Shown here in pieces: positions 1 through 64,000 of a stretch of DNA of 64,000 nt (position 1 is its first letter; the number at the start of each line of letters is the position of its first letter). The stretch lies in the NCBI GenBank assembly GCA_963705255.1, contig OY970061.1:992001-1056000 (forward strand). Direction: 5' to 3'. Both the position numbers and the translations under genes were made by a program. The notes below the pieces were generated by a model. That model saw only the letters and a program-made list of their open reading frames with translations, ran no database searches and was not told the origin of the DNA. The DNA comes from an uncultured Methanoregulaceae archaeon. Its GTDB lineage: Archaea > Halobacteriota > Methanomicrobia > Methanomicrobiales > Methanospirillaceae.

Positions 1-1251
1 GCTGGAGGTGGGCGGGGCGGTGCTGGAGGCCGCGGACCTCGCACCGTTTACCGGGTGCAAGGGAGTCATCGGTCTTGGCGAGATGATGAACGTGCCGGGA
101 GTTCTTGCAGGTGATCCGGCTGTTCAGGAAAAACTCGCCCTCTTCACTCTTCGCGACGGTCACGCACCGCTCCTTTCCGGCAAAGACCTCAACGCCTACA
201 TCCTTGCAGGGCTCCAGAGCGATCACGAATGCACGACCCGGGCAGAAGCATGTGAGAAACTCAAAAAAGGGATGTATATTTTTGTCCGGGAGGGGTCAAC
301 CGAACAGAATATCGAAGAGCTCATCCCGATAGTAACCCCGGCAACGGTATCCCGCTGCTGCTTTGCCACTGATGACTGCCATGCGGACCTCCTCGTGGGA
401 GATGGGCATATCGACCGCTGTATCCGGAAGGCGGTTGCGTGCGGGATTACGCCGGAACTGGCGATCCGGATGGCGACCCTGTCGGCCGCCGAGCGGTTCG
501 GCCTTCCCGATCGCGGGGCGCTCGTCCCGGGCGCCGGGCGGATTTCTGCGTTATCGACAGCCCATACGGGTTCGTCGTGCACCAGGTCTTCCGGTCCGGT
601 ATCCTCCTCGTCCAGGGGGAGTTCCGGGAGCCCGCCGCTCTCCCGTCCTCGTTCCGGTGCCGGATGCCGTCTGCTGAAGAGATCGCGATCAACGGGAGCG
701 GCAGCGCCCGGGTGATCGGGCTTGTCCCTCACCAGATCATTACGGAGTCCCTGACCCGTGCTGTTGTCGGAAAGGATGTCCCGGACCTGTCGCGCGACAT
801 CCTGAAAGTTGTTGTATGTAACCGGTACGGTAACGATGCAGTCGGGGTCGGCCTCGTGCATGGTTTTGGCTTCGGGCGCGGTGCTGTTGCCGCCAGTATC
901 TCCCACGATGCCCACAATATCATATCAGTCGGAACGAGCGATGCAGGTATCCTCTCGGCGATCGGGGAAGTCATTCGTTCAGGGGGTGCAATGGCCGCGG
1001 TTATTGATCAGGAAAAGGCAGTACTCCCCCTCAGTTGTGCCGGGCTGATGTCTTCCCTGCCGTTCCCGCTTGTGGCCGGACAACAGGAAAAACTCGCTGA
1101 AATGACCGGAAGGATGGGCGGGATAGATGACCCCTTCATGTACCTCTCGTTTTTATCCCTCACCGTGATTCCTGTATTACGCATCACGGACCGTGGTGTG
1201 TTTGATACAGAATTGTTCCGGGATGTGCCATTGTTTGTGAAAGAGGAATAA
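1..1251 (+). CDS. ade: Adenine deaminase (5'-partial, frameshift near 530)
   Basis: ORF 8..715 has GLGEMMNVPGV, DGHAP, SDHEC and CFATDD. ORF 439..1251 carries the C-terminal domain (GAVAASISHDAHN, PFMYLSFLSLTVIP). The two halves join with one indel. Confidence 0.9.
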
Positions 1252-1397
1252 ATCCGGCAGCGGATTTTTATTTCGGGGGCCGGATGGGGAGAGCGGGATC
1301 AGGTCAAAAACCGGCACCGGACACCCCCGCCATACAGGAACGGGGAGCGATCACGGGATCTCACGGCTCCTAGCCCATCAGGATAAGCCAGAGCAGG

Positions 1398-1976
1398 TCA
1401 GTATGCCGTCTGGCCGTTACCTGCGATGTCGGGAGTCGTGTTCTGGGTCCCGTTCGTGTCCGGGCCAGTCACGGACAATCCTGCAGGTACCGGGACCGGG
1501 CGGACAATAATCTCCCGCATCACCCCGCAGTCGGACACCAGCCGGTACCGTTCCGGATCCCAGCCGGTAGTCACAAACCGGTAGATACGGGTGGATTCGC
1601 CGGGCCGCAGGACAGACTTATTTGGTGTGCCGGGCGGTTCTGCGCCCATTCGGGTGACCCATGACCCGGTAATTGACTGGAATTGTACCGAGAATGACGG
1701 GGGGCTCCCGGAACAGTCAAGTACACCGGTACCGTCATTCGAGACATAAAATTCGACAACTTCGCCGATATTGTAGATGTCGGTGTCTGTGTGGACATAG
1801 TCTGAGGTTTCTTCCGGTTGCTTGATAGTGACCTGGTACGATGCCGCGGGATTGCGCTGGGCATGTGTCGTGTTTATGGACTGTGTGTTTACCGGTAAAA
1901 ATGACAAGCACCCCGCTGCCATCACTCCGCCGAGAAGAATAATGGTGAAGACTGACAGAATATCCACCCGTTTCAT
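1398..1976 (-). CDS. Hypothetical secreted/lipoprotein
   Basis: From MKRVDILS: hydrophobic signal ending in AAGC (lipobox-like), then a beta-rich domain. Confidence 0.6.
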   Translation of the reverse strand: MKRVDILSVFTIILLGGVMAAGCLSFLPVNTQSINTTHAQRNPAASYQVTIKQPEETSDYVHTDTDIYNIGEVVEFYVSNDGTGVLDCSGSPPSFSVQFQSITGSWVTRMGAEPPGTPNKSVLRPGESTRIYRFVTTGWDPERYRLVSDCGVMREIIVRPVPVPAGLSVTGPDTNGTQNTTPDIAGNGQTAY

Positions 1977-2304
1977 ACGGTCACCCGGACTTGTGAGATC
2001 GTTTTTAAAAAAAATCGGAAAACGCAATTCATCAAAATAGATCCACTCCCTTTGTTACCATGAAAATCTGCCGGGTCTGGGTAAATAATTTTTTCATACG
2101 AATACGGAATGGATCCAAAAAATCCTTATTTTGGGAAAACCGGAAGAATGGCGTTCTGGAAGTTTTTTTTTTAAACTGGATGAAGAGATGATGATGAAGT
2201 TCATACGCCTCCGATGACATTTACAAAAAAGTTTGTCCGAAACATATCACGAAAGGAAAATTGCCGGAAAGATTACCGGAAAACCCAACGGATTTTAAAA
2301 AAGA

Positions 2305-3045
2305 TCACAGGATGTTCGTGCCCGTCGCCATGCCGAGCAGGATGATGATGACCGGCTGGTGGACGAGATAGATAAGGAGCGAGTGCCGGCCCAGGAAAGC
2401 GAGTGGTGCGCTGAAAAGATCCGGAAGGCGGGGTACCGCGAACTGCCGCACACCGCCGGTATACAGGAAGTTCCCGATCCCTATGCCGATCAACACGACC
2501 CCGAACCATGGAAAGAGCGGGGTATAGTCGACCGAGGTAAAGCCTGCCGGGTAGATGCCAAACGGCAGCAGCCACCAAGGGCCGTAGATACCGGTCAGGA
2601 AAAACCCGGCAAGAATACAGCAGGACCCGATTATGAGGTTATATCTCCTGAACCGGAAAAAGAGCGGAGAGAGCATCACCGACACGCCGATCAGGTGCAG
2701 GATCCCAAAGATGATGAAGCCCTCGCCGAGGTACAGCCACGTTGCTGCCGTGACAAGGAGGCCAAGCGAGAAGATGCCCGCCCCGCGCAGGAGGAACTTT
2801 TTTGCGAGGGCTGATCCGGACCGTTTCGCAGCAGCACGGTCGTGGCTGACGACAAGAGAGACCCCCACGATCAGGAGGAAGAGGGTTGCAGTCGCGTAGG
2901 CAAAGTACCGCCAGAAGCCGGTCGAGACGTTGACCGGCGCAATGGAAAAAAAACTGAGATCGAAGAGTGTGTGGAAGAGTACCATCATGAGGATCGCGAT
3001 CCCGCGGGCAGTGTCGATCTCGATAAACCGCGGCCGCTCATCCAT
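2305..3045 (-). CDS. DUF1624 / heparan-alpha-glucosaminide N-acetyltransferase-like membrane protein
   Basis: RFIEIDTARGIAILMMVLFH, FGILHLIG, DYTPLFPW and LGRHSLLIYLVHQP motifs; multiple TM segments. Confidence 0.85.
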   Translation of the reverse strand: MDERPRFIEIDTARGIAILMMVLFHTLFDLSFFSIAPVNVSTGFWRYFAYATATLFLLIVGVSLVVSHDRAAAKRSGSALAKKFLLRGAGIFSLGLLVTAATWLYLGEGFIIFGILHLIGVSVMLSPLFFRFRRYNLIIGSCCILAGFFLTGIYGPWWLLPFGIYPAGFTSVDYTPLFPWFGVVLIGIGIGNFLYTGGVRQFAVPRLPDLFSAPLAFLGRHSLLIYLVHQPVIIILLGMATGTNIL

Positions 3046-3162
3046 ACAAAACTATCGTCCCTGTTCAGTCATATGTGTTGCCAGATCCCGCAGTTTCGGG
3101 GTGTTGCCGGTTTGCGATATTCCTTAAGTACCGGATGGCATATTCTGTACCGGAGTCCGCGA

Positions 3163-4020
3163 ATGACGCACGAAGACGAGCATATCATCGAGGCTGTCGG
3201 CAGGAGCCGCATCGTTATCCGCAACGGGAGGGTTGTCGAAGTCGGGGAAGCCCAGATCAGGGACTGTCCCCTTGCCAGACGGTTTGCTTGTCCGATCCCG
3301 GATATCGGGAAGGAGTCCGTGAAAGCAAATATCGAACACCGTATCAGGGCCTTCGGCATGTGCACTCCCGACCGGGAAGTTCTGGACAACCGGGAATTTG
3401 TCGGGTTCGGCGCGTCCGAGATTCTCAGTACCGCCCTTGCGACCGGTCTCCTCGACGCGGTCGTGCTCGCCTGCGATGGAGCAGGAACCGTTGTCGTGAC
3501 AAAACCTGCGCTTGTGCAGGGCATCGGTGGCAGGATGTCGGGGCTTGTCAGAACGTCTCCCTACCCCCCGGTGATGGACAGGATCGAGCAGAACGGGGGA
3601 TTCGTTCTCGACCGGGAAGATGCAACAGTGGATCAGGTTGCCGGCGTTGCCCTCGCAGCCGAGCAGGGGTTCAGGAAGATCGCTGTCACGGTTGCTTCCC
3701 CTGCAGTGGCAGAGGCAATCCGGGAGATCCACCCGGATACCCTCATCTTTGCCGTGCACGTCACCGGCCTCAGCCGGGAAGAGGCCGAAACGCTTGTATC
3801 AGCGTCGGATCTTGTCACCACCTGTGCCTCGAAGACGATCCGGGAAACAGCAGGCCCGAAGGCGCTGATGCAGGCCGGGACCGCCATACCGATCTTTGCA
3901 ATGACAAAGAAGGGAAAAGCACTTCTCATCGAGAAGATCCGATGCTCGGATGAGCAGGTCATGATCAAGTCGACAAAACTTCCTGCGCTTGCCGACCGGC
4001 AGCCGGACCCTCTTGTATAG
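3163..4020 (+). CDS. Methanogenesis marker 8 protein (DUF2099)
   Basis: DEHIIEAVG, CPL, FVGFGASE, CDGAGTV, VQGIGGRMSGLV and HVTG motifs. Confidence 0.85.
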   Translation: MTHEDEHIIEAVGRSRIVIRNGRVVEVGEAQIRDCPLARRFACPIPDIGKESVKANIEHRIRAFGMCTPDREVLDNREFVGFGASEILSTALATGLLDAVVLACDGAGTVVVTKPALVQGIGGRMSGLVRTSPYPPVMDRIEQNGGFVLDREDATVDQVAGVALAAEQGFRKIAVTVASPAVAEAIREIHPDTLIFAVHVTGLSREEAETLVSASDLVTTCASKTIRETAGPKALMQAGTAIPIFAMTKKGKALLIEKIRCSDEQVMIKSTKLPALADRQPDPLV

Positions 4021-4214
4021 TATAAGGAGATATGCCGGTTAATTTTCTGTACCGGCTGAAATTATAGCTGCATTTTTTCCGTCCGGTAACGGTCCGGTAA
4101 AAATGGAGAGGGCAGGATCGGATCAACAGAGAATATCATCCTGTTTCTTCCGGTAACAATAACTTCCATCACGAAAAGGATGACAACCCCGGAACATCGT
4201 ACCTTATCCGCGCT

Positions 4215-5612
4215 TTACATCGGCAATTCGCAGTCATTTTCAGGGTTATTCCGGAACTCCCGGGCACAGACCGACAGAATCTCGGACAACGAAGGGAATG
4301 TATGGATCTCATCAATGAGATCCTGGACCCCAGCCGGTGCCGGATCGCCAGCACCCCCTGCTGGATGATCTCGGTCGCCTGCGGGGAACAGATATGGACT
4401 CCCAGGATCCTGTCGCTGGCCGTATCGGCCACAATTTTGACCATGCCGCGGGTGTCGCCGACAATCGATGGCTTTGCAAGTACGTCCATGCGCACGTTCC
4501 TGGCAGTTGCAGGTAGACCTGCCCTGATGGCCCGGTCTTCAGTCATCCCGACGCTTGCAACCTGCGGACTGGTAAAAATTCCATGGGGGAGCGCAGAGCG
4601 GTCGAATGACCGTTTCAGTTCCGAGAAGGCATTTATTGCTGCAATTTCACCCCCCTTTCTTGCCGTAGTCTCGAGCATCGGCTCCCCGGTAACATCTCCT
4701 GCCGCCCAGATGCCGGGGGAGGTCGTTCTCATGCTTGCGTCAACGATGACTGCCCCGTTCTTCATCGTTGATACCCCCGCATTCTCAAGGCGGAGCTCCC
4801 GGGTATTCGGAGTGCGGCCGGTGGCAAGCAGGAGGCATTCCGCTGAAAATTTCTCCGTTTTTCCATCGATGGTCGTTGTTGTCGCGATCTGATCGCCGAT
4901 CTTCTCAACGCTTTCCGGGTTAACGCCGGTCCTGATTGCCACGTCTTCCTGCCTGAGGTATTCTGCCAGAAGGGCAGAGATCTCCGGTTCCTCTTCCGGA
5001 ATGATACGGGGGCTCCGCTGGAGGAGGGTGACTTCCGCCCCGAAGTGGCGATACAGCTGGGCAAACTCGAGACCGAGAGCCCGTCCGCCGATCACCACCA
5101 GTGACTCAGGTATATGTTCCGGGTCAAGCGCTTCCGCGCTGGTCATGTACGGGACAGTACCTATCCCTTTCACGGGGGGCAGGGATGGCGAGGAGCCGGT
5201 CGCAATGATAAACCTGCCGGAGATGAGGGTCTGGTCTCCCACCCGGATCTTCCCGGGTGACAGGAACGCGGCCTCTCCCTTCACCAGCTCGATACCAAGA
5301 CGATCGAGGAACCGGTCCTTCTTTTTTTCCTTCAGCCGTTCGATAAGGGTGTTTTTCCCGGCCAGCGCCGCACCGAGGTCAAACTGGCGATCGGCTCCGT
5401 GATTGCGCTGCTGGTCACCCCGGTAATAGTGGTGACCGGCAAGGGTCAGTAAAAATTTGCTCGGTATGCACCCGACATTGACACAGGTACCCCAGAGCGG
5501 GCCGCGTTCCACCATCGCCACGCGGGCAGCCCCCATATGTACCGCGGTCTGCGGCTGCGGATGTGCCGGCGGCGCCGGTCCCGATGATGACTAGGTCATA
5601 GTCTGCAGTCAT
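4215..5612 (-). CDS. MerA-like / dihydrolipoamide dehydrogenase-family FAD disulfide oxidoreductase (two frameshifts)
   Basis: MTADYDLVIIGTGAAG in one frame, GTCVNVGCIPSK and WAAGDV in ORF 4169..5536, C-terminus IHTFPSLSE...DCELPM in another frame. Confidence 0.8.
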
Positions 5613-5622
5613 GGTGACGGTG

Positions 5623-5847
5623 TCATTGCTCGAGTCTGATGATCTGTACAGGACAGAGGTCTGCTGCATTCATAACGCACTCTTCCTGTTCCGCGGGAGC
5701 GGTACCTTCCGCGATCTTCCCGTCCAGCCGGTACTTACTGGTAATCTGGCTGAATGAATCGTCAGGATTTTCTTCAAAAAAATCCGGACAGGTTTCCCAG
5801 CAGCTCTGACAGCTGACACAGTTTATCCTGTCTATTGTCACTTTCAT
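5623..5847 (-). CDS. Ferredoxin (single cluster)
   Basis: MKVTIDRINCVSCQSCWETCP...AADLCPVQII. Confidence 0.9.
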   Translation of the reverse strand: MKVTIDRINCVSCQSCWETCPDFFEENPDDSFSQITSKYRLDGKIAEGTAPAEQEECVMNAADLCPVQIIRLEQ

Positions 5848-5936
5848 GAGACCCCCCTCGGTTGCCTCAGTTGCGTGAACATTTTTCCGGCAACTGATCG
5901 GCATGGCTGCCGTTTTTCCTCATTCCCGTCGAAGAA

Positions 5937-6227
5937 TCACCTGTTCCGGAGATCCATCTCGGTTCCCAGAATGCAATAGTACAAATTCCTGAGTCCCATC
6001 ATGGGCGTGATGGGGCATGTCGGGCAGATACAGGCCTTTTTTTGCGGGGGGGCGCAACCGGTCTTTCCGACTGCACAGAAGAGCGCTTCATGTTTTCCTT
6101 CCATGCAGTCCGTATAGGTAGGGCAGGCAGGGCACGTGCACAGGGAACGTGCATCGGCCATCGCTTTGGTTCGGTCAGCCTCACTCATCTTCTGCATCTT
6201 CTGCATCATTTCTTCAAATTTGTCCAT
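5937..6227 (-). CDS. DUF2769-like cysteine-rich protein
   Basis: CTCPACPTY, LFCAVGK, CICPTCP, YYC pattern. Confidence 0.75.
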   Translation of the reverse strand: MDKFEEMMQKMQKMSEADRTKAMADARSLCTCPACPTYTDCMEGKHEALFCAVGKTGCAPPQKKACICPTCPITPMMGLRNLYYCILGTEMDLRNR

Positions 6228-6248
6228 GCCGTTTCTCCATCATCCGTA

Positions 6249-6506
6249 TCATCCGGGTCTCCAGCGGTCGTTGTCCAGGGAACCGTCATCCCGGACCGAA
6301 CGGTCAAGGTAAATGATCTGGCGAAGGTCCCGGGAGTTCAGTTTCTTGATGATCAACTGCTGGTCCTTCAGTATCTTTAACGCGTTGCGCACGGTATGCG
6401 ATGAATACCGTGTCTTTTCCATGAGGTCTTTATGACTCATCTCGCCGCGGGTGCTGATTATTTCCAGCACGCGTCTCGACGACCGGGGTAATGTTGTCGT
6501 TTCCAT
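6249..6506 (-). CDS. Small winged-helix (MarR/ArsR-like) regulator
   Basis: LPRSSRRVLEII...SHKDL...YSSHTVRNALKIL...RDLRQIIY. Confidence 0.75.
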   Translation of the reverse strand: METTTLPRSSRRVLEIISTRGEMSHKDLMEKTRYSSHTVRNALKILKDQQLIIKKLNSRDLRQIIYLDRSVRDDGSLDNDRWRPG

Positions 6507-6518
6507 ATACAGGGGGTT

Positions 6519-6866
6519 TCAACCACAGCTCTTTCCACAGCTTTCCTGCGCTCCGGCATCGGATTCTTCCTTGTCGGCAAGGATCCGGGGGAGGGCCTTG
6601 TCCACGAAATCGTCGAGCGATTCCAGCCTGCCCCAGTCCTCGACCGAGTACGTCATATAGACTTCCGGGTCCGGGAGGACGATGACGACACCGGTCTCGT
6701 GGCGGGCAGTGATGAACTGCCGCATGTAATGAGTACTGTGCACATCGTCTCCTTTTTTCGGGATGCGGGCCGTGATCGTCCAGTAATTCAGAAGGTCCTG
6801 GGCATCGACGTAGATCTCGTGTTCCTGCTCAAATTTTTTCAGACGTTCCTCGAGTCCGATAGCCAT
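6519..6866 (-). CDS. Hypothetical protein
   Basis: ORF from MAIGLEERLKK with GAGGTG RBS upstream, co-oriented in the operon. Confidence 0.65.
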   Translation of the reverse strand: MAIGLEERLKKFEQEHEIYVDAQDLLNYWTITARIPKKGDDVHSTHYMRQFITARHETGVVIVLPDPEVYMTYSVEDWGRLESLDDFVDKALPRILADKEESDAGAQESCGKSCG

Positions 6867-6906
6867 TCCTGTCACCACCTCATCGCGGGTTATGCATGAT
6901 TTTCTC

Positions 6907-7695
6907 CTACTTCAGTACGCAGACCGCTCCCGGGGCCCTGATCATGAGCGCGAGGCTTTCGGCCACGTAGAACTCGAGGTCGTCTCCGGCAGGCCCGTTA
7001 TAGCCAATGGTCATGTCAAGCCCGATTGCGAGCGATACGAACTGCCGCCCGGATGCGAGGATGACCCCTCCTTTTTTCAGGACCGGTGCCTTCACGACCC
7101 CTTCCGACACGATACCCCGGATATGGTCCAGTTCCGTGCCGTCGCCCTGAGGGTACCGGCGCAGCAGCAGGTTGTACTGGGGCGGGGCAAGTGCCATGCA
7201 GTACGGCCCGTGGAACCCGGCGTCGTCCAGTTTCGTGACCGCCTCTATGACCTGGTCCGCTGCCGTGCCGACTTTGTCCCACTTGGTGAGCGTCAGCGAG
7301 CTTGTTCCGTCGACAGTAAGGAGACCGGCCATGCCTTGGATACCTTGGAATATCATACGGTCTTCGCTTGCTGCACAGTCGGTTGCTGCCGCGGCCACGC
7401 AGGTCGTATCGAGCGTAAGCTTGTCCCTCTCGAAGGAGGCCAGGTCCCGTCTGCCCAGGGAAAACCCGGACCTGATCAGATTCACCGGGATGAACGTGCT
7501 TCCGGATATCCCCTCTTCAAGTTCGCAGTCACTGAGCGGTATGGCCTTGAGCCCGAACCCGAACGGACCGTCGATATCGATTATCCTCCGGCAGGCGAGC
7601 TGGCTCTTGGCAGCTTCGATCATGACGGTATTGAGCAGCTTCCATGTCTCCGGCCCGATCGGGGCCGATTCGCGTTCCAGATAGTTATTGTCCAT
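6907..7695 (-). CDS. Family 1 encapsulin shell protein (linocin M18)
   Basis: NYLERESAPI, RRIIDIDGPFGFG, EDRMIFQG, GFHGPY, LAIGLDMTIGY; about 262 aa. Confidence 0.93.
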   Translation of the reverse strand: MDNNYLERESAPIGPETWKLLNTVMIEAAKSQLACRRIIDIDGPFGFGLKAIPLSDCELEEGISGSTFIPVNLIRSGFSLGRRDLASFERDKLTLDTTCVAAAATDCAASEDRMIFQGIQGMAGLLTVDGTSSLTLTKWDKVGTAADQVIEAVTKLDDAGFHGPYCMALAPPQYNLLLRRYPQGDGTELDHIRGIVSEGVVKAPVLKKGGVILASGRQFVSLAIGLDMTIGYNGPAGDDLEFYVAESLALMIRAPGAVCVLK

Positions 7696-7707
7696 TTCAT
7701 ACACCTC

Positions 7708-8073
7708 TCAGCTGGGTTTCAGTGATCCGATTGTCGTTTCAGTCTTCTCCGGTGCCGGTTCCTTTGCAGGTGCTGCAATTTCCAGTACCACAGCGTCCAC
7801 TTCAGCGGCCCCTTCCTTCAGGAACGCATCCTCGTCCCCGGTAAGGAGGGAGAGGAGGCGCGAAAATTCTCCTGCATGCACGCGTTCTTCGTTCGCGATG
7901 TCGATGAGAACGGCTTTTGCGAGGGCATTGTCCGTGGCTTCGGCATGGGCCATATACGCATGGACCGCCTCGTGCTCTGCAGCAAGGTCAAGGCGTATCG
8001 CCCTGATGAGTTCCTGCAGGGTCAGGAGGCGCTCCGGGATCTTTCCGCTGAACGGGTTTACAAATTCTGGCAT
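7708..8073 (-). CDS. Ferritin-like encapsulin cargo protein with C-terminal loading peptide
   Basis: ELIRAIRLDLAAEHEAV..Y, DIANEERVHAGE diiron motifs, P/A/E linker and terminal TIGSLK. Confidence 0.9.
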   Translation of the reverse strand: MPEFVNPFSGKIPERLLTLQELIRAIRLDLAAEHEAVHAYMAHAEATDNALAKAVLIDIANEERVHAGEFSRLLSLLTGDEDAFLKEGAAEVDAVVLEIAAPAKEPAPEKTETTIGSLKPS

Positions 8074-8113
8074 TATCTCTCCTCACTCTCAAACGGGATC
8101 TTCCATGGGATCT

Positions 8114-8734
8114 TCATTTTTTCAGCAGCATCTCTGTCCGCTTGTTCACGGCATCCCAGTTCACGATGTTCCAGAACGCCTCCACAAATTTTGCCCGGTC
8201 GTTCTTGTAGTCGAGATAATACGCGTGTTCCCAGACATCGAGGACCAGGAGAACCTCAAAACCGGGGATCAGGTTCACGTTGTGTTTTTCGAGCTGCATG
8301 ATAAGGGGCCTGCGGGTTTTCCTGCAGAACGTCAGGGCAGCCCACCCTGACCCTTCGACACTCGTCGCGGTCATGGTGAACTCTTTTTTGAACCGTTCGA
8401 ACTTCCCGAATTCGCCGTTGATGACTTTCAGGAGCTCCCCCCTGGGCTGGCCGCCCCCGCCGTTTCCCGCCGGCGCCATATTTTCCCAGAACAGGGTGTG
8501 GAGTTTGAAGCCCCCGACGTGGAAGGACAATTCCTTGAGCGTTGCCTTGAAGTCGAGGTCTGCGTTCTCCTTTCGTGCCTTGTCCAGTTTCTCCAGTACG
8601 GCATTTGCACCATTCACATATGCCATGTGGTGCTTCTGGTGGTGAAGCTTCAACTGGTCCTCGCTGATATGCGGGGCCAGGGCATTGTAAGCATAAGGGA
8701 GGTCCGGCAAAGAATACATCTTGTCTGCTTCCAT
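8114..8734 (-). CDS. sod: Fe/Mn superoxide dismutase
   Basis: [34 protein letters not shown]. Confidence 0.96.
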
Positions 8735-8834
8735 GGTTTCTACCTTCTCGAACTGTCTTCTGACAGGAGAGAATTGTCCTCTCTGATGGGATCTATAAAG
8801 AAGGAATTTAATAGAGTATTGCCTGTGCTTCAGA

Positions 8835-8855
8835 TTTTGAAACAAATAATGAAAC
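8835..8855. promoter_or_regulatory. Putative operator TTTTGAAACAAATAATGAAAC upstream of the sod-encapsulin operon
   Basis: Near-identical 21-mers at 10511, 14953 and (reversed) 15709. Confidence 0.6.
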
Positions 8856-8890
8856 GAAAACAGGGAAAAAGAAATGGGAATACCGGTACA

Positions 8891-9150
8891 TCACGTTTTT
8901 ACTTCATACCGGGGCTCCGGTTTTTTGGCAGGGCCTTGTACAACCTCGCCGGTCCGGACACTGAAGACCGAGCCGTGGCACGGACACTGCACGGTCCCGC
9001 CATCAAGCCTGCCCCCGGACAACGTACACTCCTGGTGCGTTCAGGTGTTCCCGATAGCGGAAATTTTTCCATGGACATTCGCGATAAGGATATCTTTTCC
9101 GTCTGCCTGAACCGCGGTCATGGAATTTTTCGCAAGCTCAACCGGCCCGG
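8891..9150 (-). pseudogene. Rieske (2Fe-2S) ferredoxin, interrupted
   Basis: Minus frame reads ...GKDILIANVHGKISAIGNT*THQECTLSGG...VQCPCHGSVF...GPA. TGA (9041-9043) replaces the first Cys of CxH; the usual N-terminal start is missing. Confidence 0.75.
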
Positions 9151-9743
9151 TTCTTATGCTCGGAAATACACCCGGCTTTCCCGGATGTTGCCGTTGCAGT
9201 CTCTGCGATCTTCCGGACAAACTCGTTTTCATCGCAGGTCACACTCGTGAGGTACCCGAGGCTTCTGGGGTCCCCGATAGCAGTGAGGGCGAGTGCGGTT
9301 CCCATCCGCACCCGCCAGTCCGGGTCTTTCAGGACCGCCCCGATCCGGTCTGCAGATGAGGGGTCCGCGATCTGGCCAAGCGCGGCGATGACATGCCTCC
9401 GCACGTCCGCATTCTCGTCTCTGAGCACCGGAAGCAGGGCGTCGACAGCCTTGTGTGCCCCGATCTTCCCGAGTGCTTCGGCTGCCCGCATCCGCACTGA
9501 CCAGTCTCCATCGCGGAGGATGAGGATCAACCGGTCGACGGCTTTCGGGTCACCAATCCGCCCGAGGGCCCATGCCGCCCTCAGCCGGACGACACTGTCC
9601 CGGTCTTCAAGTGCGGAGATGAGAAGATCCACCGCTGGTTCTCCGATTCCTGCAAGGGCGTATGCGGCACCCCAGCGCACATCCTCATTCTTATGGGACA
9701 GATCCCTGATCAGTTCCTGAATTCTTTCCTTTGAGTTATCCAT
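9138..9743 (-). CDS. HEAT/PBS-lyase repeat protein
   Basis: Repeated D.D..VR..AA.ALG.IGD units. Confidence 0.9.
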   Translation of the reverse strand: MDNSKERIQELIRDLSHKNEDVRWGAAYALAGIGEPAVDLLISALEDRDSVVRLRAAWALGRIGDPKAVDRLILILRDGDWSVRMRAAEALGKIGAHKAVDALLPVLRDENADVRRHVIAALGQIADPSSADRIGAVLKDPDWRVRMGTALALTAIGDPRSLGYLTSVTCDENEFVRKIAETATATSGKAGCISEHKNRAG

Positions 9744-9838
9744 AACCCCGCTCCCGGTTTTTACCCGATCCGGCGGGCTGTATCGTTTTCACGTAATTCA
9801 CAAGTTTTTCAATGCCACCAGGGTAGTGCAGCGGTTCC

Positions 9839-10315
9839 TCAGGTGATCGCAATTTTTCCTTTCGGTTCTGCTGCCGATTTTTTCAGGTGCACTTCCAGTA
9901 CCCCGTTTTTGAAGCTCGCATCCGCACCATCCCTGGTAACTGCTTTTGGAAGAGGTACGAACCGGGTCATGGACCCGAAACTGCGTTCGCGCATGTAGTA
10001 GCCTTCTTTCTCCTCCTTTGTCTCCTCCTTCCGTTCACAGGAAATCTCGAGAGACCGGGGGTTGATCAGGTTGATGGTTATGTCCTTTTTGTCCACACCG
10101 GGTATCAGATCTGCGGTGACCACAACTTCATTCTCGTGCTCGGCCACATCCACGCGCAGGCTGCCCCGCTGTGCCGGTAACATCTTCGTACCGGATTCAC
10201 TGGCAGCGGGCAGGAGTGCTGCACCGGATGGTTCGTACACCTGCTGGAGCAGGGTGTCCATGTACTTTCTCATATCTTCGAGTTCGTCAAAAATTGAGCG
10301 GTAGTAAATTTTCAT
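9839..10315 (-). CDS. Hsp20/alpha-crystallin small heat shock protein
   Basis: VDVAE, ADLIPGV, RERSFG, ASFKNGVLEV. Confidence 0.93.
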   Translation of the reverse strand: MKIYYRSIFDELEDMRKYMDTLLQQVYEPSGAALLPAASESGTKMLPAQRGSLRVDVAEHENEVVVTADLIPGVDKKDITINLINPRSLEISCERKEETKEEKEGYYMRERSFGSMTRFVPLPKAVTRDGADASFKNGVLEVHLKKSAAEPKGKIAIT

Positions 10316-10510
10316 AAGGGTTCCTCCTGCTGATCGCCCGGTGCCGGATGGTTGATCTGCACCGGTCGCCGGTCTCATAACGAGCGGCCGTTTTCCGACC
10401 CGGGAAAAGACCGGTGAGAGGCGGGGATGCGTTTGTTTCCCTGTACCCGGACTCTCATCCGTCAGGAATATACCTGGTAAAGAATTATCAATTGTTTCCC
10501 GATGTTCAGG

Positions 10511-10531
10511 TTTTGAGACAAAAATTGAAAT
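10511..10531. promoter_or_regulatory. Putative operator TTTTGAGACAAAAATTGAAAT upstream of hsp20
   Basis: Copy of the shared 21-bp motif. Confidence 0.6.
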
Positions 10532-10654
10532 GGATCAACAAAATTATGCATGCGTATCGGACGTGATCAATCCCGTGGGGACATATTTTTTCACCAGTCG
10601 GGATCTCTTCCTATACTTCCGTCCTCCACTCCGGCCGAATTACCTTCTGGATAC

Positions 10655-10849
10655 TTACACTGAAGATTCGATCAGATGTTTTTCACTATCCACCTGGTAA
10701 ATCCCCGGGTTGTTCAGTAAATCCAGGGCGTTGATCTTCATATCTACCAGCTCTTCATACGTGAAAAACTCTGACAGCTCATTTCCTTCTTCATTCCAGA
10801 AGACCTGGATCCCGTTCTGGTACTTTTTTGAACTCTCGATCTGGTGCAT
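10655..10849 (-). CDS. Small hypothetical protein
   Basis: 64-aa acidic ORF with GGAGG RBS, downstream of dnaJ. Confidence 0.6.
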   Translation of the reverse strand: MHQIESSKKYQNGIQVFWNEEGNELSEFFTYEELVDMKINALDLLNNPGIYQVDSEKHLIESSV

Positions 10850-10935
10850 ACATCATCCTCCCTATGGTCAGGTTTCATCCTCATCTGCAGGGCAGAGTCC
10901 GTTGGCACTGCTGCATTCCCTTACCGTGCTGCCCC

Positions 10936-11997
10936 TTATTTCGGACCAATAAATGCCTCTTTGATAAGCTCCTCCTGTTTTTTTGTTATCTTCTCCGGTA
11001 TCTTCACGACAACTTTTACGAGAAGGTCCCCGCGGTTGTCTGAGTTCATGGACGGCATTCCCTGCTGCCGGAGCCGGAAGAGGGTATGGCTCTGGGTGCC
11101 GCCGGGGATCCGGAGGAGCGCATTTCCGGTAATGGTGGGAACGGTGATCTCGGCCCCGAGCAATGCCGTTACAAGACCTACAGTCGCAGAACTGTAGAGA
11201 TCGGCCCCCTGCCGTTCGAAAATATCATGTTTTTTCACATGGACGACCACGTACAGGTCACCCGGCGGGCCCTGGTTCTCTCCGGCTTCTCCTTCACAGG
11301 CGATCCTCAGGAACTGCCCGTCTTCTACCCCCGGGGGTATCGAAACTTCGATCCGCCGGGTTTTCTGTATCATCCCTTTCCCCCGGCATGACTCGCACGG
11401 CCTGTCCACGATCTTCCCGTCACCACGGCATGACGGGCAGACCGTGATGTTCACCATCTGGCGGCCACCGCTCTTCTGGATATTCCGAATCTCCCCTTTC
11501 CCCCCGCACGTCGGACATACGCGCACAAAACCGGGCTGGGCACCGGTCCCGTGGCAGGTCTTGCATTCATCGTAATGGGGGACCTCGACCGTATTTTTCG
11601 TGCCGTAGAATGCATCGGCGAGCGAGATACTGATATCGTACCGCAGATCGGCCCCGGCCCTCTTCCTTGTCCTTCCCCCGGACCGGGAAAAGACGTCGAA
11701 GATATCGCCGAGGCCGAAGTCACGGAAGAGGTCGTCGTAACTGGGGGCGGTATACCCGGAAGAGTCGCCGGGTCTGAATTCGGCATGGCCTACCTGGTCG
11801 TACTGGGCTTTCTTCTGCGGGTCGCCCAGTATCTGGTAGGCCTCGTTGATCTCCTTGAACTTCTCCTCTGCTTCCTTGCTGCCCTTGTTGAGGTCCGGGT
11901 GGTACTTCCGGGCGAGGTGCCGGAACGATTTTTTGATCTCTTCCTGCGATGCGTCCTTTTTCACGCCAAGGAGTTCATAGTAGTCTTTTTGTGCCAT
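10936..11997 (-). CDS. dnaJ: Chaperone DnaJ
   Basis: J domain with HPD and four CxxCxGxG repeats. Confidence 0.97.
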
Positions 11998-12014
11998 GGC
12001 AGGCGGGACCGGGA

Positions 12015-13902
12015 CTACTTCTCATCCTTGACCTTGAAATCTGCATCGACAACCTTCTCTCCGCCCGGCCCGGTCGTCTCCTGGCCCGGTTGTCCGCCGG
12101 ATGGCCCGGCCTGCTCCTGGGGTCCCGCATGTTCCTGCGCATATTGCGCCGACGCCTGCTGGTACGCGGCAGACCCGGCCTCGCCAAGAACCTTCTGGAG
12201 TTTCTCTGTCTCGGACTTGATCTTTGGAGTATCCTTGCCTTCCATCGCGGCCCTGAGCGCGACGATGGCCGCGTTCAGCCGCTCGACAAGGTCAGTACCT
12301 GAGTTTACCGGCAAGATCGGATTTCGCCTTTTCCGCGGTATAGATGAGCGTATCGGCAGTGTTGCGCGCCTCTACCTCTTCTTTTCGCGTCCGGTCCTGC
12401 TCCTCGAACTGCTTTGCCTCATTCACCATCTTCTTTACGTCGCTGTCTGCCAGCTTGGTCGAGGCGGTGATCGTCATCTTCTGTTCCTTGCCGGTGCCAA
12501 GGTCTTTTGCAGACACGTTGAGGATCCCCGATGCATCGATGTCAAATGTTACATCGATCTGGGGGATCCCGCGCGGGGCAGGAGGGATGCCGACGAGGTT
12601 GAACTGCCCGAGGCTCACGTTGTCGGCTGCCATGGGCCGTTCGCCCTGTAATACGTGGATCGTGACCGAGGTCTGGAAATCGGCAGCCGTAGAGAATGTC
12701 TGGCTTTTTTTCGTCGGGATCGTGGTATTCCGGTCTATCAGGGCCGTCCTGACACCGCCGAGCGTTTCAAGGCCGAGGGTCAGGGGCGTCACATCCAGGA
12801 GGACCATATCGGTGATCTCCCCCCCGAGAATAGCCCCCTGGATGGCCGCACCGGTAGCAACACATTCCATGGGATCGATCCCCCGCTCGACTTTCTTTCC
12901 GATATGGTCCTCGATGAATTTCTGGACGATAGGCATCCTCGTAGGCCCCCCGACAAGGATGACTTTCTGGATATCGTCCTTGGTGAGTGCGGCGTCCTTC
13001 AGGGCCTGTTCGAAGGGGTTGAGGCACCGCCGTATGATAGGTTCCACGAGTTGTTCGAGCTTTGAGCGGCTCAGCTTTATGGAAAGGTGTTTCGGGCCCG
13101 CCTGGGTTGCAGAAACGTACGGGAGGTTAATCTCGGTCTCGAGTACCGTTGAAAGTTCGATCTTCGCCTTCTCGGCAGCTTCCTTGACCCGGTTGACTGC
13201 CATCTTATCGCTTCGTAAATCAATACCCTCAAGTTTTTTGAACTCCCCGGCCACCCATTCGAATACCGCATTGTCCATGTCGGTACCGCCGAGCTGGGTA
13301 TCACCGGACGTGGCCAGGACCGTGAACGTCCCGCCGCCGAATTCCATGATGGTCACATCCAGCGTCCCGCCGCCGAGGTCGAACACGAGGATCTTATATT
13401 CCCCGCCGCGGTCGAGCCCGTAGGCCATGGACGCGGCAGTAGGTTCGTTCACGAGCCTGACCACGTCGAGCCCGGCAATTTTCCCTGCATCCTTGGTGGC
13501 AGTCCTCTGGTTGTCATTGAAATAGGCCGGGACCGTGATCACGGCTTTCGTCACCGTCTCGCCGAGGAATGCCTCTGCGTCCCGCTTGATCTTCTGCAGG
13601 AGAAACGCCGAGATCTGCTGGGGGGTGTATTCCTTGCCATAGATCCGGTAGGAATGGCTCGTCCCCATCTTCCGTTTTGCTGCAGTCACCGTGCCGTCCG
13701 GGTTGCTCACCGCCTGCCTCCGGGCCGGCTCGCCCACGAGGAGCTGGCCGTCCGCGGTGAACGCCACATAGGACGGGAACATCTTGCCGGCCACGGTCGC
13801 ACCTTCCGCCGAAGGGATAATTGTAGGCTTGCCGCCAAGCATGACAGCAGCTTCGCTGTTCGATGTCCCAAGGTCAATTCCGATAATCTTCTCTTTACCC
13901 AT
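12015..13902 (-). CDS. dnaK: Chaperone DnaK (frameshift near 12300)
   Basis: [27 protein letters not shown]. The C-terminal lid and VVDADFK tail are in ORF 12015..12314. Confidence 0.96.
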
Positions 13903-14543
13903 TTTCCTCACCTTCCTTTCGTGAAACATGTTCTGCAATCTTTACTTTCGACGGCCTGATCACCTTCGACCGCAACTGGTAGCCTTTCCCGAAATCCTCA
14001 AGGATCAACCCGGGTTCCCGGTCGCACTCCTCGCGGCACAGGGCCTCATGGAGGTTCGGGTCGAATTTTTTTCCTACGCATTCTATGGGTATGAGCCCGT
14101 ATTCTCCAAGGATCTTGAGCAGTTTCCGGTAGACCATCCCCATCCCTTCACAGTTCTCCTCGGCCTGGAGGGAGGGGAGAGCGCGGTCGAAATCGTCCAG
14201 GATGACGAGGAGATCCTTGATCAGGTTCTCGTTGGCAAGTGAGATGATCGCCGCTTTTTCCTTTTCCGACCATTTCCGGTAATTGTCAAAATCGGCCTGG
14301 AGATATTTCAGGCGCTCAAGACGCTCTTCTGCCAGGCGGGTCTGCTCTTCCAGATCTTTTTTTATCCGGTCAACGTCCTCCATCGGGCCACCTCCGGAAT
14401 ACCCCGCAACGGTCTTCTCTGCCTCCGTGCATTGGACCGGCATCAGTCTCCCGGTTGACCGGATGCGGAGATGCCGGTGAATTCCCAACGCTGACCGGAT
14501 TGGTATCCTGCTCGCGGATTTCCGGAATCACCGCACCTGTCAT
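13895..14543 (-). CDS. grpE: Nucleotide exchange factor GrpE (probable N-terminal frameshift)
   Basis: [32 protein letters not shown]. Likely start MTGAVIPE at 14543 is in another frame. Confidence 0.9.
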
Positions 14544-14550
14544 GGTTCTT

Positions 14551-14901
14551 TCATACCTTCTGGAGATCCGTATCACCATACCGGACTGCCTCGTCATATC
14601 TGCCCATAATGGCTGCACATACCGGCGCTTCTCCTGCCGGACTACGGGGTGTCTTCCGGAGACATCAGTCGCAATGGGGACCGTTCCAGTAGGCCCTGAT
14701 AAAATCCGCATAGTAGCACCCGGTACAATCGCAACGGAAGCACCCGGACGCCGGGCACTGCATCCCGGAACGATAATCAGCACCGGATAGATCCCGTGCA
14801 CCGTACTCTTTTGCCTGGCGGTAGTCACACCAGATCTGCTCAAGATCTTCCCCGGCCATAAACAAACTCTCTGAGTCTTCCAAGACGGGAATGGTCCTCA
14901 C
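14551..14901 (-). pseudogene. Cys-rich hypothetical protein with in-frame TGA at 14665-14667
   Basis: GTG start. Frame continues past TGA (PHCD*CLRK...) to a stop 8 bp before the grpE start. Confidence 0.5.
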
Positions 14902-14952
14902 CGGTCAGGGAGTTGAGCGGGGACTTTTATAGGATCTTCCCTGATCGTCATT

Positions 14953-14973
14953 TTTTGAGACAAATTTTGAAAC
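14953..14973. promoter_or_regulatory. Putative operator TTTTGAGACAAATTTTGAAAC upstream of the grpE-dnaK-dnaJ operon
   Basis: Copy of the shared motif, about 25 bp from a TATA-like TATAAAAG on the minus strand. Confidence 0.6.
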
Positions 14974-15024
14974 AACCCGTACAATTCCGCGAAAAAACAG
15001 GTCCTGTCGGCGGAACCGGGGAGA

Positions 15025-15297
15025 TCACCCTGCGATTTTTTCCAGGGTCAGGTTCAATAATCCGGCTGCGAATGTTTTTTTACACAGCCTTGACCCGTCC
15101 GGAACCAGTATCTCCTTCCTGAAGGTCATCAGGTCATCCGATGCGATAAGCGTGAGAGTGTTCGTTTCAAGATAAATCCTGATCTTCTCTTCGGGTATCC
15201 CGGGCAGCTGGACCTGGATGTGAATGTGCCGGACATCTTCTGAACGGTCGATGACCGGTTCAGTCACCGGTCTGCGCTGTTTTTGTTTTTTTCTCAT
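15025..15297 (-). CDS. Short Hsp20-like protein
   Basis: EPVID, IQVQLPGIPEEKIRI, KTFAAGLLNLTLEK. Confidence 0.75.
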   Translation of the reverse strand: MRKKQKQRRPVTEPVIDRSEDVRHIHIQVQLPGIPEEKIRIYLETNTLTLIASDDLMTFRKEILVPDGSRLCKKTFAAGLLNLTLEKIAG

Positions 15298-15842
15298 AGT
15301 ACCCTCCAGGCAGGTCATTTCCGGGGAGACTGGGATCGAAACGCTCGTATCGTCCATCATTCCTTTTTGATCCCGGTGCCGGTATGAAACGGAGTATCCC
15401 TGTCCCGGATGCCAGTTCTCGTCGGGCAAAAACCGGGGCTTCAGGCCTGCTGTGGCGTTCAGCAGGATCCTGAACCCTGGCGGATCGTGTCAGGAATGTA
15501 AAAATTGAGGCCCGCATGGACAGTATGTCCGGTTCCGTTCCCTGCCGGCTCCTGTTTCCATGCATATAACACCCCAATGTCCTGGACGGTAGAATTCAAC
15601 GTGGTGCGCAATGAGGGCTGATCATCCCGTGAGGGTTCCCGACCTTCATGTGGGCAGCTGTACCCACGCAACGTTCTTTTGGGGGAATACCTATATACTT
15701 AACCGGATTTTTCAAAAATTGTTTCAAATTTTGGCGGGATGACCCCGGTACCTTCACATCACTGTCCGGAGATGGGATCTTCCATCCAAAATTAGAGGCC
15801 CTGGGTGTCCGTATCGTTCTGGCCAGGGCCAAAAAAGAACGA

Positions 15843-17195
15843 CTATTTTCGTTCCGGTGGTGTGATACTCTCGCCATGCATATCCTCTCCCATGAGGTGG
15901 CGGAAAACAAACCGGAATTCACCGAGTTTCTGGCGGATATATTTTCTTCCCGAATCAGTCGGCATGTAGAGTTTTGATTTCCCCGAGCTCTTCATCTCGA
16001 GATACCCTTTCTCCTGCAGCTCGTAGAGGAACGTGTAGATCCGCGCCTGGGGGATGAGCACATTATAGCGGTTATGGATCTCGTGGACGATGTCATACCC
16101 GGATATCGGTTTTTCCAGGAGGGAGAGGACAACGGGTTCGAGAGACTTTTTCACCACGTCGTCGATGGTTGACTGGGGGACGACGGATACCGATTCTGCA
16201 GTGAATGAGCGGCGGGCAAAGGAGAGCATGGTGTCTTTTCCGGTCGAGATGATGATCTTCGGGATACCTTCGGAGAGTTTCTGTATCTGGTTGTGATCGA
16301 TCTCAGCCATATTCACTGCAATCATGCCGGAGATGGGCAGCCCGCTCTCTTTTTTGGAGAGAACCAGGTTTTTCACCGCAAGGATGTCGGCAAACATCTC
16401 CGTATCGGAAAAATCAAGAAGGATCCTGAGGGACTTTACGGAACCCGTGCCCTCCAGTGAACCGGTGCACCGTTCCAGGAGTTTGAGCATGAGGAATTCC
16501 TCGTGTTTCTTGATGCGCCGGGTGACCAGTTCCTCTTTCTGGATCTCTTTTAAGAAATATTTCATGAGCGTGGAGCGGTGGTACGCAAAAAAATTCCGCC
16601 CGCCTTTTTTTAACCCCTCTTCTAGGGTGAACTTGAACACCGGGTCTTTTACCGTCTGTTCGGTATAGAGGAAGAGGACGATATCGGTGAAAATATCCTG
16701 CAGGAGAATGGTTTTGATCCCGGGGAGGTCGACATAGGCTGTCCCGAGCTCCTCGTTCTCGGCAGTCTCCTTTCCCGGAAGACCCGGCTTAACGGCAACC
16801 TGCGACAACCTTGCCGTTTCCCGGTCAGCATTCTTGTGGAACAGGGCCACCTCAATTGCGGCTTTGATCTCCAGTTCGTTGAAGGGCTTCACGATGTACC
16901 CGTACGGCCTGACCTGTTTGGCCTGCTCGATGATGGCATCGTCGGCATACGAAGTGACAAAAACGACCGGAATATCGAGCTCCTCCATGATGACCCGTGC
17001 AGCTTCGATCCCGTTCAGTTTTCCCGGCATGACAATGTCCATCAGCAGCAGGTCGGGTTTGAGCCTCCGCGCCTTGTCGATCGCACCTTCACCGGATGCT
17101 GCCATGCCTGCAACCGTGTAGCCCATTGCAGTCAGCCGCTCTTCCAGCTGCATCGTAATGATCGCTTCGTCATCAACTACAAGGATCCTTGACAT
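15843..17195 (-). CDS. Response regulator: receiver + central domain + C-terminal PadR-type wHTH
   Basis: ILVVDDE, LMDIVMPG, YIVKPF; C-terminal PISGYDIVHEI...IYTFLYELQEKGY...KLY.PT..G. Confidence 0.88.
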   Translation of the reverse strand: MSRILVVDDEAIITMQLEERLTAMGYTVAGMAASGEGAIDKARRLKPDLLLMDIVMPGKLNGIEAARVIMEELDIPVVFVTSYADDAIIEQAKQVRPYGYIVKPFNELEIKAAIEVALFHKNADRETARLSQVAVKPGLPGKETAENEELGTAYVDLPGIKTILLQDIFTDIVLFLYTEQTVKDPVFKFTLEEGLKKGGRNFFAYHRSTLMKYFLKEIQKEELVTRRIKKHEEFLMLKLLERCTGSLEGTGSVKSLRILLDFSDTEMFADILAVKNLVLSKKESGLPISGMIAVNMAEIDHNQIQKLSEGIPKIIISTGKDTMLSFARRSFTAESVSVVPQSTIDDVVKKSLEPVVLSLLEKPISGYDIVHEIHNRYNVLIPQARIYTFLYELQEKGYLEMKSSGKSKLYMPTDSGRKYIRQKLGEFRFVFRHLMGEDMHGESITPPERK

Positions 17196-17201
17196 GGGTT
17201 A

Positions 17202-20200
17202 TCAGTCCGCTGCGGGGAGGGGAAATTCCACGATCACTTCAGTCCCGCCGCTCCCGTTGATCGTGAGGGACCCGCCCAGCTGCTGGACAAGATTCCTGAT
17301 CAGCTTGATCCCCAGGCTGGTGGCATGAGAGATATCCAGTTCCCGGGGAATCCCGATACCGTCGTCCCGGACCGTTATATGGACATGCCCCTCCTGCTTC
17401 ATAGCAGTAATACTGACTTTCCCGTATTTACGTCCTTTGAATGCGTGTTTGAAGGCATTGGAGAGGATCTCGTTCACGATGAGGGCGCAGGGGATTGCCT
17501 GGTCAACCGGGAGATAGATCTCCCCGGCATCGATCTCGCTGACAATTTCTGTGCCCGATCTCCGGTAAATACTGGACAGGTCGGCCACCTGGTCCCGGAT
17601 CTGGCCTCCCATGTTGATCTTGTCGAACTGTTTGCTCTCGTACAGTCTCGTGTGGATCTGGGCCATGGTCTTGATCTTCAGCATCATATCCGTCAGTATG
17701 CTGCCGGTTGCCACGTCCTCTGTCCTCATTCTCGTCATATCGAGCAGGCCGGATATGATCTGGAGGTTGTTCTTCACCCGGTGGTGGATCTCCCGGATGA
17801 GGATCTCTTTCTCTGCAAGCGATGAGATGATCTTTTCCTCGGCGGACTTGTGTTCGGTCATATTCCTGAAATACCCGATGAGGCCGTCGATACTGCCCGA
17901 TCCATCGAATTTCGGGATATAGGAACCTTCGAAATAATTTTTTTCACCTGTCCTGGAGACCAGGGAAAGTTCGATCTTTGCCGGTTTTCCGGTCTTGAGC
18001 ACCTGCTTCTTGATCCTTACAAGGTTGTCTGCCTCCTCCTTTGATACGATATCATAGTCCGTCTTCCCGATCATCTCGTCCTCGGAAAGCCCCAACTGCG
18101 GGTTGATGACACTGGTATACCGCAGGCCGGTGTCCTGGACAAGGATATAGTCGGGGGTGTTGGTGGCGATGATCCTGAATTTCTGTTCGCTCTCCCGCAA
18201 TGCTTCCTCTGCCCGCCTCCGTTCGGTGACATCCCGGTAGCTCCACACCCTCCCGACGATCGTGTCCCCGATCCTCTGGGGTTTCGAGTAGCGTTCGAAG
18301 ACCCTGCCGTCAATAAATTCTACCATGTCATAGCTCTCCCTTCCGGGGTGGGCGTAGAGATCCTTAAGGCCGGAGCGGAATCCCTCAGGGTCCTCCAGTT
18401 GCGGCAGCATAGGGAGGAGGGCCGAATTTTCCGTGGAACCGGCCAGCGAGGAGTGGGGAATATTCCACATGGTCACAAAGCTCTGGTTGTAACTGGTGAT
18501 CTTCCCTTCACGGTCAACAACGAGCAGGCCGTCGGCTGTAGAATCCAGGGCTGCATTGAGCAACGAGAGGGTCTTCCCGGCAATTTCGTCAGCCTGCTTG
18601 CGGGCGGTTATGTCCTGTCCCTGGGCAATGACCGAGGATATGGTCTTCCCGTCCGGTTCGGACAAGGTTGCAGAGTTCCAGAGGACGGTCCGGATCTCGC
18701 AGTTTATGGTAAGGATCGGGATCTCGACATCGTTCCACCGTTCACCGGCGGATGTTTTCCGGATCAGTCCCATCAGCTCATCGCGCTGCGGCTCCGGGAA
18801 GAGAAGGTCGATATCTTTCCCTATCACATCCGCAGCCATCCTCCCGGTGAGCCGCTCGAACGCGTGGTTGAACCGCGTAATACGGAACTCCGGGTCCCAT
18901 ACGATGATGGGCGCGTTGGCGTAATTGATCAGGTTTTCGAGATACTGGCTGGTCTGGCGGAGATTCGCTTCCGCCCGGCGTTGTGCAGTGATGTCGCGGA
19001 AACTCCACACTCTCCCGAAAATGGCGCTCCCCATCTTCTGGGGTTTCGAGTACCGCTCGAAAATCCTGCCGTCATTGAGTTCGATGATATCGTAGCTTTC
19101 CCGCGCGGGGTGCCCGTAGAGATCATAGACCCCGGCAAGGTACTCCCCGGATCTCTCACCTGGCCCTGCATGGATTCGAGGACGTTTTCGTCATCTCCTG
19201 TCTTCAGTAATACTTCCCCGATATTCCAGATATGGACAAAATTCTGGTTGTAACCGGTGATCTTCCTCTCTTTGTCGACAACGTAGATACCTTCAGCGGT
19301 CGATTCAAGGGCTGCATTCAGGAGAGAGAGTGCCTCTTCGGTCTTTCTTTTCGCGGACACGGCGAACTCTTCGGCAAGCTTGCGATCCGTTATATTGGTA
19401 AAGAGGACGGCGAACTGTCGCGGTGCCGGGGAAAATGCGTAGACCTCATAATGGTTCTTGAGGGCCGGTGAATACTGGTCGAAATGGATTGGCTGGCCGG
19501 TGAGGGCAACTGAACCATAGAATTCAACCCAGCGGGGGTCTTCATCCGGAAGGATCTCGCTGAGGCGCCTTCCGACCACTGCCTCCCGTTTCAGGCCGGT
19601 CAGTTTTTCAAACGCCGGATTTATCTCAAGGAACCGGTAATCGACCGGGACATTCCGGTCGTCGCAGATGATCTGATGGAGGGCAAACCCTTCAGTCATC
19701 TTCTCAAAGAGGTTCCGGAATTTCTCCTCGCTTGCCAGGAGCCGGAGTTCTGTCAGCCTTCGTTCGGTAGTATCCTGCACCATGCCGATGGAGCGGGTGA
19801 TCCTGCCGCTCTCATCGCGCAGGTGCTCGCACTTCTCGTGGACGTACCTGATCCCGCCGTCGTCTTTCCGTACGACACGGTGCTCTATCTCGTAGCCGTC
19901 CCGCCCCTCTGACAGAGACCCAGCATACGCTGCATTCACTGCCGGGCGATCATCGGGGTGTACGGCGTCAAGGAAGGTCTCATAGGTAGCCCCGAACTCC
20001 TGTGGTCTCAGCCCGAATATCCGGTATACCTCGTCGGACCAGGTGAGGTGGTTGCCGGCAAGATCCAGTTCCCAGCTCCCGAGATGGGCGATCTCCTGCG
20101 CCCTGGCCAGCCGGTGTTCGCTCTCATTGAGTTCCCGCTGTTTTTTACCCAGTTCGTCAATATTCTGCCGGAGTTCCTCCTCCGCCGCCATGAGTTCTTC

Positions 20201-21163
20201 GTTCATCACGCCGAGCTCGTCGTTCTTCCTCACCAGCGCCGTCTCTGCACGATCAAGGGCATCCCCTGTCCGGGTGGATACCCATGAGACGGCACCGACC
20301 GTTCCGGCAGCAAAGATCACGAGACTTGCCGAGAGGGAGAGCGCCTCGGGGATGTTATACACCCGGTAAATCGACTGGAACGCAAAATTCTGGATAAATA
20401 CGATAACTACGCTGAGCGGGACAAAGGTGCGCAGGAGGCGGGCCCGGATGGAATTTCCGGTGAGGTACCTGACCGGTATTGCCCCCGGGCCCCCGGCAGC
20501 GATCAGTCCCCCCCCGATGAAGAACGCGGCGAGGGCTGACATGGCAGCAATGGGAATGACCTGAGTGCCGTACAGGAAAGGAGCACCGTAGAAATAACTC
20601 AGGACGAAGGTGAAGCTGACGAGAACCAGCACCAGGCCGACGATGCCGATGGCATCACGCGTCCGCCGGTCTTCCTTTGGTGCATTCTCTTCTTTCACCA
20701 TGAAGACCAGGGAAACGGCAGCCGGGATGATAAGCCCTGCCGCTACCGGGGAGATCGGTGAAGACAATGTCCCGAAGAACAGCGTGCCTGCCTGGACGAA
20801 CCAGGACTCGACAAAAAATTGGCCCCCCCCGATAATAAAGAGGAGTTCAACAACCTCAACACCTGCGATTATTGCAAGGGCTGCCTGTACCAGCATGCCG
20901 GATCTCTTTTCCAGCGCTTTTATCGCGCTGGCTGCAAGGACCGATCCCAAAAAAATCCAGACCAGCGAGGCACTGAGTGCCATGGTCTTATACCCGGGAT
21001 AAACGCTGCTGATCACCGTGATATCGAAAATATTCCCGACAATTGCCAGCAGGCCCGTACCTGTTGCCAGAAGCCCGAATGAGAGGGTAAGTCTTTTCAA
21101 AAAAAGATTTGGGGTACCGGTACCCGGTGTGCCGTTCGCAGGAAAAGGTGACGTGAAGATCAT
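17202..21163 (-). CDS. Membrane multi-PAS sensor histidine kinase (HisKA_2 type; frameshift near 19.1 kb)
   Basis: N-terminal TM bundle, several PAS domains, EIHHRVKNNLQ, NEILSNAFKHAF, DDGIG. Split across ORFs 18929..21286 and 17202..19034. Confidence 0.9.
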
Positions 21164-21537
21164 TCCGGTACTTCCAAAAATCTTCCCAAAATAATATTCT
21201 CTACTGTAAATAGAGAGATAATTTTCATATGATAAGATTTTCCCCCGTTTACAAAAAATGAAATTTCCGGATACCGTCGTGCCCAAGGTGTTTGTGTACG
21301 CAGAACGAGGATGATATCCGATGCAGGTGCATCAAACGATGTTATCTGGTGCATTCGATCGCTGGTGCCAGTACCGCCGTTCACGGGAGCGGATGCCTGC
21401 TGCAGCACCACGGATCATGACTACCGGCGGAGACCATTCCCGGACCGCGTTGCGTTTCCGCTGGTTTTCCCGGAGGTCCTGCCATCCGGCCGGAAAACAG
21501 AAGGCTACCCGGTCCGGATAATACCCCCAGGAAACCC

Positions 21538-21564
21538 TTTCAAACTATGTTACATGGTTTGAAA
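21538..21564. promoter_or_regulatory. Inverted repeat TTTCAAACTATGTTACATGGTTTGAAA, putative operator
   Basis: Near-perfect palindrome in the divergent intergenic region upstream of 21651. Confidence 0.5.
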
Positions 21565-21650
21565 ATCAGCCATAGAACTATGGTTTCCTGCCCTCATCAC
21601 ATCTCTTCGTCCGATCTGTCGGACAGAACAGAGGAGAGGAGTGAACAGGA

Positions 21651-21860
21651 ATGCAACCAGGACATATGGGCGGGGGCATGATGCAGCAGCAGGAGATGCT
21701 CATGACGGAGATGTGGGATGCCCTCACGGATGACCAGAAGAAAGAGATGCTGAAGAGGGCACTTGACGGGAAGATCATGATGAAGGAAGGGATGATCAAG
21801 CACTTCCAGTTCAAGATCGAGACGTTCAGGATGCTCAAGAAGATGCTGGACGAGCGCTGA
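21651..21860 (+). CDS. Small Met-rich hypothetical protein
   Basis: 69-aa ORF with GGAG RBS and host-like codon usage. Confidence 0.7.
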   Translation: MQPGHMGGGMMQQQEMLMTEMWDALTDDQKKEMLKRALDGKIMMKEGMIKHFQFKIETFRMLKKMLDER

Positions 21861-22135
21861 CCGGGATCGATGGAACCGGATTCCTCCAGTCTTTTTTGAG
21901 AACCAACAGTTAGTGTGCATGAGGGCGCGAAATTTCAGAAAATAGCAAACCCATATAGAGCACCACAGGGTGGCCACCTCTTCAATCCGGCAATTGAAAA
22001 AACAGGTTTTTCCGGATACGACCGGAACCAGCTGAAACAACGAGACGAAAAGAGTCCGAAGAGCAGGATCTGGATAGTACAGGGATCTAATCAATGGGCT
22101 GATGTCGTTGATCGGGGACTATATCCCGGATATTC

Positions 22136-22420
22136 TCATTCTCCGAGCACACCGCGCTCGACCAGCAACTTGAGATAAGCCTTGCCGGATAGAGGACAAT
22201 GGATAAGATCGTCAAGCTCTTTCCCGGTCACATGCAGCTGAGTCCGCATCTTCGCGAGCAGATCCGCGTTATATTCCTTAACCCCGTGACTCAGGAATGT
22301 GTGGACTCCGGTGATTTTGCCGTCAACGCGGAGGTAAAAGATCCTGTGATGGGGTGACCTCTCTTCGAACCCTTTCCTGAGAAGAGCGGTCGTGATTTCC
22401 CGGGTCTTGCAGGATTTTAA
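22136..22420 (-). pseudogene. HicA-like toxin lacking a start codon
   Basis: Not in the ORF track. Reads (L)KSCKTREITTALLRKGFEERSPHHRIFYLRVDGK...TFLSHG.KEY...KMRTQL...DDLIHCPLS; first codon is TTA. Confidence 0.7.
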
Positions 22421-22729
22421 GAACCGGCCCCGGCAGTAACAAGTGATTCAAGATGGGAACGGAGACTGGAGCGCGTCCCGGGTCAGATTCGCCGGGTTCT
22501 CAGCCACATATACCTCCCAGAGCGTTGACAACTCATCCGAGATCCCTGCAATGCCTTCTTCGAGTGTGGGTGCTGAAACCAGGAACCCGAACTCTTCGTT
22601 CGAAAGAGTGAGCTGGTCCGCATCGTGCTCAACGGTAATCCGGAGCTCGCGGGCGAGCTGGCAGAGGCGACCGTTCATTTTCAGCCGGTCGAGGACAATG
22701 GTTTGGTTCGCCATTTTCAGCATAAGCAT
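22417..22729 (-). CDS. HicB-like antitoxin (frameshift near C-terminus)
   Basis: EEFGFLVSAPTLEEGIAGISDEL..LWE.Y...LT.DA. Alternative frame LRSHLESLVTAGAGS* ends overlapping the toxin's first codon. Confidence 0.6.
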
Positions 22730-22804
22730 CTTAAGATATCGCCCGGGAGATAATAGGATTTCCGGTCAGGACACGTCCCTGACAATAAGCTCATCGAATG
22801 ATGC

Positions 22805-23205
22805 GGCCGAAAGATTTTCCGGGCCAAGTCTGAGCGCACCGAATATATTTCTGATACGATCCCGTACGAGGCAAAAAATTCCCGGCCCGATCTGAGTTGC
22901 GACAAATTTCTTTTTGGCTCGTACCGAGTTGGGCCAAAAATATTTTTGACGCGATCTGAGGTGAGGCAAATTATTTTTTGGCGCGACCGGGGCGTGTCTG
23001 ACACTGCGTCTTCAGACGTGAATGGTTATTTCCGGGTGGGGGTCACGCTGATTTTTTTGGCTCGTACTGAGTTGAGGCAATTTTATTTTTGCCTCGAACT
23101 GAGTTGAGCCGGAAATTTTTTTGGCGTGAAAGGGCATGAGGCAAAAATATTTCCGGGGCGTACTGAGCCGGGCCGGGAAAATTTTTGAGCGGGGCGAGGG
23201 GTACC
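22805..23205. repeat. Degenerate ~32-bp tandem repeat array (about 11 units)
   Basis: Consensus close to CAAAAATATTTTTGGCTCGTACTGAGTTGAGG, aligned by eye. Confidence 0.7.
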
Positions 23206-23619
23206 TGCGGTCTTTGGGTTGTCCAGGATCGGCCGGGTTTTTGAGTGAGTGTGGTACAACGGAGCGGCGGGGAAGTGGTGCCGTTCCGAATCGCTGTTTC
23301 GCGGTTCGTAATTTTACCCGCTTAACCACGTGTTTCAGCGCAGAGAACACCCAACTGCAGGTCTTTGACATTAGAGGGAAAATATTTCGACTACTTTGAG
23401 CACGGCAAAAATTTGTTGCTGAGTTCTTTGCATCAAATCCTGACATGTCAGATGGAAATTAATATGACCTCACAGTCTGAATGAATATCTATGGGAAAGA
23501 TCGGGGAAAAACAAGCTGAATGAGAAGAAACCGGCAGAGCATCTCACGAAGCTGCAGCGGGAAAACCTCGATAAGACCAAAAAAGAGTACGGGTCGGCAC
23601 TGCAACAGCTCAGCCGGCT

Positions 23620-23982
23620 TTAATCATCCACTACCGTATTCTCTTTTATCCAAGATTCAACTGATGCTCTGCTATAGATGTACGATGCCACATCCAGCAT
23701 GAATACGACGACAGCTTCATTTGAGGCACTGATCCTGCAATGATGTTCCCTTACGAGGTTATCAGCAGTAACGAGGGCGGTCCGCTTGTTGCCATCGATA
23801 AACGGATGTCCGGTGCAGATTCCATGAAGGGCAACAGCAACCTTCCTGTACATTGTGCGTGAACGGTTCACTTGGTAAACTATGTAGTCGAGTGTTGCAG
23901 GATCCCGCAGGCCGGGCTCTCCGCCGAAGTCACGGATAATATCGTTATGAATTTCGATAACCTGGTCAGCACTCAACACCAT
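23620..23982 (-). CDS. Fic/Doc (death-on-curing) family toxin
   Basis: IEIHNDII..FGG..GLRD and HPFIDGNKRTA. Confidence 0.92.
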   Translation of the reverse strand: MVLSADQVIEIHNDIIRDFGGEPGLRDPATLDYIVYQVNRSRTMYRKVAVALHGICTGHPFIDGNKRTALVTADNLVREHHCRISASNEAVVVFMLDVASYIYSRASVESWIKENTVVDD

Positions 23983-24097
23983 ACCTGCCCACGCAGGAAT
24001 ATTACCGGTCCGGCATGTTCAATTATTCGAACTGCTGTTCACCCAATTCCACCCGTTCGCTATCCTCTGCGATGATCGCCTGTGAAGGATCAGGTTG

Positions 24098-24815
24098 CCG
24101 GGAAGGGGATACCCCCACTATGTCCGGAGGGGTACCCACCCCTTGTCCTGAGGGAGGGGGAGGTACCCTCTTGGGTGAAGGGCTCCGGATGGTATAACCC
24201 AGCTTTTGTCATATCCTTGCTCCGTCTGATAGGGGGTCTGTCATGGAGTACTACCCAACCGGGCCCGTACAGGGCTCCGATTCCCGGTTTTTCCGGGAAC
24301 AGAGACAGTAATTCCGAAAAATGATACAGTAATTCATGCAAATCCGGTCATTTTTACGTCTGAAACCATGAGACGCTATTTGGGTGTATTTGGATGGCAG
24401 ATCTCAGCCCGGATTGATGTTTAGTATCTGCAACTCGGAAAAACAGCGTTTTTCCTCAACGCTCGGGTCGGCCCGACCCTCAGGGAATATCCGGCTGGAA
24501 AAGATTACGAAGAATCCCTACGGATTCTTCTCATCCTCAACATTCTGATGAACGTCTCGGAATCCGAAGGGATCTTCGACTTGCGAATCATTCCAGACTG
24601 TCAGAACATGGAACCGGAGGGGGGGGTACCCCTCATGTACTCAGAGGGGTGGGGGGGAGGTACCCCCCTGGCTGACACGGGCCGGATAACCGGGTCTATC
24701 GACTGTGATCCCACAAGAAGCGCCGGTCGGATGCCTGGAGCCGGAGGGGCTGGGTACCCCTTGTGTACTCAGTGGGGTGGGGGGTGCCTCCCTTCCTCGG
24801 AGGGGTACCCCCTCT
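24098..24815. repeat. G/C-run repeats centred on GGTACC palindromes
   Basis: Three related ~50-bp units at about 24124, 24614 and 24742, plus single GGGGTACCCC-like sites. Confidence 0.7.
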
Positions 24816-24944
24816 CTCAACAGGATAGGCTCCCACCCCCCAAAGAGCGATTGAAAATTGTTGAGATGCGACAATGCGATGCGGAACGATTGGGAATTAA
24901 TCGGGGAAGACTGCTAAACCCCTAAAAAATTAATCCTCTTTTTC

Positions 24945-25157
24945 TCATTCTCTAAGTTCGCGTTCAAGTTCATTTACTATGGTCCGAATCACGTCCGATC
25001 TGGTATTAATTTCTCTTACCAGGATATTGGAACGACGGTCCAACCGCTCTATCTCGTCATGAATCCTCTCGAGCTCCCCAATCCCTTTTGTATTTTCTTC
25101 AAGCAGAGCACGTCCTTTTACAAGGCTCCCCCTCATCGAACTGGTAATTTTCTTCAT
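24945..25157 (-). CDS. Small coiled-coil hypothetical protein
   Basis: 70-aa ORF with heptad-like L/I/E/R pattern. Confidence 0.5.
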   Translation of the reverse strand: MKKITSSMRGSLVKGRALLEENTKGIGELERIHDEIERLDRRSNILVREINTRSDVIRTIVNELERELRE

Positions 25158-25264
25158 ATTTCACTGAGAGGTCGAACTTATATCAAAATATATTGTGAGC
25201 GGCTTTCGTGGGGTTTCAGGATCAAAAGACAATAATTAACGTGTTGAAATATAATCAGGGAACT

Positions 25265-25906
25265 ATGTTTTGCCAGAAATGCGGGAAGGAAAACCCCGAC
25301 ACTGCAAAATTCTGTAATGCTTGTGCTGCACCTCTTACGTTGATGCCAATGCAACAACCCGAACCGGAGTTGATTCCGAAACCTGCACTCGAACCAATAA
25401 AATGTAGATGCTGTGGCACAATGATCCAACCTTGGGAAAAATATTGCAGTAAATGTTTAGTGATACCATCGACTGATACCGGTTCACAATCTCAACAAAA
25501 AGATGCAACCGGATCCTTCTTCAAAACTACGGAGAACCGTAATATCGTAATAATCAGTATTATATTCCTCTTTCTAATCTTCGTCGTTTGTATAATACTA
25601 TCATCCGGGTCATCCGGACCCGAAAATGTAAAAGATGTGATTAAAGCCAGCGGGGGAGAATATTCCACAAGAACAAATTTCTTATCGGGAACAAAAACAT
25701 ATACCGTTGATATGACGTTTACGAATACAGGTAGTGAACCCCATACCTTCTTTGGGGGAATATCAATCTTTAATTCCGATTATACTACGTCAAACTATAA
25801 AGGTGAGACCATGACATTACCCCCCGGGGATTCAAAAACAATTACTGAAACATTCACTACGGATTATTCGTTTAATTTCGGTGGGCTATCTTATAAGGTT
25901 GAATAA
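25265..25906 (+). CDS. Double zinc-ribbon membrane protein
   Basis: MFCQKCG..NPD.AKFCNAC, CRCCG...YCSKC, one TM helix, extracellular beta domain; AT-rich. Confidence 0.8.
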   Translation: MFCQKCGKENPDTAKFCNACAAPLTLMPMQQPEPELIPKPALEPIKCRCCGTMIQPWEKYCSKCLVIPSTDTGSQSQQKDATGSFFKTTENRNIVIISIIFLFLIFVVCIILSSGSSGPENVKDVIKASGGEYSTRTNFLSGTKTYTVDMTFTNTGSEPHTFFGGISIFNSDYTTSNYKGETMTLPPGDSKTITETFTTDYSFNFGGLSYKVE

Positions 25907-25981
25907 CTATTTTTTTACGCTCTTCCATTCGGGTTTCTTCGATCATGAAACATAACTTTACAGAAGCGAGAAGCTGAAAAA

Positions 25982-26066
25982 TGCGAGGGAGGGGATTCGA
26001 ACCCCCGAACTCCTTCGAGACCAGGCCCTGAACCTGGCGCCTTTAACCGGGCTTGGCAACCCTCGC
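25982..26066 (-). tRNA. tRNA-Leu(CAG)
   Basis: GCGAGGG acceptor stem, anticodon arm CCAGG-TTCAGGG-CCTGG, long variable arm, GGTTCGAATCC T-loop; 85 nt. Confidence 0.97.
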
Positions 26067-26256
26067 ATGTATCTTTCTTACACAATATCACGCCAACACC
26101 ACGACGTAGGCCCTGAACCTATCGCCTTTGACCTGGCTCGGCGATCCTCGCGCCTGTATAGTTTACCCGCCCGATTTAATAAAGGTAAGGGAGATGAGGT
26201 GTGAGACGGGGGAGATGGTAGGGGATGATGGGTTAGACGGAGGGAGATGAGGGAGA

Positions 26257-28120
26257 CTACGTCCTCCGGTTGTTGTTGCTCTCGGCCAGGAACTTCTTCT
26301 GCTCCTGCTCCCGGAGATCCTTCCTGCGGATCTTGCCGGAGATCGTCTTGGGGAGCGAGTCCACGAACTCGATGATCCGGGGATACTTGTAGGGGGCGGT
26401 CACCTTCTTGACATGGTCCTGGATCTCGCGGATCAGCGCCTCGGTCGGGCTGATGCCGGGCTTGACGATGATGAAGGCCTTCACGACGAGGCCGCGGATA
26501 TCGTCCGGCGACCCGACGACCGCCGCCTCGGCAACGGCCGGGTGCTCGATAAGCGCACTCTCGACCTCGAATGGCCCGATCCGGTAGCCGGAGGCCTTGA
26601 TCACGTCGTCGTCCCTTCCGATGAACCAGAGGTACCCGTCCTCGTCGCGGTACGCCTTGTCCCCGGTATAGTACCAGTCGCCGACGAACGATTTTTTGTT
26701 CTCCTCGGGGTTGTTGAGATATTCCCGGAACATCCCGACGGGGCGGGGGGTCATCTTTATCGCAATCCTTCCTTCCTCGTGGTCCGCGACGACCTTGCCG
26801 TTGTCGTCGTGGAGCTCGATCTGCCAGCCGGGGGAGGGCTTCCCCATCGACCCGAACTTGGGGATCATGCCGGGGAAGGTCCCGATGCAGAGGACGGTCT
26901 CGGTCTGGCCGTAGCCTTCGTAGATGGTCAGGCCGGTCGCGTCCTTCCAGGCCTTGATCACTTCGGGGTTCAGGGGTTCGCCGGCGCTCACGCAGTGCCG
27001 GAGCTCGGAGAAGTCGAACTTGTCGAGGTCGGCGAGGATGAGCATGCGGTAGATGGTCGGCGGGGCACAGAACGTGGAGATGCCGTACTTCTCGATGAGC
27101 GGGAGGATCTCGGTTGGATTGAACCTGCTCCGGATATCGTACACGAAGATAGCGCTCCCCTCGATCCACTGGCCGTAAAACTTGCCCCAGGCGCTCTTCG
27201 CCCACCCGGTATCGGAGAGCGTTAAGTGAAGGTCGTTTGTCCGCAGGTCATGCCAGAAGCGGGCCGTGACGATATGCCCGAGCGGGTAATTGTGGTCATG
27301 GAGCACCATCTTGGGCTCACCGGTGGTGCCGGAAGTGAAGAAGATCACGAGCGGGTCGGTGCTCCGGGTCTTTTTCATACCAGGAAGGTTGACCAGTTTT
27401 GCCGAGACCGGGGCCGGGTAGTCGAGTTCCACCGGGTAACTGATCCAGCCCGGGCGCTTGCCGTCGATAACCATCCGGCAGGTCAGCGAGGGGCACTCCT
27501 TGGCGATCTCGTCGATCTTTGCGGCATGCTCCTCCATGGTGACGACCATCTTGATCTCGGCGATGTTGATCCGGTACTTCAGGTCCTTCGGCGTCAGCAT
27601 CGTGGGGGCCGGGCAGTAGACCGCTCCCCGCTTGATCAGGGCGAGGGTGAAGGTCCACCATTCCGGGACACGGGGGAGCATGATCAGGACGCGGTCGCCC
27701 TTATTGACGCCGTACTTGATCAGCATGTTCACGATCTGGTTCGAGAGACCGCATCAGGTCCCAGAAGGTGAACTTCTTCTCCACCCCCTCCTGGTTCACC
27801 CAGATCATCGCGAGCTTGTTCCGGTCCTTGCCCGCCCAGGCATCGATGACATCGAAGCCGAAGTTGAAAAATTCTGGCACCTCGATGCGGAAATTCCGGT
27901 ACATCTCATCATAATCGGGCATGTTGTGATGATCCGGTCCGGTTACCGGGCCTGCGGAAGGAAGCAGGGTCACCCCTCCCGGACCTGAACCCGGGACCTG
28001 GTGCAGCTGTGCCGCACACGCCTCGCTGATCCAGTCAGAACGGGAAATTTTCCGCTTTTCACAGGATTTATCAATCGTTTCCGTAAGCCGGTCTTCCATC
28101 GTAACAGAGTATCGCACCAT
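26257..28120 (-). CDS. Acyl-CoA synthetase (AMP-forming) with N-terminal ribbon-helix-helix domain (frameshift near 27745)
   Basis: FTSGTTGEPK, YGQTE, GDKAYRD, PKTISGKI. N-terminus MVRYSVTMEDRL...ISRSDWISEAC is in ORF 27701..28174. Confidence 0.88.
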
Positions 28121-28701
28121 ACGGATCCATTTGGTGGTGCGCTTATTACGTTTTTCGATAATTATCTGCACCACAAGGGGTGGGTCCCCGGCAGCATCGA
28201 TAAACCTCCGGGTAGTTGTCCGTGAAGCAAACGGTTGATAAAAATGAGGATATGGGAATCCGGTGGGTGAACCTGGTGGGGATAGACAACGAACCTTGTG
28301 GATACCAGATGGGTTGAATTATACCACAATTTCAGATGTCTCTTACTACGAGCTCTTCTTCGCTGGAAACTCAGCGGCTGCATACAGGTATTAACGGGTA
28401 CAAGTCAAAACGCCCGGTTCACCGGACAGCAACTTCCCTTTTTATCCCGCAACCGGCTTTGCCGTCATAACCCTTTCCCAGGAGTTTTGACGGGAGGTTC
28501 CCGCTCCGGACTCATGCAACCGGATACGTCCTGAACTCCTGACCGAACCGGGCCGGATCATCGCGCGATTCACCGTATCTACCCGGATCTCCCGTTATTT
28601 TTTCGTTTTTGTGGCAACCTTGAAATAGAAACAACCAGCACCTTCTTATTCAGCTCATACTGCGACGTGAAAAACGCCAAAAATTGAAATGAGGCAAGAC
28701 C

Positions 28702-29304
28702 TTGTCGTTTTTTATCATAAGTCCTGATATTTATAACTGGATCGTCCTCCCGCTGCTCATCTTTGTCGCCCAGATCTGCAACGTGAGCCTGGAGACGATC
28801 CGGGTCATCTACGTCTCGAAAGGGATCAAATACCTCGCCCCGGTCATCGCATTCTTTGAGATCGTGATCTGGCTGCTTGCCATAGAGGCGATCCTGACCG
28901 ACATCTCCAATATCGCGATGTTCCTCGGGTTCGCGTTCGGGTTTGCGCTGGGAACGTATGTCGGGCTGGTAATCGACGAGAAGCTTTCCGTCGGGAGGGT
29001 GCTCGTCCGTATCGTGACACCCGGGGGATCCAATGAAGAGATTGTCTCTTTTTTACAACAGGGGAATTACGGGGTGACGAGTCTCGATGCGCAGGGTTCG
29101 CGGGGCGACGTCAAGATGATCCTCTCGCTGGTCAACAGGGCAGAAATTCCCCGGATCATGGAGCATCTCAAAACGACCAACCCGGATGCCTTCTTCTCTA
29201 TCGAAGATGTCCGGTACGTGAACCAGGGCGTGTTCCGGCCCTGGAGGCCCACGGTGTTTACAGGGATGATCCATCCGTTCACCCGGTCCCGGAAAAAGAA
29301 CTGA
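28702..29304 (+). CDS. DUF5698/DUF2179 membrane protein
   Basis: LPLLIF, VSLETIR, FFEIVIWL, GFALGTYVG, YGVT, PDAFFSIEDVR. Confidence 0.85.
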   Translation: MSFFIISPDIYNWIVLPLLIFVAQICNVSLETIRVIYVSKGIKYLAPVIAFFEIVIWLLAIEAILTDISNIAMFLGFAFGFALGTYVGLVIDEKLSVGRVLVRIVTPGGSNEEIVSFLQQGNYGVTSLDAQGSRGDVKMILSLVNRAEIPRIMEHLKTTNPDAFFSIEDVRYVNQGVFRPWRPTVFTGMIHPFTRSRKKN

Positions 29305-29550
29305 TTTTTGTTCCGGTCAGACTGAGCGGTGAAATTTTTAAAATCCGTTCCTTTTTCAATCTGCCTTTTTATCCTGATACCGGGGATCGTGAGGACCGGG
29401 CCGGCAGGCAGGAACCGCTTTTCAGGCTGCGCTTTCCGGCACGACCCGGCTCACGTTTCCGGATAAAAGATCGTCGAAACCGGAGACACTCATGATACCA
29501 TAAAGGTTCTCCATTAGTATTATGATTCAGGGCACAGCATAGTATAGTGG

Positions 29551-30105
29551 ATGGCTGATAAAAAGTACGCTTCATTAAAAATTGAGAATATCGTGGCCTC
29601 GGGAGTCATTGCCGATTCCATCGATCTGGCTGAAGTTTCCGGCAAGATCAAGAGCTGCGAGCTCAATACGAAACGGTTCCCCGGCGCAGTCTATCGTATT
29701 GAGAACCCGAAGATTGCGTCCCTGATCTTCTCCTCCGGTAAAGTCGTGCTGACCGGTATCCGGGACAAAAAAGCGCTCACTGACGGGCTCAACATCATCA
29801 TCAAATCCCTCAAGGCGGCGGGTGTCGACACCTTCAAGGAGCCGAAGGTGGCGATCACCAATATCGTCTGCTCCTATGATATCGGCAAATACATCAACCT
29901 CAACAAGGTGGTCATTACCCTCAACCTGGAGAATATCGAGTACGAGCCCGAACAGTTCCCGGGACTCGTCTACCGCATCAAGGACCCCAAGATCGTCGCA
30001 CTTCTCTTCTCGTCGGGGAAGATCATCCTGACCGGCGGCAAAAATCTTGAAGACATCAAAAAGGGCCTCGATTTCCTCGAGCAAAAGCTCGAGAGCATAA
30101 TGTAA
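29551..30105 (+). CDS. tbp: TATA-box-binding protein
   Basis: Two TBP repeats (IENIVAS...LIFSSGKVVLTG; YEPEQFPGLVYR...LLFSSGK). Confidence 0.97.
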   Translation: MADKKYASLKIENIVASGVIADSIDLAEVSGKIKSCELNTKRFPGAVYRIENPKIASLIFSSGKVVLTGIRDKKALTDGLNIIIKSLKAAGVDTFKEPKVAITNIVCSYDIGKYINLNKVVITLNLENIEYEPEQFPGLVYRIKDPKIVALLFSSGKIILTGGKNLEDIKKGLDFLEQKLESIM

Positions 30106-30210
30106 ATTTTTTCAATAACGTATTTCTGAATTTATTTGTTATTTTTTCCTCGTCTTCATTTGTCAGCGGAATCCTTACGTTCGGTTTATCTGACCCGGAC
30201 TCAAAATTAC

Positions 30211-30415
30211 GATGAACGCCGCCGCCCCCGACGGGGCGCCCCCGCGGCGGATCAATTACCTTTCATTGCCTAATACAGGGTAATCTGCCCCGCCGTGGCT
30301 CGAAAGTCTTACGACTTTCTCGACTTCGTGGTTCTAATGAACCACTCAGTTCCACGAATGGGCCCTGAGGCTGGGGTCCTCATATTCGAAGGAGCGTACC
30401 TGAATTTTTACGTGC
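30211..30415. repeat. Hairpin-rich intergenic element (MITE/REP-like or ncRNA)
   Basis: Stems CGCCCC/GGGGCG, CCGCCGC/GCGGCGG, GAAAGTC/GACTTTC, GTGGTTC/GAACCAC between convergent genes. Confidence 0.5.
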
Positions 30416-30433
30416 GGGAACACTCTCCCTGCA

Positions 30434-33130
30434 TCACGACCAGTAGCGGTGCGTCTGGATAAAATTTCGTTCTGCTTTGAGGATCTCCCGGTAGAATGCA
30501 TCTCCTTCCGTGAGCGTGGCAAGTATCCGGGAGGCGATCTCCGGCCCGACACCCCGTGCGGAGAGGGCGATCACCGCCTTCTTCCCGCTTGAGAGGACGA
30601 TATTTGCGTTCTTCAGAAGGCGCTGTTCGACCGCCCGCTCCTCAGCCGACTTCCTGGTCTTCTTCACGGTGGCGTACTGCTCCTCTTCGTAGGGCTTGAG
30701 AGCGGCGACGAGACGGGCCCCGCACTTCGGGCACTGGGGGCGGTCAGCGACACGGGACACGACAGTCCGGCTCTTCCAGTCCCGGCAGTTCATGCAGGCC
30801 AGCAGCACGTCGTCCTGGTCGAGCCTTCTTTTCAGGGTCATGAGCACCGCCTGGTCAGCAGTCGGGGGCGGGATCTGGTCCCGTGAGGAGAGGAGCCCCC
30901 CGGCGCCGATCAGCGAGTGCGGACCAAGGGCGACGCGGATCTCTCCCTGACGGACCCGGCTGACGATGGCAACGGCGGTATCGACATCCATGTATTCCGA
31001 GAACAGCTCCCGGTATGCCTCCTGCTGGACGACCGTGTTGTCGAAAAATTCGAGCAACCGGTGGATACTGATCTTCTCGTAATCGGCGTCAGGATCGATA
31101 GCACCGAATTTCTTTGCAATCTGGACCAGTTTCCACTTGAACAGTGCCGTCCGCTTCAGGGCGAGGCGGAGCACCCCCGGCATATGGGCGGGTTCGAGCG
31201 AGAGCAGGATGTCCCGGACATCGGCAGCCCGGATGGATGACGGCAGCCGGAGGAGCATCCGGTAGGCATCGAGTTCGAGTCCTACGGTTGTCCCGTAGCG
31301 GGCGGAGATCAGGATAGAGATGACCCGCCCCAGCGCCTCGTTGGCCTTGTGGCCGGCACAGACATTGAGGACGACACCATCGTCGGTATTTTCGAGGGTG
31401 ATGAGCTGGTCGGTGGGGATGAGCGAGCGGTTCCGGTCCATCTCGACAAGGAACTTTTCTGCAAAGAGAATCGCCTCCCGTTCCGGAGTATAATCCGCGA
31501 TGTCCCGCTTCCTGCGCATCCCACCGACTTCGCGGGCCACCGAGTACGGTACCGGGATCTGTTCGCCTTCCCAGGAGGGCAGTTCCCCCTGGGCCTTCTT
31601 TGCCGGTTCGACCGTGAGCCTGCCGTCGGCGATCTCCAGTACCCGCCAGAGCTGGCCCTTGGTAATAAAAACGGCCCCGGTATGCACCCAACCGACCACA
31701 AAGGATTCATCGAGGGTGCCGACAGTCCTCCGGGTGACCATATCGAAGACCGGCACTTTCCGCTCGTCGTGGATCATCGAGAGGTTCCCTGCGAGGTAGC
31801 GGCGGGCACGGGCGGTGGTGATGATCCGGGTGCCATCGATCCGGATGAGGCGGTGCTCTTCTATCTGGCGGCAGACATCGTCAAGCAGGGAACCGTAGTC
31901 CGTAAAAACCGCAGAACGTTCCAGTATTTCGCGGATTTTTTGCCGTTCGATCTCCCCGTACTCGACCGCCATTGCCGCGACCTGATTTGCCAGCACGTCC
32001 GCTGCGTTCCTGTGAGGGGTAACCTGTTCGATCTCGTTGGCTTTTGCCTTCTGTACAATGACAAGGGATTCGAGCAGGTCGTCAAACCCCGTGGCAAAGA
32101 CCGTCCCTTTCGATACGGTGTTCAGCTGGTGGCCTGCACGTCCGACCCGCTGCACCAGCCGGGCGACCTCCCGGGGAGAACCGAACTGGACGACATGATC
32201 GACCCGCCCGATATCGATCCCCAGTTCCATCGACGAGGTACAGATAAGGGTCCGGATCTCGCCCCGTTTGAACCGCTCTTCGGCATCGATCCTCACTTCC
32301 TTTGAGAGCGACCCGTGGTGGACTTCGACATCTCCCCTCTCGAATAGTGCGTGTCCCAGGGCCTCGGCAGTCACCCGGGTGTTGACAAAGACCAGGGTCG
32401 ACCCCTCCCGTTGTAGCGCTTTTGAAAGCTCTCTCACCTGGTGCTGGAAATCATCGCCAACGAATTTTACCACGATCTCCAGTTGTTTTGCCACCGGGAC
32501 CTGCACGACAGAAAATTTCCGGGCCCCGCACAGGAACCGCGCCACATCCCCGGGATTTCCGACCGTTGCCGACAACCCGATCCGCTGGAACTCGCCGGCA
32601 TGGACAACGAGCCGCTCCAGTGCAACCGAGAGCTGGGCCCCCCGCTTGCTTCCGGCAAGCTCATGAATCTCATCGATGATCACATACTTCACGTTTGCCA
32701 GGTGCTTCCGGAGCCGTTTTCCCATGAAGAGGGCCTGGAGGGTCTCGGGAGTCGTGATCAGGAGATCGGGAGGAGAAAGGGCCTGCTTTCGCCGTTCTGA
32801 AAGAGGCGTGTCCCCGTGGCGGACCCCGGCCCTGAGGCCCAGTTCGCTGCACCACCACTGCATCCGGGAAAGGATATCGCGGTTCAGGGAGCGGAGCGGG
32901 GTGATGTAGAGCGCCTTGATCCCGCCGCCGGCAGGCAGGGAGAGCAGGCGGTCAAAGACGGGGAACATGGCACTCTCGGTCTTGCCGGTACCCGTTGGTG
33001 CGATCAGGACGACGTTGTTCCCGTCACGGATGAGGGGGATTGCCTGTTTCTGGGCGTCTGAAAGGGCGGTAAAACCGCGTTTGCGGATGCACGCCTGCAC
33101 TTTTGGATCGAGAGCTTCAATCTCCTTCAT
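30434..33130 (-). CDS. lhr: Lhr-like DEAD/DEAH helicase
   Basis: APTGTGKT, DEIH, GLSAT, HHGSLS, QRVGRAGH, LPSWEGE, C-terminal Zn ribbon. Confidence 0.92.
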   Translation of the reverse strand: MKEIEALDPKVQACIRKRGFTALSDAQKQAIPLIRDGNNVVLIAPTGTGKTESAMFPVFDRLLSLPAGGGIKALYITPLRSLNRDILSRMQWWCSELGLRAGVRHGDTPLSERRKQALSPPDLLITTPETLQALFMGKRLRKHLANVKYVIIDEIHELAGSKRGAQLSVALERLVVHAGEFQRIGLSATVGNPGDVARFLCGARKFSVVQVPVAKQLEIVVKFVGDDFQHQVRELSKALQREGSTLVFVNTRVTAEALGHALFERGDVEVHHGSLSKEVRIDAEERFKRGEIRTLICTSSMELGIDIGRVDHVVQFGSPREVARLVQRVGRAGHQLNTVSKGTVFATGFDDLLESLVIVQKAKANEIEQVTPHRNAADVLANQVAAMAVEYGEIERQKIREILERSAVFTDYGSLLDDVCRQIEEHRLIRIDGTRIITTARARRYLAGNLSMIHDERKVPVFDMVTRRTVGTLDESFVVGWVHTGAVFITKGQLWRVLEIADGRLTVEPAKKAQGELPSWEGEQIPVPYSVAREVGGMRRKRDIADYTPEREAILFAEKFLVEMDRNRSLIPTDQLITLENTDDGVVLNVCAGHKANEALGRVISILISARYGTTVGLELDAYRMLLRLPSSIRAADVRDILLSLEPAHMPGVLRLALKRTALFKWKLVQIAKKFGAIDPDADYEKISIHRLLEFFDNTVVQQEAYRELFSEYMDVDTAVAIVSRVRQGEIRVALGPHSLIGAGGLLSSRDQIPPPTADQAVLMTLKRRLDQDDVLLACMNCRDWKSRTVVSRVADRPQCPKCGARLVAALKPYEEEQYATVKKTRKSAEERAVEQRLLKNANIVLSSGKKAVIALSARGVGPEIASRILATLTEGDAFYREILKAERNFIQTHRYWS

Positions 33131-33872
33131 CGGTATCGATCGTGCTCAGGGGACCGATGTACGTCCCGTCGGCAAGGATGATCTCGGCTTCGTCCTGTTT
33201 CATGCACCGCGAGAGGGGCGAGAACGGGTTCTTCGTGATCTGGAGGATATCATAGCCGGCAATTTCGTTGAACGAAGGTACGAACAGGACGCGGGTGGGT
33301 GTTCCCGGGCCCGCAGGTTCCTGCAGGCCAAGTCTCTCCATATCGAGCCCGGCCCGGAGGTATGCCGGTGCCTGGAGCGCACAGCCGACATCATCCCTGA
33401 GGGAGAGGAGCGGGTGGTGGTGACCGACAACCATCAGGTGCCCTGATAGTGCCGCAGACGGGTACATGTGCCCGTGCAGGTACCCGACACCATCGATAAC
33501 CGCACCCTCTTTCGGCCTGAGCTCGTCTTTCCGGACGAAGCGCTCGATGCCGATATCGTGATTGCCGGGGAAGAGCACCAGGGGAATGCGGTCCCTGATC
33601 GACCTGAGGATTCCGGGCATCTCATAGAACTCCTGACGGGTGAGCGACGGGATGCTGTGCTTCACGTCGCCGAGCAGCACAAGAGCGTCCGCATCCGCCC
33701 GGTCGATCACTTTCAGGAGGCGTTCGAGCCTGTCGGCACTCCTGCTCCGGAAATGCAGTCCGTGTGCACGGAGGTCGGCCTCGATCCCGAAGTGGAGGTC
33801 GGCGACGATGAGCAGTCGCTCTTCCCCTTCAATCACGAGAGCCGGGCCATCACCGATAAATTCCAGTTTCAT
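33117..33872 (-). CDS. Metallophosphoesterase (Lhr-associated)
   Basis: ADLHFG, LGDVKH, GNHD, HGH, GHHHP. Confidence 0.9.
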   Translation of the reverse strand: MKLEFIGDGPALVIEGEERLLIVADLHFGIEADLRAHGLHFRSRSADRLERLLKVIDRADADALVLLGDVKHSIPSLTRQEFYEMPGILRSIRDRIPLVLFPGNHDIGIERFVRKDELRPKEGAVIDGVGYLHGHMYPSAALSGHLMVVGHHHPLLSLRDDVGCALQAPAYLRAGLDMERLGLQEPAGPGTPTRVLFVPSFNEIAGYDILQITKNPFSPLSRCMKQDEAEIILADGTYIGPLSTIDTDEGD

Positions 33873-34642
33873 AACCGTTTGACAAACCCCTTCTGGGGCT
33901 GGTAACACTCGTCTTCAACGATAAGTGATTCAATTGCTGACAAGACCGCGTCCCCGGGGATACCCCGGAGGGACGCAGCCCCGATGATCTCTTCAACTGC
34001 AATTCCTCTCGGCCCGCTCTGCACCTGCATCAGTTCAAGCACCAGTGCGCGGGCATCAGGCCGGCTCTCCGGTGGATTTGTGCCATCGGGACAGGTGCTC
34101 CGGACCGCTCCGTCAACCATCAGGAGCAGGTCCTCAAGCACGGCCGCGGTCACGGCATAGTGGCGGTATGCACGCGTGACCCGCGCATCCGTGCATTCTC
34201 CCTCAAGGGCACGGGACATCTGCTCAAGTCGTCCGAGCGTCGCTTCGGCAGTACCGAGGGTTATCCTGTCGCGCGTGGCACGGTCGATCACCCGGACATA
34301 CTCCGGGCGGACAGAGAGACTGACCGTCTGGTTCTTCTGGTATATCTGTGCCTGCCCGGTCAGGGATACGAAGGATGGCACGGGAATTTTTCTGAACGTT
34401 TCAGCAATGGCCGTACTCCTGCCCCCGCTTACGACATCGAATGCACCGGTGGGATCTGCCACCCGGCACCGGATCATATCCCCGGAATCGTTCACTTCGG
34501 TCAGGGCACCGGCAAGGTACATGAGGCGGCACCATGCACCACCCGGGGTAACCACCGCCGGAGGGGACCCGGGGTCACCACAGGGTGCCGACAGGGTCGA
34601 ACGGCTGAACTCGCCGGCAAATACTCGTGCTGTGCCTTCCAT
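33869..34642 (-). CDS. RPA32-like OB-fold protein with C-terminal winged helix
   Basis: ARVFAGEF, VTPGGAWCR, GALTE, RVADPTG, SVRPE, CYQP..G. Confidence 0.8.
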   Translation of the reverse strand: MEGTARVFAGEFSRSTLSAPCGDPGSPPAVVTPGGAWCRLMYLAGALTEVNDSGDMIRCRVADPTGAFDVVSGGRSTAIAETFRKIPVPSFVSLTGQAQIYQKNQTVSLSVRPEYVRVIDRATRDRITLGTAEATLGRLEQMSRALEGECTDARVTRAYRHYAVTAAVLEDLLLMVDGAVRSTCPDGTNPPESRPDARALVLELMQVQSGPRGIAVEEIIGAASLRGIPGDAVLSAIESLIVEDECYQPQKGFVKRL

Positions 34643-34774
34643 ACTCCGTAACAGGATTGTGGCGGGGAGATATTCAAGATATAGTCAGTGCCAAGCGGCT
34701 GAAAAGTCCTTAACAGCTTATTCATGTCGTATGATAATACAGAGCACGATCCGGGAGCCATCAATCCGCAATCT

Positions 34775-35400
34775 GTACGGACATTTTGACACTGAAGAAG
34801 ACAGGGATCCAACCAGAGATTGTATTGACAGATCATGACGATGAGAGAAAAGGTACTCTGTAGAGAGCCTGTCAGTGTCCATTTTTTGTAAAATACTTGA
34901 AGAGGCTATGAGGGTGACCCCCTCTCTCATGTCGCAGAACTCTGACGAGTTCTTCTCCAGTCTACTCTTCCCTTCGGGAACAGCAGTCTCCCCGGAGGGG
35001 GAGGCAGCGAAGATGCGAATGCATCTTCTCGATATCGTAGTCTGATGACTACTCAATCAGCCCAAGGGGTGCATCCCCTTGAATCTCTGAGAGGTCTTCA
35101 GACCTCGAAGAGGAGAAGGGAGGCAAGAGCCGACCTTCGACCCGTCTATTAGTCCCCCGTTCTCTTGAGAATTTCTCGCTAACCTTCTGAGTGACTATCG
35201 CATTATGGAGGAAATCTGCCGTTGCCCAAGGCAAGGGCAGATTCGAGAAGATGCGAGAGCATCTTCGCTGTGCCCTGGTGGCAGGCAATTCGAAGAACGC
35301 TGACGCGTTCTTCTCTTGTCTCCATGACTTCGTCATGTCGACATCCCCAAGAGCGTCATGACATTGTTCCAATGATTTTTACAGAGCCAAAAAAGGCTCC
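34775..35400. ncRNA. Candidate large structured non-coding element
   Basis: More than 10 hairpins of 5-13 bp in about 620 bp, internal inverted and direct repeats, no credible ORF. Confidence 0.45.
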
Positions 35401-35419
35401 TCTCGTAGTCCAGGACCCT

Positions 35420-35929
35420 TCAGATGACAGGTGGTTTGAGTGTCGGGTCAAGGGCAGTTGCATTCGAATATGCTGCTCTTGCCTCTTCAAGCCTTCCAAG
35501 GTTCCTGAGCGCATTCCCCTTGTTGAACCACGCGATAGACTGCAGGGTGGTCATGTTGCCCTTGTAGGAAAGCGCAGCGTCAGCTGCGGTAATAGCTTCG
35601 TTGTTCCGACCGAGTTCCACGAGTATCCCGGCCCGGTTTGCCTGGATGAGTGGGATGAGCGAAGTGGCGTTCAGGGTAAGGGCCTGGTCTGCATCAGACA
35701 GAGCTTCACTATAATTACCGGCGTTGGCCAGGTCGACACTCTTCGTATACAATGCCCCGGCCTGCTGGAATCGGGTGGCTTCGTCTTTTGGCGATGGCGG
35801 CTGGAAGGTCAAAAAGATCGCTGCCACAATCACAACTGCCGCAACCACACCGGCTACAAGCAGGTAATTCCGGATTTTTCCGGGGGATTTTTTTGGAGCG
35901 TTATCTGCCGGTTTTTTGGAGGGTTTCAT
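35420..35929 (-). CDS. Membrane-anchored TPR protein
   Basis: N-terminal TM helix; AWFNKGNALRNLGRLEEA TPR. Confidence 0.85.
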   Translation of the reverse strand: MKPSKKPADNAPKKSPGKIRNYLLVAGVVAAVVIVAAIFLTFQPPSPKDEATRFQQAGALYTKSVDLANAGNYSEALSDADQALTLNATSLIPLIQANRAGILVELGRNNEAITAADAALSYKGNMTTLQSIAWFNKGNALRNLGRLEEARAAYSNATALDPTLKPPVI

Positions 35930-35977
35930 CCTTCACCGGTATGTGAGTTATCGGTATTAAAGGAAATGAAAAAAGAG

Positions 35978-37000
35978 CTATTTTTTCCAGAGAATCACCG
36001 CGACAGCGCCGATGATTCCTGCAACTGCAAGTACGGCCGGCAGGGGCGCATAGGTCGTCTTCTTTGCGACCGGCGAGGTCGTTGCGACCGTCGTGGCCTG
36101 GAAAGTCGGCGTTGTTGTGGAAGCAACAGGCTGCGTTGTCAGTACCGGTTGGGGGCCCGTCGTCGAAGGGACTGCGGTCTGATCGCTGACAAAGGTGACG
36201 TTCGCTGTCGTTGACAGCAGCCCGGGATAGTTCACCGGACTGCCCGGATAACTGTCCTGCATGCCGTTGAGGTTCTGGGTTACGGTAAACGTGTAGGTCC
36301 CAAGGGGATAGATGATATATCCCTGGGCATTGCGGGCCAGGCGGTCCCATGCTTCCCCCTGGCTCCAGAAGTAGGGAGACGATGGGATGGGCGGGTTGGT
36401 ATTCACGATAAGGAGAGGTGCACTGGAATTCCCGGCATCTCCGGTATAGATGGTGGTTAACGTCTTTCCATTGGGATCGGTGAGCGTGAACGTATAGGGG
36501 GAATCGGCGGGATTGGAGTTGGGCCTGTTCAGCGGGCTGAGTGCCGCGGCAAGGTTCGTATCGATCCGGTACGTGACATTTGACGACACGGGAACGGACT
36601 GGCCTGTCACGTCACTGTTGTTGTCAAGATCCCAGACCTTGATATCTATCTGGGGTTCGTTCACCGTGAAGGCGGTATAATAGGGTTTGCTGTCCACGCA
36701 ATACCAGGAACCGGTATACCCGGAGAATATGTCCGGGCTGAAATTGAAGTGATATATCCGGTATGAATCCGAACCGATAGCATAAATCGTGAGATTGGTC
36801 ACTGCCGGTACGCTGTTGATGTCGCTGCCGTTCTGCCACCAGGCTATCGTATGGCACCCGTTGAGTCCGGAGGAGATATCCACATTATTTTCTCCGATGA
36901 ATACCGGGGCACCTGCAGAAATTTTGCTCAAGCTGCCCGCCACTGGTGAAGCGACAAGAAGGATTACGATAAGAGCGGGCAAAATATATTTTCCGTGCAT
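35978..37000 (-). CDS. DUF3821-like secreted surface protein with C-terminal anchor
   Basis: Signal peptide, GAPVFIGE..VDIS, Thr/Pro linker, TTYAPLP + TM + KK. Confidence 0.8.
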   Translation of the reverse strand: MHGKYILPALIVILLVASPVAGSLSKISAGAPVFIGENNVDISSGLNGCHTIAWWQNGSDINSVPAVTNLTIYAIGSDSYRIYHFNFSPDIFSGYTGSWYCVDSKPYYTAFTVNEPQIDIKVWDLDNNSDVTGQSVPVSSNVTYRIDTNLAAALSPLNRPNSNPADSPYTFTLTDPNGKTLTTIYTGDAGNSSAPLLIVNTNPPIPSSPYFWSQGEAWDRLARNAQGYIIYPLGTYTFTVTQNLNGMQDSYPGSPVNYPGLLSTTANVTFVSDQTAVPSTTGPQPVLTTQPVASTTTPTFQATTVATTSPVAKKTTYAPLPAVLAVAGIIGAVAVILWKK

Positions 37001-37147
37001 GAAAGTAATTTCAAAACCATTATGATAAACATTATGACATTTATTAAAAACAGCGGGCAATTTTCCCATAAACACAGGTTTCTCAAGGAAAGAGATCCAA
37101 TACGGTTCACAGGAACCCATATGTCCTGCCCGATGAGATGATACATC

Positions 37148-38116
37148 ATGGATGATACCCACACCATCTGGATAGAGAAATACCGTCCTGCGAAGCTGGC
37201 TGATATTGTCGGGCAGGACGAGATAGTGGAGCGGTTGTCATCGTACGTTAAAAGCGGTAACCTGCCGCACCTCCTTTTTACCGGCAGCGCGGGCATCGGA
37301 AAGACTACGGCCGCGGTGACGCTGGCCCGCGAATTTTTCAGGGATTCATGGCAGATGAACTTCCGGGAACTGAACGCTTCGGATGAACGGGGTATCGATG
37401 TTGTCAGAAACCAGATCAAGCAGTTCGCCCGGACCACCCCCCTCGGGGATGCCACCTTCAAGATCCTCTTCCTGGATGAAGCCGATGCCCTGACGATCGA
37501 TGCCCAGGCAGCCCTGCGCCGGACCATGGAGAGTTATGCCCAGACCTGCCGGTTCATCCTTTCCTGCAACTATTCATCGAAAATAATCGATCCGATCCAG
37601 AGCAGGTGCGCCATCTACCGGTTCAAGCCACTGGGGGCTGAGGCCATAAAAGAAGAGATACGCCGCATCGCAGCCCGGGAGAATCTTTCCATAACCGGCA
37701 GCGCGATGGAGGCCATCGTCTACATTGCGCAAGGCGACATGCGCAAGGCGATCAACGCCGTGCAGGGCGCAGCGATACTCAATACTGCCATTGACGAGAA
37801 GATGGTGTACGCCATAACCTCGACCGCCCGGCCGGACGAGATCGACGAACTTCTCACCCTCTCGCTCAGCGGGGACTTTGATGCAGCGGAGTCGGTCCTC
37901 GCCCACCTCATCCACGAGCGGGGAATTGCTCCGAACGAGCTGATAAACCAGTGCTACCGTGCGCTGGTGAAACGGGACGTGGACAGGAAGCTGAAAGTTG
38001 AACTGATCGACCACATCGGCGAGACGGACTTCCGCCTCTCGGAAGGGGCGAACAGTGACATCCAGATGGAAGCGCTCATCGCGCGTTTCGTCCTTTCCGC
38101 GCAGAAGAACCGGTGA
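37148..38116 (+). CDS. rfcS: Replication factor C small subunit
   Basis: [32 protein letters not shown]. Confidence 0.96.
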
Positions 38117-40233
38117 GTCAAACTATGGAGAATACCCCCTCTCTTCAGGATACGGATAAGACCGCGGACTGGAGCAGGCTGCTCAAAAGCAAATACAAAA
38201 AGGAGCTGGGGGAACTCTCCCGCGAATATCCCCACAAGCGGTCCCTTTACATTGATTACCGGGATGTTATCCGTGCCCATGGTGGTACAAAACTCGCGGA
38301 TGAACTCCTGGAGAATCCCGGAAAAGTCCTCGAGGATGTCTGGGATGCAATAAAAAACAGCCAGCTCGTCAGGACCAAAGACGGGAAAGAGCCAAAAGGT
38401 ATCAATATCCGTTTTACCAACCTCCCGAAAAAGACCGGCATCCGGCTTATCAGGTCAGATGATATCAACACCTTCGTTTCCGTTGAAGGCATCCTCCGCA
38501 AGACCACGGAGGTCCGGCCCCGCGTTGTCGAGGCAGTCTTCCGCTGTCCCGCCGGGCATTTCACGATAAAAAAGCAGAAATACGGGAAATTTATCGAACC
38601 GGACGGATGCGCCACAGACGGGTGCACGTTCAAGAAACTCGAGCTGGTGCCAAAACGGTCAAAATTCGTGGATTCCCAGAAGCTCCGGATCCAGGAGTCC
38701 CCGGAGGGGCTGCGCGGGGGGGAACAGCCCCAGACACTTGATATTGACGTGACCGACGACCTGTCCGGGAGGGTCTCACCGGGAGACCGGGTCATCATCA
38801 ACGGCATCCTCCGTTCCATGCAGAGGATTGTCAGAGGTGAGAAGAGCACGGTGTTCGACATCTTCCTCGAATGCAACTCCATCGAGATTGCAGAAAAAGA
38901 GTTTGAAGAGGTGGACATCGACGAGAAAGCCGAGGACGAGATCAGGGCCCTCAGCAAAGACCCGATGATCTACCGGATGATCACCCACTCGATTGCACCC
39001 ACGATCTATGGCAGTGAAGACGTGAAACAGGCCATCGCACTCCAGCTCTTTGGGGGTATCGCAAAGGAGATGCCCGACGGCACCCACCTCCGGGGGGATA
39101 TCCATGTCCTGCTCATCGGGGACCCGGGCATTGCAAAAAGCCAGTTGCTGAGGTACGTGGTAAAACTCTCCCCCCGCGCGATTTACACAAGCGGCCAGTC
39201 ATCCACTGCAGCCGGGCTCACGGCAACCGCGGTGAAGGATGAGTTCGGGGAAGGCCGCTGGACTCTCGAAGCGGGGGCACTCGTGCTCGCGGACATGGGC
39301 GTTGCAGCAGTCGACGAGATGGACAAGATGGAGAAAGGTGATCGGTCCGCACTCCACGAGGCCATGGAGCAGCAGTCCATCAGCGTGGCAAAGGCGGGTA
39401 TAACCGCAACACTCAAGTCGCGGTGTGCACTCCTCGGTGCGGCGAACCCTAAGTATGGCAGGTTCGATATGTTCGGGGACATCTCGGACCAGATCAATAT
39501 GCCCCCGTCACTGCTCTCCCGGTTCGACCTTATCTTCATCATGACAGACCAGCCCGAACAGAAACGGGACCTCGCGATCGCCGAACACATCCTCAAGGCT
39601 CACAGCACAGGCGAACTGATCGCCCAGCACAAGAAGACCCCCATCCCGGGGGTCACGGACGATTACATCCAGCAGCAGCTCAAACCCGTGATGCCGGACA
39701 TCGACCCTTCCCTCTTCCGCAAATACGTCGCGTACTCGAAACGTTCCTGCTACCCCATACTCTCACCGGAAGCACAAGAGGTCCTTGTCGCATACTATCT
39801 CAAACTGAGAGGGATTGCCGAGCCCAACAAACCCGTGCCGGTGACCGCCCGCCAGCTCGAGGCGCTCGTGCGGCTTGCGGAAGCAAGCGCGCGGATCCGC
39901 CTGTCAGATACAATCGAGCAGAGCGACGCAGAACGGGTGATCCATATCGTGGATGCCTGCCTGCGCCAGATCGCGTACGATGCGAAGACGGGGACGTTCG
40001 ATATCGACAAGGTCGTCACAGGCATCTCCAAGGAGAAACGTGACATTGTGCGGGTGATCAAGGACGCCATCCGCGACATTGGCGGAGAGGGAAGGCGCGC
40101 CGGGATTGACCAGGTCATCGACGCGGCCAGTTCCAAGGGGTTCGCGCGGGAAAAGGTCAAAGAAGGGATTGACATGCTTCTCCGGCATGGAGAGGCCATG
40201 GAACCGAAATCAGGGATAATCCAGTTGATATAA
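38113..40233 (+). CDS. mcm: MCM replicative helicase
   Basis: [27 protein letters not shown]; no intein visible. Confidence 0.97.
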
Positions 40234-40242
40234 GGTGCAGCT

Positions 40243-40596
40243 ATGGGAAGTGACAGGGAGCAGGCAGTTTTTGAAGCAGGGATCAAACTGGGAGCGCTCT
40301 ACCACCAGTGGGTTGGTACCCCAATCTCGCGCGGATCCGCGTCCAGCATCGAAACTGCAATCGAACATGCTGTCATCCTCCAGCCATTTGTTGAAGAGAT
40401 CACGGTGCGCCTCGATCGCAGCCGGATGACCGGGAACAGGTTCGGGTACAGCGAACTCTCAGGACTGATGTTTGACGTCGAGATCGTGACCCGGGTTGGG
40501 TTTGCCTATTGCAGGGCCCGGCTCAGCCCCTCGGGTGGTTATCCCCTTATGCAGATTGCGGAGTGCAATGAGATCCCCGAAATTTCCCGTCACTGA
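40243..40596 (+). CDS. mptD: Archaeal dihydroneopterin aldolase (DUF381)
   Basis: FEAGIKLGALYHQWVGTP, GYSELSG, YPLM. Confidence 0.85.
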   Translation: MGSDREQAVFEAGIKLGALYHQWVGTPISRGSASSIETAIEHAVILQPFVEEITVRLDRSRMTGNRFGYSELSGLMFDVEIVTRVGFAYCRARLSPSGGYPLMQIAECNEIPEISRH

Positions 40597-41398
40597 CGAC
40601 CACATCCATATCGATCCGCTCAATGGCCGCGGCATGGAGGCCGCCAAAGACTTTCTCCGGGCTGGGGGGACCCACCTGTTTCTGGTCTCGAAACCCTCGT
40701 GGTCGTTATCGGTCCACCCGGTATCGGGTATGGATTTTACCCGTGTCTTTGACGAAACGATCCGGATCGCCGGTATGATTGCCGATACCGGCGTTGTTGT
40801 CTACCCGGTACTGGGCGTGCATCCTGCTGAGATCAGCCGCCTCACCGACCGCATGTCCCTGGAAGAGGCGGCAGGCGTCATGAAAGGCGGGCTTGACTGC
40901 GCTGCACGGTATGTACAGGAAGGAAAAGCAGTTGCACTGAAAAGCGGGAGACCTCATTATGATGTGAGCCCCGAAAGCCTCGCAGCATCAAATGATGTCC
41001 TCGCGCACGCCCTCGCACTCGCGCATGACTGCCGGTGCGCCCTGCAGGTCCATGCCGAGAGCGGACCATGTGCGGATATCGCGGATATGGCACGACAGGC
41101 CGGAGTAACGACAGACAGGGTGGTGAAACACTATGGTTCCCCGGATACACCGCTGCACCCTTCCCTCATTGCAAAACACGAAGCCATCCCCGGCCTTGTC
41201 CGGTCGATGCGGCCATTTACCATGGAGAGTGATTACATGGACGAGAACTCTCGTCCCGGTGCAGTGACAGGCCCAAAATCAGTCCCCCGGTATACCAACA
41301 AGCTCCTCGAATCCGGACAGATCACGGAAGAGGACTGTTTCCGGATCCATGCGGAGACCATCGGGAAAGTCTACGGAGTTACCATTCTCCTGCCGTGA
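40568..41398 (+). CDS. TatD-family hydrolase
   Basis: DDHIH, GVHPAE, GRPHY, QVHAE, VVKH, ESDYMD. Confidence 0.88.
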   Translation: MRSPKFPVTDDHIHIDPLNGRGMEAAKDFLRAGGTHLFLVSKPSWSLSVHPVSGMDFTRVFDETIRIAGMIADTGVVVYPVLGVHPAEISRLTDRMSLEEAAGVMKGGLDCAARYVQEGKAVALKSGRPHYDVSPESLAASNDVLAHALALAHDCRCALQVHAESGPCADIADMARQAGVTTDRVVKHYGSPDTPLHPSLIAKHEAIPGLVRSMRPFTMESDYMDENSRPGAVTGPKSVPRYTNKLLESGQITEEDCFRIHAETIGKVYGVTILLP

Positions 41399-41452
41399 CC
41401 GCCCCTGCCACAGACTCACCTTTTTTTATGCCGGCCATCCAATGAGCTATCA

Positions 41453-41746
41453 ATGTTTTTGAAGATCCATCGCTCGCCCGGCATGGGCGATGTTGTTGCC
41501 GTGTGCGATCGCGAACTTATCAATACGACGATACGCCATGACAGGATAACCGTCACCGTCACGGAAGCGTTCTATGGCAACCGCCCCGCAACCGAATCAG
41601 AGATCCGGGACGCCCTGACAAAAGCGGGCAACATCAACCTCATGGGGGAACGGGCCGTTGCTCTCGCCATTGAACTGGGACTTATCAGCCGGTCCGGCTG
41701 CATCATGATCGGGAAAGTGCCGCACGCACAGATCTACCAGCTATGA
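41453..41746 (+). CDS. DUF424 protein
   Basis: VVAVCDREL, FYG, NLMG..AV, IGKVPHAQ. Confidence 0.88.
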   Translation: MFLKIHRSPGMGDVVAVCDRELINTTIRHDRITVTVTEAFYGNRPATESEIRDALTKAGNINLMGERAVALAIELGLISRSGCIMIGKVPHAQIYQL

Positions 41747-42789
41747 CCCCGAGCATAAAGGACAATTTCTGCCCGAAATGCGGCCAGCCATCCGATAGTA
41801 CCGGGTTATGCACCCGGTGCAGGATCGGCAGCACTCCCTGGTTCACCTGCGACAGCCGGGTGAAAAATATCCTGTGCCCGAGCTGCGGGGCAACAAAAGA
41901 GGTGAATACCTGGACGGACAGCACCCGCGAACGGAGCGAACTGGCACCTGAACTTGCCAGGAGTGCCGTGCATTTCCATACGGATGCCCGGAAACCCTCT
42001 ATAGCGGTGACCGTTGAGGATATCAGCGTCAACCGCTCACGCGCAAACCTTACAATCCATGCAACCCTGTATAATAAACCGGTGGAGGGGACGTGCAGCG
42101 TCGAGATCCTCTGGCACAAGGAACAATGCGACCGCTGCAACCGCATCAGCGGGAGTTATTACGAGGGAATCGTCCAGGTGCGCGCCGAAGGGCGGATCCC
42201 GGGCACGTACGAGATCCAGACGGCCGCGTCCATCGCCCATCAGGTGGAAGACACCCTCCAGTCCGGGGGAGAACGCCTCTCATTCATCTCGGATATAACC
42301 GAGATCCGTGACGGGCTTGATATCGTCATCGGCTCCCAGCATATCGGGCTGCTCATCTCGCAGGGGATCGTTGCGCAGCTCGGAGGCAGGTACAGCTCGC
42401 ACCCGAAACTGGTGGGCGAGAAGAACGGCAGGCAGCTCTACCGGATCACCTATCTGGTGAGGTTGCCCCGTTTCCAGAAGCACGATGTGGTCAGATCCGG
42501 AAACCGGTATTACGAGGTGGAAAAAGTTGAATCCCACCACGTCCGCACCTTCGATCTCCGCGACGGCCAGTCAAGATCCATCCGGGAAAACGATATCGGA
42601 AGGATCATCGGCAATGCCCGGAATGCCGAACCGGCTCTGGTAGCCTTCGCGCACGGAGATTCTGTTGGCATCCTTGACCCGGGAAACCAGCAGACCCGTG
42701 ATTTAAGGCGGCTGCCGTGGACAACTATCAGGGCGGGAGACCACGTGAATATCCTCAGGGACGGGGATGAGCTCATCATTGTCAGGTAG
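41743..42789 (+). CDS. nmd3: NMD3 family ribosome export/biogenesis protein
   Basis: FCPKCG, CPSCG, CDRC...GSYYEGIVQVR, YRITYLVRLP. Confidence 0.9.
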   Translation: MTPSIKDNFCPKCGQPSDSTGLCTRCRIGSTPWFTCDSRVKNILCPSCGATKEVNTWTDSTRERSELAPELARSAVHFHTDARKPSIAVTVEDISVNRSRANLTIHATLYNKPVEGTCSVEILWHKEQCDRCNRISGSYYEGIVQVRAEGRIPGTYEIQTAASIAHQVEDTLQSGGERLSFISDITEIRDGLDIVIGSQHIGLLISQGIVAQLGGRYSSHPKLVGEKNGRQLYRITYLVRLPRFQKHDVVRSGNRYYEVEKVESHHVRTFDLRDGQSRSIRENDIGRIIGNARNAEPALVAFAHGDSVGILDPGNQQTRDLRRLPWTTIRAGDHVNILRDGDELIIVR

Positions 42790-42791
42790 CC

Positions 42792-43671
42792 ATGCGGGTA
42801 AGGGAAATACCGAGGGACAAACTCAGGGAGATCCGTTCGGCGGACTGGGTCGACCGTACCGAGGAGTCCCTTTGCCGAAGGAGATCGTGCCTGGGTACCG
42901 GTACGACCGGGTGAGCCGTTTGACCATGACCTCGGTAAAAGTCCCAACTATACCGGGCGCGGGTTCGTCATGATCGGCGACATCGCCGTTCTGCACGGCA
43001 AAAAGCCATCCTTTCCTGAAATTGAGGAGATTGTTCGATTCCGCAATCCCCGCGGGGTTCTCTGGATAGCGGCGCTCAGCGGCATGACAAGGACTCCGGA
43101 GACCGAGGTGCTCTGGGGCGAGGCGGGGGAGGTACGGCACCGGGAAAACGGGTACACCTTCATCCTCGACCCCCGGACCGTGATGTTTGCGCAGGGAAAC
43201 CGGAACGAGAAGATGAGGCTTGCACGGCTGGTGAGGAGCAGCCCGGGAACCGAACGGGTGGCCGACATGTTTGCCGGTATCGGGTACTTCTCCATTCCCC
43301 TTGCGGGAGCGGGGGCAGAAGTCCACGCAATGGAGATCAATCCGGTCCCGTTTGAATTCCTGAAGCGCACCATCCGGGAGAACGGGTTTTCCGATCGCAT
43401 AACACCAGCACTGGGAGATTGCCGGGACCTCCTGTCAGGAACCTATAACCGGATCGTGATGGGGCATTTCGATGCAATAACCATGCTTCCCCCGGCACTC
43501 GGGCATGTCGAGAGCGGGAGCATCATCCACCTCCATAGTATCGGCACGGTAGAAGACCGGATCCGGGAGTGTGCCGAAGGGGCAGGTTTTTCTGCAACTA
43601 TCCAGGTACATAAAGTAAAGAAATACCGCCCGCATGCATGGCATGTGGTGCAGGACGTGACCCTTTCATGA
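42792..43671 (+). CDS. Trm5/Taw2-family tRNA methyltransferase (frameshift near 42860)
   Basis: HRENG, MFAQGN..EK.R, DMFAGIGYFSIP, EINP, VKKY.P. N-terminus MRVREIP is in another frame. Confidence 0.85.
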
Positions 43672-44822
43672 CAGTCCTCCAGACACTGAACGGGAAACAG
43701 ATCGTTGTTGCGGTGACCGGCAGCATCGCTGCCGTCGAAGTGGTCAGGCTCATCCATGCCCTGAGGCGGCGCGGTGCGGCAGTCCAGGCGGTGATGAGCC
43801 CTGCCGCAACAGGTATCGTGATCCCGGATGCCCTGACCTATGCCAGTGGCAGGGAGACGATAACCCGGCTCTCCGGCATGGTGGAGCATGTCATGTACTG
43901 CGGGGATGAGGGGACTGCTGATCTCCTGCTGATTGCACCCTGTACCGCAAACACCCTCAGCAAAATTGCCTGTGGTATCGACGACACCCCGGTTACGACG
44001 TTTGCATCCACCGCTCTCGGAAGCGGTATTCCCCTGCTCATCGTTCCTGCGATGCACCACAGCATGTACCGCCACCCGGCAATCCTCGCAAATCTCGATG
44101 CGGTCCGGCGGTGGGGGGCAGGGATTGTCGAACCCCGCATTGAAGAGGGGAAAGCAAAAATTGCCGGCAACGATGAAATTGTCCTCAGGTGCGAGAGGGC
44201 TGTGCTCGGATCGCCACTGAAGGGAAAAAAGGTGCTTATTACAAGCGGGCCATGCCGGGAACCGGTGGATGATGTCCGCATACTCACCACCCGTTCGAGC
44301 GGGCAGATGGGGAGGGCACTCGCCCTGCAGGCATTCCGGCTCGGGGCTGATGTCACGGTTGTCCACCGGGATACGTTTCCCTGCATGAACAACATCCACG
44401 TTGAGACAGCGGCTGACATGAGCTCTGCCGTGCTCAGCTACCTTTCAGAAAATAACGGGGCTGACATCTATATCAGCGCCGCTGCCATCTCTGACCTGGC
44501 CCCGGTGATGATGAACGGGAAGATACCCGGCGGAAAGGCCGTCAGGCTTGAACTTGAACCGCTTCCCAAACTGCTGGACCGGGTGATGCAGGACTATGCT
44601 CCCCTGACCATTGCATTCAAACTGGGCAGAAGACCCGAAAAAAAGGCAAAGGCCATGATCGATCATGGTGTGGCGATGGTCCTCATGAACGCTCCGGAAA
44701 CGATGGGACGGGAAACCGGGGAGTATGTTCGGCTGGATAAGCTGGGTACGGAACGGTTGCAGGGCTCCAAGGACGAGATTGCAGCACGGGTGTGGGAGGA
44801 GATTCTCAGGGGGCATCTCTAG
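43668..44822 (+). CDS. coaBC: Phosphopantothenoylcysteine decarboxylase/ligase
   Basis: VTGSIAA, APCTANT, PAMH..M, E.VDDVR, SSGQMG, AAAISD. Confidence 0.95.
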   Translation: MTVLQTLNGKQIVVAVTGSIAAVEVVRLIHALRRRGAAVQAVMSPAATGIVIPDALTYASGRETITRLSGMVEHVMYCGDEGTADLLLIAPCTANTLSKIACGIDDTPVTTFASTALGSGIPLLIVPAMHHSMYRHPAILANLDAVRRWGAGIVEPRIEEGKAKIAGNDEIVLRCERAVLGSPLKGKKVLITSGPCREPVDDVRILTTRSSGQMGRALALQAFRLGADVTVVHRDTFPCMNNIHVETAADMSSAVLSYLSENNGADIYISAAAISDLAPVMMNGKIPGGKAVRLELEPLPKLLDRVMQDYAPLTIAFKLGRRPEKKAKAMIDHGVAMVLMNAPETMGRETGEYVRLDKLGTERLQGSKDEIAARVWEEILRGHL

Positions 44823-44967
44823 CCCGCCGGGTTTACATCCCGGGAGTCTGCAAGTTATTCCTGAACCTATTTTATCTCTATATTTGCCAGATTTTATCTA
44901 TCTGCCACTCTTGAAACCCCGGAATCTTCTGGATATTTTTATTAAGTGTTTATGTAAATACTGATAC

Positions 44968-45396
44968 ATGCCAGCCATGAAAAGGAGTGACGCAAAACCG
45001 TTGCAGGGCGGGTCCACGTTCCCGATTCCCATCTTCTACAAGCTGATGATAAGCATGCTCTTCGTGGCCACAATTCCCATCATTCTTCTTGAGATCGTCT
45101 ACCTGGGAGGGACGGCGAGCATTGTGGAGAACATCGGGCTCACCGGCAGCATCCTGATCATCACCCTTATCACGCTGACGGTAGTCATCATGTGGAGTTT
45201 CTTCCTTGCGAGCAGCATCACCAATCCTATCGTACGGTTATCAAAAATAGCCACCAGCATGAGCACCGGCGAGTTCACGAACCCGGAAATTGAGCTGCTC
45301 AGCAATGACGAGATCGGCGAACTCCAGACCGCCTTCAACCGGATGATCAATACCTACAAAATACTTGACACCCTTGCCAAGGAAGATAATGAATAA
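44968..45396 (+). CDS. Stand-alone 2-TM HAMP domain protein
   Basis: Two TM helices, SITNPIVRL...DEIGELQTAFNRM, no output domain. Confidence 0.85.
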   Translation: MPAMKRSDAKPLQGGSTFPIPIFYKLMISMLFVATIPIILLEIVYLGGTASIVENIGLTGSILIITLITLTVVIMWSFFLASSITNPIVRLSKIATSMSTGEFTNPEIELLSNDEIGELQTAFNRMINTYKILDTLAKEDNE

Positions 45397-45488
45397 CCGG
45401 CTGCAGCCCGCCCTGTTCCCCTTACCCGCATGGTACTCCGGGATCATTCCGTGAATATGCAGATACAATCTCATGATGAGGACGATCA

Positions 45489-45836
45489 ATGCTCAAGGAG
45501 ATCCTGAACAAATTCCTGATCCTGAATGGTGTCCAGGCCGCGGTAGTCATCCAGGAAAATGGTGAGATAATCGAGAGCATGAAATCGGGAATCGTCATCG
45601 ACAGGAACCTCAGAACTGCCCTTTCCGCAATCATGATCGATACCAGGTCAGCGGCAGCCGGGTACAGTAGTGCCCCGCTATCCATGGTATTTGCCGAATA
45701 CTCGGACAAATTCCTCATCCTCGGGCCTCTTGCAGAAGAATTTTTCCTCGTCATTATCGCAAAAGGCACCGCAAATATCGGCCAGATATCCTATGAAATG
45801 AAAAAGAACCAGGAGGCTATCGTCTCTCTCTTATGA
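45489..45836 (+). CDS. Roadblock/LC7 domain protein
   Basis: GVQAAVVI..NGEII, FLVIIA...ANIGQI. Confidence 0.85.
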   Translation: MLKEILNKFLILNGVQAAVVIQENGEIIESMKSGIVIDRNLRTALSAIMIDTRSAAAGYSSAPLSMVFAEYSDKFLILGPLAEEFFLVIIAKGTANIGQISYEMKKNQEAIVSLL

Positions 45837-46648
45837 TCGAACTGTTACCGGAAGGAAAAAGTATCGGGTGGATGCAGGCGCCTCCGCAATGGATCTTCAC
45901 TCATACCGTACGGTTCGTCGGCATAGTAAGGGTCGTAATCCAGGACGGGGAAGGATTTATCCTGATAAGAAGAGGCAGGCCTCTTGCATATTATTTCAGA
46001 CACGGCCGGATCGAGCTGCGCGGGCACGCGGCACTCGACTATTTCAATTCACACCCGACCATAGAATTCAACCTCTGTAAATATACCCCGGAAGAACTGG
46101 GCCAGGCACTCAGGATCTGTAACATCGACGAACAGGTTCCCGAACCTGATCTCGTGACGCCAGGGGCTGAACCATACGCTGTACCCGCACCGGAAAAGGT
46201 GACCGTTCCCGTTACGGATTCACCGGAAAAAACGTCACCGGATACGACAGAAAAAGAGGTGATGATCCCTGTTTACGAAAAGCCCGTCATCACGCCTCCC
46301 GCAACCCTGGATGAACCGGACATGAAGCTACTCGGACAGATCAAGAAGCTGAACGGGATTGTTGCCATTTCGGTATTTGACGAGGAAAGGAATATTATCC
46401 TGGTGGGTGACGTCGAGGTTGAACCTTTATTGAACCTTGCAAGAAAGATGCTTGAAACCACCAAAAAGATCACCCCTTGCCTGGACTGGGGATCTTTTGT
46501 CCACATGACTCTCCAGATCCCCGAGGCGAACGTGATCATCGCGCCCTACCGTGACTACCACATCTGCCTGCTTACGACACGAACGATCAATATCGGGCAC
46601 ATCCGGAGAATTCTCCGGGACCTCCAGCAGGCCAGAGAGTCGCAATAG
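45833..46648 (+). CDS. Two-domain protein (DUF2226-like N-terminus, Pro-rich linker, roadblock-like C-terminus)
   Basis: LPEG, F.G.VRV, GFIL...G..L, LRG.AAL; C-terminal GIVAISVF...NIGHIRRIL. Confidence 0.65.
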   Translation: MIELLPEGKSIGWMQAPPQWIFTHTVRFVGIVRVVIQDGEGFILIRRGRPLAYYFRHGRIELRGHAALDYFNSHPTIEFNLCKYTPEELGQALRICNIDEQVPEPDLVTPGAEPYAVPAPEKVTVPVTDSPEKTSPDTTEKEVMIPVYEKPVITPPATLDEPDMKLLGQIKKLNGIVAISVFDEERNIILVGDVEVEPLLNLARKMLETTKKITPCLDWGSFVHMTLQIPEANVIIAPYRDYHICLLTTRTINIGHIRRILRDLQQARESQ

Positions 46649-46761
46649 GCCTTGGATCTCAGGACCCGGGAATCATGGTATCCGTTTATGCATACCTTTT
46701 TCCCTTTCGGGATTCCTTAAAGAAAGAAAACGCCCTAACTGATCATGTACGATCCGTGTCC

Positions 46762-47630
46762 ATGAGACCAATTTCAGTGACAGCCTTCTGCCCGGGGCAT
46801 ATTTCCGGCTATTTCAGACGGGTTGAGGGGAAGACAAAAGCCACGACCGGCAGTATGGGAGCCGGTATAGTCATAAGTGAAGGCGTCACGGTCACGGTTT
46901 TTCCATCGGACACTCTGTCGGTCCGTATCACGAGAAAAGACAGGGACGGGAAAGAGATTTCTGCAGAATCCGGCTCACCGCCCATCTCTTTTGTTCTCAA
47001 TCGAGCTGGGTGTGACTGCAGCTGTCACGACAGAATGCCGGCTGCCTATCGGGGCAGGGTTCGGGCTCTCGGCGGCTGCCCTTCTCGCGACGCTGACAGC
47101 GGTTGACCGGCTCTGCGGGCTGAGGCTTTCAGCCCACGATATCGCATTATATTCCCATGAAGCGGAGGTGACTCACCGGACCGGTCTTGGAGACGTCGCT
47201 GCCTGCCAGGGAGGCGGAAGGGTAGTACCGACGGGGACCGGGCATCGATGCTGAGATCGAGCGGAAGTTTGACCTGCCTGACCCACTCTATGCAGTATCT
47301 TTCGGGCCAATCTACACGCCGTCAGTTCTCGGCTCTCCCGAACAGATGGCGCGCGTGTCCAGGGCATTTCCCATACTGGAACCGGATGATGCCGGGGATT
47401 TTTTCCGCTTGTCACGACAGTTTGCCGGCAGGAGCGGGCTGATAACCCCGGAGGTTCAGGAAGTGCTCAGGATCTTTGATGACCGAAACCTTCCGGCGAG
47501 CATGACGATGCTGGGGAACGGGGTTTTTGCCTATGGCCGTGATTCGCGGGAACTGCTCAGGCCCTTCGGGGAAGTGTTCGAGTTCGGGATGGGATGTTCC
47601 GGGGTAAGGATTGTCGGGGAGACGGTATGA
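46762..47630 (+). CDS. pok: Pantoate kinase (two frameshifts)
   Basis: AFCPGHISGYF, GSMGAG, PIGAGFGLSAA, TGLGDV, ASMTMLGNGVF across successive ORFs. Confidence 0.88.
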
Positions 47631-48358
47631 TACCCCCGGATCATCCCCGGTACCGCTCGCTTGTCGTCCGCGAGCGGCTTGCCGGATCTGCACGGAAGGG
47701 GGTCGTCTCATGGGAAGGCCTTACCGCCCACGGGCGCGGGGAGGCCTTCGATTACCTGCTCGGTGAGAGAACGACTGCCAGCGCTCTCCTTGCCGAACGG
47801 ACCGCAGCAGGACTGCTGCTCTCTGCCCGCCACCCGGTCATTTCGATCAACGGGAATACGGCGGCCCTCGCAGCAGGCGAGATTGCAGCCCTCCAGAAAG
47901 CCTGTGGGGCCCTCGTGGAGGTGAACCTTTTCCACCGCACTGAAAGGAGGGTAAAGATGATAGAAGACCTCCTTACGGTAGCGGGGGTCGACGTGTTTTC
48001 CGGCAAAGCGGAACGGCTCCTCCCCCTTTCCCATGACCGGGCATGGTGCCGTCGCGACGGGATGTATTCTGCCGATGTCGTTCTGGTCCCGCTGGAAGAC
48101 GGGGATCGGTGCGAGGTGCTTGCCGGAATGGGAAAAACAGTCATCGCTATCGACCTCAATCCACTGTCCCGCACAGCGCGTACCGCAACCCTTACAATTG
48201 TCGATGAGCTGACCCGGGCCCTTCCGCAGATCACCAGTGCCTGCAGGGATCTTTCCCAGGCGGGCAAAGAGCTGTCCCCGGTGCCTGTAGATAATCATTA
48301 TCTTTTGTCAGAGGCAATACGTGAGATGACGGCGAGGTTGTCCCATGCTCTGGATTGA
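47627..48358 (+). CDS. pps: Phosphopantothenate synthetase
   Basis: IPPDHPRYRSL, AHGRGEAFDYLLGE, VPLEDGDR, IDLNPLSRT. Confidence 0.93.
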   Translation: MIPPDHPRYRSLVVRERLAGSARKGVVSWEGLTAHGRGEAFDYLLGERTTASALLAERTAAGLLLSARHPVISINGNTAALAAGEIAALQKACGALVEVNLFHRTERRVKMIEDLLTVAGVDVFSGKAERLLPLSHDRAWCRRDGMYSADVVLVPLEDGDRCEVLAGMGKTVIAIDLNPLSRTARTATLTIVDELTRALPQITSACRDLSQAGKELSPVPVDNHYLLSEAIREMTARLSHALD

Positions 48359-49340
48359 GAAATACCGGCCAAAGGAATTTTCCGACATAGTGGGGCAGGA
48401 CCCGGTCATCCGCCAGTTGTCCTCCTTTGCCGGATCAGGCATGGTCCCCCACATCATTCTCACCGGACCCCACGGGACCGGAAAAAGTGTGACAGTCGAA
48501 TGCTTTGCAAAAGCGGTCTACCGGGAGAACTGGGAGATGAATACCACAGTCTTTCCGACAGCCGATCTCTTCCTCCAGGGAAAGGCATTCCTGGAGACCG
48601 ACGAGCGGTTCGCACATCTTTACCAGAAGAACCAGTCCCTGATCAACAATTTCAAGTACATCATCAGATGGTATGCGTCCCTGCGCCCGCTGGATGCCGA
48701 ATTCAAGCTGATGGTCTTTGAGGACGCCCACGCACTTTCCCGGGAGGCCCAGCAGGCCCTGCGGAGGATCATGGAGCGTTCAAGCGGCACCTGTCGTTTC
48801 GTATTCACGACAACTAACCAGAGTGCACTGATCCCGCCGCTCACATCCCGCTGCCTTCCTCTTTTTTTTGTTCCCATCGAGCCTCCGGTCATTTTTCGCT
48901 ACCTTTCAGTTGTCAGGGAAAAAGAAAGTCTCGCCAGGCATACGTGTTCGGATGATGAACTCGAACTCATCGTGGAGGCCGCTACCGGGGACATGCGCAG
49001 GGGACTCCTCCTCCTGCAGGTAGCCCTTGAGACAGGACGCTGTGAGGATCTTTTCGGGATCGCCCAGTCCGAAGCAGCAACGGTCACCTCGGCAGCGATC
49101 ACTGCACTGAAAGGCGGGGATGTGCGGGGAGCCATCCGAAAGCTGGAGTCGCTTATGATCGACTATGGGCTCTCCGGGAGCGAGGTCTTTACCGAGATCC
49201 GGGCGGTACTCAAGCGCGAATACAACCATCCTGCACTTGCAATCGCCCTGGCAGATGCAGAACACCGCATGCTCCACGCAAATAACGAATTTGTCCAGGT
49301 CGGGGCTTTCACGACAGGCATACAACAGGTCTTCCCATGA
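48345..49340 (+). CDS. Replication factor C small subunit 2
   Basis: LWIEKYRP, GPHGTGKS, QQALRRIME, SRC. Confidence 0.9.
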   Translation: MLWIEKYRPKEFSDIVGQDPVIRQLSSFAGSGMVPHIILTGPHGTGKSVTVECFAKAVYRENWEMNTTVFPTADLFLQGKAFLETDERFAHLYQKNQSLINNFKYIIRWYASLRPLDAEFKLMVFEDAHALSREAQQALRRIMERSSGTCRFVFTTTNQSALIPPLTSRCLPLFFVPIEPPVIFRYLSVVREKESLARHTCSDDELELIVEAATGDMRRGLLLLQVALETGRCEDLFGIAQSEAATVTSAAITALKGGDVRGAIRKLESLMIDYGLSGSEVFTEIRAVLKREYNHPALAIALADAEHRMLHANNEFVQVGAFTTGIQQVFP

Positions 49341-50065
49341 GTTCGATAAAACAGGAAAAGATCAGGGACCACTACGACACGATCGCCGACAGCTATGATC
49401 ACCATTACGACCATCCCCGGGGCAGGAACTACCATTCACATATCAGCAGTTACCTTATCAGGGCCCTTCCGCCCGGGGGAAAACTTCTCGATATCGGGTG
49501 CGGGACAGGTCTGTTTGTCGAGAAATATATCAGGCATGGGGGCAGTGCCACGGGGCTCGACATCAGCACAAAGATGATTGAGCAGGCGCGCTCCCGTTGC
49601 GACTGCTGCGAGTTCACGGTCGGCACCGGGGAGAAAATTCCGTTCCGGGATTCTTCGTTTGATGCAGTGTCGAGCCTCCTCGTATTCAGTTACCTCAGAG
49701 ACCCCGCCGCGATGCTGTCTGAAACGTACCGTGTCCTGCAGCCGGGTGGTGCAGTTGCGATCTGCACGCTTGGGAAGAAACTGCTGACACGGGGAATTCC
49801 GGCGATATACCAGATCAGCGAGAAGATGAGAGTGAAGCATGTCGTGATGAAAGATTTTGGCGAACATTATTACAACGAGGAGGAGATGAGAGACCTTTTT
49901 ACCCGGACCGGATTTGAGGATATCCAGGTGAAATGGTGTTCCTTTGCTCACATTGACATGATCGACCCTCTCTTCCAGCTCGCAAAAAAAGTCGAACCTT
50001 TTGTTGAGAAGCGGGTGCCGCAGCTTGCATACAATATCTTCGTAAGCGGAAAGAAACCGGAATAA
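49337..50065 (+). CDS. Class I SAM-dependent methyltransferase
   Basis: LLDIGCGTG, GLDIS, PFRDSSFD, RVLQPGG. Confidence 0.9.
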   Translation: MSSIKQEKIRDHYDTIADSYDHHYDHPRGRNYHSHISSYLIRALPPGGKLLDIGCGTGLFVEKYIRHGGSATGLDISTKMIEQARSRCDCCEFTVGTGEKIPFRDSSFDAVSSLLVFSYLRDPAAMLSETYRVLQPGGAVAICTLGKKLLTRGIPAIYQISEKMRVKHVVMKDFGEHYYNEEEMRDLFTRTGFEDIQVKWCSFAHIDMIDPLFQLAKKVEPFVEKRVPQLAYNIFVSGKKPE

Positions 50066-50069
50066 AAAA

Positions 50070-51398
50070 TCAGGAATCCTTTTTTTTCAGGTTCGCAAGG
50101 ACCCGCCGTTTCTTCTCAATCGCTGCCTCCGATGCCCTGAGTACTCCCTCCTTCATCTCTTCGAAATCGCGCATTTCGGTGTCCACAACCTTTTTCACCG
50201 GGGTGTACGCGGATTCCCTGAACCGCGGGGAAAAGTCCCGCTCCCGCCCATCGACAAGCAGGACAGACTCAGGTTTTCCGGGTTCCACGTACCCGATATT
50301 GTGCATCGCAACCCCGGCCGAACGGACAACCCTGCAGACCTCATCCGCGGCATTCCGGGGGGCGACAACAAGCAGGGCATCAAGTGAAACCCCGAGATAA
50401 TCGATCTGCAGTTTTTCCAGCATGTCGCGGACATGCGGTTCAACCAGCCCCCCAATCGCGGATTCATCGATCACGATCCGGCAGCCTGCTGTTTCCGCCA
50501 TCTCGAATACGTCCCCCCGGAGCCCGCCATTGGTCACGTCTGTCATCGCGTGGATTCCGGCAAAGGCCCTGCTCTTCATCAGGGTTTCGCATGCTGTCAG
50601 GAAGTTCAGGTTGATAGTCCGTTCTACGACTTCAGAAAACCCCGAATATATCGCTGCAGTCGCAATGGTCCCCCCTCCTGCACCTTCGGTCATCAGCAGG
50701 ACATCCCCTGCCTGCGTCGATTTACGGGCAGTGAGATGTTCAGCGACACCGACTGCCCCCACGCACCCGGTGAGCCGGCTGCCAAGTACCATATCGCCGC
50801 CGATACGGAGCGTTGAGCCGGTGACGAGCGGTACGTCCATCGCTTCACCTACCGTCGTGATACCGGCAGTGTAATCAAAGATCTTTGCCACATCGCCGTC
50901 GTCTGCGATGTGAATATCCGAGAACAGCATGATCGGTTTTGCACCCATTACATAGATGTCACGGAGTGTTGCGCGCGTTACATGGAACCCGGCAAGGAAC
51001 GGGTAATCCGAGAGGCGGGAATGCATACCGTCAACGGTACAGATAATGTATTTGCCTCCGGCGCACACGGCACCGGCATCGTCCATCTCGTCCACCCCAA
51101 CCGATGCGGAAGTCTTTCCGATGATACGGGCAATCTGGCGGTGGGCAAAAAAATCCCCTTTCCCCCGGGACCCGACACCAAATTCTCCCATCCGTACACC
51201 GGCCGGTTCGTATTCGAAAAAGTCACCTGAGAGCCCACGGGTATTTTTCACCTCCTCGATTACGGCGCGGGCAAATGCGGATGCATACGAGGGATTGACA
51301 TCTTTTATCCCGAGGACATGATCGACCAGGTTTTTTTGTATCGCATTTTCATCTTTTCCGTCGGCAATTTTCCTGCGGACGTACTCCTCAACATCCAT
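50070..51398 (-). CDS. AIR synthase/HypE-related protein
   Basis: GVGSRG.GDF, DGMHSRLS, AMTDVTNGG, FRESAYTP. Confidence 0.85.
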   Translation of the reverse strand: MDVEEYVRRKIADGKDENAIQKNLVDHVLGIKDVNPSYASAFARAVIEEVKNTRGLSGDFFEYEPAGVRMGEFGVGSRGKGDFFAHRQIARIIGKTSASVGVDEMDDAGAVCAGGKYIICTVDGMHSRLSDYPFLAGFHVTRATLRDIYVMGAKPIMLFSDIHIADDGDVAKIFDYTAGITTVGEAMDVPLVTGSTLRIGGDMVLGSRLTGCVGAVGVAEHLTARKSTQAGDVLLMTEGAGGGTIATAAIYSGFSEVVERTINLNFLTACETLMKSRAFAGIHAMTDVTNGGLRGDVFEMAETAGCRIVIDESAIGGLVEPHVRDMLEKLQIDYLGVSLDALLVVAPRNAADEVCRVVRSAGVAMHNIGYVEPGKPESVLLVDGRERDFSPRFRESAYTPVKKVVDTEMRDFEEMKEGVLRASEAAIEKKRRVLANLKKKDS

Positions 51399-51466
51399 AA
51401 CGTTCTGTACGTGAACCAGCCATAAAAAGACGGAGGATCACGTGACCACCGCGCCGGGTGCAGTTA

Positions 51467-52417
51467 TTACCTGAGAAGAACCCCAAAAACATCGGAGAAA
51501 CAGCGGAGAGCATCGTCGAATTTTCCGATTTTCAGGAGGGACAGTCCCTTCACGATGCTGGTACGGACATCTTTTACATCGATATAATATGCCTGATCGA
51601 ACGCCCGGGCTGACTCCTCGAGCTTTCCGAGCATGAAGCAGGAGTTGCTCATCACGACCCAGGCATCGGCGATCGAGGGATCGCGTTCGAGGGCCTTTTC
51701 GAGAGCACGGATCGCCTCGGGGTGTTTTCCGATCATGGAGAGGGCAAGCCCTTTCCGGTAAAGTGCTTTTGCGTTTTCCGGGTCTATTGCCAGCGCGCGA
51801 TCAAGAACCTCGAGGGCTTCAGCATACCGTTTCAGGTTGATCAGGGCAACACCTTTTTTGATCAGTGCGGAAAGGTAGAACGGGTATATCCGGAGAGCGC
51901 GGTCGTAACATGAGATCTCTTCGGCATACCGTTTCAGTTTTCCATACGCAAACCCCTTGTTTACCCACGCAGAAAGGTACCGGGGCCGTATCTCCAGAGC
52001 CCGGTCGCAGCAGTGGATCTCTGCATCGAACCTTCCGAGCATCCCCACAGCTACACCCTTATTATTCCAGGCAGTTGCATTCTCGGGATCTATCTCCAGC
52101 GCTCTCTCACAGCATTTCACCTTGTCTTCAAACCGGTCGAGCATGCCATAGGCAAATCCCTTGTTATTCCAGGCATCGACGCAGTCCGGATCGAGTTCGA
52201 TTGCTTTGTTGCAGCACTCGATCTCGTCTTCGTACTTGCCCAGTTTCCCGAGTGCAAACCCCCGTCCCACCCATGCAAGTGCAAGGCCGGGGTCAATGGC
52301 AAGGGCGAGTGAAAACGAGGTAAGCGCATCCTCGTGTCTTCCCTCACGTCCAAGCGAAAGGCCCTCAAGATAAAATTCCCTGCCTTTCTGATGGGGGTCC
52401 TGACTCTCTTCTGACAT
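51467..52417 (-). CDS. TPR repeat protein
   Basis: Multiple AW.NKG..LG.L.RY.E repeats. Confidence 0.9.
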   Translation of the reverse strand: MSEESQDPHQKGREFYLEGLSLGREGRHEDALTSFSLALAIDPGLALAWVGRGFALGKLGKYEDEIECCNKAIELDPDCVDAWNNKGFAYGMLDRFEDKVKCCERALEIDPENATAWNNKGVAVGMLGRFDAEIHCCDRALEIRPRYLSAWVNKGFAYGKLKRYAEEISCYDRALRIYPFYLSALIKKGVALINLKRYAEALEVLDRALAIDPENAKALYRKGLALSMIGKHPEAIRALEKALERDPSIADAWVVMSNSCFMLGKLEESARAFDQAYYIDVKDVRTSIVKGLSLLKIGKFDDALRCFSDVFGVLLR

Positions 52418-52625
52418 GGAAAACATCGAATGCAATTCCTATGGATGAGCGCTCGTAATAAAAGGATCTTAGTGCCCGTGATATTTATTTTCACGGATTG
52501 GTCTCTGCAGCCGCTATTGCCCGACAGCGGTACAGATACACGGAATGATTACCCGGAAGCCAGGTTCTGCCGGATTCAGCTGAAAAACCCAATTTTTTAT
52601 ATATTTTTGGCATAAACTTTCAGAT

Positions 52626-52856
52626 ATGCCTGCGGGACGACCAAAAAAACTGAATAACTATGAACAGATAAAAGTGAGAAAAATCCGGAAGATTTTATCT
52701 GAAAGTAATATCCGGAAATTCGACAAGGTCAATGATTCTGCGCTTCTGAAGACAATTTACATCGATCCTTCGGGGAAAATTTTTATATGCCATGATTTCT
52801 ACGAAAATTCGATGAAAGAGATTTCTGCAATAGTTTCGGGATTTATTGAAAAATAG
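52626..52856 (+). CDS. Small hypothetical protein
   Basis: 76-aa AT-rich ORF with TTTATATA box about 25 bp upstream. Confidence 0.5.
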   Translation: MPAGRPKKLNNYEQIKVRKIRKILSESNIRKFDKVNDSALLKTIYIDPSGKIFICHDFYENSMKEISAIVSGFIEK

Positions 52857-53292
52857 GTGCCTATTTTTGACTCGGGAAACTTGTTGGAATATTCTCCTCC
52901 CCTTTCACGAATACCGGTTTCATATCGTCCATCGTCTCTCCAGAATGGCTGATATCGCGAGGCCGGGACAACGGTCGCACTGCCGGGTATAATCCCTCCG
53001 GTAAAGGATGCCTTTTTGTAAAGGAGATCCCGGACAGACTGATCGAACAGGTGGTATCGTTCCTGCACTACTGATTAAATGAGAATACAATCCTGCATTA
53101 TTTGCGAGGGATACCCGGGTCCACAGCCAGGATCTGGACACAAATCACTATACGAGACAGGGGGAGTTCATTCTGCCGAAGGATTAGGGTTACCCGGCTC
53201 CCTCTGGCACAGAAGTGCCACTGCTCCTTTACGGTGTAAATGCCAAAACAATTTCGGTATATTTATAATATATTGCGAATGAAACTGAATTC

Positions 53293-53880
53293 TTGAAACC
53301 CCAACATCCCGAGGATACCGGATCGTCAAGCCCCCTGGGAACGATCCTGATGGTCATGATCACCATCGTGCTCGCAGCACTCGTCCTGCTCGTTGCCCTC
53401 CAGCTGCCGGGCCTGTCGTACGACCCGACGGTTCCAACCGTGTTTGAGATCACAAAAATCAAGGATATTAAGAATGGCGTGCTGAATTACGATAGTTACA
53501 TGGTAGTAAAAAACTGCGGGAGTTCCAGTTATTATAACTGGAACCTTTTCGTCCTGACTTATGTCAACGGAGCGCAGATACCTGCGGAGATACCAACCTT
53601 AAATGCCAATGCACAGGCCGCCGACCACATCCACCATGGCGTCCAGAATCTTGGGGGATTCGGATCGGAAGGGACAAGGAAAAAAGGCGATGCACTGTGG
53701 GTACCGGGAGCATCCCTTTCGATCGATTACAAGGATGGCACATTCCATCCGGGCGACATGGTCACCATCGAAGTCTACGACAACACGACAAAACAGATCC
53801 TCTCGCGCGACACCTGGCCGCATAAAGACGATCCCGGGGAGAAATTGATGAAACAATATCTCAATCATCGAGGCGCTTGA
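53293..53880 (+). CDS. Archaeal type IV pilin-like protein (DUF1628-type N-terminus)
   Basis: [19 protein letters not shown] class III signal-like segment; [11 protein letters not shown]-terminal strand. Confidence 0.7.
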
Positions 53881-54052
53881 AGACGCCTTTTTTCACCTTG
53901 AGGATCTTGCACTCAGGACAGCGCCATGTATCAGGAATGTCCTCAAAGGCCGTCCCGGGCGCAATCCCGTTTTTGGGGTCTCCCTTGGCCGGATCATAGA
54001 TATAATGGCATTCGAGGCATACCCACCGGGCAAGTTTTGTAACATGTGTCAT
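53861..54052 (-). CDS. Rubredoxin
   Basis: [14 protein letters not shown]...GIAPGT.FEDIPD.W.CPEC. Confidence 0.93.
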
Positions 54053-54152
54053 GATAATACAATTCCTGAACATGTGCCGGATGTATCATTTGATTCACCC
54101 TCCAATCATATGAAAGCATCTCTCATAGCAGCCGGAACGTTCATGGAGCATT

Positions 54153-54722
54153 TTAACAGGGATTGCGGGGATCAGGGGCAGCACTCCGGGCGCAGAGCCG
54201 TGCCACGCGCAATGGTTCGGGGATCTTACCTTCAAGGGTAAAGTCGTTACACAATACTGCCGCATCCCGGTGTTCAATGCCCCATGAACGGATGAAGATG
54301 GTCTGGTGCGTCCGCAGCGCAACCGGTGAACGTTTCCCGAGCTCCATGTACCGGGTCACCCGTGTCAGGTCGTCAGGAAAATGACGGCGGATATCCCCGA
54401 GCAGTCCGTCGGAATCCTCGTAGGTGACACAAATAACCGGGAGGCCGGTCTTTTCATGAATCACAACAGGGCTGATAACGTTAAACCAGGCGATGACGCA
54501 ACCGGACAACATAACCACGTTAAGATCGCTCCGCTCAAGGTCCCGGATCATCGCAAGTATTGTGTCGGTAGCATCCACCCCGCCAACAGTCACTGTGCCA
54601 AACGAGAAGCCGTCAATGCGGAGATCTTTTCGCATCACCACGCCGGCAAGGGTGGACAAGGTTCGCCCGGAATAACTTTCTGCTATACCGAATGCCCGCA
54701 ACCCTTTTTTCGGGACATGCAT
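54153..54722 (-). CDS. DUF99 family (endonuclease V-like) protein
   Basis: GIAES, GVVMR.D..IDG, GG.DAT, WFNVI, IPEPLRVA. Confidence 0.85.
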   Translation of the reverse strand: MHVPKKGLRAFGIAESYSGRTLSTLAGVVMRKDLRIDGFSFGTVTVGGVDATDTILAMIRDLERSDLNVVMLSGCVIAWFNVISPVVIHEKTGLPVICVTYEDSDGLLGDIRRHFPDDLTRVTRYMELGKRSPVALRTHQTIFIRSWGIEHRDAAVLCNDFTLEGKIPEPLRVARLCARSAAPDPRNPC

Positions 54723-54760
54723 AGAAGCACTTATGATAACCGATTAAAAATACTATACCA

Positions 54761-55684
54761 ATGAAATTCAACAAAGACGAGGTCTGCATCCTCATCCCCA
54801 CGCTCAATGAAGGTCCCACTATTGGAACTGTTGTCAGGGAATTCAAGGGACTCGGATACGACCATATTCTCGTAGTTGACGGGAAGAGTACCGATAACAC
54901 GGTAAAAATTGCCCGGGAAGCCGGGGCAAATGTCCGCACACAATCGGGCGTGGGCAAAGGCAATGCAATTATCGAGGCTTTTGAAGTCATCGAGCAGCCT
55001 TATATTCTCATGGTTGACGGTGACGGCACCTACTCGGCAAAAGATGCGGAAAAGATGCTGACCCCCCTGTTCCTGGGATTTGACCAGGTCATCGGGGATC
55101 GCCTCATCAACGCAGAAGAAGGCTCATTCTCTGGGCTCAACCTCTTTGGCAACCATATGCTGAACCTCCTTTTCAAAGTGGCCCACAGCAGGGACCTTCA
55201 TGATATCCTGTCGGGATACCGCGCCTTCACCAAGTTAGCGGTCCAGCAGATGCATCTGAAAGAGAAAGGGTTCGAGATCGAAACGGAAATCTCAGTTGAG
55301 TCCGTGCGGAACGGCCAGAGGATCATGGTCGTCCCCATCCGGTATTCCCGGCGCCCGGGGACGGCGACAAAACTTTCCCCGTTCCATGACGGTATCAAGA
55401 TTGTGAGCACGATATACCGGCTTGCACGGGTCAATAACCCCATGTTCTATTTTGGCATGATGGGCATTTTCACATCCCTCTTGGGCATCCTCACCGGGAT
55501 TTATGTCGTGCAGGAGTGGCTGCACGGGATCAACCACATTCCCCTGACGATCCTCACGGTGCTGCTTATCGTCGTTGGTATAGAAATTTTCATGTTCGGT
55601 ATGATCAGCGATATGCTTCTTGTCTTCCACCGGGAAATTATCCGTGAGATCCAGCTCCTCCAGTCCCCGAAGTCTCCGAAGTAA
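54761..55684 (+). CDS. aglJ: GT2 N-glycosylation glycosyltransferase AglJ-like
   Basis: LIPTLNE, VVDG.STD, MVDGDGTY, DILSGYRAF, FEIETE, two C-terminal TM helices. Confidence 0.88.
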   Translation: MKFNKDEVCILIPTLNEGPTIGTVVREFKGLGYDHILVVDGKSTDNTVKIAREAGANVRTQSGVGKGNAIIEAFEVIEQPYILMVDGDGTYSAKDAEKMLTPLFLGFDQVIGDRLINAEEGSFSGLNLFGNHMLNLLFKVAHSRDLHDILSGYRAFTKLAVQQMHLKEKGFEIETEISVESVRNGQRIMVVPIRYSRRPGTATKLSPFHDGIKIVSTIYRLARVNNPMFYFGMMGIFTSLLGILTGIYVVQEWLHGINHIPLTILTVLLIVVGIEIFMFGMISDMLLVFHREIIREIQLLQSPKSPK

Positions 55685-55707
55685 TCTTTTCTGCCTTGTC
55701 CTGAAAA

Positions 55708-55728
55708 TTTTTTTAATACCACACGGTT
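55708..55728 (+). repeat. Left direct repeat of AT-rich cassette (TTTTTTTAATACCACACGGTT)
   Basis: 20/21 identical to 57017..57037. Confidence 0.8.
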
Positions 55729-55973
55729 GATTGTTAATTATTTAAAAAATAATTTGAATAAAGTTCAATTTCCCCATAGCAGCACTTTAACACCGATGGT
55801 GCGATGCTCTTTTCTGAAAAATCTTAAGTACTAGCGAAAGTGCAATCAATTTGACACTGTTTTTTTCATCCATATACAAATGTGAATAACGACATCACAC
55901 ATTCGATTAAACAATACGTTTATTATTCACCTAATTATAATTGCATTGAATAGCAGATTTGCTGGAATCCCCA

Positions 55974-56528
55974 ATGCCAGATGAAATTCCCCAAATAGAT
56001 GAAAAGTGCGACGAGGAAACTATAGCAAAAGATGAGCTTATTCTAAATTTGATTTCACGTCGTAATGATGCGGAATTTGAAAGAAATAACATTCTTGACA
56101 ACAAAGCAAGTGGCATTATTGGATTTGCTGGAATTATTATCGGTCTACTTGGAACTATAATTTCATTTTTATTAGATAAATTAACTCAGGGATCATCTCT
56201 TTTAATTTACTATAACAGTTATCGAGTAATTTTACTATTTGGAATTTTGTTTTTAGCAGCAGCAATAATCTTATGTTGCTATGCATATTCGATTAAAGTC
56301 TATACGATAGTTCCAAAAACAGATATGTTAATTGAAAATTATGCGAGGGATAAAAAAAAGAATAAATGCACTGTTATTCGTGTTGTTGGTCAAGAAATTT
56401 CTCTAGGAATCTTAAAAAATGCTGCAATTAATGATGAAAAAGCGAAATGTGTGAAGTATGGATTACGATTATATGCCTTTGGAATGGCATTAACCGTACT
56501 TTTTTTTATAGGTCTTTTAATGGTTTAA
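55974..56528 (+). CDS. 3-TM membrane protein (resembles Pycsar-effector/DUF5706-like topology)
   Basis: LDNKASGIIGFAGIIIGLL TM1, TM2, cytoplasmic loop, N..K..C followed by TM3; very AT-rich. Confidence 0.75.
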   Translation: MPDEIPQIDEKCDEETIAKDELILNLISRRNDAEFERNNILDNKASGIIGFAGIIIGLLGTIISFLLDKLTQGSSLLIYYNSYRVILLFGILFLAAAIILCCYAYSIKVYTIVPKTDMLIENYARDKKKNKCTVIRVVGQEISLGILKNAAINDEKAKCVKYGLRLYAFGMALTVLFFIGLLMV

Positions 56529-56540
56529 AGAGGTCAACTT

Positions 56541-56684
56541 ATGGAGAAAGAACAGGTTATTGGTAAAAAAGCACCGCCGGAAAAATCCAGTGATACCCAA
56601 ACAGTGTCATGGGGCACTAATGATCGAACATTAAGAGATGTTCAACTGAATAAACAACCTATTCCGAAAAGAGGGAAGAAGTAA
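56541..56684 (+). CDS. SWGT-motif peptide 1 (47 aa)
   Basis: MEKEQVIGKKAPPEKSSDTQTVSWGTNDRTLRDVQLNKQPIPKRGKK; GAGGT RBS at 56530-56534. Confidence 0.8.
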   Translation: MEKEQVIGKKAPPEKSSDTQTVSWGTNDRTLRDVQLNKQPIPKRGKK

Positions 56685-56816
56685 ATGGCGGAGAAAGAAA
56701 AAACCGATGAGAAGCCAAAAACAGAATCATGGGGTACTGAAGATCCTAAGATTAGAGAAGATCGAGCGTTATCAAGAAATGAGGAGCGCAAGAAGAAAGA
56801 ACTAAACGAAGAGTGA
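56685..56816 (+). CDS. SWGT-motif peptide 2 (43 aa)
   Basis: MAEKEKTDEKPKTESWGTEDPKIREDRALSRNEERKKKELNEE; ATG abuts the previous TAA. Confidence 0.8.
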   Translation: MAEKEKTDEKPKTESWGTEDPKIREDRALSRNEERKKKELNEE

Positions 56817-56820
56817 TCAA

Positions 56821-56955
56821 ATGACTGACGAACCTAAAAAAAGGCAGGAACCAACTAATACAACAAGCTGGGGAACAGCTGATCCAAGTTTGAGAGATGA
56901 AATCAAAGAAGCAAGAGTTCCTCGAAAACGTGATCCCAATGAAATAATCAAATAA
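56821..56955 (+). CDS. SWGT-motif peptide 3 (44 aa)
   Basis: MTDEPKKRQEPTNTTSWGTADPSLRDEIKEARVPRKRDPNEIIK; starts 4 bp after the previous stop. Confidence 0.8.
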   Translation: MTDEPKKRQEPTNTTSWGTADPSLRDEIKEARVPRKRDPNEIIK

Positions 56956-57016
56956 TCTTCTTTTACAATTTTTATAAATGTTTAATTATAGATATTTCAA
57001 AAATTGGTTTTCTATG

Positions 57017-57037
57017 TTTTTTTAATACCACACTGTT
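57017..57037 (+). repeat. Right direct repeat of AT-rich cassette (TTTTTTTAATACCACACTGTT)
   Basis: 20/21 identical to 55708..55728; GC content returns to host level after it. Confidence 0.8.
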
Positions 57038-57328
57038 ACGGTAAATACCTTGAGAAATAACCGGAATGATGGTAGGGCAGTGCTGAACCCGCCTGTCTCG
57101 TATGGAGTGGGTGGGACTCAGGAATATAAAAAGCAACAGAGGTGAAAAAAGTCATCGGCTGCAGCATTTCTTGCACGCTTTTATGCATACCGGAGAGCGC
57201 CGGTTCAGGTGAGCAATGCGGGATAAAGCGAGGGGAATCGATGTTCGTTCGCAAAGAGAGAGAAGAACAATTTCCGGATTGGGATTTTTTCCGAAAACCT
57301 TTTTTGTGTATTTCCTAAAGAATTACTT

Positions 57329-57547
57329 ATGCAGTCGATAGATGGGTATATCGGGTATACGCGTCGGGAATATTGTAATGATGTGAAATGCCCGATACAA
57401 CTGCTCCTGAATAACGAAGTGGAAAAATCTCCCAAATATGAAGAAATCCGGGCGATTTGTGCTTCCAATTGTCTCCACAGCACCCATGAATTTCACCACT
57501 GGTTGACAGGGAAGGGATATCTCGTCGTCAGACCGGAGCACAAATAA
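57329..57547 (+). CDS. Small Cys/His putative metal-binding protein
   Basis: YC...KCP.Q, IC...C.H...FHHWL...GY. Confidence 0.7.
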   Translation: MQSIDGYIGYTRREYCNDVKCPIQLLLNNEVEKSPKYEEIRAICASNCLHSTHEFHHWLTGKGYLVVRPEHK

Positions 57548-57597
57548 CCCCAGCTTTTTATACATTTGTGTATCACTAATTCTCGTGAAGTGTCCCC

Positions 57598-58422
57598 ATG
57601 GTACATGCATATCTTGATATTGGAATCCAGAGCCGGATGAACCGGATAATCAATCCGAAAGATAACCGGGTAGTGATGCTTGCGATAGACCATCCCTATT
57701 TCCAGGGACCGACAACGGGCCTCCGCACCATGAGTAACACCATAACAACACTCCTCCCCTATTGCGATTGCCTGATGACGACACGCGGGGCAGTGCGGTC
57801 CAATATTGCGCCCGAAAATGTCGGGTCAAAACCCATCATGTTACGTGTTACCGGGGGAAACAGCGTCTTAAATGAAGAGTTAAGTGATGAAAAGCTCACG
57901 GTTACAATAAAAGAAGCCATCCGGATGGATGCGGCCGGTGTCGCGGTCAGTGTGTATATAGGCTCTGCCAATCAGCAACAGACTATTCTCAACCTCACCG
58001 ACATGATCAACCAGGCCGGCGAATACGGAATTCCCGTTCTGGCAGTAACAGCCGTGGGGAAAAACATGGCCCGGGATTTGCGCTATCTGGCGCTTGCATC
58101 CCGTATCTGCCAGGATGCCGGGGCCCGGATTATCAAGACTTATTATTGTGAGGAATTTTCCCGGCTTGTCGACTGGGTTTCCCCGACTGCTGTCGTGGTT
58201 GCAGGAGGGAAATACTCAAGTCCTCCTGACGCTCTCCAGATGGCCTACGACTCTGTCCAGGCCGGTGCTGTCGGAGTTGATTTCGGACGAAATATTTTCC
58301 AGGATGCCAATCCTGTCGGCATGATCAAAGCCATTGGTTCAATTGTCCATGGAAATCATACCGTAAAGGAAGCCCTGGATATTTACAATGCATGCTTACC
58401 CGGTGCATGCAAGCTCGACTGA
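57598..58422 (+). CDS. lsrF: LsrF-like class I aldolase/thiolase
   Basis: MLAIDH.YFQGPTTGL, AVTAVGK.M.RD.RY..LA.RI, IKTYYC, AGG, GVDFGRNIFQ. Confidence 0.85.
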   Translation: MVHAYLDIGIQSRMNRIINPKDNRVVMLAIDHPYFQGPTTGLRTMSNTITTLLPYCDCLMTTRGAVRSNIAPENVGSKPIMLRVTGGNSVLNEELSDEKLTVTIKEAIRMDAAGVAVSVYIGSANQQQTILNLTDMINQAGEYGIPVLAVTAVGKNMARDLRYLALASRICQDAGARIIKTYYCEEFSRLVDWVSPTAVVVAGGKYSSPPDALQMAYDSVQAGAVGVDFGRNIFQDANPVGMIKAIGSIVHGNHTVKEALDIYNACLPGACKLD

Positions 58423-58464
58423 TTTTTTATCTCTTAAACAGTTACTCTCCACTCGTGAACAGGA

Positions 58465-59517
58465 ATGAAAGCAGCGGTCTATTATAAGAACAGTGACATC
58501 CGCACCGAGGATGTTGAAGATCCGGCAGTCGGACCAGGAGAGATCAAGGTCAGGATCATGGCGTGCGGAGTGTGCGGGTCGGATGTCATGGAATGGTACC
58601 GGATTAAGCGTGCGGGAAGGCCCGGCGGGATCGGGGCCTTTGGGCATGAATGCACGGGAATCATTGCAGAAGCCGGTCCCGGCGCAGACAAAAAATGGAA
58701 GGTGGGAGACCGGGTCGTGGTCACCCATCATGTACCATGCACTACGTGTAATGCCTGTATACGCGGGCATACGACCGCATGTGACACGCTGCAAAAAACC
58801 AAATTCAAGAATGCGTACGGGGCGTTTGCGGAATATGTGGTGCTGCCCGCAATCAACGTGGACCGGGGTATATTACGCCTCCCCGAATCGGTTTCTTTTG
58901 ATGCGGGAACCTTTGTTGAACCCCTCGGGTGTGTAGTCCGCGGGCAGCAACTGGCTCCGACCTCGGATGGCCGGTCAGTCCTTATCATTGGCGCCGGGAT
59001 CACCGGACTGCTGCATGTCCAGGCAGCCCGGCTGAACGGTGCGGGATTTATTGCTGTTTCCAACCCGAGTCCTGATCGGTTGAAGGCCGCCCGGAAATTC
59101 GGTGCCGATGCAACCATTTCCGCTACGGAAGATGTTCCCGGAAGGTTTAAAGAATTAAATGGCGGCCTGGGCGCAGACACCGTCATCATGACCGCACCGG
59201 TTCCCGTCTGCGTGAAACAGTCGCTTGACGCAGTCGGACCCGGGGGTACGATCTTATTTTTTGCCCCCACAAATCCTGAGATCCAATCCGAAATCAATCT
59301 CTGGAACCTGTGGCAGAAAGAGATCACAATCACCCATTCCTATGCTGCCGATCTCCATAACCTGACAACTGCCCTGAAATGGATCCAGTATAACCGGATA
59401 AATGTAGCCGATATGATAACCCATGTTCTTCCCTTACAAGAAACGGCTGAAGGTTTTCTCCTGACTGCCCGGCACCGGGACGGTAGTTTAAAAGTTATCA
59501 TCCATCCACAGGAATAA
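58465..59517 (+). CDS. Zn-dependent (sorbitol/threonine-type) dehydrogenase
   Basis: CGVCGSD, GHE, C..C..C.......C, GAGITG. Confidence 0.9.
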   Translation: MKAAVYYKNSDIRTEDVEDPAVGPGEIKVRIMACGVCGSDVMEWYRIKRAGRPGGIGAFGHECTGIIAEAGPGADKKWKVGDRVVVTHHVPCTTCNACIRGHTTACDTLQKTKFKNAYGAFAEYVVLPAINVDRGILRLPESVSFDAGTFVEPLGCVVRGQQLAPTSDGRSVLIIGAGITGLLHVQAARLNGAGFIAVSNPSPDRLKAARKFGADATISATEDVPGRFKELNGGLGADTVIMTAPVPVCVKQSLDAVGPGGTILFFAPTNPEIQSEINLWNLWQKEITITHSYAADLHNLTTALKWIQYNRINVADMITHVLPLQETAEGFLLTARHRDGSLKVIIHPQE

Positions 59518-59811
59518 CATCTTTTTGCTCCATTATCTGCATTGTGGTCTGATGCATTCGCGGGACGGTTGGAATAGCAGCTCATTTCAGATTACGAAGA
59601 AAACGATCTCATCGGGTCCCGACCGTGCAGAAGAACCGGTTCCCGGATATTCTTTAAAAAAAAGTTTTTAGGCCTTTTTTTACCTTTCGCGGGAATGCAA
59701 GAGATTATTACTACTTCTGACATAACCCCTTTTTATACAGGATCGCACTCATCTCGCTTCTCCGGCATTCCGTTGCGAACGAAATGCGGCCCTGGATTCA
59801 GGATGTGAATC

Positions 59812-61402
59812 GTGAATCTGCGACAACCCAATGCAAATGAGGCAACAGGTACCATAAACCGTTCGAGAAATGTCTCCCCAATGTCCGGGATCTGTTCCCG
59901 GTGTATTGACGGGTGCAAGGGAAACTGCGAGTTATGGCTGTCATCATTCCGGGGGAGGGAAGTACCTCTATCCCGGACCATTCGGGGAAGTCACTGCGGG
60001 GGCTGACAAGAATTATCCCGTCGACTATTCCCACCTCAACATCCAGGGGTATGCCGTCGGTGCCAAAGGTATGCCTGAAGGTGTAGAGGCAGGTCCTGAT
60101 ACCGCGGTCTTCTCATCGGTCAATACCGAGACATCGTACGGGTGGAATCTCAAAGTAAAGATGCGCCTCCCCATCTTTACCGGTGCTTTGGGTTCGACTG
60201 AGATCGCACGGGTGAACTGGGAGCAGATTGCAATTGGAGCAGCGATTTCCGGAATAACCTGTGTCTGCGGTGAAAATGTCTGTGGTGTTGACCCCCAGCT
60301 TGAACTGGACATGAATGGAAAAGTGAAAAAATCGCCGGAAATGGACAGGCGCGTGGAAATTTACCGCCGTTTTTCTGAAGGATACGGTGAAATGCTGGTC
60401 CAGATGAATGTCGAGGACACACGGATCGGTGCTGCTGAATATGTGGCGAGCAGGCATAACTTGGAAACGATCGAACTCAAATGGGGCCAAGGTGCAAAAA
60501 GTATCGGGGGTGAGATCAAAGTCCCGACTCTGGAACGCGCGGCCGAGTTGAAAAAAAGAGGGTATATCGTACTACCGGACCCGACGGTGAAAGTACATCA
60601 GATATCCTTTAAATCAGGTGCCGTAAGGGAGTTCGAACGTCACTCAAGACTAGGGTTTGTGACCCGGGAGGGATTTCTGGAAGAAGTTGATCGTCTCCGG
60701 GATATCGGCTTCAAACGGATCACCCTGAAGACCGGGGCCTATTCCGCGGTGGAACTTGCAATGGCCATCCGGTATGGAGCAGAAGCAAAGATAGACCTGC
60801 TCACCATCGATGGGGCCTCGGGAGGTACGGGTATGAGTCCGTGGCCGATGATGAATGAGTGGGGGATCCCCACTTTTTACCTCCAGTCACTGATGTACGA
60901 ATTCTGCGAGCGGTTGAGCCGCAAGGGTATGAAAGTCCCGGATATCGCGATGGCCGGGGGGTTCACGGATGAGCCAAACGTCTTCAAGGCACTGGCCATG
61001 GGAAGCCCTTACGTTAAGGCGGTCTGTATGGGGAGGGGCCTGATGATTCCCGCGATGGTGGGAAAAAATATCGGCAAGTGGCTTGCTGCCGGTGAACTGC
61101 CGAAAACCGTCTCGAAATACGGGACGGTTGCAGAAAAGATATTTGTCTGTTATGAGGATCTGAAGCAGAAATATGGAGAACGTATGAAAGAAATACCACT
61201 CGGCGCACTTGGCATGTATACCTTTGCCGAGAAGTTCCGGACCGGTTTCCAGCAGATTATGGCAGGAACCAGAAATTTCTCCATACCGTATGTTTCGCGC
61301 CGGGACGTCATGGCGCTTACCGAGGAGGCTGCAACTATTTCCGGTATCGCCTACGTAATGAAGGCTTATAAAGATGAGGCGCTTGAAATTCTGCTGGACT
61401 GA
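59812..61402 (+). CDS. FMN-binding glutamate synthase family protein (frameshift near 59960)
   Basis: NLRQPNANEA...SGICSRCIDGC, YPGPFG, ELKWGQGAK, TLKTGAY, DGASGGTGMSPW. Confidence 0.88.
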
Positions 61403-61450
61403 TGAACATCAGGCTCTGAATTTTTTAGCGAACCACTATTTATATACCGA

Positions 61451-62599
61451 TTATTTATTCACTGTCGGCCCAATACTGAACGCTTCCAGAAGCCGTAGTG
61501 TGATACGGGTACCAAGTGTCGGCTGGATCGACTCCAGCCAGAGGAAGAAACCCACCCGGGACGGGGTCGGGCGCTCGAACTTGAAATGGCCGTCTTTATG
61601 CTGGATCATTTTATGATACTCTTTTTTCTGCCGCGAACGCAGGTAGATGATAATCTCGTAACCGGGAAGATCGGTGGCGATGATAGCTTTGGTATAATAT
61701 TTTGAAAAATCGGCAAACTCGATCTTCCTTCCCTTCACACTCAACCCGTAAATATCACAGAGGGATTTTACCGATTGCGGAAATATCCCCCCGTAGAGCA
61801 CTTTTTTTACCAGCTGGCCCGTCTGGTCTGATATCTCCGGGTGCATCCTGCCACCGGATTTGCTGATCTCGGAGAAGATACGGTCTCGGACTTCATCATG
61901 ATATTGCTTATAATCAAAGGGTCTTTTGATAGGAATTTCGGTTGCCCGTATCAACTTCGGGTGGTTCTCAGGAGTATTGTAGAGGATTCTAGGACGGTAA
62001 TGTTTGACAAGCGACTTGATCTGCTCGCAGGAGCTTGTATGGATGATCGCATTGGTCTTGTCCTTTGCAAGCCGTTTGACAACGGAATAATTCGATAAAT
62101 CGAACGAGGAGACCAGCAGAAAAGGTGTTGTCTTCTGTGCGTAGAGGTAGCCAAGGAGTTTTTTCTTGAATGCAATCTCCTGCTCGAACTCTTTCAAGTC
62201 TGAAGGAGAGGTCACGACTTCGGCAAATGCCACATGGTTATCGGAATCTACGAGAAGAAGATCAAACTCCGCAAGGTCCTGGCCATTGCCCCTCACCGTA
62301 ATATCCCCGTATTTTGAATAGAAAAGCCCGTTCTGGCCAAGCCTCACTTCTTCCCGCTTTCTCGGGGCATCGGCACCTTTCATGGCAAGGTATTTGATGC
62401 GGTTTGATCTCTTGGAGATCTCAAGAAACATCTCATACACGATTGCTTCAAACCAGCGTCCTTCGGCGGTCCGCATCGGTTCAATGTCAGGAGAGAATAA
62501 TTTTCTGCGTTCAACCTTGTTCATGTGTCTCGTGGCGTTGAGCGCAATTGCCGCATTGGGTTTGAAATTTTTAAAATTGGAACTCAGCCACGGTATCAT
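61451..62599 (-). CDS. Hypothetical protein with PD-(D/E)xK-like motif
   Basis: GRWFEAIVYE...AEFDLLLVD....AFAEV. Confidence 0.6.
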   Translation of the reverse strand: MIPWLSSNFKNFKPNAAIALNATRHMNKVERRKLFSPDIEPMRTAEGRWFEAIVYEMFLEISKRSNRIKYLAMKGADAPRKREEVRLGQNGLFYSKYGDITVRGNGQDLAEFDLLLVDSDNHVAFAEVVTSPSDLKEFEQEIAFKKKLLGYLYAQKTTPFLLVSSFDLSNYSVVKRLAKDKTNAIIHTSSCEQIKSLVKHYRPRILYNTPENHPKLIRATEIPIKRPFDYKQYHDEVRDRIFSEISKSGGRMHPEISDQTGQLVKKVLYGGIFPQSVKSLCDIYGLSVKGRKIEFADFSKYYTKAIIATDLPGYEIIIYLRSRQKKEYHKMIQHKDGHFKFERPTPSRVGFFLWLESIQPTLGTRITLRLLEAFSIGPTVNK

Positions 62600-62796
62600 G
62601 ATACAGTAAAGAATTACTGGTCTAATAGTAGATAACAATCTGCTTTGCTGCCGATTAGTCGTATTTTCACCGCATCTAGATACTTATAGAAAAATATATA
62701 TGTACATGCAAGATATTGCCTTCGTACCTCAGGACAGCATTCATTTCTGTATTCAAGAGGACATAAGAAGGGAAAGGGAAGGCGAGGGGATACTTG

Positions 62797-63153
62797 ATGG
62801 TTACTGTAAAAAAAGTGAGTGGCTCAGTATCATTGCCCCGGTATTTCATGCCGGATGCATCAGAATCGGACTACCTGGAGATCCTCAACCAGGTTCAGGA
62901 ATGCCCGAGCTCCCAGATAGGAAATTCCTATTTTTATATCCGGACTAGTGATGGATATGTATCCCTGTGCCGGATAATACCCGGTGCCGGGAAAGTGTTC
63001 TTCCATGAGATCGTGGATCATCAGAAATACGGAATTTCCGATGAGGATATCAAGAGGGCAATTTATGAGGACCAGAATACCTTTACGTTGCCAGGTCATC
63101 ATCCGGTTTCATCTCATATCGAGATGAAATTACATGCTTTCTTGGGATTATAA
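62797..63153 (+). CDS. Hypothetical protein
   Basis: 118-aa ORF with GAGG RBS, divergent from the previous gene. Confidence 0.6.
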   Translation: MVTVKKVSGSVSLPRYFMPDASESDYLEILNQVQECPSSQIGNSYFYIRTSDGYVSLCRIIPGAGKVFFHEIVDHQKYGISDEDIKRAIYEDQNTFTLPGHHPVSSHIEMKLHAFLGL

Positions 63154-63259
63154 CAATCTTTCCCGGTTTACCTGCAATATTATAAACATAATTTTGACTC
63201 GATTTTCGTAAAAGGGATATGATCCAGATTGATACCGGAGCTTCAGATTGAAACAACCT

Positions 63260-63598
<339 letters not shown>

Positions 63599-63604
63599 TC
63601 AAAA

Positions 63605-63982
63605 TCAGCACCGCTCTCTCTGCTAGGAGATGTCGAAACCGGCATATTCCTCCTCTTCAGTTACGCGAAGGCCAATAGTTTTGTCGATAATGATTGCAAG
63701 TATGTATGTTATAACAAACGCATAGATAAGGGCAGCGAAAGTACTTGCAGCACATGGTACAAACGAATGGATGTTTCCTCCCAGAAACCCCGATGCTCAA
63801 TTGACCGCTACTGCCAGCAAAGATGACGGTGCCGAGTGCACCGTTGACAAACGACAGGGTGATCATGTCGAAGTTCTTCCAGCGCACCAGCCCACTATAG
63901 AAAATGCCCACCCCGGCGTCATGATCATCACGAGCGCCGTTGAGGCAAGAATCCATGCTGTTGCTCCAGAATCAATTGCCAT
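63605..63982 (-). pseudogene. amt: Ammonium transporter remnant with internal deletion
   Basis: N-terminus MAIDSGATAWILASTALVMIMTPGVGIFYSGLVR joined within about 380 bp to C-terminus IIDKTIGLRVTEEEEYAGFDIS*; frameshifts present. Confidence 0.85.
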
Positions 63983-64000
63983 CTAAATCACCGGTAAGAA

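What the first reader, a model, noticed from the sequence alone, without database searches (positions are those of the whole stretch)
55974..56955. Membrane protein plus an array of three paralogous SWGTxD micro-peptides: candidate undescribed system
Seen: directly after a 184-aa 3-TM gene are three tightly coupled ORFs of 47, 43 and 44 aa, all below the ORF-track cutoff. They are highly charged and otherwise dissimilar, but share TVSWGTNDRTLRD / TESWGTEDPKIRE / TTSWGTADPSLRD. The motif is kept through different codons (Ser TCA/TCA/AGC, Gly GGC/GGT/GGA, Thr ACT/ACT/ACA), so conservation acts on the peptide rather than the DNA. Established: 3-TM proteins with a DxKA motif before TM1 are the layout of Pycsar membrane effectors (DUF5706). 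No cyclase, protease, radical SAM enzyme or transporter lies in the cassette. Inference: the peptides are short-linear-motif ligands (antitoxins, sensors or decoys) of the membrane protein, forming a peptide-gated antiviral or toxin module, or they are precursors processed in trans.
Basis: partly seen in the sequence, partly recalled or inferred. Interest (0 to 1): 0.9.

Follow-up and report, generated by a model that had tools for sequence, protein, structure and literature searches.

The report
Membrane protein with tandem motif peptides
A small, horizontally acquired gene cassette in a methanogen-type archaeon pairs a three-helix membrane protein, distantly like a known antiviral pore protein, with three tiny charged peptides that share one short motif; relatives keep the same pairing and no paper I searched describes it.

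Summary
A 184-aa 3-TM gene (55974-56528) is followed by three coupled ORFs of 47, 43 and 44 aa that share S-W-G-T-x-D-x-x-[LI]-R-[DE].

The ORFs are real genes, not chance and not pieces of one protein:
- All 8 loci with a close TM homologue carry 2-4 separate downstream peptides with W-x(3-4)-D-x-x-L.
- A peptide profile hit only the 6 TM-bearing genomes of 401, always next to the TM gene.
- An unrelated-order locus not used for the profile also matches.

The TM protein is a distant relative of PycTM (PADLOC E=4e-5; 36 of 69 family members). It fails the Pfam PF18967 model, and the genome has no class III cyclase. So this is not Pycsar.

The cassette is AT-rich, lies between 21-nt direct repeats, and carries a tRNA-Glu 3' fragment. 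One metagenome contig joins exactly across it.

Best reading, which is inferred: a self-contained membrane-effector module regulated by peptides, like a toxin-antitoxin or abortive-infection system. Binding and toxicity are untested. This is a new variant of a known kind.

The parts
55708..55728 (.). Left copy of a 21-nt direct repeat (20 of 21 identical to the right copy). It lies 24 nt after the stop of the GT2 gene, at the start of the AT-rich island.
   Evidence: family D2. The 13-nt core occurs exactly only at these two places in the 2.6-Mb genome. Similar 27-40 nt sequences sit in two intergenic sites of another genome of the genus.
55771..55821 (+). Fragment resembling the 3' end of tRNA-Glu(CTC) plus its downstream flank. 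It is att-like and not a functional tRNA.
   Evidence: 90% identical over 51 nt to the tRNA-Glu 3' end and flank in genome G274, where an AT-rich island follows the tRNA. The intact tRNA-Glu(CTC) of the own genome lies about 83 kb away. ARAGORN finds no tRNA in 52000-60000.
55974..56528 (+). Membrane protein of 184 aa (189 aa if read from the TTG at 55959). It is all-helical with three TM helices and D-x-K-A before TM1 and before TM3. It is a distant PycTM-like (pJV1-SpdB3 family) protein.
   Evidence: PADLOC PycTM E=3.8e-5. AlphaFold2 model pLDDT 91.5 with helices 14-70, 74-106, 116-124 and 131-183. K44 and K156 are nearly invariant in 69 family members. No PDB fold match at E<=1e-3.
56541..56684 (+). 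Peptide 1, 47 aa, net charge +5, with W at residue 24 (SWGTNDRTLRD). A GAGGT sequence lies upstream.
56685..56816 (+). Peptide 2, 43 aa, with W at residue 16 (SWGTEDPKIRE). Its ATG abuts the TAA of peptide 1. It has positional orthologues in L002 and L003 (48% and 44% identity).
56821..56955 (+). Peptide 3, 44 aa, with W at residue 17 (SWGTADPSLRD) and the tail ...PRKRDPNEIIK. It has positional orthologues in L002 and L003 (45% and 43% identity).
   Evidence: AlphaFold2 model pLDDT 68.8: coil up to the conserved D, then a short helix at residues 22-32.
57017..57037 (.). Right copy of the 21-nt direct repeat, 62 nt after the stop of peptide 3, at the end of the AT-rich island.
   Evidence: D2. 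GC profile. One contig of run X4 joins 55729 to 57038 and skips 1308 nt (table 5).

Best explanation
The locus is a self-contained, horizontally moving two-part module.

Part one is a small 3-TM protein of the PycTM / pJV1-SpdB3 kind. Part two is a set of translationally coupled cytosolic micro-proteins of 40-50 aa, three of them here. Each has a disordered charged N-terminal half, an invariant W-x(3-4)-D-x-x-L motif that leads into a short helix, and a charged, often basic tail.

Shown:
- The genes are real and conserved as separate ORFs.
- They have Shine-Dalgarno-like sites.
- They occur strictly together.
- Copy number varies from 2 to 4 by tandem duplication.
- No cyclase accompanies them.

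Inferred: by analogy with PycTM/PucTM, the membrane protein oligomerises into a channel that stops or kills the cell. In place of a cyclase and cyclic nucleotide, the input is the peptides. They dock through the motif on the conserved cytosolic helical stalk of the membrane protein and keep it closed. When they are lost or titrated, for example when a virus shuts off host translation or after loss of the element, the channel opens. That would make the module a toxin-antitoxin-like or abortive-infection device. The direction of control (inhibitor rather than activator) is the weakest step.
For: Linkage:
- 8 of 8 loci with a TM homologue at E<=1e-27 have 2-4 downstream motif peptides.
- The TM profile and the peptide profile pick the same 6 of 401 genomes. 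All 16 peptide matches lie beside the TM gene.
- The L039 peptides, from another order and not in the profile, score E=1.3e-6 and 2.6e-6 among 3399 six-frame segments.
- In L005/L006 (TM 26% identical) the motif sits at the N-terminus of a 132-aa membrane protein encoded convergently, 36 nt from the TM gene. The profile hit is weak, E=0.0075.

Coupling:
- Gaps between the genes run from -17 to +58 nt.
- Shine-Dalgarno-like sites are enriched.

Effector kinship:
- PADLOC PycTM matches.
- The nearest ESM Atlas clusters score 0.94-0.95, and one carries PF18967 on 10% of its members.
- PycTM/PucTM are abortive-infection membrane effectors, and EcPucTM is a hexameric channel (passages read).

No second-messenger enzyme:
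- The genome has no PF00211 match.
- Neighbouring genes differ in every locus.

Mobile, accessory character:
- The cassette is found in 1 of 104 genomes searched in the genus.
- It is missing at the syntenic site of same-genus genomes.
- Its GC is 0.31-0.38 against 0.45-0.62 in the flanks in 7 of 8 loci.
- Direct repeats, an empty-site contig and a tRNA fragment mark its ends.

Defence context in the sister subfamily with a single peptide:
- The TM gene abuts an Eco57I/TaqI_C restriction-modification gene in L046, L051 and L052.
- A TIR_2 protein lies nearby in L049 and L050. These genomes are related to each other.
Against: - No experiment or computation here shows binding, toxicity or defence.
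- The link to PycTM is weak. Pfam PF18967 fails, and EcPucTM carries a nucleotide-binding domain and a beta-sheet appendage that the all-helical model lacks.
- In the W-type loci the neighbours are housekeeping genes, not defence islands.
- Toxin-first gene order is the less common toxin-antitoxin layout (general knowledge).
- Peptide classes 2 and 3 (class 1 only weakly) are kept as distinct positional orthologues while the TM protein diverges to 58-61% identity. That suggests different roles or a hetero-complex rather than simple antitoxin dosage.
- The membrane-anchored, convergently encoded motif protein of L005 fits a stable subunit better than a labile antitoxin.
- The basic tails could bind nucleic acid.
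- AT-richness is partly a by-product of Lys/Glu/Ile/Phe-rich coding.
Confidence: 0.4

Rival explanations
1. Same module, opposite logic. The peptides are activators, sensors or decoys rather than inhibitors. Their conserved short motif is bound, cut or modified by an invading element, and that event signals to the membrane protein. Alternatively they are obligatory subunits that assemble the active channel.
For: - Copy number changes by recent tandem duplication: two L010 copies are 89% identical at DNA level. Flanks around a fixed motif diverge fast. Both are typical of arms-race sensors.
- Peptide classes are kept as positional orthologues, clearly for classes 2 and 3.
- The motif is fused to a membrane protein in L005.
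Against: No viral partner is known. There is no evidence of cleavage sites or modification. The strict translational coupling fits stoichiometric partners of either sign. Nothing here tells activation from inhibition.
Confidence: 0.2
2. This is not an immune or toxin module. It is a membrane channel or assembly with small accessory subunits that serves the mobile element carrying it or cell physiology. Examples would be entry exclusion, DNA or ion passage in the manner of the plasmid-spread protein SpdB3, or stress response.
For: - The family is named after the plasmid spread protein pJV1 SpdB3 (passages read; search listing).
- The cassette carries a tRNA-Glu att-like fragment and sits in a variable region.
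- W-type loci are not in defence islands.
Against: No integrase, replication or transfer gene lies in or beside the cassette in the loci read. There is no tblastn match in plasmid or phage collections and no PHROG match for the TM protein. The sister subfamily lies beside restriction-modification and TIR genes.
Confidence: 0.2
3. The peptides are precursors of exported or modified peptides (RiPP- or archaeocin-like), and the membrane protein is their immunity or export factor.
For: There are several tandem paralogous small ORFs with a conserved core next to a membrane protein.
Against: The peptides are highly charged with only 10-29% hydrophobic residues. They have no signal or leader-like segment and no Cys-rich core. 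No modifying enzyme, protease or ABC exporter recurs in the flanks. A 3-TM protein of 184 aa has no transporter domain.
Confidence: 0.06
4. The small ORFs are not genes. They are chance ORFs in AT-rich DNA, or broken pieces of one repeat protein.
For: pep1 and pep2 lie in one frame, separated by a single TAA. No RNA or protein evidence was obtained.
Against: Separate ORFs with their own ATG are kept in 8 of 8 close loci, and their frame relations differ between loci. Shine-Dalgarno-like sites are enriched. Invariant residues are kept through codon changes. The profile is specific across 401 genomes. No longer fused form was found (weak evidence).
Confidence: 0.03

Closest known systems
PycTM / PucTM effectors of Pycsar and Pucsar (pJV1-SpdB3 family 3TM proteins)
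   Same: A small protein with three TM helices and a helical cytosolic part. PADLOC PycTM models match nearly end to end. It has an accessory, sporadic distribution. Relatives in a sister subfamily sit beside restriction-modification and TIR genes.
   Different: There is no partner cyclase in the locus or genome. The Pfam PF18967 model is not matched. The model is all-helical, without the nucleotide-binding or beta-sheet appendage described for EcPucTM. The conserved partner is an array of motif peptides, which the papers I read do not mention.
Toxin-antitoxin modules with a membrane toxin and a small protein antitoxin (type II-like logic, toxin-first order as in higBA or hicAB)
   Same: A compact, self-contained, mobile, sporadically distributed operon of small genes with tight translational coupling, sitting in different neighbourhoods in every genome.
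   Different: There are two to four paralogous 'antitoxin' candidates instead of one. They have no DNA-binding fold. Neither toxicity nor neutralisation has been tested. This comparison rests on general knowledge, not on a family match.
ToxIN (type III toxin-antitoxin, tandem repeats of the antitoxin)
   Same: A tandem array of short repeated units directly beside the effector gene. The comparison is recalled from general knowledge.
   Different: In this cassette the repeats are conserved as peptides, not as RNA. DNA identity is 60-71% with synonymous changes, each unit has its own start codon and Shine-Dalgarno-like site, and no Rfam family matches.

Membership tests
[quoted passage not shown] | A PycC nucleotide cyclase (class III cyclase fold) encoded next to the effector | tested here: not met
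   The flanking genes are a GT2 glycosyltransferase and an aldolase. PF00211 has no match at E<=0.01 in the 2.6-Mb single-contig genome, whose marker completeness is 89.5%; the control genomes were detected. No cyclase appears among the nearest neighbours in 6 related loci, nor among the Pfam families shared by 2 or more of 97 flank ORFs (only the top 25 of 87 families were shown).
[quoted passage not shown] | The effector belongs to the PycTM family (Pfam PF18967; PADLOC PycTM) | tested here: inconclusive
   PADLOC PDLC02364 matches at E=3.8e-5 over profile positions 23-149 of 160, and 36 of 69 family members match at E<=1e-3. Pfam PF18967 gives no match at E<=1 and matches 1 of 69 members at E<=0.01. 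A precomputed table lists PF18967 for close homologues. An ESM Atlas neighbour cluster carries PF18967 on 10% of its members.
[quoted passage not shown] | The effector is activated by cCMP or cUMP | not testable with these tools
   This needs biochemistry. The AlphaFold2 model has no beta-sheet or nucleotide-binding appendage.
Toxin-antitoxin module | A compact operon of a toxin gene and a cognate antitoxin gene, accessory and mobile | tested here: met
   The genes are coupled. The cassette occurs in 5 of 400 other genomes of the class. Neighbours differ at each locus. The island is AT-rich with direct repeats and an empty-site contig.
Toxin-antitoxin module | The toxin arrests growth and the antitoxin neutralises it by binding | not testable with these tools
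   This needs expression and pull-down experiments. The one complex prediction gave no verdict (see Tried and rejected).
RiPP or bacteriocin precursor cluster | Precursor peptides with a leader and core, plus a modifying enzyme and/or a dedicated exporter in the cluster | tested here: not met
   No enzyme or transporter family lies in the cassette or recurs in the flanks. The peptides are charged and hydrophilic.

The most novel reading that the evidence does not exclude
This would be a peptide-gated immune or addiction channel. A PycTM-like pore protein has swapped the cyclase and cyclic-nucleotide input for a set of genetically encoded short-linear-motif peptides. Several distinct paralogues occupy the cytosolic sites of an oligomeric (possibly hexameric) channel. 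Their turnover or capture by an invader is the trigger. It would be the first member of this effector superfamily controlled by micro-proteins, and a new class of archaeal defence or toxin-antitoxin system. Variants extend across the phylum: single-peptide forms with V in place of W beside restriction-modification and TIR genes, and a membrane-anchored form.
Probability: 0.3. Interest if true: 0.8.

Novelty: new variant of a known kind. Interest (0 to 1): 0.66.

Why it matters
How the small membrane effectors of nucleotide-signalling defence systems are switched on is still unclear. The passages I read say a ligand-bound PucTM structure has not been obtained.

A natural branch of that effector family has no cyclase but always has motif-bearing micro-proteins. 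It offers a simple genetic handle on the cytosolic control surface of these channels.

It also adds a conserved family of sub-50-aa archaeal proteins. Routine annotation mostly misses them or labels them 'hypothetical'. The case shows that micro-protein arrays can be integral parts of accessory modules in methanogen-type archaea, where few defence or toxin-antitoxin systems have been tested.

Tried and rejected
- Complex prediction of the TM protein (alignment A3) with peptide 1 (alignment A2): no verdict, score 0.04 against a mark of 0.32, and the controls were not run. It is evidence neither for nor against binding.
- Expression: no RNA holder was listed. Four DNA runs of one study hold parts of the stretch, which says nothing on expression. 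Parts of the stretch without contig cover are no finding.
- Pfam, NCBIfam and PHROGs gave nothing meaningful for the peptides. The one PHROG excisionase hit for pep2 (E=0.086) is noise.
- The ESM Atlas gave nothing for pep3; the best score was 0.79.
- Foldseek of the TM model against the PDB gave 0 matches at E<=1e-3.
- tblastn of the TM protein against the plasmid and phage collections found no match.
- The genome contigs pattern scan found none. It was superseded by the genome search.
- The 'longer' search with the peptide profile found none, which is weak evidence.
- Rfam on 55600-57200 found none at E<=1, so the array is not a known RNA family.
- Flanking direct repeats of 16 nt or more were sought in 7 other loci and none was found. 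The repeat-bounded structure is therefore shown for this window only.
- tRNA adjacency: only 1 of 8 related loci has a tRNA (tRNA-Leu, about 475 nt upstream, L070).
- Literature: PycTM/Pycsar gave 270 papers. I read the listing and passages of 3. DUF5706/PF18967 gave 0. Orphan, standalone or cyclase-less effector terms gave 0. Methanomicrobiales, small proteins and antitoxin gave 0. spdB3 gave 3, listing only for two of them. None mentions motif peptides beside PycTM-like genes. Supplements were closed and may hold gene-neighbourhood tables that bear on this.
- The count of 'any small charged ORF downstream' in distant loci was made by eye and has no control. I use only the motif-bearing cases.
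Full report
WHAT IS THERE

On the + strand a 184-aa gene (ATG 55974, or TTG 55959, to 56528) is followed by three ORFs:
- 56541-56684 (47 aa);
- 56685-56816 (43 aa);
- 56821-56955 (44 aa).

The gaps between them are 12, 0 and 4 nt. The first two peptides share a frame and are separated by one TAA; the third is in another frame. The three peptides are about 32% identical overall, but all carry [ST]-x-S-W-G-T-x-D-x-x-[LI]-R-[DE].

THE PEPTIDES ARE GENES AND BELONG TO THE MEMBRANE PROTEIN

Close homologues of the TM protein are rare: 8 by the word-indexed search. By exhaustive phmmer there are 212 representatives at E<=1e-3, 50 at E<=1e-10 and 6 at E<=1e-30.

I obtained DNA for two metagenome loci, L002 and L003, whose TM proteins are 61% and 58% identical. 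I also obtained five genomes of the same order, which were 5 hits among 400 other genomes of the class and 1 of 104 in the genus.

Every one of these, with the window making 8 of 8, has 2-4 separate small ORFs of 39-54 aa directly downstream on the same strand. Gaps run from -17 to +58 nt, and each ORF has W-x(3-4)-D-x-x-[LI]. One further motif ORF in L009 had no clear start and was left out of the alignment.

In the 23-peptide alignment W and D are invariant and L is at least 90% conserved. Three local variants appear: WG[TKDEQ]xD, Wx[TAK]xD and WxSPRDPxL.

Other support:
- Frame relations between neighbouring peptides differ from locus to locus, and no locus has them fused.
- A search for longer proteins with the profile found none, which is weak evidence.
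- Conserved residues persist through codon changes. W is TGG in all 25. D is GAT 21 and GAC 4. L uses four codons.
- 21 of 25 starts have a 4-mer or longer of a Shine-Dalgarno-like consensus (recalled) upstream, against 22.6% of 1288 background ATGs (the peptides are related, so the p-value is inflated).
- Peptide 2 and peptide 3 have positional orthologues in L002 and L003 at 43-48% identity, against 19-39% for non-corresponding pairs. Peptide 1 is weaker at 28% and 23%.
- L010 holds a recent tandem duplication with 89% DNA identity.

Specificity of the peptide profile:
- It hit exactly the six TM-bearing genomes among 401 of the order. All 16 matches lie beside the TM gene and there are none elsewhere. 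The profile was built from these loci, so the informative part is the absence of unlinked copies.
- As an independent check, two peptides of L039 scored E=1.3e-6 and 2.6e-6 among 3399 six-frame segments. L039 comes from a genome of another order and was not used in the profile.
- In the 5.8-billion-protein collection the profile found 11 proteins of 39-74 aa. All were unnamed or 'hypothetical protein', with source names from Methanomicrobium, Methanoregula and Methanolacinia. Most are the same peptides as in my loci.

WIDER PATTERN

The broader TM family occurs in 56 of 400 other genomes sampled from the phylum. Among the 28 further loci read:
- L040 has a WDDPRDQKL peptide about 570 nt downstream.
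- Seven loci of related genomes (L044, L046, L047, L049, L050, L052, L053) have one downstream charged peptide with [VA]-x-[IR]-x-P-D-x-x-L. The spacing is that of the WxSPRD class, with V or A in place of W. In L047 it is continuous with a 226-aa ORF.
- L005 and L006, which are the same sequence with a TM protein 26% identical, have the motif (YWKTGDPALRAKV) at the N-terminus of a 132-aa membrane protein. That protein is encoded convergently, 36 nt from the TM gene. The hit is single and weak (E=0.0075).
- Other distant loci show no motif peptide.

WHAT THE MEMBRANE PROTEIN IS

The AlphaFold2 model has pLDDT 91.5 from 69 sequences and is all-helical, with helices 14-70, 74-106, 116-124 and 131-183. 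That gives a cytosolic helical stalk continuous with TM1 and TM3. D-x-K-A precedes TM1 and TM3, and K44 and K156 are nearly invariant. No PDB fold matched.

Family evidence is mixed:
- PADLOC PycTM models match at E=3.8e-5 over nearly the whole profile, and 36 of 69 family members match.
- Pfam PF18967 does not match (1 of 69 members).
- ESM Atlas neighbours are bacterial hypothetical proteins, and one cluster carries PF18967 on 10% of its members.

From passages read in a 2026 preprint (10.64898/2026.08.12.744502):
- PycTM/PucTM are 'pJV1-spdB3 family 3TM' effectors.
- EcPucTM is a hexameric cylinder with TM2 lining a channel of about 15 A. It has a cytosolic helical region plus a beta-sheet appendage or nucleotide-binding domain.
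- It gives an abortive-infection phenotype.

The protein here lacks any beta-sheet part.

NOT PYCSAR

There is no cyclase in the cassette and no PF00211 match in the whole genome. Neighbours differ in every locus: aminoacyl-tRNA synthetase, ribonucleotide reductase, CheR, RadC, Lhr helicase, sensor kinases and others. The only conserved partners are the peptides.

MOBILITY

- The cassette is an AT-rich island, with GC 0.27-0.41 against about 0.5-0.57 around it. The same holds in 7 of 8 loci, with the caveat that Lys/Glu-rich coding is AT-rich.
- It lies between 21-nt direct repeats at 55708 and 57017, 20 of 21 identical. These are the only exact copies of the core in the genome.
- One Logan contig of run X4 joins 55729 to 57038 and skips 1308 nt, which is an empty site with one repeat copy. 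The evidence is weak: one contig, depth 2.1, 37 nt on the shorter side, likeness threshold 85.
- Positions 55771-55821 resemble the 3' end of tRNA-Glu(CTC) plus its flank. The match is 90% over 51 nt to a same-genus genome in which an AT-rich island follows that tRNA. The intact tRNA lies about 83 kb away.
- Same-genus synteny stops at 55690 and resumes near 59812.

No recombinase lies in the cassette, and other loci show no flanking repeats.

CONTEXT OF THE SISTER SUBFAMILY

In L046, L051 and L052 the TM gene abuts an Eco57I/TaqI_C-type restriction-modification gene. In L049 and L050 a TIR_2 protein is nearby, with ORFs that by eye look like HicA and HicB (not tested). These genomes are related to each other, so this is a hint of defence context and not a statistic.

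MECHANISM

Shown: a conserved, coupled, strictly co-occurring pair of a PycTM-like 3-TM protein and motif micro-proteins, with no signalling enzyme.

Inferred: the peptides act on the cytosolic stalk of an oligomeric channel. The peptide model has pLDDT 68.8, with coil up to the conserved D and then a helix at residues 22-32. That fits a short linear motif followed by a docking helix.

I favour labile inhibitors, which is toxin-antitoxin or abortive-infection logic, at about 0.4. Activator, sensor or subunit roles (0.2) and a non-immune channel function of a mobile element (0.2) are not excluded. A RiPP-like reading and the artefact reading are unlikely.

NOVELTY

My searches and the passages I read found no description of motif peptides beside PycTM-like genes. 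Supplements could not be seen. I rate it a new variant of a known kind. The module is rare, at 5 of 400 genomes of the class, and confined so far to one archaeal phylum. It is cleanly defined and testable.

Noticed in passing
window 57318-59528: This block holds a small Cys-rich ORF, a DeoC/LacD-type aldolase and a Zn-type alcohol dehydrogenase-like gene. It is 87% identical at DNA level to a genome of a different family (G008). The rest of the window matches that genome at about 67-69%, and same-genus genomes lack the block at this site. It looks like a recent horizontal transfer next to the cassette.
   Followed up: partly
window 55708-55747 and 57017-57037; L075:1992-2031; L076:2059-2085: The repeat motif TTTTTTTAATACCACAC..TTGA recurs in two intergenic sites of another genome of the genus, once right after a gene's stop codon. 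It may be a conserved terminator or promoter, or a recombination site. Its function is unknown.
   Followed up: partly
L074:2057-3500 (genome G274): An AT-rich island (GC about 0.30, at least 1.4 kb) sits directly downstream of tRNA-Glu(CTC). It begins with the same ~37 nt as the left part of the window's cassette and holds only short ORFs, with no integrase in the 2 kb read.
   Followed up: no
L002:3485-4522 and protein P0009: In some relatives the TM protein is about 345 aa, with an extra N-terminal hydrophobic region of about 165 aa. This is either a fusion or an upstream start.
   Followed up: no
L045, L053, L065 (table): Several distant TM homologues carry in-frame stop codons and are probably pseudogenes.
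   Followed up: no
L070:9202-9285: A tRNA-Leu(TAA) gene lies about 475 nt upstream of the cassette in genome G070. This is a second hint of tRNA-linked insertion.
   Followed up: no
window 53861-54073 and 54153-54722 (- strand): A rubredoxin-like small ORF and an Endonuclease dU (PF01949) gene lie upstream of the GT2 gene. They are ordinary core genes, syntenic with same-genus genomes.
   Followed up: no
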